Assembly: GCA_905182775.1 (NCBI GenBank)
Contig: CAJJCU010000007.1
Span: 1 to 49,674, forward strand
Origin: an uncultured Flavobacteriales bacterium
GTDB lineage: Bacteria > Bacteroidota > Bacteroidia > Flavobacteriales_D > Crocinitomicaceae
Reading direction: 5' to 3'
Length of the DNA stretch: 49,674 bases
Shown here: positions 1 through 49,674 of the stretch, piece by piece
How positions within the stretch are numbered: position 1 is the stretch's first letter
Layout: every line of letters starts with the position of its first letter
Made by a program: the position numbers and the translations under genes
The notes under the pieces: model-generated
Seen by the model: only the letters and a program-made list of their open reading frames with translations
The model's database searches: none
What the model was told of the DNA's origin: nothing

Positions 1-12
1 GCACGGATTGAC

Positions 13-1065
13 TTAATCCTTTAAAAACAAGTAACGATAGCTAGGGTAAAGCCTTGATAGCTCTTCAAGGTAGAGAATTGGCATATCGCGACATTTATCC
101 CAAACAAGTGTCTTAAACATATGAGAAGGGTGCTGTGCGACCAAATCATTCGGCGGAGATAACTCCACGCAAACCCCAATGCGTCTTGTTTTCGCACGAA
201 TATAATTTTCTAACCCCGCACCATATTCCCTTGGATTTCTTGATACTTTTGCCATTTTAAATCCGCATTTATTAGCAATTCGAGTATTTAACTTTGTGTC
301 AAGGCCTTCGAACTGCGCATGCGTTCCTTTGTCTGCCCAAAACAGAACATCTCCTTTGGTATGAAATGAAAGAGTTAATAAAGGCACAATTGAATCAACA
401 AAATCCTGTAAAATTCTCACCTCATTTGCCTGACATGGATAGTCCCCTTTGTGCCCCTGAGAAGCAGGCGTTTCTTCAAAAAGGTGCCCATGTTTTACTT
501 CAAAATTGCCATCATCAAAATTATTATTGAGATCAATGCCTATACCGTTTGCCTTCCAATCCGAATAGGGCCCAATACGCTTTATGGAATCTACCTCTTT
601 TTTATAGATCTCTATCCCCGACCAGTCCTCTTGTGCAATCTTTAATCCGTCGGGATTTGCCAAGGGAATAAGGTAAAGATCGTAGGTTTCTAAAATTTTA
701 TTCGCAGAGGGATAAACCCCATTGCTATTCGCCAAAGAAAATAGAAATTCATTACAAAACTTCAAGACAAACTTTGAACTAAAGAACTCCCGAGCGTGCA
801 AGTTGCCAACCAGTAAAATGGGCATTTTAGCTTTTGATGATGTGTCTGTTATTTTTAGAATAGGGATTGCTTGGCCAAACTCTGAATACCCTAGAACGGA
901 TACCTCTAGAAAATCCTCATATAAATAAATCATATCCACTACCGATTCATAAATCATCGAAACAGAATAGCGCGCAGAGTCTTGGATCGTTAATTTTCTG
1001 TTTTGAGATAGCGCCATTAAAGGCAAGGCCATAAATAGGATTGAAAACCATTGCTTCTTGCTCAC
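13..1065 (-). CDS. M14-family zinc carboxypeptidase (gamma-D-glutamyl-meso-diaminopimelate peptidase-like), secreted
   Basis: 350-aa ORF with a signal-like N-terminus (FSILFMALPLMALSQ). M14 motifs present: HAREF (HxxE zinc ligands), NPDG, GIDLNNNF, SFHTKG (third zinc His) and VELSP (catalytic Glu). Confidence 0.8.
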   Translation of the reverse strand: MSKKQWFSILFMALPLMALSQNRKLTIQDSARYSVSMIYESVVDMIYLYEDFLEVSVLGYSEFGQAIPILKITDTSSKAKMPILLVGNLHAREFFSSKFVLKFCNEFLFSLANSNGVYPSANKILETYDLYLIPLANPDGLKIAQEDWSGIEIYKKEVDSIKRIGPYSDWKANGIGIDLNNNFDDGNFEVKHGHLFEETPASQGHKGDYPCQANEVRILQDFVDSIVPLLTLSFHTKGDVLFWADKGTHAQFEGLDTKLNTRIANKCGFKMAKVSRNPREYGAGLENYIRAKTRRIGVCVELSPPNDLVAQHPSHMFKTLVWDKCRDMPILYLEELSRLYPSYRYLFLKD

Positions 1066-1090
1066 GGTAGGATACGATTTGATAATTGCT

Positions 1091-1098
1091 TATTTTTG
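1091..1098 (+). promoter_or_regulatory. Bacteroidota-type -7 promoter box TATTTTTG (consensus TAnnTTTG)
   Basis: Exact match to TAnnTTTG, 20 nt upstream of the ATG at 1119, in a divergent intergenic region. Confidence 0.35.
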
Positions 1099-1118
1099 AT
1101 TTTACTAAATCAAAGGTA

Positions 1119-2078
1119 ATGACAAAAAAAGCTTCTTTATGCGAAATGTTAAATATTGATTTCCCTGTGATCATGGCCCCCATGTTTTTGGTCTCAAATG
1201 AGGAAATGACTATTCAAGCGATTCGCAATGGAATAACAGGCGCAATCCCTGCATTAAACTATAGAACTGTAGATGAATTAAGAGACGCAATTAGACGTAT
1301 AAAAAAAGAGGTAGATGGCCCTTTTGGAATCAATTTAATTGTCAATAAATCCAACTTTCTATACAAACAACAACTAAAAGTGTGTTGTGAAGAAAAGGTC
1401 TCTTATTTGATTACATCTCTAGGTTCTCCTGCAGAAACAATAGCAATGGCAAAGAAATATGATGTCAAAGTTTTCTGCGACGTTGTCGATGCTGCCTATG
1501 CCAGAAAAGTAGAAGACCTTGGCGCCGATGCAATCATCGCAGTCAATAAGGAAGCCGGTGGGCATGCTGGCCCAACTCCATTTTCTGAGCTCATCCCCGC
1601 CTTAAAGAAAGAATGCTCGATTCCCGTTATCTCCGCTGGAGGTATTGGCGATGGTAAAGGCATAAAAGAAATGATGGATTTAGGTGCTGATGGCGTTTCA
1701 ATGGGTAGTATTTTTATTGCGACTAAAGAAGCTCCAGTTTCTGAAGACTATAAAAATGCATGCGTGAATTATGGCGCTAAAGACATCGTGTTCACAACAA
1801 AACTCTCAGGGACCCCTTGCACAGTGATTAACACACCATATGTTGACAAGATTGGTACTTCTCAAAATTTCCTTGAACGGTTTTTAAACAAAAATAAAAA
1901 ACTGAAAAAGTGGTTTAAAGCGATCACATTTATGAGGGGAATGAAAAGTCTGCAAAATGCGGCATTCTCGACCACCTATAAAACGGTTTGGTGCGCAGGA
2001 CCATCGATTGAATATGTAAAAGAAATTCTATCAGTCAAGGAGGTAATTGACCGATTAAAGACAGATTTTAATTCTTAG
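1119..2078 (+). CDS. Nitronate monooxygenase / NMO-family FMN-dependent oxidoreductase (FabK-like fold)
   Basis: The ORF-track start at 1086 is TTG. The ATG at 1119 gives MTKKASLCEMLNIDFPVIMAPM, a typical NMO N-terminus. Other motifs: GGHAGP and ISAGGIGDG (FMN/phosphate binding). The 3' end overlaps the convergent kinase gene by 11 nt. Confidence 0.8.
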   Translation: MTKKASLCEMLNIDFPVIMAPMFLVSNEEMTIQAIRNGITGAIPALNYRTVDELRDAIRRIKKEVDGPFGINLIVNKSNFLYKQQLKVCCEEKVSYLITSLGSPAETIAMAKKYDVKVFCDVVDAAYARKVEDLGADAIIAVNKEAGGHAGPTPFSELIPALKKECSIPVISAGGIGDGKGIKEMMDLGADGVSMGSIFIATKEAPVSEDYKNACVNYGAKDIVFTTKLSGTPCTVINTPYVDKIGTSQNFLERFLNKNKKLKKWFKAITFMRGMKSLQNAAFSTTYKTVWCAGPSIEYVKEILSVKEVIDRLKTDFNS

Positions 2079-3603
2079 GCAATAGGATTCTAAACGTTGT
2101 CCCCTGATTAACTTTAGAAGCTGCAACAAATACTTTTCCTTTATGGTGCTCCTCAATAATTCTTTTTACGAGGGCCAGCCCAAGACCCCACCCTCTTTTC
2201 TTTGTTGAGAACCCAGGCTCAAAAACAGCCTTTTGGTCTTTAGAAGAGATGCCCTTTCCCGAATCTTTAAAATCAATAGCAATCGCCGATTTTTCATTTG
2301 AAATAGTCACCACAAGCCTCCCGACTCCTTGCATAGCATCAACTGCATTTTTACAGAGGTTCTCGATAACCCAATCCATTAATGATGCATTATGAGGAAC
2401 AAGAATACTTTCAAAGGATTTGTTTTCAAAAACAAGCTCCACTTTGCTAGATAACCTTGGACGCAAATATGCTAAGTTATTTTCAATGGTTTGGTTAATG
2501 TCTTCCTGCTCAAGTTTCGCTTCTGAACCTATTTTTGAAAAACGGTCCGTAATTCTTTCCAATCGAACAAGGTCCTTTTTCATTTCTTGTGTTACCATGG
2601 GGTCGACCTTAAGGTTTTCCAAATGCGACTGCCACCCCATAAGCGAAGACAGAGGTGTCCCAAGCTGGTGTGCTGTTTCTTTGGCCATCCCTGCCCATAC
2701 CCTTTTCTGTTCCGCTTTACGATACGTTGAAAAAAGAAAATAGCCAACAAAGATTAATAACCCTAAAACCAAAAATTGGATATACGGAATCCATTGCAAG
2801 TAGACGACTTCTTCACTATCGGAAAAAAACAACTGCTTTTTACCTGTCCCAAAATCAAACGTTAATGGCTTATTCTGGAGTGCCCATTGGTCTTTTAGAA
2901 TTCTTAGCTCAGAACTGTCAGCACTAATATTAGATGCTTCCACAAGCTTCGTAGAGTCGTCCCAAAGAATAACGGGTATTAATCCTTTGTTATCCTTCAC
3001 CTCATCACTAAAAGAGGCGATCAATAAATCACTTTTCTTTTGAAGGCTTTCTAATTCAAAAGAGTTTCCAAAAACAAATTGAAGGAACTCTCCATCTAAA
3101 TACTCTATGCGCTGGTACTGTCCTAACTCAGTCCATTCTTTGGCCTTAATTTGACAAATAGAATCTTGCTCAAATTCAGCTTGATGGTCATTAAATAATG
3201 AATCCATGTTCCGAAATTGCATAACCTCATTACCCTGAGTCAATAGAATCACCGGAATGTCAATATTTGATTGTATGATGGAAAGCGAAAACTTTACATC
3301 TTGATTTATAGACAAATCAGACTTTGCTAGTAAAATCTTTTGGGCCTCGACGACTAGGTCGATCTTTTGTTTTTCTTTTTTTTTGAGCTCTGTAAAAATG
3401 GCATTGCTCAACTGCACCAAATCACCTTTCTTTTTAATCGACTCTACCCATTGTTTCGCTTTTGATTTTTCTCGCTCTGCAATTTTGGAAACAAAACTAT
3501 TGGTCAGCAATAAAGTGGCTGCAATGACGATAAGGACCATAAGCGTTAGGAATATTTTCCAGCGCTGTTTATTAATATGAATTTCATTTTTTGAGTCCGA
3601 CAT
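2068..3603 (-). CDS. Sensor histidine kinase (two TM helices flanking a ~240-aa extracytoplasmic domain; HisKA + HATPase_c)
   Basis: H-box ETAHQLGTPLSSL, N-box ENLCKNAVDA, G-boxes DSGKGI and GWGLGLALV. Hydrophobic helices lie near residues 17-35 and 270-292. Confidence 0.85.
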   Translation of the reverse strand: MSDSKNEIHINKQRWKIFLTLMVLIVIAATLLLTNSFVSKIAEREKSKAKQWVESIKKKGDLVQLSNAIFTELKKKEKQKIDLVVEAQKILLAKSDLSINQDVKFSLSIIQSNIDIPVILLTQGNEVMQFRNMDSLFNDHQAEFEQDSICQIKAKEWTELGQYQRIEYLDGEFLQFVFGNSFELESLQKKSDLLIASFSDEVKDNKGLIPVILWDDSTKLVEASNISADSSELRILKDQWALQNKPLTFDFGTGKKQLFFSDSEEVVYLQWIPYIQFLVLGLLIFVGYFLFSTYRKAEQKRVWAGMAKETAHQLGTPLSSLMGWQSHLENLKVDPMVTQEMKKDLVRLERITDRFSKIGSEAKLEQEDINQTIENNLAYLRPRLSSKVELVFENKSFESILVPHNASLMDWVIENLCKNAVDAMQGVGRLVVTISNEKSAIAIDFKDSGKGISSKDQKAVFEPGFSTKKRGWGLGLALVKRIIEEHHKGKVFVAASKVNQGTTFRILLPKN

Positions 3604-3623
3604 GCAAAGCTAAAATTAAGGCT

Positions 3624-3631
3624 TATCTTTG
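3624..3631 (+). promoter_or_regulatory. -7 promoter box TATCTTTG (TAnnTTTG)
   Basis: Exact consensus match, 5 nt upstream of the ATG at 3637. Confidence 0.4.
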
Positions 3632-3636
3632 AATCT

Positions 3637-3957
3637 ATGAATTTCAAAATCAAGAAACCTCTCGATGTCTTTATTATATGTCTCTTGGTGATAGGCGTGC
3701 CCTTATTTCTATTTCCTATTAACTTATTTCCCGGTGAGATCGTGACTATAATTAATGAAACAGAGCATATCGAAAAAGCCCCATTAAGCCTTTCTTATTT
3801 CATAGGCTTGGGTTATGACGCTCAGGATATGGCTTCTATAAAAGACTTTTATTTAACCGCCCGAGGATATGCCCTAGCCGGCTGCCTTTTAATTGGCATA
3901 CCGTTTCTTATTGCCTACAGGGTTTCTACCAAAAATAAAATGAAAGCCAAATCATAA
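3637..3957 (+). CDS. Small membrane protein, function unknown
   Basis: 106-aa ORF with two hydrophobic helices and its own -7 box. No family recognised. The 3' end overlaps the convergent SDR gene by 6 nt. Confidence 0.45.
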   Translation: MNFKIKKPLDVFIICLLVIGVPLFLFPINLFPGEIVTIINETEHIEKAPLSLSYFIGLGYDAQDMASIKDFYLTARGYALAGCLLIGIPFLIAYRVSTKNKMKAKS

Positions 3958-4743
3958 CGATTTTGTGCGGCCACCATCAACAGGCAGGTTAATTCCATTG
4001 ATGTAATCGGCTTCGTTGGATGCTAAAAAAGCAATTGCTCTTGCAACTTCCTGTGGCTCTGCAATACGCTGCATAGGAACTTGAGCTGCCATTGTGCTAT
4101 AAATTTCATCTACTGACTTATTACTCTTTTCGGCTTTAGAGGAAGCAATATCAGAGAGTCGAGATGTATTTGTTGCCCCTGGCAAAACATTATTTACAGT
4201 AATATTATACTCCCCTAACTCGTTCGCTAAAGTCTTGCTCCAATTTGCCACAGCACCTCTTATCGTATTTGAGACCCCTAAGCCATTTAAAGGTTGTTTA
4301 ACAGAGGTAGAAATTACATTAATAATTCTACCAAAACCTACATCGATCATACCAGGGATAACGGCTTGAGCCAAAATATGATTACAAATCAAATGCTGCT
4401 GAAATGTATTGATAAATGCCTCGGGCTTTGCATCTTTGATCAAGCCACCAGCAGGACCGCCAGTATTATTAACAAGAATGTGCACAACGCTCTTTTTTTG
4501 TCTTACATAATTTTGTATAACCTTATCCAATTCATCGGGTCTGGAAAAATCAGCTACTAAAAAATCATGCTTTTGGGCATCGTTAACCACGGGAAGCTCA
4601 GCAAGTACAGTCCGAAGTTTCGCCTCGTTTCTAGCTAAGAGAATCACATTAGCGCCACGCTGCGCCATTAACAAGGCTGTTTCTTTACCAATACCTTGTG
4701 AACTTCCTGAAACCAAAGCGTTCTTATTAATTAAATCATTCAT
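3952..4743 (-). CDS. SDR-family oxidoreductase (FabG/BKR-like) with a non-canonical active site
   Basis: Rossmann motifs VSGSSQGIG and NNTGG, and VLPG. A gap-free alignment to the FabG core places S-N-T-I-R where Y-x-x-x-K is expected. Confidence 0.85.
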   Translation of the reverse strand: MNDLINKNALVSGSSQGIGKETALLMAQRGANVILLARNEAKLRTVLAELPVVNDAQKHDFLVADFSRPDELDKVIQNYVRQKKSVVHILVNNTGGPAGGLIKDAKPEAFINTFQQHLICNHILAQAVIPGMIDVGFGRIINVISTSVKQPLNGLGVSNTIRGAVANWSKTLANELGEYNITVNNVLPGATNTSRLSDIASSKAEKSNKSVDEIYSTMAAQVPMQRIAEPQEVARAIAFLASNEADYINGINLPVDGGRTKSL

Positions 4744-4860
4744 TTTATTGACTTTACGTTAAAATACTATGAAATACAACACAAATAGTGGCCGATAAAT
4801 TTAATTCTATCCTTAGAATTTCATATTTTCGCTAAATTACAAATCTTAATACTTACCTAA

Positions 4861-7800
4861 ATGAAAAAAATACTACTTTTTAGTTTTGCATTGTTCGGTT
4901 GTTTTTCAATACTCAAAGCACAATGTGATTCTCCAACATCTGCAACCCCACTTTCTTTTTGTGGCGGCGCAACTGTTGAGCTCGAAGCATCTGCTTCACT
5001 AGCTTCTTTAACATACACCCTTAATATGGTTGATGCTTGGGGAGATGGATGGAACGGAAACGAAATAACAATTCTTGCGGATGGAGCTGTTGTTCTTGCA
5101 GATGCCACTATAGAAAATGGAACAAATGCATCAGCAACCTTTACTGTATTAGAAGGTTCTTTAATAACTGCAACTTGGGTTGCAGGAGGTTTTCAAAGTG
5201 AAGTTTCATTCGATATCTTAGATGAAACAAATGCAGTTATCTTTTCAGGAGCAGCCAATGATCCAATCAACTGGCCTGTTGCCACTGATGGTCCATATAC
5301 TCTAAATTGGTACGATGCAACTGGAGGAACTCTTTTAGGTTCAGGTGCAACCTTAGACGTTTCTGCCTTGGCTCCAACAACTGGTGCATATAGCTTCTTA
5401 GTAACTCAAACAGGCCTATTATGTACTGAAAGTGACCCTTTTGAAGTGGTTGTGAATATTTCAGACGTTAATGTTGAACTCTTGATTCAAGACGTTTCAT
5501 GTGTTGGTAATGCTGATGGAACATTTTCTATTGCTGCTGTACAATGCGGTACAGGTCCTTTTAGTTTTTCTGTTGACGGTGGGGCATTTGGTCCAGCACC
5601 TACAGATTTAGCCGCTGGAACTTATAGCGTAGTTGTAGAAGATGGGGCAACACTCCAAAGTTCTCCTATTGCAGTTGAAATAGGTACACCAGCAACTGTT
5701 ATTCCTAGTCCTCCTAGCGCGGAATCTCCTTTGACATTTTGTAGTGGTTCTGCCAGTATTACTTTAGAAGCTTTAGCTTCGGGATTACCTGTTGTATTTA
5801 CATTAAATATGTTTGACTCATGGGGAGATGGATGGAATGGAAATTCAATAACTGTATTTGCTGATGGCGTTCCAGTTTTGACAGACGCAACCATTACAGC
5901 TGGAGACTTTGAAACTGCTTCATTTGCAGCAAACGAAGGTGCTACTATTACAGCAACTTGGGTTGCAGGAGGTTTCCCTGCTGAAGTTTCTTTTGAAATT
6001 GAAGACCAAGATGGTCTTGTTGTTTATAACGGCGGATTTAATGATCCAATAGATTATTTGATTCCTGCTGGAAACTACCCTTTAAATTGGTATGACGCTG
6101 CAACAGCAGGTAATCTTGAAGGAAATGGATCACCTTTTGAAGCTGTTGGTTCAGGAGTTATGCCAGCTGCGGCTACAGGTACATACGACTTTTTCGTAAC
6201 TCAATCGAATGGCGGATGTGAAAGTATCGCTACTCAAGTTACAGTTGAGATTACAGATGTAAATGTAACGCTAAGTGTTACAGATGAAACATGTACTGAT
6301 TATACCAACGGTGGATTTGCAATTCTGGATACTTTGTGTGGTACAGCACCTTTCGTTTTCCAAGTAGATAGTGGAGCGTTTGATGTAGCTCCAAACTTAA
6401 CTGCTGGAACCTATTCAATTGTTGTTCGAGACGCTGATTCGCTTTTCAGTGAGCCGATCGAGATTACAATTAACACTATTGAAACGTCTATTCCTCCTTC
6501 ACCGGTGGCTGACTCTGCTGTTTATGCATGTGTTGGAGATTCGAGTATAGAGCTAACAGCTGTTGGAGATATTGCTACGACTGACTCTTTGTTGACAACT
6601 ATGGCTGCAGGTAATGGTTCTGAAGGAACAATGTTTGTTATTGAAGCGATTCAAGAAACTACGATTCAAGACTTTGCCCTAAACATGAATCCAGGGACCG
6701 GCGATGTCTCAATATGGTACCGTGCAGACGACTACCTTATTGTGCCGGGAGCAAATACAAGTGATGCTGGATGGATTTTAGTTGGGACAGCTACAGGTGT
6801 AGCATCTTCTTCGCCAAACTATACAAATATTCCTGTACCAGTAAATATTACAGTACCTGCGGGTGAAAGATACTCTTTTCACGTTCACTCGACGGGTGGT
6901 GTAGCGTACACTAACGGTGCTGGTTTAGGAAATGTTTTCGCTTCTAACGCGAGCTTTAATTTCATTGAGGGACACGGTGGAGCGCCTGCATTTAGTTGCA
7001 CCTTCGCACCAAGAGTCTTTAATGGTTTAATTCGATTTGAAGCAACTGAATCAATCGATATAGCTTGGTTCGATGCAGCGACTGATGGAGCTGTAATCGG
7101 AAACGGAACTCCTTTTGAATCTGTCGGAACCGCTATTCTGCCTGATGCCGATTCAGCAGGTACTTTCGACTTTTATGTCGCAAGTAACAACAACGGATGC
7201 TACAGTGCAGAAACTGTTGAAGTGAGTGTAAATATTTCTGATGTAAATGTTTATTTATCATCAGTAGATGCAACTTGTAATTCAGGAGCCGATGGTTCTT
7301 TCGTTATTGATTCTGTAGATTGCGGTGAGGCACCTTATACATTTTCTGTAGATGGTGGCGCAACGGGTCCAGCTCCAACAGATTTGAGCCCTGGCGTTTA
7401 CGAAGTTGTTGTATTTGATGGCCTTGGAGATTCTTCAAGTGTGTATTTTTTAACGATCGGAAGTGCCGCTGGCCCGTCTGATCTAGTCATTAATGCTATT
7501 CAGGATACAAGTGTAGAAGTTTCTTGGGTGTCTAATGGATCTGAAACAGGATGGACTGTTGAATACGGTGCACCAGGATTTACTCCAGGCGCAGGTGAAG
7601 AGATCGGTTCCGCAATGTTTACAGACACTGTTGGATTTATCAACAACTTATCCGGTAATACAAACTATGACTACTATGTAGTTGCTGATTGTGGTACTGG
7701 TGTTTATGGTGATTGGTCACTTATATCCTTTACAACGGATTGTGGGTTCTACATGGTTCCATTTATGGAAACCTTTGAAGATGATTCAGAAACACGTATT

Positions 7801-8997
7801 TGTTGGTACAACATCAATGAAGTTGGAGCTGATGATTGGACATATCAATCAGGTGATGGAGGTTTTGGTGTAGGTAATGCTACTGATGCTGCTTATGAAG
7901 GTGTGTTAAATGCAAGATTTGTAAGTTCATTTACACCATCAACTTCAAAATTAGCATCTCCTAGACTAGATCTTTCCGATCAAGATAGTGTTGCACTTGT
8001 ATTTGCATATGCTCAAGAAACATGGGGTGGTGATCAAAATACAACCAAGGTATATATGAGAAATACAGATACTGCAGATTGGGTTGAGATTGCATCCTAC
8101 GATATCGACACACCAGACTGGACATTAGATACTTTGTTTATCGTAGATACTACGGATCAACTTGAGATTGCTTTTGAAGGATCCAACAACTATGGATACT
8201 CAAATGTTATCGATCAAGTACAGGTTCTTCCATGTACAGTTGAGCCAGGTATCGACGGTAGCGCTAATGTTTGTAGAGCAGAAAACTTCATTGACTTGAA
8301 TACTTACATTACAGCCGGTGAAACTTATGGTTACTGGAGCTTCCCTGCAAATGAATCATTTGTAAGTGGTTCTACTGCTGATGTTCAATTCTTGCCTGCA
8401 GGAACACATGAATTCCTTTATGTTGTTAGTACACCTTGTACCTCTGATACCACAATTGCTTCTTTAGTGATTTACGGGCCATCATCAGCAGGAAACGACG
8501 GAGCTGATTCAGTTTGTTTAAATGAGCCTTACAACTTGTTAACCTCACTGTCAGGTACAATTGACTTAGGTGGTAGCTGGATTGACCCTCAAGGAAATGA
8601 CTTAGGAACTCCAAATATTACTGGTGGAACGATCCCGGGAAGTTTTAACTTCTCATACGTTACATCTAACGGAGTTTGTGAGGCAGATACTTCAACTGTT
8701 TTATTATTTGTTGATGGTAGCTGTGATTACCTAGGGTTACTAGAAGCAGATTTAAGCTTCTTCGAAATGTATCCTAATCCAACAAGTGGTATTCTTAACA
8801 TTCAGGCAACTGAAGCTGAAGGGTTCTTTAGCGTTGAGATTACTGACTTAAATGGAAGAATCATTGAAACATTCAAAAATTACATAACAGGAAATGAAAT
8901 CAAGTCTGTTGACTTGTCAACTTCAGAAACTGGAACGTACTTTGTGAAAGTTTACAATAACAATGTATTCAAAACGTTCAGAGTTGTTAAAAACTAA
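4861..8997 (+). CDS. Giant modular T9SS-secreted surface protein (three Ig-like units with nested cassettes + SprB-type repeats, FN3, MAM/choice-of-anchor-J-like domain, type A C-terminal sorting domain)
   Basis: 1378-aa ORF. Signal peptide MKKILLFSFALFGCFSILKAQ. Three SprB-like repeats (C.G..DG.F.I....CG..P..FSVDGG). FN3-like segment with NTNYDYYVVADCG. ETFEDD...W.Y domain. C-terminal YPNPTSGILNIQ...GTYFVKV...FRVVKN sorting domain. Confidence 0.85.
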   Translation: MKKILLFSFALFGCFSILKAQCDSPTSATPLSFCGGATVELEASASLASLTYTLNMVDAWGDGWNGNEITILADGAVVLADATIENGTNASATFTVLEGSLITATWVAGGFQSEVSFDILDETNAVIFSGAANDPINWPVATDGPYTLNWYDATGGTLLGSGATLDVSALAPTTGAYSFLVTQTGLLCTESDPFEVVVNISDVNVELLIQDVSCVGNADGTFSIAAVQCGTGPFSFSVDGGAFGPAPTDLAAGTYSVVVEDGATLQSSPIAVEIGTPATVIPSPPSAESPLTFCSGSASITLEALASGLPVVFTLNMFDSWGDGWNGNSITVFADGVPVLTDATITAGDFETASFAANEGATITATWVAGGFPAEVSFEIEDQDGLVVYNGGFNDPIDYLIPAGNYPLNWYDAATAGNLEGNGSPFEAVGSGVMPAAATGTYDFFVTQSNGGCESIATQVTVEITDVNVTLSVTDETCTDYTNGGFAILDTLCGTAPFVFQVDSGAFDVAPNLTAGTYSIVVRDADSLFSEPIEITINTIETSIPPSPVADSAVYACVGDSSIELTAVGDIATTDSLLTTMAAGNGSEGTMFVIEAIQETTIQDFALNMNPGTGDVSIWYRADDYLIVPGANTSDAGWILVGTATGVASSSPNYTNIPVPVNITVPAGERYSFHVHSTGGVAYTNGAGLGNVFASNASFNFIEGHGGAPAFSCTFAPRVFNGLIRFEATESIDIAWFDAATDGAVIGNGTPFESVGTAILPDADSAGTFDFYVASNNNGCYSAETVEVSVNISDVNVYLSSVDATCNSGADGSFVIDSVDCGEAPYTFSVDGGATGPAPTDLSPGVYEVVVFDGLGDSSSVYFLTIGSAAGPSDLVINAIQDTSVEVSWVSNGSETGWTVEYGAPGFTPGAGEEIGSAMFTDTVGFINNLSGNTNYDYYVVADCGTGVYGDWSLISFTTDCGFYMVPFMETFEDDSETRICWYNINEVGADDWTYQSGDGGFGVGNATDAAYEGVLNARFVSSFTPSTSKLASPRLDLSDQDSVALVFAYAQETWGGDQNTTKVYMRNTDTADWVEIASYDIDTPDWTLDTLFIVDTTDQLEIAFEGSNNYGYSNVIDQVQVLPCTVEPGIDGSANVCRAENFIDLNTYITAGETYGYWSFPANESFVSGSTADVQFLPAGTHEFLYVVSTPCTSDTTIASLVIYGPSSAGNDGADSVCLNEPYNLLTSLSGTIDLGGSWIDPQGNDLGTPNITGGTIPGSFNFSYVTSNGVCEADTSTVLLFVDGSCDYLGLLEADLSFFEMYPNPTSGILNIQATEAEGFFSVEITDLNGRIIETFKNYITGNEIKSVDLSTSETGTYFVKVYNNNVFKTFRVVKN
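4921..5697 (+). repeat. Intragenic tandem unit 1 (Ig-like domain with nested WGDGWNG cassette + SprB repeat)
   Basis: Residues 21-279 align along their whole length with residues 283-541. The DNA has diverged to roughly two-thirds identity by eye. Confidence 0.8.
5707..6483 (+). repeat. Intragenic tandem unit 2 (same architecture as unit 1)
   Basis: Residues 283-541. The WGDGWNG motif is encoded at 5821-5841; unit 1 has it at 5038-5058. Confidence 0.8.
6493..7464 (+). repeat. Intragenic tandem unit 3 (same Ig-like/SprB scaffold, different ~150-aa nested cassette)
   Basis: Residues 545-868. The scaffold motifs C.G.S.IELTA, W(Y/F)DA and the SprB repeat are conserved. The cassette at residues 577-728 is unrelated to the WGDGWNG module. 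Confidence 0.7.
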
Positions 8998-9016
8998 GAA
9001 CGTCTAAATAGAAATT

Positions 9017-9045
9017 AAAGGGAGGCATTTTGTCTCCCTTTTTTT
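9017..9045 (+). terminator. Rho-independent terminator
   Basis: Stem GGGAGGC / GTCTCCC (7 bp including one G-U) with a 5-nt loop, extended by A-T pairs and followed by T7. It lies 20 nt after the stop of the giant gene. Confidence 0.7.
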
Positions 9046-9066
9046 ATTTTAATAACTTCGATATAT

Positions 9067-10194
9067 ATGTTTAAGCTACCTGAAATACCAACCAGTATTT
9101 TCTCTAAGATGTCAAAACTATCTATTGAAAATGAAGCCTTAAATTTATCACAAGGTTTTCCTGACTTCGATGTTTCGCCTCAGCTCATTGAATTAATTGC
9201 ATCAGTATCAAAGGGCAATGTTCACCAATACTCTCCCATGCCTGGACTCCCTGACTTATTGGAAGAAACCAGTCGATTGGTTCATCAGTCCTATGGAAGG
9301 GTACTAAATCCACAAACCGAAATATTAATTACTGCAGGAGCAACCCAGGGTATATTTACAACGATTCAGGCGCTCGTATCACCAGGTGATGAAGTCTTAA
9401 TACTCGACCCAAGCTATGACTGCTATGGCATGCCCATCGTGTTAAGTCAAGGGGTTCCTATTCGCATTCCCTTAAATAAAGTATTCCTCCCTGATTGGGA
9501 GCTCATTCGGGCTTCAATTACAGACAAAACAAGACTCATCATTACAAATAACCCTCACAATCCATCGGGAAGAATTTGGACACATGAAGATATGGAGCAA
9601 CTTACCTTATTATTGGATGAAAATAAAAACCTGTACCATTTATCTGATGAAGTCTACGAGCACATTACCTTTGACCAACCTCACCTGTCAGCCAATTTAT
9701 ATTTAGGGCTACACGAAAAAACAATCATCGTCTCTTCTTTCGGCAAAAGCTTTCATATTACTGGCTGGAAAATTGGCTATGTCGTTGCCCCTAAAAAAAT
9801 AATGAATGAACTCAAAAAAGTTCATCAATACTTAGTTTTTACAGTAAACAGTCTAGGCCAGCATGTACTTTCTAAATATCTCAAGACACAAAATGTTCAA
9901 GAATTAGGGGCCTTCTATAAGGAGAAAAGAGACCTGTTTAGATCAGGTCTTCAAAATAGTAAATTCAATTTATTACCCTGTGAAGGAACCTATTTTCAAT
10001 TGGCTGCTTATGACCAAATATCAGACGAATCAGACGAAGTCTTTTGTGAAAATTTAGTAGCTGAATATAAATTGGCTGCCATTCCAATATCTGTATTTAG
10101 TGCACACAACGAAACTCAAAAAATTGTGCGCTTCTGCTTTGCAAAAGAAAATAAAACCCTCGTAAAAGCAACAACTTTATTATGCAAGATTTAA
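9067..10194 (+). CDS. Class I/II PLP-dependent aminotransferase (YbdL-type methionine/glutamine aminotransferase)
   Basis: NNPHNPSG and SFGKSFHITGWKIGY (PLP-lysine motif). 375 aa. Confidence 0.85.
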   Translation: MFKLPEIPTSIFSKMSKLSIENEALNLSQGFPDFDVSPQLIELIASVSKGNVHQYSPMPGLPDLLEETSRLVHQSYGRVLNPQTEILITAGATQGIFTTIQALVSPGDEVLILDPSYDCYGMPIVLSQGVPIRIPLNKVFLPDWELIRASITDKTRLIITNNPHNPSGRIWTHEDMEQLTLLLDENKNLYHLSDEVYEHITFDQPHLSANLYLGLHEKTIIVSSFGKSFHITGWKIGYVVAPKKIMNELKKVHQYLVFTVNSLGQHVLSKYLKTQNVQELGAFYKEKRDLFRSGLQNSKFNLLPCEGTYFQLAAYDQISDESDEVFCENLVAEYKLAAIPISVFSAHNETQKIVRFCFAKENKTLVKATTLLCKI

Positions 10195-10958
10195 AAATTG
10201 CCGTTTTACAATTTGATCAATACTGGGAGGCAAAGCACAAGAACTTTTCAAAGATTCGCTCTTTATTGACAGATGAAGAACACTATGATTTACTTTTACT
10301 CCCTGAAATGTTTCACACAGGATTTACGATGAACCATCTAAACATGGCCGAAGAGACTGATTCTTCATTAGGTATAGATTTTCTAAAAGAATTAAGTAAA
10401 GAAAGAAATTGTGCCATCTATACTTCCTTGATTATCAAGGAAAAAAACAAAGCCTATAATCGCGGTGTGCTCATCTCAAAGAATGAAATTACTTTTTATG
10501 ATAAACGCAAGTGTTTTAGTCTTGGTGGGGAAAATGAACATTTTACGGCTGGTTCAAAAGAGGTTGTTCAAAAGCTAAACGGATGGAACCTTAACCTTCA
10601 AATTTGCTATGACTTGCGCTTTCCTGAACTCATTCGAAATGAACTAAATGAGGATAATAGGCCAAAATACGATGTCCTGCTATACGTTGCCAATTGGCCA
10701 AAAAAAAGAATTGAACACTGGAAAAAACTTTTGCAAGCTAGAGCTATTGAGAATCAATGCTACGTAGTTGCTTGTAATCGAATTGGAAGCGATGGAAACG
10801 GCATTGAATATAATGGAAATAGCATGTTTATTCATCCCAATGGAACGGTTTTAGAATCTAAATTAAAAGAAAATAAAGAGGGTATAGGAAGCGCAAACCT
10901 GTCTTTTATAGAGCTGGATACGCTAAGAAAAAAGCTCCCTTTTCTTCAAGACCGTTAA
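10182..10958 (+). CDS. Carbon-nitrogen hydrolase family protein (YafV-type omega-amidase)
   Basis: Nitrilase-superfamily E-K-C triad context: LLLPEMF, YDKRKCF, ICYDLRFPE. The start overlaps the upstream aminotransferase gene by 13 nt. Confidence 0.85.
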   Translation: MQDLKIAVLQFDQYWEAKHKNFSKIRSLLTDEEHYDLLLLPEMFHTGFTMNHLNMAEETDSSLGIDFLKELSKERNCAIYTSLIIKEKNKAYNRGVLISKNEITFYDKRKCFSLGGENEHFTAGSKEVVQKLNGWNLNLQICYDLRFPELIRNELNEDNRPKYDVLLYVANWPKKRIEHWKKLLQARAIENQCYVVACNRIGSDGNGIEYNGNSMFIHPNGTVLESKLKENKEGIGSANLSFIELDTLRKKLPFLQDR

Positions 10959-11003
10959 ATTTAGTTTAGAGTTTTGTATATTTATCTACAATAAATTAAA
11001 TAA

Positions 11004-12815
11004 ATGAAAAATCTACTACTTACCGCTTGCATAGTAATTACTGCAAGTCTTGTTTGGGCGCAAAAGGCACCAAGAATCATCTCACTTGATGAGCTAATCA
11101 CTATTGAGAAACCCTCATTAGACACGGAAACTTTAAAAGACGAAGGCGTTACGATTTGGTCTGATGATTTCTCTGATGAATCCACATGGACACTTGATAA
11201 TAGTGGGCAAAACGGAGGAGCATTCGGATGGTCAATTGATGCTACATCGGATGGATGGTGGTCCAATGGAGGTATTAATTCTACGTCTGGAGGAAACTTT
11301 GCTGAGCTCTCCAATGGAGATGCTACAGTTGGAACACAAGCCTTAGATGTCATCTATACAATGACAACTGCAGCACCTATCGATGTTATCGCTTTGGCTG
11401 GATCGAACCAGGTGACATTAGAATTTGAACAATTCGGTGCTAGATTCAATGACCTTCAGCAGGTTTTATATAGCACTGACGGAGTCACTTTTACTCCAAT
11501 TGGAGATAATCTTGACAAGCCTGTTTTGTCTTCTGCAGGAGGCGAACCATACGACAACCCTGATTTAAAGCAGATTAACTTAGGAACTTTACTAACAGAA
11601 ACAAACGATCCCATTTGGATTCAATTCAGTTGGACAACAAATTTCCCTGCTTCTGCAGTAGAACCTAATGTTTGGATTACCTATGGCTGGTACATTGATG
11701 ATGTTCGGCTTGTTACAAATCCGGGTAATGACCTTGAGGTTACTGAGACGTTCTGGGGTTCAGAAGGGCTTAATTATTTTCAAATTCCAATCACTCAGGT
11801 TGCTCCAATTAATTTCGAAGCCGTGTTGTTTAATAGCGGTGTCACTGAGCAAACGAATATTACTTTAAATGCTGACGTTAACGGAGGATCCTTCACCGGT
11901 TCAAGCGACCCGATTTCTTTACAATCTTTAAGTATAGATACAATTAGTTTGAGCACATTGTTTACGCCCGATGCATTAGGAGATTACACTGTGATACAAA
12001 GTATCACTGCCGACTCAACGGATGATGTCCCTAGTAACAATGAAATCGGAGACATTAGCTTTTCTGTTGTAGACTATATTTATGCTCGCGATAACAACGA
12101 TGTTGGAGGAAGTACAAGTAATGGAATAGATGGATTTGAATCTGGGAACCTATTTGATATCTGGTCAGATCAGACATTAAAAGCAATTGACATAAGATTA
12201 CCCGGAGGAACAAACGGAACAGCGCTAGGAATAGAGTTCTACGTAAAGCTGTATAGCCTTGATGAAGCAGGTGAATTTGTTTATGTAAATGAATCAGACC
12301 CAATTATTATAACACAGCAAATGCTAAACACGATTCAAACAATAGAATTGTTGTTTCCTACAGATGTGTTTGCAAATACAACCTATTTGGCTGTAGTAGG
12401 GTCTTATGAAGAAGGATTCAGAGTTTCAACGGCAGGAACTTCAGATCCTCAGACTTCGTTCTTCCTAGACTTTGCTAACAATACTTGGTACTACCAAACA
12501 GGAACCCCTTTTGTTAGGTTAAATTTTGATCCAACGATTGGTATACAAGAAAATAGCGCTTCTTTTAACGCAGGAAATGTGTACCCGAATCCAGTAGATG
12601 GAGCGGCTTCTTTAAAGGTTTTCATGAACAATTCGCAGCAAATGACATTGAGCATAACTGACCTGTCAGGAAGGGTTGTCTATTCTAAGAACAAAACACT
12701 TCATTCAGGTGAAAACAATATTGTTTTAGCTTCAGGGAGTCTAAATAGCGGAATCTATACTGTTCTTTTAAATAGTGGATTGAGTACTATTTCTAGAAAA
12801 ATGGTAGTAAAGTAA
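11004..12815 (+). CDS. T9SS-secreted protein with an N-terminal MAM/choice-of-anchor-J-like domain and a type A C-terminal sorting domain
   Basis: Signal peptide LLLTACIVITASLVWAQ. WSDDFSDESTW...GWYIDDVRL domain. C-terminal VYPNPVDGAASLKV...GIYTVLL...RKMVVK. Confidence 0.8.
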   Translation: MKNLLLTACIVITASLVWAQKAPRIISLDELITIEKPSLDTETLKDEGVTIWSDDFSDESTWTLDNSGQNGGAFGWSIDATSDGWWSNGGINSTSGGNFAELSNGDATVGTQALDVIYTMTTAAPIDVIALAGSNQVTLEFEQFGARFNDLQQVLYSTDGVTFTPIGDNLDKPVLSSAGGEPYDNPDLKQINLGTLLTETNDPIWIQFSWTTNFPASAVEPNVWITYGWYIDDVRLVTNPGNDLEVTETFWGSEGLNYFQIPITQVAPINFEAVLFNSGVTEQTNITLNADVNGGSFTGSSDPISLQSLSIDTISLSTLFTPDALGDYTVIQSITADSTDDVPSNNEIGDISFSVVDYIYARDNNDVGGSTSNGIDGFESGNLFDIWSDQTLKAIDIRLPGGTNGTALGIEFYVKLYSLDEAGEFVYVNESDPIIITQQMLNTIQTIELLFPTDVFANTTYLAVVGSYEEGFRVSTAGTSDPQTSFFLDFANNTWYYQTGTPFVRLNFDPTIGIQENSASFNAGNVYPNPVDGAASLKVFMNNSQQMTLSITDLSGRVVYSKNKTLHSGENNIVLASGSLNSGIYTVLLNSGLSTISRKMVVK

Positions 12816-12836
12816 ACCTAAAATAAATCGTATTTT

Positions 12837-12862
12837 AAAGCCGGCTAATGCCGGCTTTTTTT
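12837..12862 (+). terminator. Rho-independent terminator
   Basis: Stem AAAGCCGGC / GCCGGCTTT with loop TAAT, followed by a T-run. It lies 22 nt after the stop at 12815 and contains the ORF-track ATG at 12848. Confidence 0.75.
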
Positions 12863-13300
12863 ATGATGGAAATTGAACTCGGATATCTCGGATTATTTAT
12901 AACTAGCTTTTTAGCAGCTACATTTTTACCCATCACATCTGAGGTGTTCCTAATCAGCATGCTTGCATTGGGTTTTGACCCATGGCTGACCCTTATTTAT
13001 GCCAGCTTGGGGAATTCTGCAGGGGGTTGGTTCAACTATGCTATAGGACGCCTAGGAAACCCCAGATGGTTAAAGCGACTTAGAATTTCTTCTGAAAAAA
13101 TCACAAAGTGGGAAGGGAAAGTTCATAAATATGGCCATTGGCTTGGTTTTCTAAGCTGGTTGCCATTCGTTGGGGATGCGATGGCTGTTGCTCTTGGATT
13201 TTTCAGAGCTCCATTACTACCCAGTTTCTTTTTTATACTCTTAGGGAAGTTTTTACGTTACCTCATCATAGTGATGCTTTTCAATCTCGATTGGCTATAG
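12863..13300 (+). CDS. YqaA-family (DedA/SNARE-associated-like) inner membrane protein
   Basis: LFITSFLAATFLPITSEV...SLGNSAGGWFNYAIGRLG matches the YqaA pattern. The start was moved to ATG 12863 because the 12848 ATG lies inside the terminator hairpin. Confidence 0.7.
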   Translation: MMEIELGYLGLFITSFLAATFLPITSEVFLISMLALGFDPWLTLIYASLGNSAGGWFNYAIGRLGNPRWLKRLRISSEKITKWEGKVHKYGHWLGFLSWLPFVGDAMAVALGFFRAPLLPSFFFILLGKFLRYLIIVMLFNLDWL

Positions 13301-13367
13301 AAGAAACAAATAATTAAAATTAACGTATCTTAGTTTTAAGGAGTATACTGCACTCCTACTTTATACT

Positions 13368-14750
13368 ATGGAAAGGATTTTTAGATTTATAACAAATACT
13401 GTTGACAGCTTTCGAATAAACAAGGAGCGAGAAGATTTTAATGCCATATCAGAGAACATTGATAGCGGCGTTATTTTTAAAGGTACGAACCTTTGGATTT
13501 TAGTCTTTGCCATTTTTATTTGCTCCCTGGGATTAAATGTGAATTCAACTGCAGTGGTGATTGGCGCCATGCTTGTTTCTCCACTTATGGGACCAATTAT
13601 TGGACTGGGTTTTGGAATTGCAACCTCGAATATCTCCTTACTAAAGAAAGCCCTATACAACTACTTATTCGCAGGTGTTGTTGCCCTTGTGACATCAACA
13701 CTGTATTTTTCTCTTACCCCTATTCATGTTGCACAAACTGAAATGCTGGCTAGAACATCTCCTAATATTTATGATGTTTTAATTGCTTTTTTCGGTGGGC
13801 TTGCCGGAATTATAGCCATCGCAAGTAAAATGAAAGGGAATGTCATTCCTGGTGTTGCTATAGCCACAGCTTTGATGCCTCCTTTATGCACAGCGGGATA
13901 TGGATTGGCGACACTTCAATGGACATTTTTCTTTGGTGCATTTTACTTGTTCTTCATAAACACCGTATTTATCGCGCTTGCAACCTTGCTTACGGCTAGA
14001 CTTTTGAAATTCCCTCAAAAACAAGTCCTAGATGAAAAACTATCAAAACGTACGAATCGTGTTATTTGGTCTATTACAATATTGACTATTGTGCCTAGTA
14101 TTTATTTCGGATATACGATGGTTCAGGAAGATAGGTACTATCAAAAAGCACTCAATTTTGTTAAACTTGAAATGGCAAAACACCCGACTAAAAACAGTTA
14201 CCTGCTGGAGCATGAAATTAATGCCGCGGATCAAAAGATTACCTTAATTTATGGTGGGGCAGATATTTCAAGTGCAGAAATTAAAAACCTTGAGAAAAAC
14301 CTTCCTGGTTTCGAGTTAGGCGGTACTGAATTAGATATTCAAATAGGCTTTGGAAATAAAGAAGATGATGAAGTTAATCCTTTAGCCATAGAACTTTTAT
14401 CGAAGGAACAACAACTGCAAGAAATTGAATCCGAACTTGAATTAAAAAACAATATACTAGATAGTATTTCATCTCTCAACCAATTGAGTAAAAAAATATT
14501 TAAAGAACTAAAAGTACAGTATAGAGGGATCGCTACATTAAGCATGCAGCCAAGTATAGAGTATTCTGACTCCATCAGCAGTAATGTTTGGTTGGTACGC
14601 ATTGAGCAAGATTCCCTTCTGGTAAAAGAAGATCAAGATAGGATCGAAGCTTTTTTGAAAGAACGTGTTGAGAATAACAACCTACACATTCAATATGAAT
14701 TAAAGAATCCGGTTTTGTTTCAACCCTTTAGGGGCTTTTTCAACCAATAG
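13368..14750 (+). CDS. DUF389 / TIGR00341-like integral membrane protein with a C-terminal soluble extension
   Basis: GAMLVSPLMGPI and ALMPPLCTAGYG motifs with several TM helices in the first ~250 aa. The C-terminal ~200 aa are hydrophilic and partly coiled-coil-like. Confidence 0.55.
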   Translation: MERIFRFITNTVDSFRINKEREDFNAISENIDSGVIFKGTNLWILVFAIFICSLGLNVNSTAVVIGAMLVSPLMGPIIGLGFGIATSNISLLKKALYNYLFAGVVALVTSTLYFSLTPIHVAQTEMLARTSPNIYDVLIAFFGGLAGIIAIASKMKGNVIPGVAIATALMPPLCTAGYGLATLQWTFFFGAFYLFFINTVFIALATLLTARLLKFPQKQVLDEKLSKRTNRVIWSITILTIVPSIYFGYTMVQEDRYYQKALNFVKLEMAKHPTKNSYLLEHEINAADQKITLIYGGADISSAEIKNLEKNLPGFELGGTELDIQIGFGNKEDDEVNPLAIELLSKEQQLQEIESELELKNNILDSISSLNQLSKKIFKELKVQYRGIATLSMQPSIEYSDSISSNVWLVRIEQDSLLVKEDQDRIEAFLKERVENNNLHIQYELKNPVLFQPFRGFFNQ

Positions 14751-14757
14751 TATTGCA

Positions 14758-16212
14758 TTATAAATTGCGGTAATAGCGCTTAAATGGATCGGATCCGTTT
14801 ATAATATCATCTATACTATAGTCCAGGATAACCTCGGGGACAATTTCATGACCAGTTCCTTTAGGCGATGTACTTAATTTCAAGGTCGAAATAGATATTG
14901 GAATCCGTGAATACTTCAAGACGATTCTGGCAGGGTTTCCGTGCGTACCATACATGGACCCGAAACAAGGTGTTCCAATGATTTGTCCCCGATTTTGTTC
15001 TTTAAACCAAGAAGACATAAGGGCCGAGGCAGACATGGATAATCCATTTGTGAAAAGGGTGCATTTTCCTGAATAGGTTAACCCATTTTTATTCCTTAAC
15101 TTTTTTTGATATAAAATAGAGCTGATAGTGCCTTTTTCACTTTGATAAAAATCATACTCTTTGCTAATCATACCCTCAGGGTATACTCTCATAGCGCGCT
15201 TTTCAAAGTCGATTTTCTTTAATCGAGACAGAGTCTCAAACCTATCTAACGGGCTTCTCTTATAAAGATAATTTAAGTCAAAAGTCGCTCCCTCTTTATT
15301 AAGGTAACTCAACACATATTCTAAGAGTAAGACATACCCCCCCCTATTATTTCGTACATCTATAACAACATGGCCAATAGAATTTTTCTCCACCTTTTTA
15401 AAAAACGAATCAATGCCTCTTTTAAAACGTCGCTCTCTGCGTGCTTCAAATGTACTCAAACCCAAGTATGCTATACTTTCGTCTATGTTAAAAATCAAAT
15501 CTTTCTTTTTATTCCATTGGTTTTTGCTGATGTATTGGTTCATCTTTAGCGTTGGAACGATGCTGCGAACTGTATCTCCATCGATTGAAACAAACTTCAT
15601 TTCGACAGGTTGATCGGGTCTTTCATTTAAAATATTAAAAATCAATCCCATCATTAATGAAATGATTTCATTTCGGGCCTGAAATGATGCGCTCTCACGC
15701 GGTGCTAATGACTCTGCGAAATCGTACAACTGGGCCACTGTAAATTCATTGACTGCTAGAACTTGAACGCCTAATGGAATCGCATTGCGCCGAATTTTAG
15801 AGAGGTAAAATTCGCCTCCTATTCGCGTTAAATAAAACGGCGCCAGTCGCCTTTTCTTTTCACAAAGGGTTAGCAAGTCTCTAGGGTTTAAGGCAGTATG
15901 AGAGTCCTCTAAGGTTCCTATAAATTCATTTACAATTTGGGAAAACTCTAAAGCCGTTTTGGGCGTGTTTACACGCGCTAGAGCCTTTTGGTATGCCTGT
16001 TCGAAAACACCCTCTGTGCAACGATAATAAGGGTCTGGATGCGTCTCGCTCACGGCTTCTTTGAGCTGAGCCAAATCTAAAGCCATAACACTCGGACAAA
16101 TTAAGAGGTGTAAATTGGAGTACCTTTTCACATTTGGTATTGCTAAATCACAGGGTTGTGAAAACAACAAACCAAAAGGGGAAAATACCAGAAATAATAA
16201 GATTCCTTTCAC
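14758..16212 (-). CDS. S41-family peptidase (tail-specific protease-like), secreted
   Basis: Signal peptide. VVIDVRNNRGGY and GLSMSASALM (catalytic Ser context), followed by IIGTPCFG. Confidence 0.75.
   Translation of the reverse strand: MKGILLFLVFSPFGLLFSQPCDLAIPNVKRYSNLHLLICPSVMALDLAQLKEAVSETHPDPYYRCTEGVFEQAYQKALARVNTPKTALEFSQIVNEFIGTLEDSHTALNPRDLLTLCEKKRRLAPFYLTRIGGEFYLSKIRRNAIPLGVQVLAVNEFTVAQLYDFAESLAPRESASFQARNEIISLMMGLIFNILNERPDQPVEMKFVSIDGDTVRSIVPTLKMNQYISKNQWNKKKDLIFNIDESIAYLGLSTFEARRERRFKRGIDSFFKKVEKNSIGHVVIDVRNNRGGYVLLLEYVLSYLNKEGATFDLNYLYKRSPLDRFETLSRLKKIDFEKRAMRVYPEGMISKEYDFYQSEKGTISSILYQKKLRNKNGLTYSGKCTLFTNGLSMSASALMSSWFKEQNRGQIIGTPCFGSMYGTHGNPARIVLKYSRIPISISTLKLSTSPKGTGHEIVPEVILDYSIDDIINGSDPFKRYYRNL
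15337..15344 (-). repeat. G8 homopolymer on the coding strand of the S41 peptidase gene
   Basis: C8 on the + strand. It encodes the R-G-G of the conserved NNRGGY motif (AAT AAT AGG GGG GGG TAT). Confidence 0.9.
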
Positions 16213-16228
16213 GTTATTAATTCAGTTT

Positions 16229-16236
16229 CAAAATTA
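16229..16236 (-). promoter_or_regulatory. -7 promoter box TAATTTTG (minus strand)
   Basis: CAAAATTA on the + strand, 16 nt upstream of the S41 peptidase start codon. Confidence 0.4.
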
Positions 16237-16351
16237 CATCATAAGAGCAAGAATATCTGCTTTATCGCCCATAATATATCTTAAAAGTGTTAATTTTAAG
16301 AATCTAATAGAAAAACATGTTAATCACTTAATGAAATTTTAGTCGAAATTT

Positions 16352-17242
16352 ATGACAACATTTCTTATTTCCGGTGGTAGAGGTTTGGTAGGAAAATCAC
16401 TATCTCAAATGCTCAGAAGACAAGGGCATAAAGTATACAAGCTCACCCGATACCCTAAAAGAAAGGGACATATTCAATGGAATCCTGAAAAACAATTCAT
16501 AGACGATAAATACCTGCATGAAGTTGATGTAATCATCAACCTCGCAGGCGCTAATATTGGAGAGAGAAAATGGAGCGATAAACGAAAAATAGAGTTAATA
16601 AACTCTAGAGTTAATTCCATTAATTTCTTAAGATCATCTGTTGCAAAAATGCCGAATCTTAACTATTATATCAGCGCATCAGGGATCAATTGTTACGGCT
16701 ATAATATGCACACAGAAAAACTGGAGTCAGACGACTACGGAGATGATTTTCTTTCAAAATTAGTTCAAGAATGGGAGCATGCAAGTAATAGCTTTCAAGA
16801 TGTATGCCCAGTGGCTATATTGAGAATTGCCATGGTGGTCGATAAAAAAGGCGGAGCACTTCAGAAAATAATGAAAACCGTTCGTCTCGGACTAGGGTCT
16901 CCACTCGGTAGTGGACAACAATATCTTCCCTGGATTCACATTAAAGACTTATGTCGAATGTTTGTGTATTGTATAGAGCATAAAAAAGAAGGTGTCTATA
17001 ATGCAGCGAATGGATATGTGTCGAATAAAGAATTCATGAGGACCCTTTCAAAAAAGATGAAAAGACCCTTTTTCTTCCCTGCCATACCTAGATCTATTTT
17101 ATCACTTTTTCTCGGAGAAATGTCAACAATGCTTACCGAAAGCCTAAAGGTTTCGAATGAAAAGATTAAAAATACGGGGTTTGAATTTTTTCACCTCAAT
17201 TTCGATTCAGCAATAGCAGAAATAGTACAAAAAGAGTCCTGA
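16352..17242 (+). CDS. TIGR01777/YfcH-type NAD-dependent epimerase family protein (SDR39U1-like, DUF1731 C-terminus)
   Basis: ISGGRGLVGKSL Rossmann motif, VIINLAGANIGERKWSDKRK..INSRV, 296 aa. Confidence 0.8.
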   Translation: MTTFLISGGRGLVGKSLSQMLRRQGHKVYKLTRYPKRKGHIQWNPEKQFIDDKYLHEVDVIINLAGANIGERKWSDKRKIELINSRVNSINFLRSSVAKMPNLNYYISASGINCYGYNMHTEKLESDDYGDDFLSKLVQEWEHASNSFQDVCPVAILRIAMVVDKKGGALQKIMKTVRLGLGSPLGSGQQYLPWIHIKDLCRMFVYCIEHKKEGVYNAANGYVSNKEFMRTLSKKMKRPFFFPAIPRSILSLFLGEMSTMLTESLKVSNEKIKNTGFEFFHLNFDSAIAEIVQKES

Positions 17243-17331
17243 TTTTCAGGATTAAAAAAAAATACACAAATACCCTAAAATTTTTCGTTGATATTATCGA
17301 TTTAAAGTTAACTTCAATTAAAAGTATTTGA

Positions 17332-18651
17332 ATGGCAAAAAAGCAAAAGATTTTCGTTTTAGACACTTCCGTTTTACTTCATGACCACCAATCCATTACA
17401 ACCTTCGAGGATAACAATGTGGCGATTCCCATAACTGTTTTAGAAGAGTTAGATAAATTCAAAGTTGGAAACGACACGAAGAACTTCTGCGCGCGCGAGG
17501 TGATCCGTTTTATAGACAAGTTATCAGGTAGTGGTGGTTTGCAAGATTGGATTTCACTTGGGAAGGGGAAGGGTAAGTTTCGAGTCGTTATGGAACAAAA
17601 ACCAAAAGACTTAGATGCCGAAAACATATATGCGCAAGGGAAAAATGACCATAAAATCATTAATGCTGCGCTTTTCCTAAAAGAAAACGAAACAAAAAAA
17701 CAGGTGACTCTGGTCACTAAGGATATCAACCTGAGAATAAAAGCAAAAGCCCTAGGCGTTATTGCAGAAGATTATGAAACAGGGAAAGTCTCGATCCAAA
17801 ATGAAGAAAAGTCAAATACGATCGAAGGAGTTGACTCGGAAAGAATACGAGAGATTTTCACAAAAGGTCGAATCGATGAAAATGGAGTTCTCGGTGAAAA
17901 TAAATTGGTGAATGGGTACTATATACTTAAAAATGGGAAATCTTCTTCACTGTCATTTTTTAACCATGCTACAGACCAATTGGAACGAATTGAAAAAGAA
18001 TTCGTCTATGGGATTAAACCAAAAAATGCCGAACAAGCCTTTGCTTTTCATGCATTGATGAATCAAAACATTAAACTAGTAGCTATTCAAGGGGTTGCTG
18101 GAACAGGTAAAACGCTTTTGGCTTTGGCTTCTGCTCTAGAGCAAGCAAAACAATACAACCAAATCATTTTAGCAAGACCCATTGTGCCTCTTTCTAATAA
18201 AGAGATTGGGTTTCTTCCAGGTGATGCCAGTGATAAAATCGGTCCTTACATGGAGCCGCTGTTTGATAATTTAAAATTCATCAAATCTCAATTTGGGCAA
18301 AACGAAAAAAAACACAAAGCAATTCTTGAAATGCAAGAGTCTGGTAAAATACTCATCACGCCTCTTGCTTTTATTAGAGGGAGAAGTTTGTCCAATATCA
18401 TGTTTATTATTGATGAGGCTCAAAACTTGACTCCTCACGAAGTAAAAACGATTATTACTCGAGCGGGAGAGAATACTAAAATTATTTTTACGGGAGATGT
18501 GCATCAAATCGACACACCATACTTAGATGAAAACAGTAACGGACTTGCTTATTTAATTGATAGATTAACGGGGCAAAAGCTTTTTGCTAACGTCAAATTA
18601 GAAAAAGGAGAACGCTCTGATCTTGCAAATATGGCAAACGATTTACTTTAA
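17332..18651 (+). CDS. PhoH-family ATPase with an N-terminal PIN domain (YlaK-like)
   Basis: PIN-like VLDTSVLLHD. Walker A GVAGTGKT and Walker B FIIDEAQN. GDVHQID. Confidence 0.85.
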   Translation: MAKKQKIFVLDTSVLLHDHQSITTFEDNNVAIPITVLEELDKFKVGNDTKNFCAREVIRFIDKLSGSGGLQDWISLGKGKGKFRVVMEQKPKDLDAENIYAQGKNDHKIINAALFLKENETKKQVTLVTKDINLRIKAKALGVIAEDYETGKVSIQNEEKSNTIEGVDSERIREIFTKGRIDENGVLGENKLVNGYYILKNGKSSSLSFFNHATDQLERIEKEFVYGIKPKNAEQAFAFHALMNQNIKLVAIQGVAGTGKTLLALASALEQAKQYNQIILARPIVPLSNKEIGFLPGDASDKIGPYMEPLFDNLKFIKSQFGQNEKKHKAILEMQESGKILITPLAFIRGRSLSNIMFIIDEAQNLTPHEVKTIITRAGENTKIIFTGDVHQIDTPYLDENSNGLAYLIDRLTGQKLFANVKLEKGERSDLANMANDLL

Positions 18652-18677
18652 TAAATTTTAGGCTATATAAAACTGTA

Positions 18678-19526
18678 TTAAGAAACCCTTACCAGTTCCC
18701 CAAAATAGAGATGCTTCCCCGAAGTGGTCTTCATATGAAGTCCTTGCACTGTGCTCGTCCTATCAGGGAAGTAAATAGACAAAAGCTCTTGCAATACCTC
18801 TTGGTCTACTGTGGGTGAATAGGTATTCATAATTAGAAACCCATCTTTAGCTAAAATCGCTGATGTAGCACCAAGCATTTCATCTATTTTATCTTCAAGT
18901 TTCCATTTTTCACCTTTAGCTCCAAGTCCCCATGCTGGAGGGTCTAGCTGTATTCCTTGATAAATATTCCCTCGCTTGTGCTCTCTGTTTACAAATTTCA
19001 AAGCATCTTCATGAACCCAGCGTATGTTCATTAATCTACTGCGCTCCATGTTTTCTTTGGCCCATGAAATAACGGACTTTACAGAATCTAGATGGTAGGT
19101 GTCCGCACCAATATGTCGCCCAACACAAGATGAAGCTCCTGTATAAGCGAAAAGGTTTAGAAATTTATCGTCACTCGATAGGTGTTCCTCAATAAAATCC
19201 CAATTTGTTTTTTGTTCAGGAAAAAGACCAAGATGTTTATATTTAGTAAGCTCTAATTTAAAAGACAGGCGCTTGTACTTAATATCCCATGAATTTCTGG
19301 CGTCTTTCTTTAGGGGCTTCCACAGGCCTTTATTAGCGCGTTTTTCTACAAACTCCCAATGCGCCATTTTCTTCCATTCGTCGAATGGTATACCACTATG
19401 GAAATAGGCCTGTAGTTCTGGACGAATAGTAATCACATTGCCCCAACGTTCCAGCTTTTTGCCTCCCCCGGCATCAATGAGCTCGTAATCGTTCCAAGAA
19501 TCTGTAAAAAGTTTATTTTCTGACAT
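18678..19526 (-). CDS. Class I SAM-dependent methyltransferase (RlmI/COG1092-like core without a PUA domain)
   Basis: LNLFAYTGASS (SAM-binding motif I) and IQLDPPAWG (DPP motif IV). Confidence 0.65.
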   Translation of the reverse strand: MSENKLFTDSWNDYELIDAGGGKKLERWGNVITIRPELQAYFHSGIPFDEWKKMAHWEFVEKRANKGLWKPLKKDARNSWDIKYKRLSFKLELTKYKHLGLFPEQKTNWDFIEEHLSSDDKFLNLFAYTGASSCVGRHIGADTYHLDSVKSVISWAKENMERSRLMNIRWVHEDALKFVNREHKRGNIYQGIQLDPPAWGLGAKGEKWKLEDKIDEMLGATSAILAKDGFLIMNTYSPTVDQEVLQELLSIYFPDRTSTVQGLHMKTTSGKHLYFGELVRVS

Positions 19527-19527
19527 G

Positions 19528-20109
19528 CTATCGCATCTTAGGCGTCTTTTTTCTGCCCCCCATCATTTGCGCCATTCGCATTTGATTTTTAGAAGGAGCC
19601 ATTTGAAGCTGTTGTTGCATGGTTCGAATTTGATCCCGCATCATACCAGCTTTGTCTAATTTTTTAGCTTCTGAAAGCAACGTCAAGGCGTCTTTTTTAC
19701 GGCCTGATTGCGCACAAATACCAGCAAGGTGCATTCTAGCCATCGCATTGTCTTCAGGAGTTCTTAAGCCCAAGGATAAGGCCTTTCTAAGCTTCTGTTC
19801 ACATTGTGCCAAACCTAAGGTTTGAGCCCCCATGATTGCTTGAAGGAAAATCACATAAGCATGCTGTTTTCTCGGTAAAAATTGAGGACTAGATACTCTG
19901 CTGATGTACTTAAATGCTTTATCAGTATTACCTACTCTCATTTGATTCAAGGCAAGAATCATACTTGGATTTCTGAAAAAGGACAAAACAACCAATGCTG
20001 TAATAAAGATCATTGATATCCCCCATCCCCAAGATCCAGAGTAAAAAAGGTAAACGTTAAATCCAAGCGCGACTAACGCTACCAAAACTCGTATTATAAA
20101 TCCTATCAT
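19528..20109 (-). CDS. Membrane protein with two N-terminal TM helices and a TPR-like helical domain, function unknown
   Basis: 193-aa ORF packed 1-2 nt from both neighbouring genes. Has a basic, Met-rich C-terminal tail. No family recognised. Confidence 0.5.
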   Translation of the reverse strand: MIGFIIRVLVALVALGFNVYLFYSGSWGWGISMIFITALVVLSFFRNPSMILALNQMRVGNTDKAFKYISRVSSPQFLPRKQHAYVIFLQAIMGAQTLGLAQCEQKLRKALSLGLRTPEDNAMARMHLAGICAQSGRKKDALTLLSEAKKLDKAGMMRDQIRTMQQQLQMAPSKNQMRMAQMMGGRKKTPKMR

Positions 20110-20111
20110 AA

Positions 20112-20540
20112 TTATTTAATTGTTGCAATACATTTCAATTCGATTGCAATGGGTGTTGGGAGTGAATTGATTTCAACCGTAGTTCTACAAGGTAGATTTT
20201 CCTTGAAATATTCAGCATATATTTTATTATATACTTGAAAATCTCTTTTCATATTTACTAAGAAGACCGTAACGTCAATGAGTTCGTCCCAGCTTGATCC
20301 AGATTCTTCAAGAATCACTTTTACATTGTCAAATACACTTCTACACTGCGCTTCAAAATCAAATTCCAAAAAATTACCATTGTGGTCTAGTTTCAATCCT
20401 GGTACCATAGAGTCATTAGAATCAGAACCAGCGACCCGTGGTCCAACTCCAGATAAAAACAAGAGATTCCCTGCTTTTCTAGCATGAGGATAAAGCCCAA
20501 CGGGTTTAGGGGCTTTTTGGGTTGAGATACGATCTTCCAT
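20112..20540 (-). CDS. RidA/YjgF-family enamine/imine deaminase
   Basis: 142 aa. Pattern GNLLFLSGVGP...FLVNM.DF...N.IY..YF....PCRTTVEI..LP....IELKCIA. Confidence 0.8.
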   Translation of the reverse strand: MEDRISTQKAPKPVGLYPHARKAGNLLFLSGVGPRVAGSDSNDSMVPGLKLDHNGNFLEFDFEAQCRSVFDNVKVILEESGSSWDELIDVTVFLVNMKRDFQVYNKIYAEYFKENLPCRTTVEINSLPTPIAIELKCIATIK

Positions 20541-20562
20541 AGACTTGTGATTTTAACTTATG

Positions 20563-20570
20563 CAAATATA
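20563..20570 (-). promoter_or_regulatory. -7 promoter box TATATTTG (minus strand)
   Basis: CAAATATA on the + strand, 22 nt upstream of the RidA start. This is the first gene of a three-gene minus-strand cluster. Confidence 0.35.
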
Positions 20571-20602
20571 ATACAAGCGCGTTATAAAAGGGTTATTATC
20601 CG

Positions 20603-20610
20603 TAACTTTG
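20603..20610 (+). promoter_or_regulatory. -7 promoter box TAACTTTG
   Basis: Exact TAnnTTTG match, 5 nt upstream of the ATG at 20616. This argues against the ORF-track start at 20547. Confidence 0.4.
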
Positions 20611-20615
20611 AGCTA

Positions 20616-21563
20616 ATGGATCACTCAATTAAAAGTTCGCTGAGCGTTGTTATTCCAACATTCAACGAAGAAGGAAATATAGAGCTCTTGTATACCAAAT
20701 TAAAAGAGACAATAGCGCCTTTAGGTCTAGAAGCGGTGGAATATATATTTGTAGATGATGGAAGCCACGATCGATCCTTAGAAATTATTAAAAAACTAGC
20801 TCATGAGGATGCCCAGGTGAAATACCTGTCTTTTTCTAGAAATTTCGGTCACCAGCTGGCTTTGAAAGCAGGTTTAGATCACGCACGTTTTCAAGGAGTT
20901 GTTTCCTTAGATGCAGACCTACAGCACCCCGTTGAACTGATCCCGGAAATGATCCGTAAATGGAAGTCAGGAGCAGCAGTTGTTTATTCAAAACGAAAGG
21001 ACAAAGGGCTTCCGTGGTTCAAACGCACAAGTTCCAAACTTTTTTACCGCCTTGTAAACTCATTAAGTCAGGTCAAACTTGAAGACGGTGTTGCAGACTT
21101 TAGGTTACTCGATCAAAAAGTAATAATCGCATTAAGAGAATATAAGGAAAGCAATCTTTTTATTCGAGGAATTATTCCCTCACTTGGTTTTAAGCAAGAA
21201 GCCATAGAATATATTCCAAATGAAAGGTTCGCAGGGGAAACAAAGTACTCCTTTTCAAAAATGATTCGATTTGCACTTACAGGGATTACTTCTCTAAGCG
21301 CAAAACCACTTTATTTTTCAATTTATTTTGGACTCTTCTTTGCAATGCTAGCCTTTGTATATAGTGTCTATGCCATTTATGTCTTTGCATTTGGTTACGA
21401 AACGGTGCCCGGTTGGACCTCAATTATTGCAAGTATTTTATTAATTGGTGGCCTTCAGTTAATCATGATCGGTATCATCGGGGTCTACTTAGGTAAAGTT
21501 TTCGCCCAAAGTAAGCAGCGCCCGCATTATATTGTGGAAGAAAAAAACATCCTAAATGATTAA
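20616..21563 (+). CDS. GT2 polyprenyl-phosphate glycosyltransferase (GtrB/ArnC/DPM1-like, two C-terminal TM helices)
   Basis: LSVVIPTFNEE, VDDGSHD, DADLQHP. Two hydrophobic helices lie near the C-terminus (LYFSIYFGLFFAMLAFVY, IIASILLIGGLQLIMIGIIGVYL). Confidence 0.85.
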   Translation: MDHSIKSSLSVVIPTFNEEGNIELLYTKLKETIAPLGLEAVEYIFVDDGSHDRSLEIIKKLAHEDAQVKYLSFSRNFGHQLALKAGLDHARFQGVVSLDADLQHPVELIPEMIRKWKSGAAVVYSKRKDKGLPWFKRTSSKLFYRLVNSLSQVKLEDGVADFRLLDQKVIIALREYKESNLFIRGIIPSLGFKQEAIEYIPNERFAGETKYSFSKMIRFALTGITSLSAKPLYFSIYFGLFFAMLAFVYSVYAIYVFAFGYETVPGWTSIIASILLIGGLQLIMIGIIGVYLGKVFAQSKQRPHYIVEEKNILND

Positions 21564-23025
21564 GCCTTTTTTAGTTAAATATAAGTGGCTCCTCCTTGTT
21601 TTTGTGTTTTTCGGGGGGCTATTTGCATCCATAAGTTTTGTGAACCATTACAATTTCAGAACCTACGGTTGGGATTTAGGGATCAATCAAAATGCCCTTT
21701 TTGACTATGCACATTTCAAATGGAATGACTGCATGATTATGCAACCCTCGTTCGATAATGTTTTGGCAGATCACTTCTCTTTATATCCCTTGTTAATTTC
21801 ACCATTATATTGGGTTTTTGGAAGCTATACAATGCTCATATTTCAATGGGCAGGAATTCTTTTCGGCGGTCTAGGAGTTTATCGATTTGTGCGTTTTATT
21901 TCAAATAACAAAAAACTTGCAACATTCGCCGTGGTGCATTTTTTCTGTATTTGGGGCATCTATTCTGCGCTGAGTTTTGATTATCACGACAACGTTGTAG
22001 GTGCGATGTTTGTGCCTTGGTTTCTATACTATTACAAGAAAAAGGAACTCGGCAAGGCACTGTTTGTTTTTGTGTTATTATTGATTTCGAAGGAGAACAT
22101 GGCCCTATGGGGTGGGTTTATAGTTTTAGGAATCAGCCTGAGACATCTCTTAAACAAGGAATGGAAAGAACTCAGGTTGAGTCTATTATTATCATTTGGA
22201 GCATTTTTATACTTTATAATCATCTTAAAACTGGTGATCCCTGCGCTGTCAAATACAGATGGAGTCTATCTTCATCACTCATTCAATGCGCTAGGAAGTA
22301 ACTTTGGAGAAGTGATCGTTAATATCATTAAGCATCCTATTCGTGCCATCGAGTTATTATTTGAGAACCACTCAGGAGATTCTTTTTTTGATGGAATTAA
22401 ATCCGAAACCTATTTGGCACTAATTCTTGCAGGGGGTTGGGCTATGTTTTTTTATCCCGAATACCTGATTATGATTATTCCAATTATAGCACAAAAGATG
22501 TATAATGACCTGCCGATCAGGTGGGGAATAAGTGACCATTACTCGATTGAATTCGCGCCCATCATCGTTATTGCACTCTATACTTTTTTCAATGAGCTTA
22601 AAGACAAAAAAATAAAATTAGCGGGAATGATGATCGCTATTTGTGCCATCTCTTCTTTTAAATTTATGGAAAATAGAACCTCAGAATATTATAAAAAAAA
22701 CAACACAAGGTTCTATTCCCCTGAGCATTGGAAAAGAAAATTTGATGTCAGATCTGTGCATCAGGTTCTAAAAACCATTCCCGATTCATTGCGTGTTAGT
22801 GCCCAATCGCAATTGGCACCTCATCTCGCTTTTCGTGATTACATTTATCATTATCCTTATATAGGTGATGCAAACTGTATTGCTCTTTTAACGGCAGAAG
22901 AAAACAAATACCCATTCAATGAGGAAACCTATCAGGCAGAAGTTAAGCGTTTAATAAACAGTGATGAGTGGTCTGTCTTTGTCCAAACCCAAGCTGTGCT
23001 TGTTCTTGTAAAAAAATCAAAATGA
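21556..23025 (+). CDS. Polytopic membrane protein, DUF2079-like (putative GT-C-type glycosyltransferase)
   Basis: 489 aa with at least 10 hydrophobic helices. The first-loop acidic motif YGWDLGINQNALFDY resembles the DUF2079 signature. The start overlaps the GT2 stop (ATGATTAA). Confidence 0.5.
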   Translation: MIKPFLVKYKWLLLVFVFFGGLFASISFVNHYNFRTYGWDLGINQNALFDYAHFKWNDCMIMQPSFDNVLADHFSLYPLLISPLYWVFGSYTMLIFQWAGILFGGLGVYRFVRFISNNKKLATFAVVHFFCIWGIYSALSFDYHDNVVGAMFVPWFLYYYKKKELGKALFVFVLLLISKENMALWGGFIVLGISLRHLLNKEWKELRLSLLLSFGAFLYFIIILKLVIPALSNTDGVYLHHSFNALGSNFGEVIVNIIKHPIRAIELLFENHSGDSFFDGIKSETYLALILAGGWAMFFYPEYLIMIIPIIAQKMYNDLPIRWGISDHYSIEFAPIIVIALYTFFNELKDKKIKLAGMMIAICAISSFKFMENRTSEYYKKNNTRFYSPEHWKRKFDVRSVHQVLKTIPDSLRVSAQSQLAPHLAFRDYIYHYPYIGDANCIALLTAEENKYPFNEETYQAEVKRLINSDEWSVFVQTQAVLVLVKKSK

Positions 23026-25388
23026 TACGACCTTTTTCAATATATCAGACAAAGCGACGTTATTGCAGTGTGAAAACTTTTATGCTTATTCTTACCCTTG
23101 TCATGGGGAACTATTTTTGGGCCCAAATTGGGATGGGTCAATGGAGATTGCATGTGGCTTCAGGAAATGCCATCGACGTTGTCATGGCTGAAAACACAGT
23201 TTTTACAGCCTATTCAAATGGCTTACACGTTATGAATCGGGATACGGAAGAAGAAGAGCTTCTTACTGATGTTAATGGTTTGTCAGACATTGAAATCTCT
23301 TCACTCTATTATGATTCCATAGAATCATGCGTACTTGTTGGCTATTCCAATGGAAATATAGATAAAATTACCGCTTCCTCAATTTACAATATCGCAGCAA
23401 TAAAATTGGCTCAGATACCTAATTCTAAGCGTATTAATCGATTTTTAAGGTTTGGTGACTATGTCTATGTAGCTACCGACTTTTGTATCGCTAAATTGGA
23501 TCTAAATAAAGATGAAATCAAAGACACTTATTACCCTACGAATGGCAATCAACCGATACTAGACCTCAGTTTTTCTTCAGATACTATTTTTGCATTAAGC
23601 GCAGACAAGCTTAAGTATGGCTTGATTGATAATCCAGCATTACCAGATGTAAGTCAATGGGAAGTAGATCCTAGGTTGCCCGTTCAAATAGAACATTCGT
23701 ATGTTGAAATTGAAAAATTCAACGGCAAACAATTCGTGCTCTTTCAAAATGAAAGTTATGGCATGGATAGCGTTTTTTACCTCACATCGACAGGTAAAAC
23801 TTTGCTTACTGATGTACCATTTTCACTTGAAATCAATTCTATAAACATTTTAGATGACACAACCTTTGCGGTCAATATGGAGGGCGGTGTTTATATCTAC
23901 AATAGCTTATTGACCAATCCTCTTTCCTACAACTCAAACAATTTTTTCATTTGGATTTCGCCGGTTAGAACGGTTAGAAGTGATGAAGGCATCTGGTCTG
24001 CTGACAACGGAAACGGATTGTTATTATTTAAATCGGGAATAAGTTATGCGCGTTTCCCTATTGTGGGGCCCTACAATAACAGTTTTTACTCTATGGATTG
24101 GCAGGACAATACACTTGCAATAGCCAGCGGAAGATTATTAGGAAAGCTCCCTTCCTTTAGCACAAATGGCCTCCATGTTTTTAATGATGAGGCGTGGACC
24201 TTTCACAATAATCAATCTGTCGAAGAATGGCAAGAAAAAAGCATTTGGGATTTCATAGATATTTCGGTAAATCCAAACAACCCAATGCAGTATGCAGCAT
24301 CCACATACTCTGAAGAGCCATTGACTATCTTTAATGGAGAAAATGTTCAGTTATACGACGATGAAAATTCGACGTTACAGTTTACAGAAATAGGTAATGG
24401 GTGGAGCTTGGCTTCTGATGTTTGTTACGACACCAAGGATAATTTATGGGTTCTTAATGGCTACACAGAAAGGCCTTTAAACCTGCTGGATAAGGATCAA
24501 GTTTGGAGAAACTTTGATTGTGGATCGAGTGCTCGAAATATCTATACAACCAAAATGATTATTGACTTCGAGGATCACATTTGGTTCGCTTCCGAAGAAA
24601 AAGGATTGTTCGGGTACAATTACAACAATACCATTGACAACGAAAATGATGATGAAACCGTTCATGTTTTTACAGGAATAAATTCAGGGAATCTGCCATC
24701 TCCTAACGTAACGGCAATCGCTGCAGATTTTGATGGAGAAATTTGGATTGGAACAGATGCTGGATTTGCCATTCTTTATAATGCGGCAAGTGCCTTTGGA
24801 AGTAATCCCGGAGACTATGATGTGCAAAGAGTCAAAGTAACCTTTGAGGGCAATGTAGAATATGTTTTGGGAAACACACACATCACAGATATAGAAGTAG
24901 ATGGGGGAAATCGAAAATGGATTGCAACAGCCAATGCAGGTATTTTATTGTTGAGTCCAGATGGATCAGAAATTCTTGAACAGTTTACCACAGAAAACTC
25001 ACCTTTAATTTCTAATAATATATTCGATCTTAAGCTCGATCAAAATACAGGGGAACTTTACATTATTACTGACAACGGATTGGTTAGTTACCGTTCCAGC
25101 GCTAGCTATGAAGACCCTTCCTATGAGACCTGTACCGTGTTTCCAAATCCAGTAAGACCAAATTATGCTGGACCTGTTACAATCCAAGGTATTAGGTACA
25201 ATAGCGATGTAAAAATAACGGATGCTTCAGGTGGATTGGTTTACAAAACCACATCAAATGGAGGGACCGCAACATGGAATTGTCAAGCTTTAAATGGGCA
25301 ACGCGTAGCTACTGGGGTTTATTATATTTGGACTGCAACCAATGTCGGAAAAGACAAAAAAGTTGGAAAGGTCCTGATTGTAAACTAG
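23022..25388 (+). CDS. porZ: PorZ-like T9SS component (double beta-propeller with Reg_prop-type repeats + C-terminal beta-sandwich CTD)
   Basis: ATGA start/stop overlap with the upstream gene. Signal-like FMLILTLVMGNYFWAQ. Repeated motifs HIWFASEEKGLFGY, EIWIGTDAGFAILY, KWIATANAGILLL, ELYIITDNGLVSY. C-terminus FPNPVRPNYAGPVTIQGI...VKITDASGGLVY...GGTATWNC...GQRVATGVYYIW. Confidence 0.55.
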   Translation: MIRPFSIYQTKRRYCSVKTFMLILTLVMGNYFWAQIGMGQWRLHVASGNAIDVVMAENTVFTAYSNGLHVMNRDTEEEELLTDVNGLSDIEISSLYYDSIESCVLVGYSNGNIDKITASSIYNIAAIKLAQIPNSKRINRFLRFGDYVYVATDFCIAKLDLNKDEIKDTYYPTNGNQPILDLSFSSDTIFALSADKLKYGLIDNPALPDVSQWEVDPRLPVQIEHSYVEIEKFNGKQFVLFQNESYGMDSVFYLTSTGKTLLTDVPFSLEINSINILDDTTFAVNMEGGVYIYNSLLTNPLSYNSNNFFIWISPVRTVRSDEGIWSADNGNGLLLFKSGISYARFPIVGPYNNSFYSMDWQDNTLAIASGRLLGKLPSFSTNGLHVFNDEAWTFHNNQSVEEWQEKSIWDFIDISVNPNNPMQYAASTYSEEPLTIFNGENVQLYDDENSTLQFTEIGNGWSLASDVCYDTKDNLWVLNGYTERPLNLLDKDQVWRNFDCGSSARNIYTTKMIIDFEDHIWFASEEKGLFGYNYNNTIDNENDDETVHVFTGINSGNLPSPNVTAIAADFDGEIWIGTDAGFAILYNAASAFGSNPGDYDVQRVKVTFEGNVEYVLGNTHITDIEVDGGNRKWIATANAGILLLSPDGSEILEQFTTENSPLISNNIFDLKLDQNTGELYIITDNGLVSYRSSASYEDPSYETCTVFPNPVRPNYAGPVTIQGIRYNSDVKITDASGGLVYKTTSNGGTATWNCQALNGQRVATGVYYIWTATNVGKDKKVGKVLIVN

Positions 25389-25429
25389 AAGATCTATTAT
25401 TGAAATTCCCGACTCAAATCTGCTTGCTT

Positions 25430-25783
25430 TTAATTTGATTCCTCAAAATATTGGTGCTCCTTGAAATAATCAAGCATAGCTTCTTTAATAAGGTGCTCCT
25501 GGTCCTTTTTCTGAATTGGAGGAAGGTTCTGTACGAGCTCAAAGTGTGGCCATCCATCTTCATCACGACCTTTATAATCATAGTAACCTGCTGGCGCTAA
25601 TAATGTGCAAATTGCGACATGAATCAAATCTGTTTTTTCCTGTTTGGAATACTTTTGATGACCTTTTCCATACTCATTGACGCCAATCAAAAAAAGCAAA
25701 GCGTGAATATCTAAGTCCTCACCAAATGTCTTTTCAAGATGTGTTTTAAGATTTTGAAATCTAAGCTCTATATCGTGGTCCAT
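25430..25783 (-). CDS. Hypothetical cytoplasmic protein, function unknown
   Basis: ORF of about 117 aa. The ORF-track start (25792) is a TTG lying inside a -7 box, so ATG 25783 (MDHDIELRF...) is preferred. No family recognised. Confidence 0.5.
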   Translation of the reverse strand: MDHDIELRFQNLKTHLEKTFGEDLDIHALLFLIGVNEYGKGHQKYSKQEKTDLIHVAICTLLAPAGYYDYKGRDEDGWPHFELVQNLPPIQKKDQEHLIKEAMLDYFKEHQYFEESN

Positions 25784-25789
25784 ACCACA

Positions 25790-25797
25790 CAAAGATA
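25790..25797 (-). promoter_or_regulatory. -7 promoter box TATCTTTG (minus strand)
   Basis: CAAAGATA on the + strand, 6 nt upstream of the ATG at 25783. Confidence 0.4.
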
Positions 25798-25831
25798 ATG
25801 CTTGTCTGCAATAAATCTATTGCTGCACGGT

Positions 25832-28135
25832 TTAATTAAAGTGAAAATTAGCTTTCCGCTTAGTAGCAGAGTTGGTTCCAATATAAATTGTGAAGGTGCC
25901 TGGTTCTGCCTCCCATTTTCTATTGGCACTATAGAATTCTAACATCTCTGGGCCAATTGTGAAGCTTATTTTTTTAGACTCTCCTGCAGCGAGCTCGACA
26001 AGTTCAAATCCTTTTAATTCACGTACAGGCCTTGTAACACTAGCGAATTGGTCATGAACATACAATTGGACAACCTCTTTCCCTTTTACCTTTCCCGAGT
26101 TTTTAAGAATCACTGATGCCTCGATTTGACCATTACTGTTGAACACATCTGAGCTGAGTTTAATTTCCGAATACTCGAAATTCGTATAGCTTAATCCATA
26201 GCCAAAGGGATATAGGGATGTGTTTTTTTCATCACCATAATGAGACCAAAAGACACTTCCTGTATCACCACCATCTGCGCCAGGCCGACCTGTGCTTTTA
26301 TGATTGTAATAAAGCGGCATTTGACCCACGCTTCTTGGAAAACTCATCGGAAGCTTTCCACTTGGATTGTAATCTCCATAGAGTACCTGAGCAATCGCAT
26401 TTCCACTTTGAGTGCCAAGGTGCCAAGACTCAACAATTACAGGAATATGTGCATCTGCCCAATTTAAAACCAAAGGCCTGCCATTCATTAGTACCAAAAC
26501 GATATTCTTGTTGACTTTATAAACTTCTTCGAGCAACTCCTGCTGAAAACCAGGAAGATCTAATTTGGTTCTACTTCTGCCCTCACCTGACTGGAAGCCA
26601 TATTCACCAAGTACCATAATGACTACGTCTGCTTTTTTAGCCACTTTTAGAGCCGCTTTAAATCCAGATTTATCCGTGGTATTTATTTTAACTTCTTGAT
26701 GAAAGGCCGGAATTGTATCTACCAATCTTACGCCTTGAGCATGACAAATCGTATTTCCAGTATAAGAAGCCAAACCCTCTAGTACAGAAACAGCGGAATT
26801 GTTTTCTGCGGCTATTCTCCAATTGCCCAAAGGACTGTTTTTATCATTGGCTAAAGGCCCGATCAAAGCGATTCTCTGACCCTCTTTTTTCAAGGGAAGG
26901 AGGTTTTCTTTGTTTTTCAATAATACGATTGACTTTTTAGCCATATCCAGAGCGGCATCTTGTATCTCTTTTGAGCCTGTCACCCGCTTTTCTCTCTCTT
27001 CATCACAGTACTTATAAGGATCAGTAAACAAACCCAACTCGAATTTTACTTTTAATATTCTACTCACGGCATCGTCAATCTGCTCGATACTCACCTTTCC
27101 CTCTTTCAAAAGAGATTTAATTTCCCTCAAATAGATATAGGATTCCATGTCCATATCTGATCCTGCATTCAGGGCCAATTCACCTGCGTGATTTTTATCT
27201 CGTGCATAGCCATGATCAACCATCTCCTTTAAGGAGCCCCAATCCGAAACAATAAAACCTTCAAATCCCCAATCTCCCTTTAATATATTTCTTTGCAAAT
27301 GTTTATCTGCTGTTGCAGGAATTCCATTTAAGTCATTAAACGAATTCATAAAGGTCTTGACTCCTGCATCTGCTGCCGCCTTAAATGGCGGAAGCACGAT
27401 ATTATGTAGCGTGTTTTCCCCTATATCAACAGTGTTGTAGTCTCGACCACTTTCTGCAAAACCATAAGCCGCAAAGTGTTTTGCGCAAGCTGCTAAGGTA
27501 TTTGGAGCGGTCAAATCACTTCCTTGAAAACCATGAACTCTTGCTGCTGCGATGAGACTCCCCAAGTAAGGGTCTTCCCCGGCCCCTTCCATGACGCGTC
27601 CCCAACGTGCATCACGCGTAATATCAACCATCGGTGCAAAGGTCCAATTGATCCCTGCTGCAGTAGCTTCTTTCGCGCCAAGCTCTGCTGAAGTTTTTAT
27701 AGCTTCAAGATCCCAGCTAGCAGATTCTGCAAGCGGAATAGGGCTAATCGTTTTATAACCATGAATTAAATCAAATCCTATGATGAGCGGAATTCCCAGG
27801 CGGGATTGATTTACAGCAACCTCCTGAACCGCACGAACCTCTTTCGCACCGCGAACATTAAGCATTGACCCTACCAAACCCTTTGCCAAATGATCGTACT
27901 TTTCTTTTTGATAGCCCTCTTGCGGAGAAGGCCCCGTTACATTCCAGAAACCATTATATTGATTCATCTGGCCTATCTTTTCTTCTAAGGTCATTTTAGA
28001 GAGCAGCGCATCAACTTTCGTGTCAATACTAAATTCTATTTCCGATTGACCAAATAAAGCAATAGGCAGCAAAGAGAAAAGAATGGGATTAAAGACTCTT
28101 TTGGGAAGTGCGAAAAGGAACTCGGTTAAATGCAT
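25832..28135 (-). CDS. bglX: Glycoside hydrolase family 3 beta-glucosidase (BglX-like), periplasmic
   Basis: 767 aa with a signal peptide. LEEKIGQMNQ, KHFAAYG, GFIVSDWGS (nucleophile Asp context). C-terminal FnIII-like domain. Confidence 0.9.
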   Translation of the reverse strand: MHLTEFLFALPKRVFNPILFSLLPIALFGQSEIEFSIDTKVDALLSKMTLEEKIGQMNQYNGFWNVTGPSPQEGYQKEKYDHLAKGLVGSMLNVRGAKEVRAVQEVAVNQSRLGIPLIIGFDLIHGYKTISPIPLAESASWDLEAIKTSAELGAKEATAAGINWTFAPMVDITRDARWGRVMEGAGEDPYLGSLIAAARVHGFQGSDLTAPNTLAACAKHFAAYGFAESGRDYNTVDIGENTLHNIVLPPFKAAADAGVKTFMNSFNDLNGIPATADKHLQRNILKGDWGFEGFIVSDWGSLKEMVDHGYARDKNHAGELALNAGSDMDMESYIYLREIKSLLKEGKVSIEQIDDAVSRILKVKFELGLFTDPYKYCDEEREKRVTGSKEIQDAALDMAKKSIVLLKNKENLLPLKKEGQRIALIGPLANDKNSPLGNWRIAAENNSAVSVLEGLASYTGNTICHAQGVRLVDTIPAFHQEVKINTTDKSGFKAALKVAKKADVVIMVLGEYGFQSGEGRSRTKLDLPGFQQELLEEVYKVNKNIVLVLMNGRPLVLNWADAHIPVIVESWHLGTQSGNAIAQVLYGDYNPSGKLPMSFPRSVGQMPLYYNHKSTGRPGADGGDTGSVFWSHYGDEKNTSLYPFGYGLSYTNFEYSEIKLSSDVFNSNGQIEASVILKNSGKVKGKEVVQLYVHDQFASVTRPVRELKGFELVELAAGESKKISFTIGPEMLEFYSANRKWEAEPGTFTIYIGTNSATKRKANFHFN

Positions 28136-28287
28136 TTACGATTTTTAATAAACCTATTTAGAGGGTTAATTTAATGATTTCAGTCAGAAAATCAGCAAAC
28201 AAACATTATAAATGTCAAAATAACACTAAGCACCTGTCTCCTGATCCGAAGAAGTTCGACAGAGCTCAGGTTTGGCTTAAAATACGC

Positions 28288-29979
28288 TTACGCTTTTTGG
28301 GAAGTCAAATACTTTTTGTTCACAATCCAAGCGAAGAAAGCCAAATAGGCAAAGCACAATGCGCAAACAATATAGGAAGCATGCATCCCTATGATATCTC
28401 CGATCTTACCTTGCAATGGCGGAATGATCGCGCCACCTAAAATCATCATGACCAAAAAGGCAGATCCTTGAGAAGTGAATTTCCCCAAACCATTTAAGCT
28501 TAAAGCGAATATAGAGGGCCACATAATAGAGCAAAACAATCCTCCGCTTAGAAAAGCAAAAATAGCGACTCCGCCCGTAGTCATTAATCCAATAGTCATG
28601 GCTATAACACCCAATATTCCAAATATTTTTAAAGTAGGAGACGGCCTGTCTTTCCCGATAAAGAATCCAATAATTTGAACGGCAACGCAAATTGCAAACA
28701 CAAACAAGTGCTTAACTTCAAATCCGGAAATAAAATTGAGGCTAAGAACGACCCCAAACGCAATGTAAGGAACGAGTACCATTAGTATTTTCTTCATTCC
28801 AGTTGAAGGATTAAATACCGCGATCGCTCCAGTCCATCTTCCAATCATTAAACCACCCCAATACATCGATATATAAGGTGCTATTTGAGCATCTGACATG
28901 CTGCCGAAATCCGGTAATTTCAATAGCGCACCCAAATTACTTTGAATTGAAACCTCAACGCCGACATAGGTGAAGATGGCCAGCATTCCTAAAACCAATT
29001 GAGGGTACTGCATTGCTCCCCACCCTTCTTTAGATTTTTTCGCCATCATGTTGCTAATAAGCAAACCTCCAACGACAACAAGTAAGCCACCTAAAGACAA
29101 CCATAAAATTGACATTTCAGAGGCTTCACTCAGTTTTTCTCCCTCTCCTAAACCAAAGTATTGTTTAAAAACAAAAAAGAAGATACCAACCAAAAGGAGG
29201 GTTATAGTCAACAAGGATGTCATGGCCTTTTTTGCACCATGAAATTCTGAATCCGCTTTTCCGTCAGGTAACTTTTTAGAGAAGAAAAACAAAGCTGCCG
29301 CTGCTAAGAACAGTCCTCCAACGGCCATATAGAGATATTGGACTTTAGCCAAGGTTAAATTCCCCGCTGCGATTTCATCTTTTAGACTAATGTCTGCTTT
29401 TGCAGCAGTTCCAAACAAAATTAATGTTACAATAATGGGGCCGATAGTTGTCCCTAAGGAGTTTACGCCACCCGCAAGATTCAATCGATGTGAACCCGTC
29501 TCAGGCTCGCCAAGAAGAAGGGCAAATGGGTTTGCCGCTGTTTGCTGTAAAGAGAAGCCCAGCCCCACAATAAATAAGGACCCTAAAACAAAACCAAAAG
29601 CAGATGAGTCTCCAGGTTCGGCTCCTGTTACCGCCATAATCATCGCTCCCGCTCCAAAAGCAGATAAAATCAATCCGTAGACGATTCCATTTCTTAGTCC
29701 CCACTTGTTCATGATGTCCGTTTTTGCAATACTTGAAAACATAAAGAGCATCAATGCACCGATAAAATAGGCCCCATAAAATGCAAATTCAATCAATTGA
29801 CTTTGAAATTGATCCAAACTGAAATATTCCTTACAGAAACCAAGAAAAACTGAATTACCAGCTGCTATGAATCCCCAAAAGAAGAATACAGTCGTTAATG
29901 TAAATAAGGCGCTTTGATTTGTTTTCGCTTGCATTTGAGTTTTTTTAGAAGCCCAAATTAATAACTTTTTCTTTTCCAC
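28288..29979 (-). CDS. MFS sugar transporter (FucP / glucose-galactose transporter family) with an enlarged central loop
   Basis: [41 protein letters not shown]. At 563 aa it is longer than typical family members. The alternative start M16 cannot be excluded. Confidence 0.8.
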
Positions 29980-30185
29980 AGCCTTTTGAAAGAAATATTG
30001 ACGCTAAGACGATGCCTAATATAGACCCTTAATGACGGTTTAAACAACACAAGAAAGAAGCACCATATAAGATGCCGCCCGACCAACATCCTGTAATAAG
30101 GATGTACATAATATATTATTTAGCCCATGGCCTGATGACAAAAAGGAAAAGAGCACATTGGAAATCTGACGTATTGTCATAGAAA

Positions 30186-30193
30186 TAATTTTG
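30186..30193 (+). promoter_or_regulatory. -7 promoter box TAATTTTG
   Basis: Exact TAnnTTTG match, 25 nt upstream of the ATG at 30219. Confidence 0.4.
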
Positions 30194-30218
30194 GCTTGAT
30201 TTTGGTCTAATTGAAAGC

Positions 30219-31961
30219 ATGAGTAAAGACAAAAAAAAAGTGACTTTTAAGTGGGCATTTAAAGAATATATTTGGCCTCGTAAAGGAATGCTTGGGCTCG
30301 GGTTAGTTCTGATTTTAATCCAAAGTGCATCCGGGATGGTGGCACCGTATGCAAGTCGTTTTTTGTTTGATGACATTGTTCCCAATAAAGATATGAATGG
30401 GCTATGGGTGCTTTTAGCCGTTGTAGCAGCTTCTATTCTAATTCGCTCTCTGACCTCTTTCAGTCTTGCAAGATTGCTTAGTGTTCAGGCGCAACATATG
30501 ATTTCCCAAATGCGAGTTCAAGTACAAAGTAAGCTCATGAAGCTTCCTATAGGATTCTTCGATAATCATAAGTCAGGGGCATTGGTTTCGCGTGTAATGA
30601 CCGATGTTGAGGGGGTTCGTAATCTTGTCGGCACGGGCTTTGTCCAGTTAATTGGAGGTGCCTTAACCTCTATCGCTTCGATTGTACTTCTTTTACAAAT
30701 CAGCCCAATTATGACAGTTTCGGTCTTGGTGCCTATCTTAATTTTTGCTGTGGTGATGCTCAAGGCTTTTGGCTATGTGCGCCCTATATTCAGAGAGCGG
30801 GGGAAAATCAATGCTGAGGTTCAAGGTAGTTTAACAGAGACTTTAGGCGGTGTCCGAGTTATAAAAGCATTTAATGCTGAAAAACAAGAGAATGCCAACT
30901 TTGAGAAAGGGGTAGATCGACTGTATCAGAACGTCAAAAAGAGTTTAACCGCAACCGCACTTATTGGGAGCTCTTCCATCTTTTTAATTGGACTTGCTTC
31001 AACTGGAATTATGGGGATCGGTGGATACTTCATGATGGGAGGAACATTGTCCATGGGCGAGTTTCTTTCCTTTACATTGCTGCTTGGATTCATGATTGCG
31101 CCCATTGTTCAAATGGGTAATATTGGAAGTCAATTAACAGAAGCTATGGCAGGTCTTGATCGAACCCAAGAATTAATGAACATGAAAGAAGAAGATGATG
31201 CAGAGGTTCGAACTGCATTTTTGAAAGAGGTTAATGGTGATATTGAATTCCATGATGTTTCATTCAGCTACGAAGAAAGTAAAGAAGTGTTGCACAACAT
31301 CTCTTTTGAGGCAAAGCCGGGGAGTGTTACGGCTTTGGTGGGCTCATCAGGTTCTGGAAAGTCCACAATAGCAGGATTGGTAGCAACCTTTCTAAATCCT
31401 GAATCGGGTAAGGTAACAATCGATTCAATTGATTTATCCACAGTGAATTTAAGTAGCTTCAGACAGCATCTCGCCGTCGTGCTTCAGGACGATTTTCTCT
31501 TTGAAGGTACGATTCGAGACAATATTCTATTTCCGAGACCTGAGGCCACGGAGCAAGAGCTAAAGCAGGCCGTTAAGGGCGCATATGTAGATGAATTTAC
31601 AGATCGATTTGAAGACGGACTGGATACTATTATCGGTGAACGAGGAGTGAAACTATCAGGTGGGCAGCGCCAAAGAATTTCTATTTCTCGCGCGATTTTA
31701 GCGAATCCAAAAATTATTATTCTAGATGAAGCAACATCCAATTTAGATACTGAAAGCGAGTCCTACATCCAGAAAAGTTTGAACGAACTAATGAAGAACC
31801 GAACGACCTTTGTTATTGCCCATCGATTGAGTACGATTCGTCAAGCAGATCAAATATTAGTCATTGAAGAGGGAAAGATTGCTGAGCAAGGAACACATGA
31901 TACGCTACTAAAAACCAAAGGGCGTTACCATGAATTGCATACCTACCAAAGCAGGATCTAA
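30219..31961 (+). CDS. ABC transporter, fused permease/ATPase (MsbA-like exporter)
   Basis: Six N-terminal TM helices. Walker A GSSGSGKST, signature LSGGQRQR, Walker B IIILDEATS, H-loop AHRLST. Confidence 0.9.
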   Translation: MSKDKKKVTFKWAFKEYIWPRKGMLGLGLVLILIQSASGMVAPYASRFLFDDIVPNKDMNGLWVLLAVVAASILIRSLTSFSLARLLSVQAQHMISQMRVQVQSKLMKLPIGFFDNHKSGALVSRVMTDVEGVRNLVGTGFVQLIGGALTSIASIVLLLQISPIMTVSVLVPILIFAVVMLKAFGYVRPIFRERGKINAEVQGSLTETLGGVRVIKAFNAEKQENANFEKGVDRLYQNVKKSLTATALIGSSSIFLIGLASTGIMGIGGYFMMGGTLSMGEFLSFTLLLGFMIAPIVQMGNIGSQLTEAMAGLDRTQELMNMKEEDDAEVRTAFLKEVNGDIEFHDVSFSYEESKEVLHNISFEAKPGSVTALVGSSGSGKSTIAGLVATFLNPESGKVTIDSIDLSTVNLSSFRQHLAVVLQDDFLFEGTIRDNILFPRPEATEQELKQAVKGAYVDEFTDRFEDGLDTIIGERGVKLSGGQRQRISISRAILANPKIIILDEATSNLDTESESYIQKSLNELMKNRTTFVIAHRLSTIRQADQILVIEEGKIAEQGTHDTLLKTKGRYHELHTYQSRI

Positions 31962-31998
31962 GGCATTATAACAATTAGATTAATGATTTGAGATTGGG

Positions 31999-33948
31999 CT
32001 AAGAATTTACAGCTTCCCTTTTTTTAACAAGGCCTATGTTTAGCATTTCTTTAACGGTCTGAACAATTGATTTTGTATCAAAGCCACATTCTTCCCAAAG
32101 CTCTATTTGGGTTCCTTGCTGGATATAAGCATCAGGAATCCCCAATCGCGTAATGTCCGCGCGGTATTTTTGATCTGCCATAAATTCGATGACAGCAGAA
32201 CCGAAACCACCCATCAAACAACCATCCTCCACGGTGATTACTTTATCAAATTTTGAGAAGACCTCGTGCAACATTGTTTCATCAATAGGTTTTACAAAAC
32301 GCATATCATAGTGTGCTACAGAAGCTCCCATTTCTTTTAATTCTATAATGGCATCTTGAGCAAAATTACCGGGATGACCGATAGTTAATAGGGCGATATC
32401 ATCCCCATTATTTATTCTTCTGCCTTTTCCAATAGGGATTTCCTTCATTGGCTTTTTCCAATCCGTCATTACGCCTCTTCCCCTCGGGTACCGAATGGTA
32501 AAAGGACCCTGGTTAGGCAATTGGCCCGTAAACATCAGGTTTCTTAGCTCCTTCTCATTCATAGGTGCGGCAATCGTCATATTAGGTATACAACGCATAT
32601 AGGACAGGTCATAAGCTCCGTGATGCGTAGCGCCATCAGCGCCAACTAAACCGGCCCGGTCGAGACAGAAGACAACATCGAGGTTTTGTAATGCAACATC
32701 GTGTAAGACCTGATCATAAGCACGCTGCATGAATGTAGAATATATATTGCAAAAAGGCAGCATCCCCTCTGCAGCTAAACCTGCGCTAAACGTAACCGCA
32801 TGCTGCTCGGCAATACCCACATCAAATGCACGGTCTGGCATAGCACTCATCATGATGTTTAAGGAACAGCCAGATGGCATTGCGGGAGTAACCCCCATTA
32901 TTTTGGAATTTAATTCTGCTAATTCAACAATCGTATGCCCAAAAACATCCTGATATTTAGGCGGTTCCGGAGAGGAAGGTATAATTTTAACGATCTCTCC
33001 CGTTTCCTTATTAAAGACTCCTGGAGCATGCCACTTTGTAGGGTTCCCTTCTTCCGAATATTTAAATCCAGCGCCTTTTCTAGTAATACAATGCAGAATT
33101 TTCGGGCCAGGAATGTCTTTTAAATCTTCTAATATTTTGGTCAATCGAATAACATCATGCCCATCAACGGGGCCATAATATTTAAAGTTCAAAGACTCAA
33201 ATAAATTGCCTTGCTTCAAGCTAGCACCCTTGAGTAACTTTGATACTTTAGCCACTATGCTTTGCGCATCTGAACCTATTTTGGGAACGCTACCTAAAAG
33301 CTTCCATATTTCGTCCTTGATATTTTGATAAGGACGAGAACTTAATCGTTTTGAATCTTCTTTTAAAGCGCCAACACTAGGGTCTATCGACATTCCATTG
33401 TCGTTCAAGATAACGATGAGGTTTGCATCTTTTTCTAACCCTGCATGATTCATGCCTTCAAAAGCCATTCCTGCTGTCATTGCTCCATCTCCAATAACTG
33501 CAACGTGTTGGGTTTTTGTATCACCTTTGTATTTATTTGCAACCGCCATTCCCAGTACAGCAGAAACGGAGGTCGAAGAATGTCCTACACCAAATGAATC
33601 GTAGGCACTTTCCGAACGCTTTGGAAAACCAGAAATCCCTCCCTTACTACGGTTGGTATGAAACTGCTTGCGCCGGCCTGTTAATATTTTGTGACCATAG
33701 GCTTGGTGGCCAACATCCCAAACGATGATGTCTTCTGGCGTATTAAAAACATAATGCAATGCAACCGTCAATTCTACGACACCTAAGCTGGCGCCAAAAT
33801 GACTGTTCCCAATCTCGGAGATCACATCGATGATAAATTGCCTTAACTCAGCAGAAACTTGAGGCAAGTCTTCTTTCGAAAACTTGTCGCGCAAATCTTT
33901 AGGGAAGTCAATTTGATCAAGAAAATTTCCAGGCTTAAATTTTGACAT
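31999..33948 (-). CDS. dxs: 1-deoxy-D-xylulose-5-phosphate synthase
   Basis: 649 aa. GHSSTSVSA, GDGAMTAGMAFE (ThDP motif), PMNEKELRNL. Dxs-like along its full length. Confidence 0.95.
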   Translation of the reverse strand: MSKFKPGNFLDQIDFPKDLRDKFSKEDLPQVSAELRQFIIDVISEIGNSHFGASLGVVELTVALHYVFNTPEDIIVWDVGHQAYGHKILTGRRKQFHTNRSKGGISGFPKRSESAYDSFGVGHSSTSVSAVLGMAVANKYKGDTKTQHVAVIGDGAMTAGMAFEGMNHAGLEKDANLIVILNDNGMSIDPSVGALKEDSKRLSSRPYQNIKDEIWKLLGSVPKIGSDAQSIVAKVSKLLKGASLKQGNLFESLNFKYYGPVDGHDVIRLTKILEDLKDIPGPKILHCITRKGAGFKYSEEGNPTKWHAPGVFNKETGEIVKIIPSSPEPPKYQDVFGHTIVELAELNSKIMGVTPAMPSGCSLNIMMSAMPDRAFDVGIAEQHAVTFSAGLAAEGMLPFCNIYSTFMQRAYDQVLHDVALQNLDVVFCLDRAGLVGADGATHHGAYDLSYMRCIPNMTIAAPMNEKELRNLMFTGQLPNQGPFTIRYPRGRGVMTDWKKPMKEIPIGKGRRINNGDDIALLTIGHPGNFAQDAIIELKEMGASVAHYDMRFVKPIDETMLHEVFSKFDKVITVEDGCLMGGFGSAVIEFMADQKYRADITRLGIPDAYIQQGTQIELWEECGFDTKSIVQTVKEMLNIGLVKKREAVNS

Positions 33949-33959
33949 AATACGTAACG

Positions 33960-33967
33960 CAAAATTA
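33960..33967 (-). promoter_or_regulatory. -7 promoter box TAATTTTG (minus strand)
   Basis: CAAAATTA on the + strand, 11 nt upstream of the dxs start codon. Confidence 0.4.
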
Positions 33968-34037
33968 AATGTTTTAACACTGTTAACCTAACATCGAAAA
34001 AGCAATAAAGTTCTCAAATCGGAACAGTCTTAAGAAC

Positions 34038-35480
34038 CTATATTGGCCTACGTTCAACAACAATGATTCCCGCTGCAAATGACAATAAAAGAACGTTTCT
34101 GAAAATGAGATTGGCGTAAGACCCACCAATATTTACATTTATGGCAATCGCATAAATCAATAAGGCGCCACCCGTATATAAAACAAACTTTTTCAAATTA
34201 TAGGGTATCGGATAATGTTTTTGCCCAAGAAGGTAGGACAGCACCATTTGAAAAAAGTAGACAATCAATGTTGCCCAAGCACATGCCATGTAACCATATT
34301 TCGGGATAAACAATACGTTGACAAATACTGTGATTAAAGCACCGGATATAGCAATATAGGCACCATATTTTGTTTTACCACTTAGCTTATACCAAATACT
34401 TTGGTTGTAATAAATGCCCAGAAAAACATTTGCAAGAAGTAAAATAGGGACTACTTTCAAACCAATCCAATAGGACTCGTTCTGAATGAAATGCTTGAAA
34501 ACATCCAGGTTAAGGCTTACAAGCAAAAATACACAGCAAACCAATCCAATAAAGGCATTCATGACCTTTACATAAGTATGGTTCTTATTTTCTTTATTCA
34601 TTTGACTAAAGAAGAAAGGTTCTGCGGCATACCTGTAAGCCTGCAAAAAGATAGCTACAAGCATTGCTAATTTATAAGAAGCACTGTAAATTCCCACTTG
34701 AGACTCTGCGTAATTCAAGGATTCCGGGATCAAAGGGTCATAAAGCATCTGCTTTAATAGGATTCGGTCTAATGTCTCATTAATAATTCCCGCAAAACCA
34801 GCTATTGCCAAAGGAAGTGAATAAAAAATCATCTTTTTAAACAAGGCCTTATCGAAAGGAGTCGTAAGCTTAAAGGATTTATATAATAGCAGCGGCTTAA
34901 CCAAAGAAGACACAAGATTTGCGACTAAGATATAAAACACCCCTTTTTCTGGGTTTTCCGGAGAGACAAAACCAAGCATTAAAATTAAGTTCAAGGCAAT
35001 ATTTACACCTATAGCACTAAATTGAATCAAAGAAAAACGTAGTGCTTTTTCTTCAGCCCTAAGTTTCGCCAAGGGCAAAGAAGAAATCGCATCAATACCT
35101 ACTATGGCTCCCAGCAATAAGATGTATTCACCATGATGCTCAAAGAGCAGCATGCGAGCCAAATCCTGATGGAAAATTGCCAGAACTATAAAAAACAACC
35201 CATTTACAAACAGTAAAGAAATAAGGGCCGTCGAAAAGGTTTTTTCTTTATCCCCGTCTTTTTGAATAAACTTAAAAAATGCCGTCTCCATGCCAAATGT
35301 CAATAGCACAATCAGAAAAGCCACCCAAGCATAAAGTTCAGAAACGACGCCGTAATCCGCTGGATTGACAAAAACAGAAGTATACAATGGGACCAAAAGG
35401 TAATTCAGGAGCCTTCCCAAAATGGAAGACAAACCATAAATTGCCGTTTGCCCAAAAAGTCTCTTTACAGGACTTGTCAT
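34038..35480 (-). CDS. Oligosaccharide/polysaccharide flippase family protein (MOP superfamily, Wzx-like)
   Basis: 480 aa with about 14 hydrophobic helices. The N-terminus GQTAIYGLSSILGRLLNYLLVPLYT is typical of this family. Confidence 0.7.
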   Translation of the reverse strand: MTSPVKRLFGQTAIYGLSSILGRLLNYLLVPLYTSVFVNPADYGVVSELYAWVAFLIVLLTFGMETAFFKFIQKDGDKEKTFSTALISLLFVNGLFFIVLAIFHQDLARMLLFEHHGEYILLLGAIVGIDAISSLPLAKLRAEEKALRFSLIQFSAIGVNIALNLILMLGFVSPENPEKGVFYILVANLVSSLVKPLLLYKSFKLTTPFDKALFKKMIFYSLPLAIAGFAGIINETLDRILLKQMLYDPLIPESLNYAESQVGIYSASYKLAMLVAIFLQAYRYAAEPFFFSQMNKENKNHTYVKVMNAFIGLVCCVFLLVSLNLDVFKHFIQNESYWIGLKVVPILLLANVFLGIYYNQSIWYKLSGKTKYGAYIAISGALITVFVNVLFIPKYGYMACAWATLIVYFFQMVLSYLLGQKHYPIPYNLKKFVLYTGGALLIYAIAINVNIGGSYANLIFRNVLLLSFAAGIIVVERRPI

Positions 35481-35481
35481 A

Positions 35482-36258
35482 TTATTCTCTGAAATTCGCT
35501 TTTCTTTTTTCTAGAAAAGCAGTTGTTCCCTCTTTAAATTCAGGAGTGCCAAAGCATTTTGCAAACTCCTCTATTTCAACTTCATATCCATTTACCCCTG
35601 AGGTATACCCCGCATTGACCGCTTTTATTGCCGATCGGATCGCCATAGGTGAATTTCTTAAAATTTTAGAAGCCATCTTTTTAGCAGTATCCATAAGCTC
35701 GTCTTGCTCTACCACCGAATTAACAAGACCGCATCGATAGGCTTCATCTGCACTAATCATTCCTGCAGTAAAGATAAGCTCATTCGCTTTCCCTTTTCCA
35801 ACCAACTCTGCCAATCGTTGTGTCCCGCCATAACCGGGAATAACCCCTAGGGATACTTCGGGCAGTCCCATTTTAGCATTTGATGATGCGATTCGAATAT
35901 GGGCTGACATCGCCAGCTCCAGACCTCCACCAAGTGCAAAACCATTAACTGCAGCGATAATTGGCTTCGGAAAATGTGCTACCAAATCAAACAACAAGGC
36001 CTGTCCTTGTTGAGCTAATGCCCCACCCTCCGCTATGGAAAAGTCTGCAAACTCTTTGATATCCGCTCCAGCCACAAAAGCTTTGTCCCCTACACCTGTA
36101 ATGATCACGACACCAACACTTTGATCTGTAGCGAGTTCCTTTAAAGCGCTATTGGCTTCTTGAATCGTTAGTTTATTGAGGGCATTAAGCTGTTTTGGGC
36201 GGTTAATCGTTAAAACGCCAATATGGTTAGCAACCTCTAAAGAAATATTTTCGAACAT
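35482..36258 (-). CDS. Enoyl-CoA hydratase/isomerase (crotonase) family protein
   Basis: 258 aa. FVAGADI, NGFALGGGLELAMSAHIRIAS (oxyanion-hole motifs). Lies 1 nt upstream of the flippase gene. Confidence 0.9.
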   Translation of the reverse strand: MFENISLEVANHIGVLTINRPKQLNALNKLTIQEANSALKELATDQSVGVVIITGVGDKAFVAGADIKEFADFSIAEGGALAQQGQALLFDLVAHFPKPIIAAVNGFALGGGLELAMSAHIRIASSNAKMGLPEVSLGVIPGYGGTQRLAELVGKGKANELIFTAGMISADEAYRCGLVNSVVEQDELMDTAKKMASKILRNSPMAIRSAIKAVNAGYTSGVNGYEVEIEEFAKCFGTPEFKEGTTAFLEKRKANFRE

Positions 36259-36375
36259 CTTGTTAAAATTTGTGTTAAATATAAGCTTTCTTCGATGAGC
36301 GATTTGGGAAAATTATGCTTTTTTATTATTTCTGATTAATCCAATGTAAGTGAAGAGAAACCTTTATTTAATTCG

Positions 36376-36383
36376 TAATTTTG
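36376..36383 (+). promoter_or_regulatory. -7 promoter box TAATTTTG
   Basis: Exact TAnnTTTG match, 7 nt upstream of the cyoE ATG at 36391. Confidence 0.45.
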
Positions 36384-36390
36384 CATCGTA

Positions 36391-37293
36391 ATGGCTCAAG
36401 AAATTACTTCAAATCCTAACATACTCAAAATAATCTTGGTGTTTACCAAGTTTCGACTTTCTTTTTTGGTCGTAATTTCTGCCTTGTCTGGTTATCTGTT
36501 TGCAGGGGGAGCGGATTTAAATATAATCACACTTTTAATGGTTGGTGGCTCATTCGTTACAGCAGCATCCAATGGAGCAAATCAAATCTGGGAGAAAGAC
36601 ATTGACAAGCTCATGAAAAGAACGGAAAACAGACCGTTACCTCAAGGTCAAATGAGTGTAAATACAGCTTATTTATTAGTGATTTCTTTACTTATTGTTG
36701 GTACATTCTTACTTTATTTAATCAACATTAGATGTGCGGTATTGGGCGTCGCCGCATTTATCTCCTATGTGTTTATATACACCCCTATGAAGTCACGCAG
36801 CTCTTGGGCTGTTTTTGTCGGCGCCTTTCCTGGTGCTATTCCCCCATTACTTGGAGCAATAGCTGCAACAAATGAATTCGGTTTTTTACCCGGTGTTTTA
36901 TTTTTCGTGCAATTTACGTGGCAATTTCCTCACTTTTGGGCCATAGCTTGGGTCACTCATGAAGATTATGCAAAAGCGGGGTATCACCTACTCCCGTCTG
37001 CTCAGGGAAAATCAAAACAATCTGCTTTTCAAATTCTTTTATATTCCTTTGCCCTAATACCATTTAGTCTGATTCCATGGCTCTTAGATTGGACAGGAAA
37101 TACAACCTTTGTAATCGCCGCGTTATTAGGTATTATGTTCTTTCTATATGCTTACAAACTTTTTTTAAGTCAACAAGATGCTGATGCCCGTAAACTTATG
37201 TTCGCCTCTTTTGTTTATTTACCAATTATTCAATTTACCTATGTGTTCGACAAAGCAGAACACATTAAAATTTTAAGTGATGGATTTATCTAA
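36391..37293 (+). CDS. cyoE: Protoheme IX farnesyltransferase (heme O synthase)
   Basis: UbiA-family motifs NQIWEKDIDKLMKRTENRPLP. 300 aa with about 9 TM helices. First gene of the oxidase accessory operon. Confidence 0.9.
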   Translation: MAQEITSNPNILKIILVFTKFRLSFLVVISALSGYLFAGGADLNIITLLMVGGSFVTAASNGANQIWEKDIDKLMKRTENRPLPQGQMSVNTAYLLVISLLIVGTFLLYLINIRCAVLGVAAFISYVFIYTPMKSRSSWAVFVGAFPGAIPPLLGAIAATNEFGFLPGVLFFVQFTWQFPHFWAIAWVTHEDYAKAGYHLLPSAQGKSKQSAFQILLYSFALIPFSLIPWLLDWTGNTTFVIAALLGIMFFLYAYKLFLSQQDADARKLMFASFVYLPIIQFTYVFDKAEHIKILSDGFI

Positions 37294-38341
37294 AGATTTA
37301 GACCCTTCGGTCAATGAGAAAATGAAGAAAAACTTAGTTTATGTAAGTTGCTTCAGTATTGTTATGCTTTTTGCTGGACTGACCTCTGCCTATATTGTTA
37401 GCATGGGCGATGCGTTTTGGTTAAATGCGCCGCTACCAATTGCATTTTGGTGGAGCACAGCGTGTATCGTATTGAGTAGTTTGACATTTGTTCTAGCGAT
37501 TAGAGCTGCAAAGAAAGGTCAAAATAGCCTTCTCAAGATTGGCATGGTAGTCACCTTGGTTTTGGGACTTCTTTTTGTATACTTTCAATGGTCTGGATTT
37601 GGTCAATTAATGAATAAAGGGGTTCATCCTTTTCAGAACCACCTTGTTGTTACAGATGGGCGCTATGGGGATTATTTCGAGGTGAAAAAAGGCGACCAAT
37701 ACATCACGGTAGATGGAAACGACTACCTTTTGAATGGTAAAAAGATGTCGGCTAAAGATTTTGAGAGCTTCCAGAATTACATGAACGAATTCATTTCCGG
37801 AGACAACTACAATAACAAATTTAGATTGGTTACTTCTGAAAAAGCGCAAGATTTCACATTACTTTTCAATAACAACACGCTCCAAGTCAAAAATCAAACC
37901 TTCTATTTAAATGATTCTACCCCTCTTAAATCAGCCGATGTATTGCGCTTAAAACAACTCTCTCAAAATGTCGTTGACGGCAGAGGTGACTTTTTCGCAA
38001 AAGGTAAGTTAGGCGAAGACTTTGACATCTCATTTAAAGGAGAAAAACTTGAATATAAAAACCGGAAGCTTTATTATAAAAACAAAGTTTTATCAAACTT
38101 CTTGCAGATTAAAGCCACTGAATCTTCAGATATGGCGTCTTCCTTTTTGTACATTTTAATCTTCCTACATTTATTGCATATTGCTGCCGCTCTGATCTAT
38201 TTAAGTAGGGTCGTATTGCGGACTCTATTAAATCGATTTAGCTCTGAGAATCACTTAACTCTAAGGCTAACCTCGATTTTCTGGCACTTTTTAGGGCTTT
38301 TATGGGGCTACTTAATACTGTTTTTGGTTTTTATTCATTAA
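37280..38341 (+). CDS. Cytochrome c oxidase subunit III-like protein (first of two) carrying a ~165-aa hydrophilic insertion
   Basis: CoxIII-like TM helices at both ends (LFAGLTSAYIV, IGMVVTLVLGLLFVYFQ, FLHLLHIAAALIYL, IFWHFLGLLWGYLILFL). Start is GTG 37277 or ATG 37280, overlapping the cyoE stop. Confidence 0.7.
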   Translation: MDLSKDLDPSVNEKMKKNLVYVSCFSIVMLFAGLTSAYIVSMGDAFWLNAPLPIAFWWSTACIVLSSLTFVLAIRAAKKGQNSLLKIGMVVTLVLGLLFVYFQWSGFGQLMNKGVHPFQNHLVVTDGRYGDYFEVKKGDQYITVDGNDYLLNGKKMSAKDFESFQNYMNEFISGDNYNNKFRLVTSEKAQDFTLLFNNNTLQVKNQTFYLNDSTPLKSADVLRLKQLSQNVVDGRGDFFAKGKLGEDFDISFKGEKLEYKNRKLYYKNKVLSNFLQIKATESSDMASSFLYILIFLHLLHIAAALIYLSRVVLRTLLNRFSSENHLTLRLTSIFWHFLGLLWGYLILFLVFIH

Positions 38342-38364
38342 ACTTGCATAAAAAAACCTTGTAA

Positions 38365-39420
38365 ATGGCCGGACAGACGACACAATTAGATTCAAAAACA
38401 TTATGGGGTGGAAAGGAATCTCCTTTTCAAACGAGCTACGGAAAGTTAATGATGTGGTTTTTTCTGGTATCAGATGCCTTGACTTTTAGTGGCCTACTTG
38501 TTGCCTATGGCTTTGTAAGACATGATACGTTAGGAGCATGGCCAATTGGAGAAGAAACCTTTGATTCACTGCCTGGTTTAGGTCATGGTTACCCCCTAAT
38601 TTATGTCGCCTTGATGACCTTTATTTTGATTGTTTCTTCAGTTACAATGGTGCTCGCTGTTGAAGCGGGTCACCGAATGGATAAAAAAGGTGTAGTAAAA
38701 TGGATGTTCGCTACGGTTATTGGTGGGTTCTTCTTTTTGGGTTCTCAGGTATGGGAATGGAGTCACTTTATTCACGGTTCAGAATTTGGAAGAATCGAAT
38801 TAAGCGATGGTTCAGAAGCAATTGTTAAGGGACATTTTGGTGAAATAGAAAGCTTTACAGTTATGCAAGCTGGTTTGCATCATAAAAAAGGCGATGTTAT
38901 TAAAGATGATTTGATGCATACCTTTCAGCATGCAGCAGAAAACGGAGACATCAAAGCAGGTGGTCTTATTCACCTTCATGATGGATCGGTAGCTAAAATC
39001 AAAAAAGCACATGACCATGACATGGAGCTTACTATAAAGTATACCGCAGCAAAGTCCAAAAGAAAGATTGGCGATAAAATATCTGGAAAAGAAGCAGAGA
39101 AACAATACTACGCGTCATTATACAGTGGTATTCCTAAAGTGACTTACGGTGCTAAATGGTTTGAAGATGGAGAACATTGGTTGCCTACAAAAAATGAATA
39201 TGGGCCTCAACAATATGCTCATTTTTTCTTCTTCATTACTGGCTTTCATGGTTTCCATGTTTTCTCTGGAGTGATGATTAATATTTTGATTTTGTTTGGT
39301 GCCATGAAGGGCACTTACCATAAAAGAGGGCATTATGAAATCGTTGAAAAAACCGGACTTTATTGGCATTTTGTTGATTTAGTATGGGTATTTGTATTCA
39401 CCTTCTTTTACCTTGTATAA
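38365..39420 (+). CDS. Cytochrome c oxidase subunit III family protein (second of two) with a ~145-aa His-rich insertion
   Basis: GKLMMWFFLVSDALTFSGL, FFLGSQVWEW, FFFFITGFHGFHVFSGV and YWHFVDLVWVFVFTFFY are canonical CoxIII motifs. Confidence 0.8.
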   Translation: MAGQTTQLDSKTLWGGKESPFQTSYGKLMMWFFLVSDALTFSGLLVAYGFVRHDTLGAWPIGEETFDSLPGLGHGYPLIYVALMTFILIVSSVTMVLAVEAGHRMDKKGVVKWMFATVIGGFFFLGSQVWEWSHFIHGSEFGRIELSDGSEAIVKGHFGEIESFTVMQAGLHHKKGDVIKDDLMHTFQHAAENGDIKAGGLIHLHDGSVAKIKKAHDHDMELTIKYTAAKSKRKIGDKISGKEAEKQYYASLYSGIPKVTYGAKWFEDGEHWLPTKNEYGPQQYAHFFFFITGFHGFHVFSGVMINILILFGAMKGTYHKRGHYEIVEKTGLYWHFVDLVWVFVFTFFYLV

Positions 39421-39441
39421 TTTTAAAAAGACCTGAGCCGA

Positions 39442-39810
39442 ATGGAAAGAGATGATTTAATTGAATATTCTTTAGATACGCATCATTCTGAAGAAGAAGG
39501 AAAAAAGATTAGAAGTAAAATTGTAAAAGTCACCATCTTACTTACTTTAATCACCGTTATTGAGGTTGCACTTGGAGCCTTCATAAAGCAATCTGCTGAT
39601 TTTTGGCCTTTTGTTAAATGGACTTTTATTGTACTTACCTTATTAAAGGCAGGATACATTGTCATGGTATTCATGCACCTTGGAGACGAAAGAAAATGGA
39701 TGCGTAACGTCATCTTAATTCCTTATGCGACCTTTATCGCATACTTGATTTTCATAGCGCTGTGGGAAGCTCTTGCTGTAGGAGACGCTTGGTCATCAGT
39801 TGCCGCTTAA
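39442..39810 (+). CDS. Prokaryotic cytochrome c oxidase subunit IV family protein
   Basis: 122 aa with three TM helices. Its position directly after the CoxIII genes and its size fit the bacterial CoxIV family. Confidence 0.6.
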   Translation: MERDDLIEYSLDTHHSEEEGKKIRSKIVKVTILLTLITVIEVALGAFIKQSADFWPFVKWTFIVLTLLKAGYIVMVFMHLGDERKWMRNVILIPYATFIAYLIFIALWEALAVGDAWSSVAA

Positions 39811-39819
39811 CTGAAGCCC

Positions 39820-40467
39820 TTGTCGAAAAATAGATTCAATAAGTTTATTGGTTTTTTTCTTGTATTTGGCCCAGCCATGTTGCTCGTATTTATAGGCACA
39901 AGAAGTTGTGAGCATAAATTCGAAGAGCTCGATGACTACGGTCAGATGCCTTCATTTGAATTTACGGATGCTTTTGGTAATAACAGATCATCAGAAGAGT
40001 TTAAAGGAGAACTCTTACTAATCAATACGCTACAAAGTTCCTGTCCTGATAGTTGCTCAGTATTAATGTGGCACTTGAATCAAACTATCTATCAGCACGT
40101 ATGGAACAACAAAACGAAAAAAACGAAAAGAATTAGAATGATTTCGTTTCTTACGGATGGAAATGGAAACCCCGAAACGGATCTCTCTATTATCAATGCC
40201 GCTGTGAATGACCTCGCAGAGCACTATGACCCCTCAATTTGGATGATAGCAACTGGCGATGTCAAAAAAATATATGACATCAAAAGCAACGGTGTTAACC
40301 TCGTCGATAGCGGAGGAGACTTCCAAGAGCTCATGCTCCTTTTAGACAAAGAGCACCATTTAAGAATGGTTTTATCAGGGAAAGTTGAAGGGCAAATAAG
40401 AAGAATGAAGCAGAGTATGGCCCTACTTCAAAAACAATACGACAAAAAATCATCAACGAAAGAATGA
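39820..40467 (+). CDS. SCO-like thioredoxin-fold protein, degenerate paralog (CxxxC kept, copper-ligand His missing)
   Basis: TTG start with one N-terminal TM helix. It aligns with the downstream SCO protein: LINTLQSSCPDSCSV vs [15 protein letters not shown], and ISFLTD vs LSFSID. GGDFQELMLLLD replaces [12 protein letters not shown]. Confidence 0.6.
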   Translation: MSKNRFNKFIGFFLVFGPAMLLVFIGTRSCEHKFEELDDYGQMPSFEFTDAFGNNRSSEEFKGELLLINTLQSSCPDSCSVLMWHLNQTIYQHVWNNKTKKTKRIRMISFLTDGNGNPETDLSIINAAVNDLAEHYDPSIWMIATGDVKKIYDIKSNGVNLVDSGGDFQELMLLLDKEHHLRMVLSGKVEGQIRRMKQSMALLQKQYDKKSSTKE

Positions 40468-41141
40468 TGCGCTTTTTTCCACTCTTTTTATTACTCATTC
40501 TATGTGCTTGTTCGGATGATGAATCAAAAGTCAAGCTTCCCTACATCGGACATTACGACCTTGAGTATAGTACTAAAGACGGTATAAAACTTGTTGATAC
40601 GGTTTACCAACCAATTCTTGATTTCTCTTATCTCAATCAAGATTCTATATCGGTATCGAATGCCACTTACAAAAACAAGATTTGGATTACCGAATTCTTT
40701 TTTGCGACCTGCCCAACGATTTGTCCCATAATGAATGGTGAAATGAAACGACTTCAGGAAATGATTCAAGAGATTGATAGTGATTCAAGAGTACAATTTC
40801 TATCCTTTTCTATAGACCCAAAAAAAGACAGCCCCGCAGCACTAAAACAGTACAAACGCCGTTATTGTAAAGACTGCGAAAACTGGGACTTTTTAACAGG
40901 CGACGAAGCGTTTACCCATCGCTTAGGTATTGAAAGCTTTAAAGTATTTGCAGGTAGAGAAGAACAAGCAGAGGGTGGATATGCTCACTCGGGTGCATTT
41001 TCTTTGGTAGACCCTGATGGGTTCTTAAGAGGCGTCTATAACATAACAGATTTCGATGGAATCGTAAACAATAAGGAATCCCAACGGTTAATTAAAGACT
41101 TACACTTACTTATAGAGAACACAAGTGTCAAAACAAATTGA
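40464..41141 (+). CDS. SCO/SenC-family copper chaperone, lipoprotein
   Basis: Lipobox LLILCAC. CPTIC (CxxxC). [14 protein letters not shown] (conserved His). ATGA start/stop overlap with the upstream gene. Confidence 0.85.
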
Positions 41142-42474
41142 ATACATAGAAGAGCAATTGAACCCGTTAAGGGATAAGCTAAAAAACCATAGCCTATATG
41201 ATCATTTGCAAAGTATTGAAGACGTTAAAATCTTTATGTCTATGCACGTATTTGCTGTTTGGGATTTCATGTCTCTATTAAAGGCTTTGCAGATTCAGTT
41301 AACAACAACAACAATTCCTTGGACACCAAAACCCAAAGCCTCTTTGGCTAGGTTTATTAATGAGATCGTTCATGGTGAGGAGAGTGATATCAATGAATTA
41401 GGTGAGCCAAAAAGTCATTTTGAAATGTACATTGAGTCTATGGAGCAGATCGGTGCAGACTCCAATGAAGTAAGAATCCTGGTGCAAAAAATAGAAAATG
41501 GAGTTGGGATCATGGAAGCTCTTGAGGCGGCAAATATCGATCCTTCTGTTAAAGATTTCGTTCGCTTTTCTTTTGAGGTGATTGACTCCGGAAAAGGCCA
41601 CTGCATTGCTGCTGCTTTCACTTTTGGGCGTGAGGATTTAATACCTGACATGTTCATTGAAATTTTAAAGCAGGCGGACACGAAAAACACCTTGTATAAT
41701 AAGCTTCGGTATTATTTAGACAGGCACATAGAATTAGATGGCGATGAGCACGGGCCCCTTTCACTTCAAATGGTAGAGGAGCTGTGTGAAAATGACAGTA
41801 CTAAAACCCTAGAGGTCCTTGAAACATCGAAAAAAGCCCTTCAACACAGAATCAATTTATGGGATGGAATCCAGTCCAAAATTGTTGCTCAAAAAGGAAG
41901 AGTACAACGCATTGGGCCTAAGCCAAACAAAAAACTTGATAAAGCAATTCTTGCCGTTTCTATCGTCATTCCTTTAGCCGTGGCTATTCTTTTTGGCGTA
42001 AAGATTGAAGGGCTTGACTTTTCTTTTTTACCCCCAATCTACGCAGGATTAAATGGCTTGACTGCTGTGGGACTTATAGCCGCACTTGCTGCTATTAAAT
42101 TAAAAAACAAGGCCATACATCAAAAGATCATTCAGCTGTGCCTACTTAGCTCTATTCTTTTCTTATTGCTCTATGTTCTATACCATATGACTTCTAGTTC
42201 AACTAAGTATGGAGACCTTAATGGAAATGGGATTCTAGAAGCAGCTGAGCAACTTCAAATTGCAAGCACACAAACGCTATATTATGTGATTTTGATTTCA
42301 CATATTTTTTTAAGCCTTGTCGTAATTCCAATGGTTTTGTTTACCTATAAATTTGCTTGGGAAGGAGATTTTGTGAAGCACAAAAAATGGACTCGATTTG
42401 CATTCCCAATATGGTTATATGTAGCTATTACCGGTGTGGTTGTCTTTTTTATGATTTCGCCTTATTATTCCTAG
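41125..42474 (+). CDS. Fusion protein: N-terminal DUF3050 (heme-oxygenase-like fold) + C-terminal DUF420/CtaM-like four-helix membrane domain
   Basis: GTG start overlapping the SCO gene by 17 nt. N-terminal part: HSLYDHL...[35 protein letters not shown]-terminal part: [81 protein letters not shown]. Confidence 0.7.
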
Positions 42475-42478
42475 CTAC

Positions 42479-43621
42479 TTACTTAATAAGAATCTCAACA
42501 CGCCTATTGGCCTCTTTTTCCATTTCGTTCTGAGGTAATTTATAAACCGGATTTGAAAACCCAAAACCTTTTGCACTCAGTCTTTTAGAAGATATGCCAG
42601 CCGATATTAGGTGTCGAACAATTTCTTTTGCGCGCTTTTTTGAAAGCCTCTTTGAACTAAATCTTTGGGTACCATCTCCATTTACGTGACCTTGTATTTC
42701 AATATTTACTCCTGCATTTACCAATAAAAAATCGCGCAATCGATTCAGCTTTGGCCCCGACTCTTCAAGAATATCAGAAAGACCTGCTGAGAAGTAAATC
42801 TCATCAATTTTAGCGACCGCCCCTCTTACTAAGGGCTTCAATAAAATGGTGTCATTTAAACCGTTTTTTACTAAAATAGAATGCGCTGCATTGTCAAATG
42901 AAAAATAACCCTCTGCATCTACCTTAAGTTCACAAATCTTGATGTTCTTTCGAATATTTAGAATTAAGTCGCTTGCTACATAAGCCCCATCAATATCGTT
43001 TGAACCCGTAAGAGATATTTTACTTTTTACTGGTCTTTTAGTGATTCCATCTCTGATATGAAGTTCATATTCCAAAGCACCATGATGCGAGCTAAGGTCA
43101 AACATTAAAGAGTCTATAATTTCATTCCCGTATTTATCCTGAGGAGAAAAATCAAAAGAGAATTCTAAAGAATCTTTGACACCATCATCAGCCATTAACA
43201 ATACGGCATACCTCAATGCTTCTTCAGTAAATAAAAATGCCGAGCCAAGGTCTGTAGTGCTCGGTTCTGAAAAGATCAGCTTTGCTTTTTTTGCATTTAA
43301 CTCATCACATAGATCCCCCCCTTTTTCCTTGAATATATAAGTGTGAAAAGGAGTCTTCGTGTTTTTAATATTGAGACTTAACAAGCCTGATGAGGGCGGG
43401 TCAAAAAACAACCAAATTTGATTTTTTGTAACCTCAATCGTTTTTTCATAACCATATAAATTCTTCTTATCTATTCCTTTTTTTCCCTGAAAAGAAAGCG
43501 AATAAAAATTATTCGGAGAAAGTGAAATCCCACCCGTGCATTTGGTATACCCCATTTCTTGAGTCCATGATTGACTAAAGAAGCAGAGAAATAAAAACAA
43601 AATGTATGTTTTTTTACTCAT
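42479..43621 (-). CDS. OmpA-family protein (unassigned N-terminal domains + C-terminal OmpA-like peptidoglycan-binding domain)
   Basis: Signal peptide. C-terminus IEIQGHVNGDG...SKKRAKEIVRHLISAGISSKRLSAKGFGFSNP...ANRRVEILI. Confidence 0.8.
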   Translation of the reverse strand: MSKKTYILFLFLCFFSQSWTQEMGYTKCTGGISLSPNNFYSLSFQGKKGIDKKNLYGYEKTIEVTKNQIWLFFDPPSSGLLSLNIKNTKTPFHTYIFKEKGGDLCDELNAKKAKLIFSEPSTTDLGSAFLFTEEALRYAVLLMADDGVKDSLEFSFDFSPQDKYGNEIIDSLMFDLSSHHGALEYELHIRDGITKRPVKSKISLTGSNDIDGAYVASDLILNIRKNIKICELKVDAEGYFSFDNAAHSILVKNGLNDTILLKPLVRGAVAKIDEIYFSAGLSDILEESGPKLNRLRDFLLVNAGVNIEIQGHVNGDGTQRFSSKRLSKKRAKEIVRHLISAGISSKRLSAKGFGFSNPVYKLPQNEMEKEANRRVEILIK

Positions 43622-43624
43622 TAT

Positions 43625-45022
43625 TTATTCTATTCCAACTGTTAAAGAACCTGTCAGGCTTGCCCGAACATATAAATGGGAATCACTCAATAAAATATCC
43701 CTAACCCTTAACTCGTCGAGCTTTCCCTTTACATGAACACCTGAAGCAAGCTCTCCATTTAATTTGCTTTCCAATGTGCTACGTAAAGAATTTAGTTTAG
43801 TGGACATGTCTATTTGTGCCTTTTGTTCTATCTCTTTTTTAATTTTATTTCCAAGAAGCCATTTTGCTGACTTCAATAATAATGCCTTTGTCTTTATGTC
43901 AAAATCAACCTCTGTTAACGAAAGTGTTTGCGTTTCGCTATTCATTACTGGGCGACAAACCAAATAAAGTGTTCCTTTTCGAAAGCCTTCAAAATCTAAT
44001 CTCAATATAAGTTTATTAGATTGACTTCCAATGATCCTAATCTCACGAACGATTACTTGCTTTCCTTTCACAGATATCACTTCGCTCTTAAAGGTTCTTT
44101 GAAGTATAGACGTTAAAGAGTCGTATCTGGCTGCAAGGTCAGCCATAATTTCAAACCCATCCCCTCTTTTTTCATTACTCATTTCCCTCAAAGGCACATA
44201 TGGAGAAGGTGTTTTCTCGCTGCTTATAACTGGAGAAAAGAATAAGCTTAAAGAGAATTTAGCAATATTGCCCTTGTAGCTAAGCGGAGTAGCAGAGAAA
44301 GAGATTGGATTGATCTGAAAAAAACCATATGAATCTAATCCTATTGGCTTCTGTAGTTCCTTCCAAGCTGCCTCTATTTTAGAACGTGTATCTGTCGCTG
44401 CTAAATCTTTATCGATCCCTTTCTGCAAGGTTTTTAATTCTTTTTCGATTTCTGCTTGAACCCGATCTGTAACATCGTAATTAAAGAACGTGATTTCACA
44501 AGGGTCTTGAATAGTAAATGCTTTAAGTTTTGTTTTAGCAGTCAATCGATAATCCTTGCTTAAACCAAGACTTGTGAGGTAGCTCATTTCATACCTCCGT
44601 CTTTTTTCATTGATCCCGCATGATCCATAAATCCTTGGAACCGTGCAAGACTCTTTGCCGCTCCATAGCGTAATACATAAAGGACAATAGCTTAAATCTA
44701 AGGAGAAGTCTCCTCGAATTTTTGTTTCGAGTTGTGTAGGTCGGGTGGAAAAAAGAATAGGGCTGCGGTAAAACTTATAATCATAGCTGACCCCTTCGCA
44801 TATCGATGACTTTCCACTAAAGTTTAATGGCGTGTTCTTTTCTGCCTTATCAAACAAAGAAGACATATTGAATTCTAAATCTATATTCAGGCGAGAAACT
44901 ATGGGCTCAATCTTATCCCTTTTATCAGAATAAAGCGCAGGAACTACGGGCGCTATCGTCCTGCAAGAAGACAAAGCTAAAAGCAACAGGACACAATTAA
45001 TAATTGTCATTTTACCTAACAT
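43625..45022 (-). CDS. DUF4403-like lipoprotein
   Basis: Lipobox LLLALSSC. 465 aa. The overall pattern resembles DUF4403, from memory only. Lies 3 nt upstream of the OmpA-family gene. Confidence 0.45.
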   Translation of the reverse strand: MLGKMTIINCVLLLLALSSCRTIAPVVPALYSDKRDKIEPIVSRLNIDLEFNMSSLFDKAEKNTPLNFSGKSSICEGVSYDYKFYRSPILFSTRPTQLETKIRGDFSLDLSYCPLCITLWSGKESCTVPRIYGSCGINEKRRRYEMSYLTSLGLSKDYRLTAKTKLKAFTIQDPCEITFFNYDVTDRVQAEIEKELKTLQKGIDKDLAATDTRSKIEAAWKELQKPIGLDSYGFFQINPISFSATPLSYKGNIAKFSLSLFFSPVISSEKTPSPYVPLREMSNEKRGDGFEIMADLAARYDSLTSILQRTFKSEVISVKGKQVIVREIRIIGSQSNKLILRLDFEGFRKGTLYLVCRPVMNSETQTLSLTEVDFDIKTKALLLKSAKWLLGNKIKKEIEQKAQIDMSTKLNSLRSTLESKLNGELASGVHVKGKLDELRVRDILLSDSHLYVRASLTGSLTVGIE

Positions 45023-45135
45023 ACACGGTTGTGATAAAGAGTCTGACTAAATTAATTGAAATTTTTAGATCGATGCGCAAGGGAATACACAAAAAAATAG
45101 AGTGCTGTTGCACTATGTAACTTCCTGAGAATAGT

Positions 45136-47403
<2,268 letters not shown>

Positions 47404-47445
47404 TTATTCTAGCGCGATAGACTCTCTATATCTTCTTATTTTACT

Positions 47446-47453
47446 TAACTTTG
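47446..47453 (+). promoter_or_regulatory. -7 promoter box TAACTTTG
   Basis: Exact TAnnTTTG match, 6 nt upstream of ATG 47460. It overlaps the ORF-track TTG start at 47451. Confidence 0.4.
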
Positions 47454-47459
47454 GATATC

Positions 47460-48926
47460 ATGCTAATAACTCGGGACGCTAAAATTAATTACCTCAACAT
47501 TGGTCTCATGCTCATGAGTGCCGTGTTTGCATTCCTGATGCCTTTCGAGACATTTCTATTTGCCTATGCCTTTCTTGGGCCTTTGCACTACCTAACAGAA
47601 ATCAGTTGGCTACATGACAAGCAATATTTTACCAAAGGGAAATACGATTTTACTTTTTTATTAATTATTGGCGTGGTTCTTTCAATTGCAGCCTTTGCAA
47701 ATGACTTTAAGTTTTTAAACTTTGATCTTTCCCCACCATTGGTTGACGTAAAAACGGATTTTGTCTCATGGTACTACAGTATGAGTATCGGTGACATTTC
47801 AATTATGTTGGCACTTTTCAGCGCCGTTCTCTTTGTCTTATTTAAAAACATCAAACTGAAGCTGGCATCTATTTTAATCCTGTATGTCATTGTCTATTTC
47901 TCATTTAACCTCGACATGGATTTATTGGGAATATTTATCCTATTGGCGCTATTTAGCGCTGCTTTATTTGTCTTTGTAAAAAACGTCTATATAAAACTTG
48001 CCTGTATCGCTTTACTGTATTTTGGCATCTATTATAATTACAACGCCGATTGGTTTGGTTTAGATACAGAATTCTTGACCCAAGAAGATGTTTCTGCAGC
48101 CAAATCAGAAAAGAATCAATTCAAGAACAGCTCGGTCATCTTTGCATTAACTTCATTAGTTCCAACCTTGATTCATGTCTATGTTTTCACTGGCTTATTT
48201 ATGCTCTTTGGAGCACTAAAATCAAGAAGTAAAACAGGACTCTTATCTATTGCTTTCTTTATTGGAATCCCTCTTCTTTTGGTTTTTTCTTTACCCGTGA
48301 AAAGTGAAGGGAATTACCTTTCTAACTACGGGAAAGAAGCCTATTACGCAGACGGAACCGGTTTTTTCAATACCAACGTAAGTATAATGAGGCAATTCGA
48401 GCTTTCAAAAAACATGTCAAATAATGATTATATCGATTACTTCGTAAAGGATTCGGTGGAGAAGCAACGAATGAAGGTTATGTTCAAGGATAGCTTGAAT
48501 AAGGATTTCATTATTCAGAATGAAGAGCACCCCTATTACCTAAAGCCTATTGCTTTGGCGGATGTTAAACAGGGTAGCTATAAAGACAATTGGTGGTCCG
48601 CAGTTTTCCTATCCAGTGCTGGACTCATGTTAATGCGTTTTATTGCTTTTGCTTATTTATACCATTATTTAAATTGGTTCAGTAAAACAGAAATCATACG
48701 CTGGCATAAAGTGCCCAAAGTTCGTTTTATTGGTGTGGTCACACTATGGATTATCTCCTGTGGGTTATACGTATATGATTATGCTATAGGCCTAAGCTTT
48801 TTATTCTTCTTAAGTTTCACACATGTATTGCTTGAATTCCCCTTGAACATCACATCCATTATTGGCATCGGAAAGGAAACAAGGTCTATCCTTAAAAATG
48901 GATTTTCTAAAAAACAGCCCAACTAA
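47460..48926 (+). CDS. Polytopic membrane protein of unknown function with an internal tandem duplication
   Basis: About 488 aa with at least 10 hydrophobic helices. A ~110-aa hydrophilic segment covers about residues 290-400. His-containing motifs lie in or next to helices (GPLHYLTE, LYHYLNWF, FTHVLLEFPLN). Confidence 0.6.
   Translation: MLITRDAKINYLNIGLMLMSAVFAFLMPFETFLFAYAFLGPLHYLTEISWLHDKQYFTKGKYDFTFLLIIGVVLSIAAFANDFKFLNFDLSPPLVDVKTDFVSWYYSMSIGDISIMLALFSAVLFVLFKNIKLKLASILILYVIVYFSFNLDMDLLGIFILLALFSAALFVFVKNVYIKLACIALLYFGIYYNYNADWFGLDTEFLTQEDVSAAKSEKNQFKNSSVIFALTSLVPTLIHVYVFTGLFMLFGALKSRSKTGLLSIAFFIGIPLLLVFSLPVKSEGNYLSNYGKEAYYADGTGFFNTNVSIMRQFELSKNMSNNDYIDYFVKDSVEKQRMKVMFKDSLNKDFIIQNEEHPYYLKPIALADVKQGSYKDNWWSAVFLSSAGLMLMRFIAFAYLYHYLNWFSKTEIIRWHKVPKVRFIGVVTLWIISCGLYVYDYAIGLSFLFFLSFTHVLLEFPLNITSIIGIGKETRSILKNGFSKKQPN
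47796..48053 (+). repeat. Intragenic tandem duplication (two ~42-44 codon copies, each encoding a helical hairpin)
   Basis: ISIMLALFSAVLFVLFKNIKLKLASILILYVIVYFSFNLDMD vs LGIFILLALFSAALFVFVKNVYIKLACIALLYFGIYYNYNADW. The similarity is also visible at the DNA level. Confidence 0.75.
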
Positions 48927-48941
48927 AACCAATTATCAAAG

Positions 48942-49674
48942 ATGAAATCTCTTCTATTTTTAGCTATCGTATTCTTTAGTTTTCATTTGTGTTCTCAGGA
49001 AGTATCCCTGGTTCAAACGCGAGAAGATGGTCGCTATACACTTTCACCCGAAGGCGCCTCCTATTTTGCAAAGCTTTCTCTTGAATGCACCGGGAAAGCC
49101 GCTCCCCATTTTATTGAACGGGTATATGAGAACAGGTATAAATGGAGGTTCGTAGATACGGTCTCAGGGAAAGATTACTGGCCCGCACTTCGTGGCCTTG
49201 AGCAAGAGCCTTCTGCAAAAGATTTATGGCCCTCTTTTTATGGGTGCTTTGATTGGCATAGCAGTGTGCACAATCATTGGTGTTTGGTAAAACTATTGAA
49301 ATCATACCCCGATATTGACGAGGCACAAGCCATTCGAGAGAAATTACAATTGAGCTTTAGCCCTGAAAACATCGTTAAAGAATTAAGCTTTGTTCAAAAC
49401 AATGAGTTTGGTCTTTTTGAGTTTCCTTACGGGCAATCATGGTTACTTAAGGTCGCTGATGAATTGGCTGGCTGGGAGGACCCTGATGCAAAAGTTTGGC
49501 TCAAAAACATCGCGCCTCTTGTTGAATACATCGCTGGTGCTCACAAGTGGTATTGGGTTAACGTTACACCTGAAGAAATAGTCAGCGGAAGTCATGACAG
49601 CCCATCCATGGGATTGGCATTTGCGTATGATTATGCTGTTACCTTTAAGGATGATGAGCTGAAAGAAATCGTTG
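48942..49674 (+). CDS. DUF2891-family protein, 5' partial (runs off the window end)
   Basis: Not in the ORF track because it has no stop. Hand translation from ATG 48942 is open for 244 codons. Signal peptide MKSLLFLAIVFFSFHLCSQ. The FYGCFDWHSSVHNHWCLVKLL motif is typical of DUF2891. Confidence 0.7.
   Translation, partial: MKSLLFLAIVFFSFHLCSQEVSLVQTREDGRYTLSPEGASYFAKLSLECTGKAAPHFIERVYENRYKWRFVDTVSGKDYWPALRGLEQEPSAKDLWPSFYGCFDWHSSVHNHWCLVKLLKSYPDIDEAQAIREKLQLSFSPENIVKELSFVQNNEFGLFEFPYGQSWLLKVADELAGWEDPDAKVWLKNIAPLVEYIAGAHKWYWVNVTPEEIVSGSHDSPSMGLAFAYDYAVTFKDDELKEIV

Follow-up and report, generated by a model that had tools for sequence, protein, structure and literature searches.

A predicted two-step glycosylation gene pair in the porZ operon of an uncultured Crocinitomicaceae bacterium and its possible role in decorating the PorZ-bound anchor glycan

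The porZ gene of an uncultured marine bacterium, a member of the Crocinitomicaceae (order Flavobacteriales), is preceded by two genes that appear to encode a two-step extracytoplasmic glycosylation pair. We found this arrangement in a window of 49.7 kb, by which we mean the whole stretch of DNA that was analysed. A GtrB-type glycosyltransferase gene (GT2, gene 1), a gene for a DUF2079 membrane protein (gene 2) and porZ (gene 3) lie on the same strand and overlap stop-to-start behind the box TAACTTTG. PorZ is the glycan-binding part of the T9SS attachment complex. The pair occupies a site at which related genomes carry other glycosylation genes or none, and our tentative reading is that it is a swappable module that decorates the anchor glycan bound by PorZ.

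Layout of the porZ transcription unit

The initial annotation had placed three translationally coupled genes behind a single -7 box, and its coordinates and reading frames, both stop-to-start overlaps and the box itself proved correct (Table 1). The box lies 5 nt upstream of the GT2 ATG, and the mRNA of gene 1 would be leaderless or nearly so. By itself the motif is frequent, with 24 copies on the + strand and 25 on the - strand of the window. Five relatives (L005, L006, L008, L009, and L011) have this copy at the same place, and a TAAnTTCG variant stands 5-9 nt upstream of the GT2 ATG in remoter loci. The larger block TGCAAATATAATACAAGC...AAAAGGGTTATTATC..TAACTTTGA is common to the same five relatives and to L010 and L062, two sister genomes without the cassette, in which it is found ~105 nt upstream of the porZ ATG. 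When the window is aligned with the RidA-porZ spacers of these two genomes, homology stops on the left side at 20611, directly after TAACTTTGA, and picks up again on the right at ~23035. As judged from these alignments, the block is the likely porZ promoter of the cassette-less sisters, and the cassette sits between this promoter and porZ, within the porZ transcription unit. Thus, it would be transcribed whenever porZ is transcribed.

The PorZ ATG at 23022 is kept in the five aligned close relatives, and the cassette-less sisters start PorZ at the equivalent of GTG 23070. Because of this ambiguity, the second overlap could instead be a 45-nt gap; under either start, the three genes are predicted to form one operon.

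Table 1. Features of the porZ operon, in positions of the window
Feature	Coordinates	Strand	Basis or remark
Conserved promoter block	20558..20611	+	Ends in the Bacteroidota-type -7 box TAACTTTG (20603-20610)
Gene 1, predicted GtrB-type polyprenyl-phosphate glycosyltransferase, 315 aa	20616..21563	+	PF00535, 5ekp, motifs
Gene 2, DUF2079 polytopic membrane protein, predicted GT-C fold, 489 aa	21556..23025	+	PF09852, AlphaFold2 model, Foldseek
Gene 3, PorZ, 788 aa, alternative start GTG 23070	23022..25388	+	NF052228, PF21544, 5m11
Overlap ATGATTAA, gene 2 ATG and gene 1 TAA	21556..21563	+	Sequence read
Overlap ATGA, gene 3 ATG and gene 2 TGA	23022..23025	+	Sequence read
Cassette extent relative to cassette-less sisters, ~2.42 kb, in the porZ 5' leader	20612..23034	+	L010/L062 alignment

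Identities of the three proteins

The three protein identities of the initial annotation, namely a GtrB-like GT2, a DUF2079-like membrane protein and a PorZ-like propeller protein, were all supported. Gene 1 is predicted to encode a GtrB-type polyprenyl-phosphate glycosyltransferase with a GT-A fold and two C-terminal transmembrane helices. Its translation contains the motifs VIPTFNEE, VDDGSHD, and DADLQHP, matches PF00535 at 3e-28 (99.2 bits; cutoff 23.3), and aligns over its full length with Synechocystis GtrB (PDB 5ekp; 1.3e-72, 248 bits, residues 8-309 on 27-328), while its orthologue cluster has two C-terminal hydrophobic helices at ~242-290. The best NCBIfam matches of gene 1 both stayed under the cutoff of their equivalog models, so that it was assigned neither to PgfS (NF047588, 290.5 bits against 500) nor to ArnC (NF007986, 143.8 bits against 529).

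Gene 2 matches PF09852 (DUF2079) at 9e-49 over residues 31-437, with 167.2 bits against a gathering score of 28.2. A Foldseek search of the PDB with its AlphaFold2 model (pLDDT 90, pTM 0.90) returned GT-C enzymes for all of the top 16 matches (STT3/OST, DPY19, ArnT, PglB, and ALG9), with probabilities of 0.99-1.00 and TM-scores of 0.43-0.52. The match to ArnT 5f15 (0.52/0.48) gave the best target-normalised TM-score, 0.48. The model thus shows a GT-C fold with a C-terminal alpha/beta periplasmic domain. Two acidic residues in the first extracytoplasmic loop, D40 and D50 (YGWDLGINQNALFDY), do not vary among 26 homologues with identities of 43-79%.

A GT2 gene lies no more than three genes from DUF2079 in the window and in all four other Bacteroidota contexts of DUF2079, which supports genes 1 and 2 as a putative donor-synthase and transferase pair. 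The neighbouring GT2 is GtrB-sized (308-314 aa) in L092 and L174 and shorter (240-250 aa) in L093 and L175. PorZ was adjacent to the pair in none of these four contexts, and the conserved pair is GT2-DUF2079, not DUF2079-PorZ.

Gene 3 scored 534.3 bits against a cutoff of 260 with the NCBIfam equivalog NF052228 (T9SS_PorZ), covering model positions 3-757 of 757. It also matched PF21544 (94 bits) and, by sequence, PDB 5m11 (7e-68). By fold, 5m11 again ranked first (4e-40 over 769 columns), ahead of the BT4663 double propellers, using a model of medium confidence (pLDDT 71); CTD profiles gave weak matches under cutoff. Together, these data indicate that gene 3 is a true PorZ orthologue with two beta-propellers and a retained CTD (a CTD-like beta-sandwich). 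The window also contains genes for two type A CTD cargo proteins, as had been annotated (4861-8997 and 11004-12815), and no porU, porV, or porQ partner gene was found in its 49.7 kb.

A variable site on the promoter side of porZ

The link between glycosylation genes and porZ, which the initial annotation had drawn from this one locus, is supported as above chance within the Crocinitomicaceae. Lipid-carrier glycosylation genes were found within 6 kb upstream of porZ in 57 of 68 species genomes of the family and within 6 kb downstream in none, and the cassette of the window lies between promoter and porZ; 11 of the 68 lack a cassette. When PorZ groups were defined at 30% divergence, 15 of the 21 groups had one. 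The slot holds GT2 alone, GT2 with DUF2079 or with unnamed polytopic proteins, UbiA/HAD with polytopic proteins, PMT_2, or YfhO-like genes. Between GT2 and porZ, relatives carry DUF2079, c26, c26 with c45, c110 with DUF2079 and a YfhO-like gene, or nothing. In many genomes the spacing to porZ, on the same strand, is tight: GT2 overlaps it in 13 loci by 11 nt and in 2 more by 8 nt, DUF2079 stands at -4 to +39 nt by the first ATG (with an upstream GTG as the called start, two loci stand at -52), and the gaps are 9 to 56 nt for c26 and 52 to 56 nt for c45. Through different enzymes, these non-homologous modules all appear to use one type of chemistry, that of lipid-carrier-linked sugars.

The exchange of cassettes is evident even between near-identical genomes, which bear non-homologous ones. 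Sisters with the same flanks (L010, L062, and L039) have PorZ without a cassette; thus, PorZ function does not need it, and the proposal of a dedicated module did not hold. L022, L025, and L026 each have a different cassette, and among them pS is 0.2-0.6 in porZ codons 1-450 and 0-0.12 in the flanking genes, indicating that recombination extends into porZ. Genomes whose cassettes differ still have PorZ proteins that are 89-94% identical, which argues against a strict co-variation of ligand and receptor. The linkage of cassette and porZ outlasts changes of the outer flank, the upstream contexts including RidA, c57, c44, and c9. The pair in the window would represent one allele of a hypervariable porZ-adjacent cassette site, the content of which is exchanged by recombination.

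The GT2-DUF2079-porZ synteny, suggested as a check across Flavobacteriia, turned out to be confined to 10 of the 68 Crocinitomicaceae genomes, with no instance in 86 diverse PorZ loci elsewhere; neither DUF2079 nor UbiA was detected in these 86 loci. In the rest of the Bacteroidota, recO is the usual neighbour, porZ preceding it in 49 of 79 loci, and a GtrB-like gene was upstream of porZ in 0 of 53. GT-C or Gtr-like genes have come to adjoin porZ independently in three other lineages. Among the loci outside the family, a YfhO-like gene (L129/L113) or PMT_2 (L144) lies upstream, and a GtrB-like gene (L171), an OafA-like acyltransferase gene (L140), or a GT2-GtrA-STELLO-8TM cassette unrelated to that of the window (L168) lies downstream.

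Variable glycan loci often adjoin unrelated conserved genes that act merely as recombination anchors, a point against the anchor-glycan reading. The pair could belong to an ordinary strain-variable surface-glycan island of the O-antigen or capsule type, with porZ as its recombination-anchor flank, incidental co-transcription, and no role in T9SS attachment. We consider this somewhat unlikely. It would fit the dispensability and swapping of the cassette, the absence of the association from most Bacteroidota lineages, the DUF2079-GT2 pairs that occur elsewhere without PorZ, and the recombination tracts that enter porZ, much as such tracts reach gnd beside the O-antigen loci of E. coli. It does not account well for a cassette that is always on the porZ side, either between promoter and porZ or overlapping the porZ start, with none in the 6 kb downstream in the 68 genomes, for a linkage that survives the replacement of outer flanks, or for unrelated lineages that have independently placed such genes beside porZ. 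As to what anchors secreted proteins in organisms other than Porphyromonas, the variation at the porZ slot offers a lead but does not prove it.

Candidate acceptors and related systems

According to the anchor-glycan reading, which we prefer, the GtrB-type enzyme would, at the cytoplasmic face, charge undecaprenyl phosphate with a sugar taken from a nucleotide sugar, and an inferred flippase would carry the lipid-linked sugar across the membrane. The operon has no flippase gene, and no GtrA-type one (PF04138) was found there or in the 10 kb to each side, which counts against the reading. In the periplasm, the GT-C-fold DUF2079 protein would then pass the sugar to an acceptor, most likely a side position of the LPS-type surface polysaccharide bound by PorZ and attached to type A CTD cargo by PorU. 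The cassette would add a strain-variable, non-essential decoration to this anchor glycan and would not build it. On the genomic evidence, such a decoration of the glycan ligand of PorZ is plausible; the sugar, and any effect on PorZ binding, are presumed. Of the module originally proposed, the existence, the three identities, and the predicted co-transcription with porZ stand, but it appears to be accessory and strain-variable rather than part of the core anchoring pathway.

The closest parallel is the Gtr O-antigen glucosylation of Shigella and Salmonella, which uses the flippase GtrA, the Und-P-glucose synthase GtrB, and the serotype-specific GT-C enzyme GtrC. As there, the gene for a GtrB-type enzyme (full-length match to 5ekp) precedes that for a polytopic GT-C transferase in a strain-variable slot, related genomes have a variable, type-specific GT-C gene after GtrB, and a surface glycan is predicted to receive a lipid-linked monosaccharide in an extracytoplasmic step. 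The present locus differs in having neither GtrA nor a prophage context, in its transferases, which are DUF2079 or other unnamed families, and in its position within the porZ transcription unit.

In P. gingivalis, the A-LPS enzymes (the Wbp/Vim pathway, PorS, Wzy, WaaL, and GtfB-F) are of the cytoplasmic-face or ligase type, and their genes are scattered in the genome; we know of none that forms a GtrB/GT-C pair adjoining porZ. When C. hutchinsonii loses its O-antigen ligase, 67% of CTD proteins are mislocalised (PMC11611037). Side-branches are the type of structure made by a GtrB/GT-C pair. In P. gingivalis, what PorZ recognises on the anchor polysaccharide is a side-branch (PMC8545088). The organism of the window shares with P. 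gingivalis a true PorZ orthologue and differs in that its porZ-linked module is accessory and variable.

Pairs of an Und-P-sugar synthase and a GT-C enzyme are also known from Firmicutes (CsbB/YfhO, GtlA/GtlB, GtrB/PgtC2, and PgfS/PgfM1), where they serve teichoic acid or protein glycosylation. They resemble the present pair in combining a GT2 with two C-terminal transmembrane helices and a GT-C membrane enzyme, and YfhO-like proteins serve as alternative cassette genes beside porZ. In contrast, the present host is Gram-negative, its transferase is DUF2079 and not YfhO, and its module shows linkage to a T9SS gene.

In a manner resembling the streptococcal pairs GtrB/PgtC2 and PgfS/PgfM1 and actinobacterial Ppm1/Pmt, the GT-C enzyme might transfer the lipid-linked sugar to Ser/Thr residues of proteins in the periplasm or on the surface, with T9SS cargo or PorZ itself perhaps among them; we regard this as clearly improbable. 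Streptococcal GtrB and YfhO-type GT-C enzymes glycosylate Ser/Thr-rich protein regions (PMC12041528), PgfS is the best NCBIfam match of gene 1 (290 bits, under cutoff), and PMT_2 and YfhO-like genes are among the alternative cassette genes. However, neither the two CTD cargo proteins of the window nor PorZ contains a Ser/Thr-rich disordered stretch (at most 12 S/T per 30 residues), gene 1 is much nearer to GtrB (248 bits) than the cutoff of the PgfS model requires, the PgfS match is non-equivalog, and DUF2079 belongs to neither the PMT nor the YfhO family. Modification of lipid A or the inner core by an ArnC/ArnT-type route, tuning envelope charge or resistance and unrelated to cargo anchoring, is very improbable: among structural and sequence relatives of gene 1, ArnC ranks second (134 bits; 144 bits in NCBIfam), and the best fold matches of gene 2 include ArnT 5f15, but gene 1 is far nearer to GtrB (248 against 134 bits), no Ara4N-type sugar-nucleotide gene (ArnA/B/D) was found in the operon or within 10 kb, and hypervariability between near-identical genomes would be more typical of outer glycan decoration than of changes in lipid A chemistry.

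The mycobacterial and Pseudomonas decaprenyl-phospho-ribose/arabinose pathway employs a UbiA-type DPPR synthase, a phosphatase, and GT-C arabinosyltransferases. The UbiA/HAD cassette variant is absent from the window itself and was found as an alternative in 15 family genomes. It differs from that pathway in that no DprE1/E2 epimerase genes were seen with the UbiA cassettes and its polytopic proteins c21 and c22 match no known family. It resembles the pathway in combining a UbiA protein, an HAD-IB phosphatase, and two polytopic proteins beside porZ, and the best match of the UbiA protein is decaprenyl-phosphate phosphoribosyltransferase (212 bits, below the cutoff of 234).

Protein families and promoter of the porZ operon

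We found that all three products of the operon belong to the families proposed in the initial annotation. The first, a GtrB-like GT2, carries a GT2 domain (PF00535, 3e-28) and aligned over its full length, C-terminal membrane helices included, with Synechocystis GtrB (5ekp; 1.3e-72, 248 bits), a solved polyisoprenyl-phosphate glycosyltransferase. It was farther from ArnC (134 bits) and fell under the NCBIfam equivalog cutoffs of both PgfS and ArnC. The third, expected to be PorZ-like, exceeded the NCBIfam PorZ equivalog cutoff twofold over its full length. Porphyromonas gingivalis PorZ (5m11) matched it in sequence (7e-68) and was the top fold match (4e-40) of its structure model, which reached medium confidence only (pLDDT 71).

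The second product matched DUF2079 (9e-49). Its profile (A2) had no sequence relative in the PDB, and fold comparison alone succeeded. The AlphaFold2 model, based on 26 homologues (pLDDT 90, pTM 0.90), gave the GT-C fold suggested for this protein, as the 16 best PDB fold matches were all GT-C enzymes (STT3/OST, DPY19, ArnT, PglB, and ALG9; TM-scores 0.43-0.52). In the first loop past TM1, the aspartates D40 and D50 are both invariant. On the predicted structure, DUF2079 is a GT-C glycosyltransferase at the fold level, with a GtrB-type partner.

The arrangement of three co-directional, overlapping genes behind a -7 box was likewise confirmed by the ORF listing and direct reading. As a bare motif, TAACTTTG is not rare, occurring 24 times on one strand of the window and 25 times on the other. 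The copy ahead of gene 1 is positionally conserved in L005, L006, L008, L009, and L011, all close relatives, and loci at greater distance have a TAAnTTCG variant 5-9 nt ahead of the ATG of their GT2 gene. A scan for sigma-70 promoters and terminators was uninformative (19 promoter-like sites versus 20 expected).

Alignment of the RidA-porZ spacers of two relatives lacking the glycosylation genes that adjoin porZ (L010 and L062; hereafter, these genes are called the cassette) with the window revealed the anatomy of the insertion. Both relatives keep the promoter block including TAACTTTG, ~105 nt ahead of the porZ ATG. Their homology to the window ends right after TAACTTTGA (20611) and restarts at ~23035; thus, genes 1 and 2 (~2.42 kb) fill the porZ 5' leader. 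As judged from this alignment, the two genes sit downstream of the putative porZ promoter of the sister genomes, and this placement is the strongest evidence that they would be obligatorily co-transcribed with porZ. The exact start of porZ carries slight uncertainty. Five aligned close relatives keep the ATG at 23022; the L010 and L062 proteins begin at the equivalent of residues 12-13 in the window, which lacks a start codon there, and the nearest in-frame alternative is a GTG at 23070. The contig comes from a marine metagenome (ENA ERZ1699364) and is also present in TARA assemblies; the closest named relatives of the window are Crocinitomicaceae/Cryomorphaceae MAGs.

Features of the porZ operon and of other genes in the window
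Feature	Position	Strand, sequence or spacing	Basis
Type A CTD cargo gene	4861-8997
Type A CTD cargo gene (603 aa)	11004-12815
The 603-aa cargo gene, then a small VTT/DedA-family membrane protein gene (150 aa)	11004-13300
Promoter box	20603-20610	TAACTTTG, 5 nt ahead of gene 1 ATG
Gene 1 (GtrB-like GT2)	20616-21563	same strand as genes 2 and 3	ORF listing, direct reading
Gene 1/gene 2 overlap	21556-21563	ATGATTAA
Gene 2 (DUF2079)	21556-23025	same strand as genes 1 and 3	ORF listing, direct reading
Gene 2/gene 3 overlap	23022-23025	ATGA
Gene 3 (porZ)	23022-25388	same strand as genes 1 and 2	ORF listing, direct reading
Polysacc_synt (Wzx-like flippase) gene	34038-35480	(-)

Cassette types and their exchange in Crocinitomicaceae

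A scan of species-representative genomes yielded the best 80 PorZ loci, all from Crocinitomicaceae, with PorZ identities of 49-92%. The ORFs around each locus were called and clustered, and cluster representatives were annotated. In 68 of these loci, the sequence upstream extended for 2.5 kb or more. Lipid-carrier glycosylation genes were present within 6 kb upstream of porZ in 57 of them, and none of the 68 had such genes within 6 kb downstream.

Cassette types upstream of porZ in Crocinitomicaceae
Cassette	Orientation	Loci (of 68)
GT2 alone	porZ strand	15
UbiA + HAD-IB phosphatase + c21 + c22	divergent from porZ	13
GT2 + DUF2079 (window type)		10
GT2 + c26		7
GT2 + c26 + c45		4
UbiA + HAD-IB phosphatase + c21 or c22 only		2
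PMT_2		2
YfhO-like alone		1
GT2 + DUF2079 + YfhO-like		1
GT2 + c110 + DUF2079 + YfhO-like		1
GT2 (L040)	opposite strand	1
No cassette gene		11

Same-strand junctions with porZ were tight. GT2 genes overlapped porZ by 11 nt in 13 loci and by 8 nt in 2; in the other two adjacent loci, the spacing was +10 nt (L046) and +238 nt (L028). The DUF2079-porZ junction, measured to the first ATG, spanned -4 to +39 nt (-52 in two loci with an upstream GTG call), and the gaps were 9 to 56 nt for c26 and 52 to 56 nt for c45.

The clusters c21, c22, c26, c45, and c110 have no family name and are described here only as polytopic membrane proteins whose first loop carries a conserved acidic motif. Neither c21 nor c22 matched any Pfam, NCBIfam, or PDB family, and profiles of c21/c26 (A4) and c22 (A5) found nothing in the PDB. 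Comparisons by hhalign among the cassette membrane families were mostly insignificant, c26 versus c21 alone reaching 86%; we do not claim that all of these families are GT-C enzymes. The cassette UbiA protein had a decaprenyl-phosphate phosphoribosyltransferase as its best match. In 15 family genomes it is accompanied by a HAD-IB phosphatase and by c21, c22, or both (both in 13), which suggests that a pathway to polyprenyl-phospho-pentose donors exists in Bacteroidota. Such cassettes occur at L052, L053, L065-L067, L070-L072, L076, L077, and L081-L083 (for example, L071:4740-9921).

With the loci ordered by PorZ similarity, cassette type was seen to differ within groups of less than 15% PorZ divergence. 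The flanks of L022, L025, and L026 share 95-100% protein identity among the three, and the loci carry GT2-DUF2079, UbiA-HAD-c22, and GT2-c110-DUF2079-YfhO, respectively. Cassettes likewise differ between L033 and L035 and between L016 and L028. Furthermore, L010 and L062, the nearest loci beyond the species cluster of the window (72-73% PorZ identity), have the same flanks without a cassette, and L039 lacks the one present in L031 and L037. The porZ cassette is swapped and dispensable across the family genomes.

Synonymous divergence of porZ among L022, L025, and L026 was 0.22-0.29 overall and up to 0.6 in codons 300-450. For L022 versus L025, the flanks gave 0.00 for RidA, 0.03-0.06 for c50 and h120, and 0.12 for c41. 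Because porZ diverges far more than its flanks, the recombination tracts that exchange cassettes appear to reach into its propeller-coding part. Between L033 and L035, PorZ differences are concentrated in the first 50 residues only. In the L022/L025/L026 group, codons 250-450, which join the two propellers, showed pS up to 0.6 and pN up to 0.22, and the final 300 codons were almost identical; this patch may have arisen as a mosaic of recombined segments or may mark a ligand face that evolves fast.

The two type A CTD cargo genes announced for the window are present, and the pair formed by the second and the VTT/DedA gene (c8-c9) is kept in 26 family loci, directly abutting the cassette in UbiA-type loci. 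DedA proteins are connected with undecaprenyl-phosphate recycling. In L022, L025, and L026, a 331-aa c50 protein (for example, L025:5004-5996) with a type A CTD (Por_Secre_tail, 1.6e-12) is encoded directly upstream of the cassette, giving the order cargo-cassette-porZ. The MAGs of L015, L016, L026, L042, L053, L059, and L076, titled Chitinophaga pinensis, Chryseobacterium gleum, or Polynucleobacter meluiroseus, are probably mislabelled bins; they show Crocinitomicaceae synteny and PorZ 51-57% identical to that of the window.

porZ and DUF2079 outside the family

Six distant PorZ loci (a Tenuifilaceae genome, a "Pedobacter"-labelled contig, a Bacteroidales MAG, two Flavobacteriales MAGs, and one other) had no GT2 and no annotated GT-C gene upstream, and in five of them recO immediately followed porZ. 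A broader control drew on a representative search, a distant-PorZ profile, and a metagenome scan; the metagenome scan, run with that profile, added 80 loci, whose 85 PorZ sequences fell into 44 clusters at 50% divergence. In this set, recO directly followed porZ in 49 of 79 loci, a GtrB-like GT2 was upstream of porZ in 0 of 53, and DUF2079 and UbiA were absent. The porZ-recO order (example, L086:8001-11026) looks like the ancestral neighbourhood, lost in the lineage of the window; basal Crocinitomicaceae groups also retain it (c29, RecO_C). DUF2079 orthologues (44-49% identity) in four other Bacteroidota contexts had a GT2 within three genes in every case and PorZ beside them in none. The conserved pair is thus GT2-DUF2079; the exact GT2-DUF2079-porZ synteny initially proposed is restricted to part of Crocinitomicaceae, given its absence from the control set and the occurrence of DUF2079 elsewhere without PorZ.

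Glycan-modification genes independently adjoin porZ in three further lineages of the control set. In one (L129 and L113), 918-aa and 969-aa YfhO-type proteins are encoded upstream of porZ, one directly and the other two genes away. They are strong homologues of the Crocinitomicaceae YfhO-like cassette protein (632 and 407 bits), and the accompanying PorZ is only 33-34% identical to any Crocinitomicaceae member. In L144, a PMT_2 gene is directly upstream. The third comprises L168, L171, and L140, whose PorZ proteins share 68-71% mutual identity and ~30% with the window; directly downstream of porZ are genes for a GT2, GtrA, a STELLO-like GT, and an 8-TM protein (L168), a GtrB-like GT2 (L171), or a radical SAM gene and then an OafA-type acyltransferase (L140). 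By a rough estimate that assumes a few such genes per genome, far fewer than one GT-C gene would be expected in the two porZ-flanking positions of ~50-80 loci.

The full order at L168:519-7755 is porZ, GT2, GtrA-family flippase, STELLO-like GT, an unannotated 490-aa 8-TM protein, and radical SAM/SPASM. At L091:11144-13000 (-), just after porZ-recO, an unannotated 619-aa 9-TM protein with a WD...YYAY motif past TM1 may be another GT-C-like neighbour. In L090, porZ is preceded by an unannotated 512-aa gene that does not encode a membrane protein. A ~195-aa gene often lies just upstream of porZ (L086-L091 and L094-L173), with a Ham1-like annotation in L086 only. PorZ homologues of ~1360 aa, considered as GT-C-PorZ (Rosetta-stone) fusions, proved by Pfam to be tandem duplicated PorZ propellers; P0305, P0318, P0333, P0356, P0363, and P0377 (~1300-1380 aa) each have two PorZ N-terminal propeller matches.

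Candidate role in cargo anchoring

GtrB-type enzymes produce Und-P-sugars at the cytoplasmic face, and GT-C enzymes use these donors on the outer face. Acceptors on record include O-antigen for Gtr, lipid A for ArnT, teichoic acids for YfhO, and proteins for PMT and for PgtC2 and PgfM1 (PMC12041528). P. gingivalis PorZ reads a Man-Man-phosphate side-branch of the anchor polysaccharide, and species differ in PorZ specificity (PMC8545088). The GtrB/GT-C pair is the type of system that adds side-branches, and the ligand of P. gingivalis PorZ is such a branch. We tentatively favour a strain-variable decoration, by the cassette, of an LPS-type glycan that would serve cargo anchoring; side-branch recognition by PorZ, the operon anatomy, and the recurrent linkage point to it. 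A strict, essential "feeding" role for genes 1 and 2 is opposed by the dispensability of the cassette and by the 89-94% PorZ identity across different cassettes.

The main rival, somewhat less likely, is that the cassette belongs to a variable surface-glycan island of ordinary type, for which porZ provides nothing more than a conserved edge. Protein O-glycosylation by the cassette enzymes is improbable; no Ser/Thr-rich disordered regions, a sign of such modification, occur in the two window cargo proteins or PorZ. Modification of lipid A or core, the former being the ArnT acceptor, is very improbable.

A more specific form of the decoration reading is rather unlikely: the cassette would write a species- or strain-specific side-branch of the anchor glycolipid, which PorZ would read, selecting the lipid for cargo attachment. 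If true, PorZ codons 1-450, the propeller region, would recombine together with the cassette as a matched "writer-reader" pair, and T9SS surface anchoring would use a glycan code that can be swapped, possibly under selection by phages or grazers.

None of the parts is new in kind, whether GtrB, PorZ, or an enzyme with the GT-C fold. In the literature searched, we found no report of a fold-level GT-C assignment for DUF2079, of a GtrB/GT-C pair inside a porZ transcription unit, or of a hypervariable porZ-adjacent cassette site with a UbiA/HAD variant, and nothing relevant on T9SS tied to GtrB or GT-C, PorZ synteny, or DUF2079. Loci with the same flanks and the cassette present, absent, or replaced offer natural "isogenic" comparisons that would let the anchor glycan and PorZ ligand specificity be tested directly. 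They open a route toward the glycan that anchors T9SS cargo outside Porphyromonas, the link in function between cassette and anchoring being putative. The unnamed polytopic families and the UbiA/HAD polyprenyl-phospho-pentose-like module are candidate periplasmic glycosylation systems in Bacteroidota. Last, the window encodes a Wzx-like flippase ~9 kb downstream of porZ; in P. gingivalis, the Wzx-like protein PorS is required for A-LPS.

Follow-up and report, generated by a model that had tools for sequence, protein, structure and literature searches.

A HamA-family (DUF3050) domain fused to a CtaM/DUF420 membrane module at the end of a cytochrome oxidase operon in marine Crocinitomicaceae

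Introduction

Why should the last gene of a cytochrome oxidase operon encode, in a single polypeptide, a predicted iron enzyme and a membrane protein of the DUF420 family? The question is raised by a stretch of 49,674 nucleotides (here called the window) from an uncultured Flavobacteriales bacterium of the Crocinitomicaceae (assembly GCA_905182775.1, contig CAJJCU010000007.1, positions 1 to 49,674). DUF420 is a family needed for active aa3-type heme-copper oxidases. The only characterised member of the other family, DUF3050, is HamA, which serves a specialised natural-product pathway. Neither family is well understood, and their fusion offers a testable lead on both; a fusion that appears to have arisen twice, in distant phyla, ties the two together.

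An earlier, sequence-only reading of this locus proposed that the fusion might take part in the modification or delivery of heme O or heme A. It knew of no described function for such a protein. We also found no published description of one; one database table lists DUF3050 and DUF420, separately.

The fusion gene and its operon

The fusion gene occupies positions 41125..42474 on the forward strand, encodes 449 amino acids plus a stop, and begins with GTG. Its start overlaps by 17 nt the 3' end of an SCO gene, whose TGA stop codon lies at 41139-41141, exactly as had been read from the letters. The gene stands last in an operon having the order cyoE-cox3-cox3-cox4-SCO-SCO-fusion, all of it on the forward strand. 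The first gene, cyoE/ctaB (36391..37293), encodes heme O synthase; it matches TIGR01473 (cyoE_ctaB) above the cut-off with E 7.4e-74, as well as PF01040 (UbiA). Two cox3-like genes follow. Subunit a (37277..38341, 354 aa) matches PF00510 (COX3) over residues 283-350, right at the cut-off; here, a long insert separates the N- and C-terminal COX3 matches, and the NCBIfam subunit III models match two stretches. Subunit b (38365..39420, 351 aa) matches PF00510 with E 6.8e-12, the CyoC and CtaE models again matching two stretches.

Next come the gene for a prokaryotic oxidase subunit IV (cox4, 39442..39810; PF03626, COX4_pro, E 1e-11) and two genes of the SCO type. SCO-like protein a (39820..40467) carries a CPDSC motif and matches PF02630 (SCO1-SenC) above the cut-off with E 8.6e-07. 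SCO copper chaperone b (40464..41141) carries a CPTIC motif, matches the same model with E 1.4e-23, and shares its last 17 nt with the fusion gene. Throughout the operon, neighbouring genes overlap by 17, 4 or 17 nt, or are separated by gaps of 9-23 nt, which bears out the earlier description of overlapping or near-abutting genes.

One tract of the operon diverges discordantly. This tract (40450..41930, forward strand) is exactly the gene for SCO b together with the DUF3050 domain. Within it, the window and a second fusion-bearing locus, L008, share 65-77% nucleotide identity; over most of the remaining operon, they share approximately 80-92%. A comparison of loci L001 and L012 shows no drop in identity over the same tract. 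Judged from these nucleotide identities, the discordance is probably the outcome of recombination.

The N-terminal domain

The fusion that had been proposed from the sequence alone is confirmed by domain models matched over their full lengths. No NCBIfam model matches the fusion protein; two Pfam models do. PF11251 (DUF3050, now named HamA_HO-like) covers residues 19-249 with E 1.6e-97, a score of 326.2 bits against a cut-off of 22.2, and all 233 positions of the model (1-233/233). The domain as a whole, residues 1-255 (41125..41889, forward strand), finds HamA (PDB 9VWB) in a phmmer search with E 2.5e-56. The full-length AF2 model of the fusion has a pLDDT of 86 and a pTM of 0.71, and when it is compared with 9VWB by Foldseek, the match (E 5.2e-15) has a TM score of 0.92 and an rmsd of 1.9 A over 251 columns, with 35% identity. 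Thus, at the level of a model, the heme-oxygenase-like fold that had been suspected here is recovered: an intact HamA-family domain, predicted to be a non-heme-iron oxygenase. The positive-inside rule would place it in the cytoplasm.

Residue conservation was judged in an alignment of 99 sequences that includes both of the fusion clades described below and standalone proteins. The invariant residues include H41, E85, E86, H98, R169, E170, H201, D205, H209 and R242; E80 and E203 are conserved in at least 90% of the sequences. All of the motifs and candidate ligands named in the sequence-only reading are present, and E85, E86, H201, D205 and H209, with E80 and E203, hold up well. The others do not: H83 and D207 are absent from the conserved list (HamA has Leu at the position of H83), and at position 208 Glu is merely the majority residue, the second fusion clade having Asp. 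That reading also missed an important ligand, H98, which corresponds to H96 of HamA.

For HamA, the sole solved member of the family, the published model contains one iron, and the enzyme is described as 2-oxoglutarate-dependent; the measured Fe:protein ratio was 1.5:1 (PMC12522199). Its iron ligands E84, H96 and H199 map by alignment to the invariant E85, H98 and H201, and the three residues with a proposed role in 2-oxoglutarate binding, H40, R167 and R240, map to the invariant H41, R169 and R242. The published fourth ligand, "Glu184", is an Ile in the HamA numbering used here; a nearby invariant carboxylate, E168, corresponds to E170 in the fusion. A canonical set of three histidines and three carboxylates (E85, H98, E170, H201, D205 and H209) is invariant in all 99 sequences. 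In the heme-oxygenase-like di-iron oxidases/oxygenases (HDOs), such a six-ligand site sits on core helices 1-3; the site in the DUF3050 domain may hold one metal or two.

After HamA, the next-best structural matches are the HDOs UndA, CADD, SznF, HrmI, PolF and FlcD. These share with the N-terminal domain a seven-helix heme-oxygenase-like bundle and a metal site built from carboxylates and histidines. However, their sequence identity to it is only 10-16%, which a sequence profile does not detect; the ligands of CADD and UndA could not be mapped onto DUF3050 by such profiles, with which HamA alone was detectable. None of the HDO structures matched by Foldseek carries the description of a membrane protein. 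DtpC of Acinetobacter, an HDO-like desiccation protein, was considered as a further comparator and set aside, its membership in DUF3050 not being established.

The family and fold are, of course, also those of HamA, PvfA and MgoB (all PF11251), found in the fragin cluster of Burkholderia cenocepacia and the pvf/mgo clusters of Pseudomonas. HamA itself, about 260 aa long, soluble and encoded in an NRPS gene cluster, takes carrier-tethered valine or hydroxylamine as its substrate (PMC12522199). Unlike HamA, the domain examined here is anchored to a membrane protein and encoded in a respiratory operon, and neither the window nor the related fusion loci contain genes of the ham/pvf type (NRPS, AurF-like N-oxygenase, cyclase). 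The domain belongs to the HamA sequence family and lies outside the known pathway of HamA. Given its membrane anchoring, its respiratory operon and the lack of an NRPS gene nearby, it is therefore unlikely to act on the same substrate as HamA.

The linker and the membrane module

The two domains are joined by a flexible, basic linker of about 13-14 residues (residues 256-268; 41890..41928, forward strand). This is the inter-domain stretch of lowest confidence in the AF2 model, with a mean pLDDT of 63 over residues 261-270. In alignments, the C-terminal part of the linker corresponds to the K/R-rich tail at the N terminus of standalone DUF420 proteins. Being flexible and not conserved, the linker gives no indication of a fixed interface between the domains.

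Residues 269-449 (41929..42471, forward strand) form a complete DUF420/CtaM-type membrane module. PF04238 (DUF420) covers residues 302-444 with E 6.8e-35 and a score of 120.6 bits against a cut-off of 30.5, again over the entire model (1-130/130). The module had been described as having four helices; AF2 instead predicts five, at residues 269-289, 302-325, 329-356, 373-413 and 416-447. Four histidines, H332, H354, H393 and H419, are each at least 95% conserved in the first fusion clade, the second fusion clade and the standalone DUF420 proteins, and DUF420 aromatic residues are likewise kept across both clades and the standalone proteins.

The closest known counterparts of this half are the CtaM/YozB proteins of Staphylococcus aureus and Bacillus subtilis; it shares with them the PF04238 family, whose model it matches over the full length, and the genomic association with ctaB/cyoE, SCO and oxidase subunit genes (PMC4958251, PMC13344008). 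These, however, are standalone membrane proteins, to which the fusion adds a 255-residue domain predicted to be a cytoplasmic enzyme. The fusion differs from them also in an additional N-terminal transmembrane helix, which is found in the standalone DUF420 proteins of Crocinitomicaceae as well.

A further difference lies between helices 3 and 4, where the fusion lineage has an EF-hand-like loop of 12 residues (D364-E375; 42214..42249, forward strand) with the pattern D-x-N-x-N-G-x-L-x-x-x-E, predicted to be periplasmic. From this pattern, the loop may bind calcium. Some standalone DUF420 proteins share the loop; in others, and in the second fusion clade, it is deleted.

A Foldseek search of PDB with the DUF420 model returned nothing significant. 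The best match, to oxidase subunit III, had an E value of 0.49. Matches of this kind (E 0.49-2.5, TM 0.4-0.5) are noise or, at most, a lead, and subunit III was not retained as a structural relative.

Authenticity, distribution and origin

A gene of this kind could, of course, be an artefact, in which separate DUF3050 and DUF420 genes were merged by a frameshift introduced in sequencing or assembly, or by a chimeric contig. Two loci lend this some colour: in the metagenome-assembled genome with L008, a poly-A run within the DUF420 half carries a frameshift that interrupts the fusion gene, and the short contig L058 is a mosaic. The same fusion, however, is found at full length and without interruption in about 30 sequence clusters from marine Crocinitomicaceae, 65-100% identical, that originate in independent projects (Tara, ENA, JGI, Logan and NCBI MAGs) and include contigs as long as about 185 kb. 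The same gene stands at the same site in L001, L002, L005, L006, L007 and L012. Among the MAGs that carry it are NHBV01 (TMED16), CAJXDT01, CAJXCU01, CAJWCX01 and CAJJBU01 (UBA952). The junction region, residues 243-352, contains neither a stop codon nor an in-frame ATG. Both halves, moreover, are under purifying selection, with dN/dS among fusion loci of 0.04-0.06 for DUF3050 and 0.03-0.055 for DUF420. Because the fusion has been recovered repeatedly and independently, with only L008 frameshifted and only L058 mosaic, we reject the artefact, whose chances we consider negligible; the doubt about a frameshift that accompanied the earlier reading is thereby laid to rest. No full-length fusion-bearing locus shows the halves split again, L008 being the sole exception, and its frameshift is probably an assembly error. 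The gene is a real, selectively maintained two-module protein.

How it arose can be read from its relatives. Sister Crocinitomicaceae carry a standalone DUF420 gene in the same slot of the same operon and a standalone DUF3050 gene at an unrelated locus. Fusion loci and standalone-DUF420 loci have the operon in common and, in a subset, the flanking genes as well. With the standalone DUF3050 genes of Crocinitomicaceae, the fused DUF3050 domain shares 67-69% identity; with the standalone DUF420 of the same slot, the fused DUF420 domain shares 56-66%. Thus, the ancestral operon was cyoE-cox3-cox3-cox4-SCO-SCO-DUF420, and in one marine lineage of the Crocinitomicaceae a standalone DUF3050 gene native to the family entered it between SCO and DUF420 and was fused in frame. 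That this happened once within the family is argued by the shared insertion site. The tree of the N-terminal domain does not settle the matter; it leaves the main fusion group, 12 standalone sequences and P0019-P0021 as a trichotomy whose internal branch measures 0.004.

A second fusion clade

DUF3050 and DUF420 are joined in a second clade as well (P0124, P0125 and P0270-P0289), whose members share only 33-44% identity with the window protein over either domain. These have a longer, unrelated linker and form their own branch in the N-domain tree, with identities within the clade of 43-84%. Genes for cytochrome c, COX2 and COX1 lie beside or near the fusion in three of six contexts; the other three have no cox gene within the available flanks. 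The neighbouring COX1 is 79-85% identical to that of Bradymonadia and Myxococcales MAGs. We infer that this clade belongs to Myxococcota-like bacteria and arose independently, which would support a functional coupling between the two modules. In two of the three cox-associated contexts, the fusion gene directly follows opposite-strand genes for TlpA-like and DsbA-like thiol-disulfide oxidoreductases.

Not all of the wider distribution points in the same direction. DUF3050 is a large family: approximately 4,100 representative clusters match the fusion query, mostly via this domain. Elsewhere, DUF3050 is fused to truncated globins, a globin, a B12-radical-SAM domain, an FAD halogenase, HalD and DUF4202. 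Because the domain joins so many partners, its fusion to DUF420 carries less weight than the fusion of a more selective domain would. The common neighbours of standalone DUF3050 genes (27 loci) reflect only the synteny of close relatives, with no partner that crosses phyla. Nor, outside the two fusion clades, is DUF3050 linked in any conserved way to cox genes or to DUF420, which counts against coupling.

What might the fusion do?

The proposal with which this analysis began concerns heme. Here, the heme-oxygenase-like domain would bind or oxidise heme O, making the protein an alternative or auxiliary heme A synthase or a chaperone of heme O and heme A, and DUF420, as a possible distant relative of half of CtaA, would hand the heme to subunit I. 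The setting is suggestive, as heme O synthase starts the operon and the window, as claimed earlier, shows no ctaA: no COX15/CtaA match was found among 37 of its 38 listed ORFs of at least 120 aa (the antisense ORF at 10982-11353 was left out). This absence, however, is uninformative, because two relatives without the DUF3050 domain (L041 and L039, which have the same operon with a standalone DUF420 and no fusion) also lack ctaA in the ORFs scanned on the operon's flanks; we therefore do not use it as evidence. The fold itself is that of the heme oxygenases, which appear among the weaker structural matches; yet the domain has a full set of non-heme metal ligands, and HamA, UndA and CADD match it far better than true heme oxygenases do. 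One mosaic contig (L058) places the fusion gene next to a run of hemE, hemN-like, hemH and PPOX genes, but this contig looks chimeric. An earlier proposal made DUF420 the ancestor of CtaA (PMC8239418), but homology between the two is disputed (PMC12808453). DUF420 and CtaA/COX15 are both polytopic membrane proteins with conserved histidines, and in many bacteria CtaA is encoded near ctaB; however, the fusion protein has no match to PF02628 (COX15-CtaA) at E <=0.01, and its membrane half has no significant fold match to CtaA, none appearing among the 50 PDB matches listed. The role first suggested for CtaM was that of a heme O/A chaperone, but ctaM mutants of S. aureus still make heme O and heme A (PMC4958251), and in those of B. 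subtilis the oxidases still contain heme A (PMC13344008). The making or handling of heme A by the fusion is therefore unsupported, and we regard it as very improbable.

A more serious competitor holds that the fusion was opportunistic. DUF3050 would keep whatever conserved reaction the solitary genes of Bacteroidota perform; it would have landed beside DUF420 and lost its stop codon, and the two halves would not cooperate biochemically. Being anchored to the membrane and expressed with the oxidase would then be tolerated or mildly useful, as a way, for example, to "express when respiring aerobically". The solitary habit of standalone DUF3050 genes, without recurrent neighbours across phyla, fits this view, as do the many unrelated fusion partners, the flexible and unconserved linker, the half of the second-clade contexts that are not cox-adjacent, and the segment of SCO b and DUF3050 that acts like an exchangeable cassette. 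It would not, however, lead one to expect that two distant phyla fuse the same two families, that the product persists under a dN/dS of about 0.05 in the first clade and through the deep divergence of the second, or that the halves do not come apart again once joined (but for the probable assembly error in L008). We consider the opportunistic origin somewhat unlikely. Were it nonetheless correct, and coupling false, the case would be a caution against inferring function from the fusions of a domain with many partners.

We prefer a reading in which the protein works in the maturation of the oxidase. CtaM is needed for oxidase activity and not for the synthesis of heme A, according to genetics in Firmicutes (PMC4958251, PMC13344008); it has been proposed to be a copper exporter, on the basis of genetics alone (PMC13344008). 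On this reading, the fusion would tether a cytoplasmic oxygenase or redox step to CtaM-dependent oxidase maturation, itself probably related to copper. The step that CtaM serves would come after heme A synthesis and, to judge from the genetics so far, would concern the export of copper or its redox handling, as a supply for SCO and the copper centres. The contribution of the tethered iron domain would be a step at the cytoplasmic face that needs O2, and possibly 2-oxoglutarate, and that oxidises a substrate, carries out a redox reaction or produces a ligand. Fusion would set the ratio of the modules at 1:1 and hold them adjacent. That the two modules do cooperate in oxidase biogenesis at the CtaM step, with the iron domain supplying an O2-dependent step of this kind, we put at an even chance. 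If they do, an oxygen-dependent iron enzyme joins the factors of oxidase biogenesis, and a physiological role is suggested for the solitary DUF3050 genes.

A bolder version of this idea is that DUF3050 enzymes and CtaM/DUF420 work together, as a functional pair not recognised before, when heme-copper oxidases mature. Here, the cytoplasmic HamA-like oxygenase would produce or oxidise a small ligand that binds metal, or else alter the redox state of copper, and DUF420 would carry the copper or its complex across the membrane to SCO. The diazeniumdiolates to which HamA-type chemistry leads are metallophores, some of them copper-binding (PMC5878181, PMC11085572). We hold this pairing to be a long shot. 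If it were true, the widespread solitary DUF3050 genes would do housekeeping in respiration, rather than natural-product synthesis.

Fusions of DUF420 to SCO have been noted in Planctomycetes and used to argue that CtaM acts with SCO in the delivery of copper (PMC13344008). As described there, DUF420 is likewise joined to a partner from oxidase biogenesis. The planctomycete partner, however, is a periplasmic copper chaperone; in the Crocinitomicaceae, the partner is a predicted cytoplasmic iron domain, and SCO is a separate protein, encoded upstream in a gene whose translation overlaps that of the fusion.

The fusion gene and its operon

The gene at 41125-42474 (+) is a single open reading frame of 449 codons, whose GTG start lies 17 nt ahead of the TGA of the upstream SCO gene. 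Pfam places DUF3050 (PF11251) at residues 19-249 (E 1.6e-97) and DUF420 (PF04238, the CtaM family) at residues 302-444 (E 6.8e-35), covering the whole model in each case. Six genes stand upstream. The first encodes heme O synthase (a match to TIGR01473 above its cut-off), the next two encode subunit-III-like proteins, and subunit IV and a pair of SCO-family proteins complete the set; neighbouring genes either overlap slightly or stand 9-23 nt apart. COX15/CtaA had no match among the 37 window ORFs scanned (38 are listed), each of at least 120 aa.

The sequence-only reading of this DNA had described a single ORF, both domains, the operon, and the absence of ctaA from the window. All of this is borne out by the ORF itself, by the 37-ORF scan, and by the Pfam scan that it had called for, which returned full-length models of both families. 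It had also given the membrane half four helices; the AlphaFold2 model predicts five.

Conservation of the fusion

Here, a search of 5.8 billion proteins delivered approximately 30 clusters (433-449 aa, 65-100% identity) that carry both Pfam domains. Their sources are assemblies from Tara, ENA, JGI, Logan, and NCBI, and NCBI labels the members [quoted passage not shown]. When one genome per GTDB species was scanned with exact peptide patterns, the gene turned up in five MAG species (L005, L006, L007, L008, and L012), whose record titles read Crocinitomicaceae, Cryomorphaceae, or Flavobacteriales. The same scan found no second DUF3050 copy in the fusion-bearing MAGs, which, with exact patterns, is weak evidence.

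Among these five, the gene is interrupted only in L008, the UBA952 MAG, by a frameshift at a poly-A run inside the DUF420 half (10971-11090, the AAATTAAAAAACAAG region). This is probably an assembly error, and it explains why the database protein from L008 (P0033) stops at 364 aa and has no DUF420 annotation.

Among the fusion loci, dN/dS is 0.04-0.06 in the DUF3050 half and 0.03-0.055 in the DUF420 half. This, in turn, means that both are under strong purifying selection. An artefact in which separate genes were merged is ruled out by the independent sources of the clusters, the five MAG species, and the low dN/dS; two ORFs joined by a sequencing frameshift, the case that had been named as fatal to the fusion, would not recur in some 30 clusters.

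One fusion gene is a mosaic (locus L058, protein P0028, 5547-6893). Over codons 1-165 its identity to any DUF3050 seen is only 45-50%; over codons 166-258 it reaches 97-99% with the L001 group, and the OmpA gene downstream is ~92% identical. Upstream lie hemE, a HemN-like radical SAM gene, hemH, protoporphyrinogen oxidase, and LysE, rather than the cox operon. Two explanations fit: a metagenome contig that is chimeric, or a genuine rearrangement involving two copies of DUF3050.

Origin of the fusion in Crocinitomicaceae

The window proteins were mapped by tblastn onto 54 related loci. Many Crocinitomicaceae and other Flavobacteriales (Brumimicrobium oceani, for example) have the order cyoE-cox3-cox3-cox4-SCO-SCO-DUF420 with a standalone DUF420, and a subset of these loci shares the flanks of the window, with DXS upstream and OmpA and DUF4403 downstream. 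The fusion lineage differs solely in having a DUF3050 domain in frame between the second SCO gene (40464-41141, +) and DUF420. This shared insertion site argues for a single fusion event; the N-domain tree does not separate one Crocinitomicaceae fusion clade from several.

Among standalone DUF3050 genes, the nearest by identity (67-69%) come from other Crocinitomicaceae MAGs, where CotH-like and CHU_C genes flank them at an unrelated locus. Because this is also the identity range of other genes common to the window and its standalone-DUF420 relatives (the genomes compared), the fused domain would more likely be an ortholog that has moved than a gene of foreign origin.

The closest relatives, L008 and P0002, have ~80-92% DNA identity over most of the remaining operon and 89-90% in the DUF420 half. 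At ~40450-41930 the identity is only 65-77%. This tract covers exactly the second SCO gene and DUF3050, with its 3' breakpoint at the domain junction, and looks like recombination that swapped both as a cassette. Identity drops a second time, to ~70%, at the 5' end of cyoE.

A second, probably independent origin

Searching 1.8 billion cluster representatives gave two further fusions, P0124 and P0125, at 36-44% identity; these expand to ~22 clusters (449-486 aa, both domains, 43-84% identity to P0124). Each of their domains is 33-44% identical to that of the window, whereas the window's domains are 56-69% identical to standalone Crocinitomicaceae proteins. Their linker has an unrelated sequence approximately three times as long, the N-domain tree sets them on a branch of their own, and the COX1 adjoining one of them shares 79-85% identity with its counterparts in Bradymonadia, Myxococcales, and Nannocystaceae MAGs. 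We conclude from this that the fusion arose independently in bacteria that, by the named best matches of that one neighbour gene, would be Myxococcota-like. The fusion is conserved, and its architecture appears to have evolved twice.

In two of six contexts from this clade, the fusion stands directly before cytochrome c-cytochrome c-COX2-COX1-COX3-COX4-COX3, preceded on the opposite strand by TlpA-like and DsbA-like genes. In one more it lies 6.5 kb from cytochrome c-COX2-COX1, and the other three have no cox gene within the available flanks. At L061 (3864-7221), the opposite strand downstream of the second-clade fusion P0279 carries an H-NOX (heme NO/O2 sensor) gene, then genes for a histidine kinase and for a response regulator that has a guanylate-cyclase domain; this occurs once, and may be due to chance.

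DUF3050 and DUF420 are, of course, both known families, and the fused sequences already sit unremarked in public databases. The fusion is not a new kind of system. No description of the architecture was found in the literature searched; what is new is the history of the insertion, the fusion's independent appearance in a second clade, and the testable link between the families that results.

The N-terminal domain resembles HamA

One solved structure is matched by the sequence of the N domain: PDB 9VWB (E 2.5e-56), which is HamA from the Burkholderia fragin cluster. Newer Pfam releases rename PF11251 HamA_HO-like. In the AlphaFold2 model of the fusion (built from a 99-sequence alignment; pLDDT 86.2, pTM 0.71), the N domain superposes on HamA at TM 0.92 and rmsd 1.9 A, in agreement with the heme-oxygenase-like fold proposed earlier. 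UndA, CADD, TenA, HrmI, PolF, and FlcD follow as weaker structural matches.

HamA hydroxylates valine hydroxylamine on an NRPS carrier domain. It is described as holding one iron through E84, H96, H199, and another Glu, and, from docking and one mutant, as binding 2-oxoglutarate through H40, R167, and R240 (PMC12522199). In the alignment these six named residues correspond to fusion E85, H98, H201, H41, R169, and R242, all invariant, as are E170, D205, and H209. The main candidate metal ligands (E85, H98, E170, H201, D205, and H209) are conserved, and would amount to the canonical set of heme-oxygenase-like di-iron oxidases, three His and three carboxylates. The earlier motif list held in part: its residues are present, but H83 and D207 are not conserved, and the key ligand H98 was overlooked.

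UndA reportedly was given a single iron in its first description and became a di-iron enzyme in later work. Because of this history, and because Fe:protein in HamA was measured at 1.5:1 (PMC12522199), the fusion's site may hold one metal or two; earlier published modelling came down on the side of two irons (PMC4520260). The HamA paper lists "Glu184" as an iron ligand (PMC12522199). Position 184 is Ile in the numbering that fits its other residues (H40, E84, H96, R167, H199, E206, and R240). The invariant carboxylate suited to the role is HamA E168 (fusion E170), and "Glu184" may be a misprint.

The only DUF3050 members found discussed in the literature are PvfA, MgoB, and HamA, which are dispensable in some assays. 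Elsewhere, DUF3050 is fused with truncated globins, globin, B12-radical-SAM, FAD halogenase, HalD, and DUF4202 (P0146, P0157, and P0217; also P0263, P0193, P0127, P0179, and P0121), and it is also found as a tandem duplicate. Among the heme-globin fusions, Bac_globin is N-terminal in two representative clusters and Globin C-terminal in one. Such globin partners hint at O2- or NO-linked chemistry for the family.

The C-terminal half is a complete DUF420 protein

The fusion keeps an entire DUF420 gene. Its five helices are also found in standalone Crocinitomicaceae DUF420 proteins (175-190 aa), whose K/R-rich N-terminal tail aligns with the end of the fusion's linker. Judged by charge distribution around the predicted helices, the linker and loops 2 and 4 would be cytoplasmic, and this would make the iron domain cytoplasmic too. 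Conservation of H332, H354, H393, and H419, and of several Tyr and Trp, extends across the two fusion clades to the standalone proteins. By position, one His pair would lie near each membrane face, an arrangement that might suit a metal path or a redox relay.

Modelled separately (pLDDT 82.7, pTM 0.79), the DUF420 domain had no significant relative in the PDB, where the best match was oxidase subunit III (E 0.49); no CtaA chain is among the 50 matches listed. DUF420 has been put forward as the ancestor of CtaA (PMC8239418), a proposal that is disputed (PMC12808453). In a 2026 study, CtaM is proposed to export copper for Sco or to reduce it, and planctomycete fusions are noted (PMC13344008) in which the partner of DUF420 is SCO.

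In the predicted periplasmic loop between membrane helices 3 and 4, the 12 residues D364-E375 (42214-42249) fit the canonical EF-hand calcium-loop pattern at positions 1, 3, 5, 6, 8, and 12. Comparable loops occur in the standalone DUF420 proteins L027, L030, L044, and P0158; the whole 16-residue insert is missing from other standalone DUF420 proteins, the 433-aa fusion subgroup, and the Myxococcota-like clade.

What the fusion might do

By alignment, then, a HamA-type domain apparently intact in its catalytic residues is tethered one to one to an apparently intact CtaM-type module, and is predicted to be co-transcribed with the SCO gene that it overlaps. We put at about even the chance that both modules work together at the point in oxidase maturation where CtaM acts. 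Copper export or redox handling is the probable task there; at the cytoplasmic face, the iron domain would contribute an O2-dependent reaction, possibly one that also needs 2-oxoglutarate. The main rival, which we consider the less probable, is that a domain with many partners, from globins to a halogenase, was fused opportunistically, and the gene neighbourhoods of standalone DUF3050 show no conserved link to respiration. A narrower idea, that the N domain makes or oxidises a copper-binding ligand exported by DUF420, comes from the metal-chelating diazeniumdiolates that HamA-type pathways yield (PMC5878181, PMC11085572); we think it unlikely.

The sequence-only reading was right to see an oxygen-activating soluble domain on an oxidase assembly factor. 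Its suggested role in heme O or heme A modification or delivery, however, has nothing in its favour beyond location. Mutants in ctaM have no oxidase activity, yet make heme O and heme A (PMC4958251); CtaM is thus dispensable for heme A synthesis. The N domain is far more like non-heme iron enzymes than heme oxygenases. Further, no ctaA turned up among the scanned operon-flanking ORFs of two relatives without the fusion.

The subunit-III-like genes

In both subunit-III-like genes (37277-38341 and 38365-39420), the best Pfam COX3 stretch is the last ~70 residues only, and NCBIfam models match each gene in two stretches. A charged-rich stretch of ~150-170 residues appears to lie between the membrane parts, an insert that would be unusual for oxidase subunit III. 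This split arrangement is kept in all related loci.
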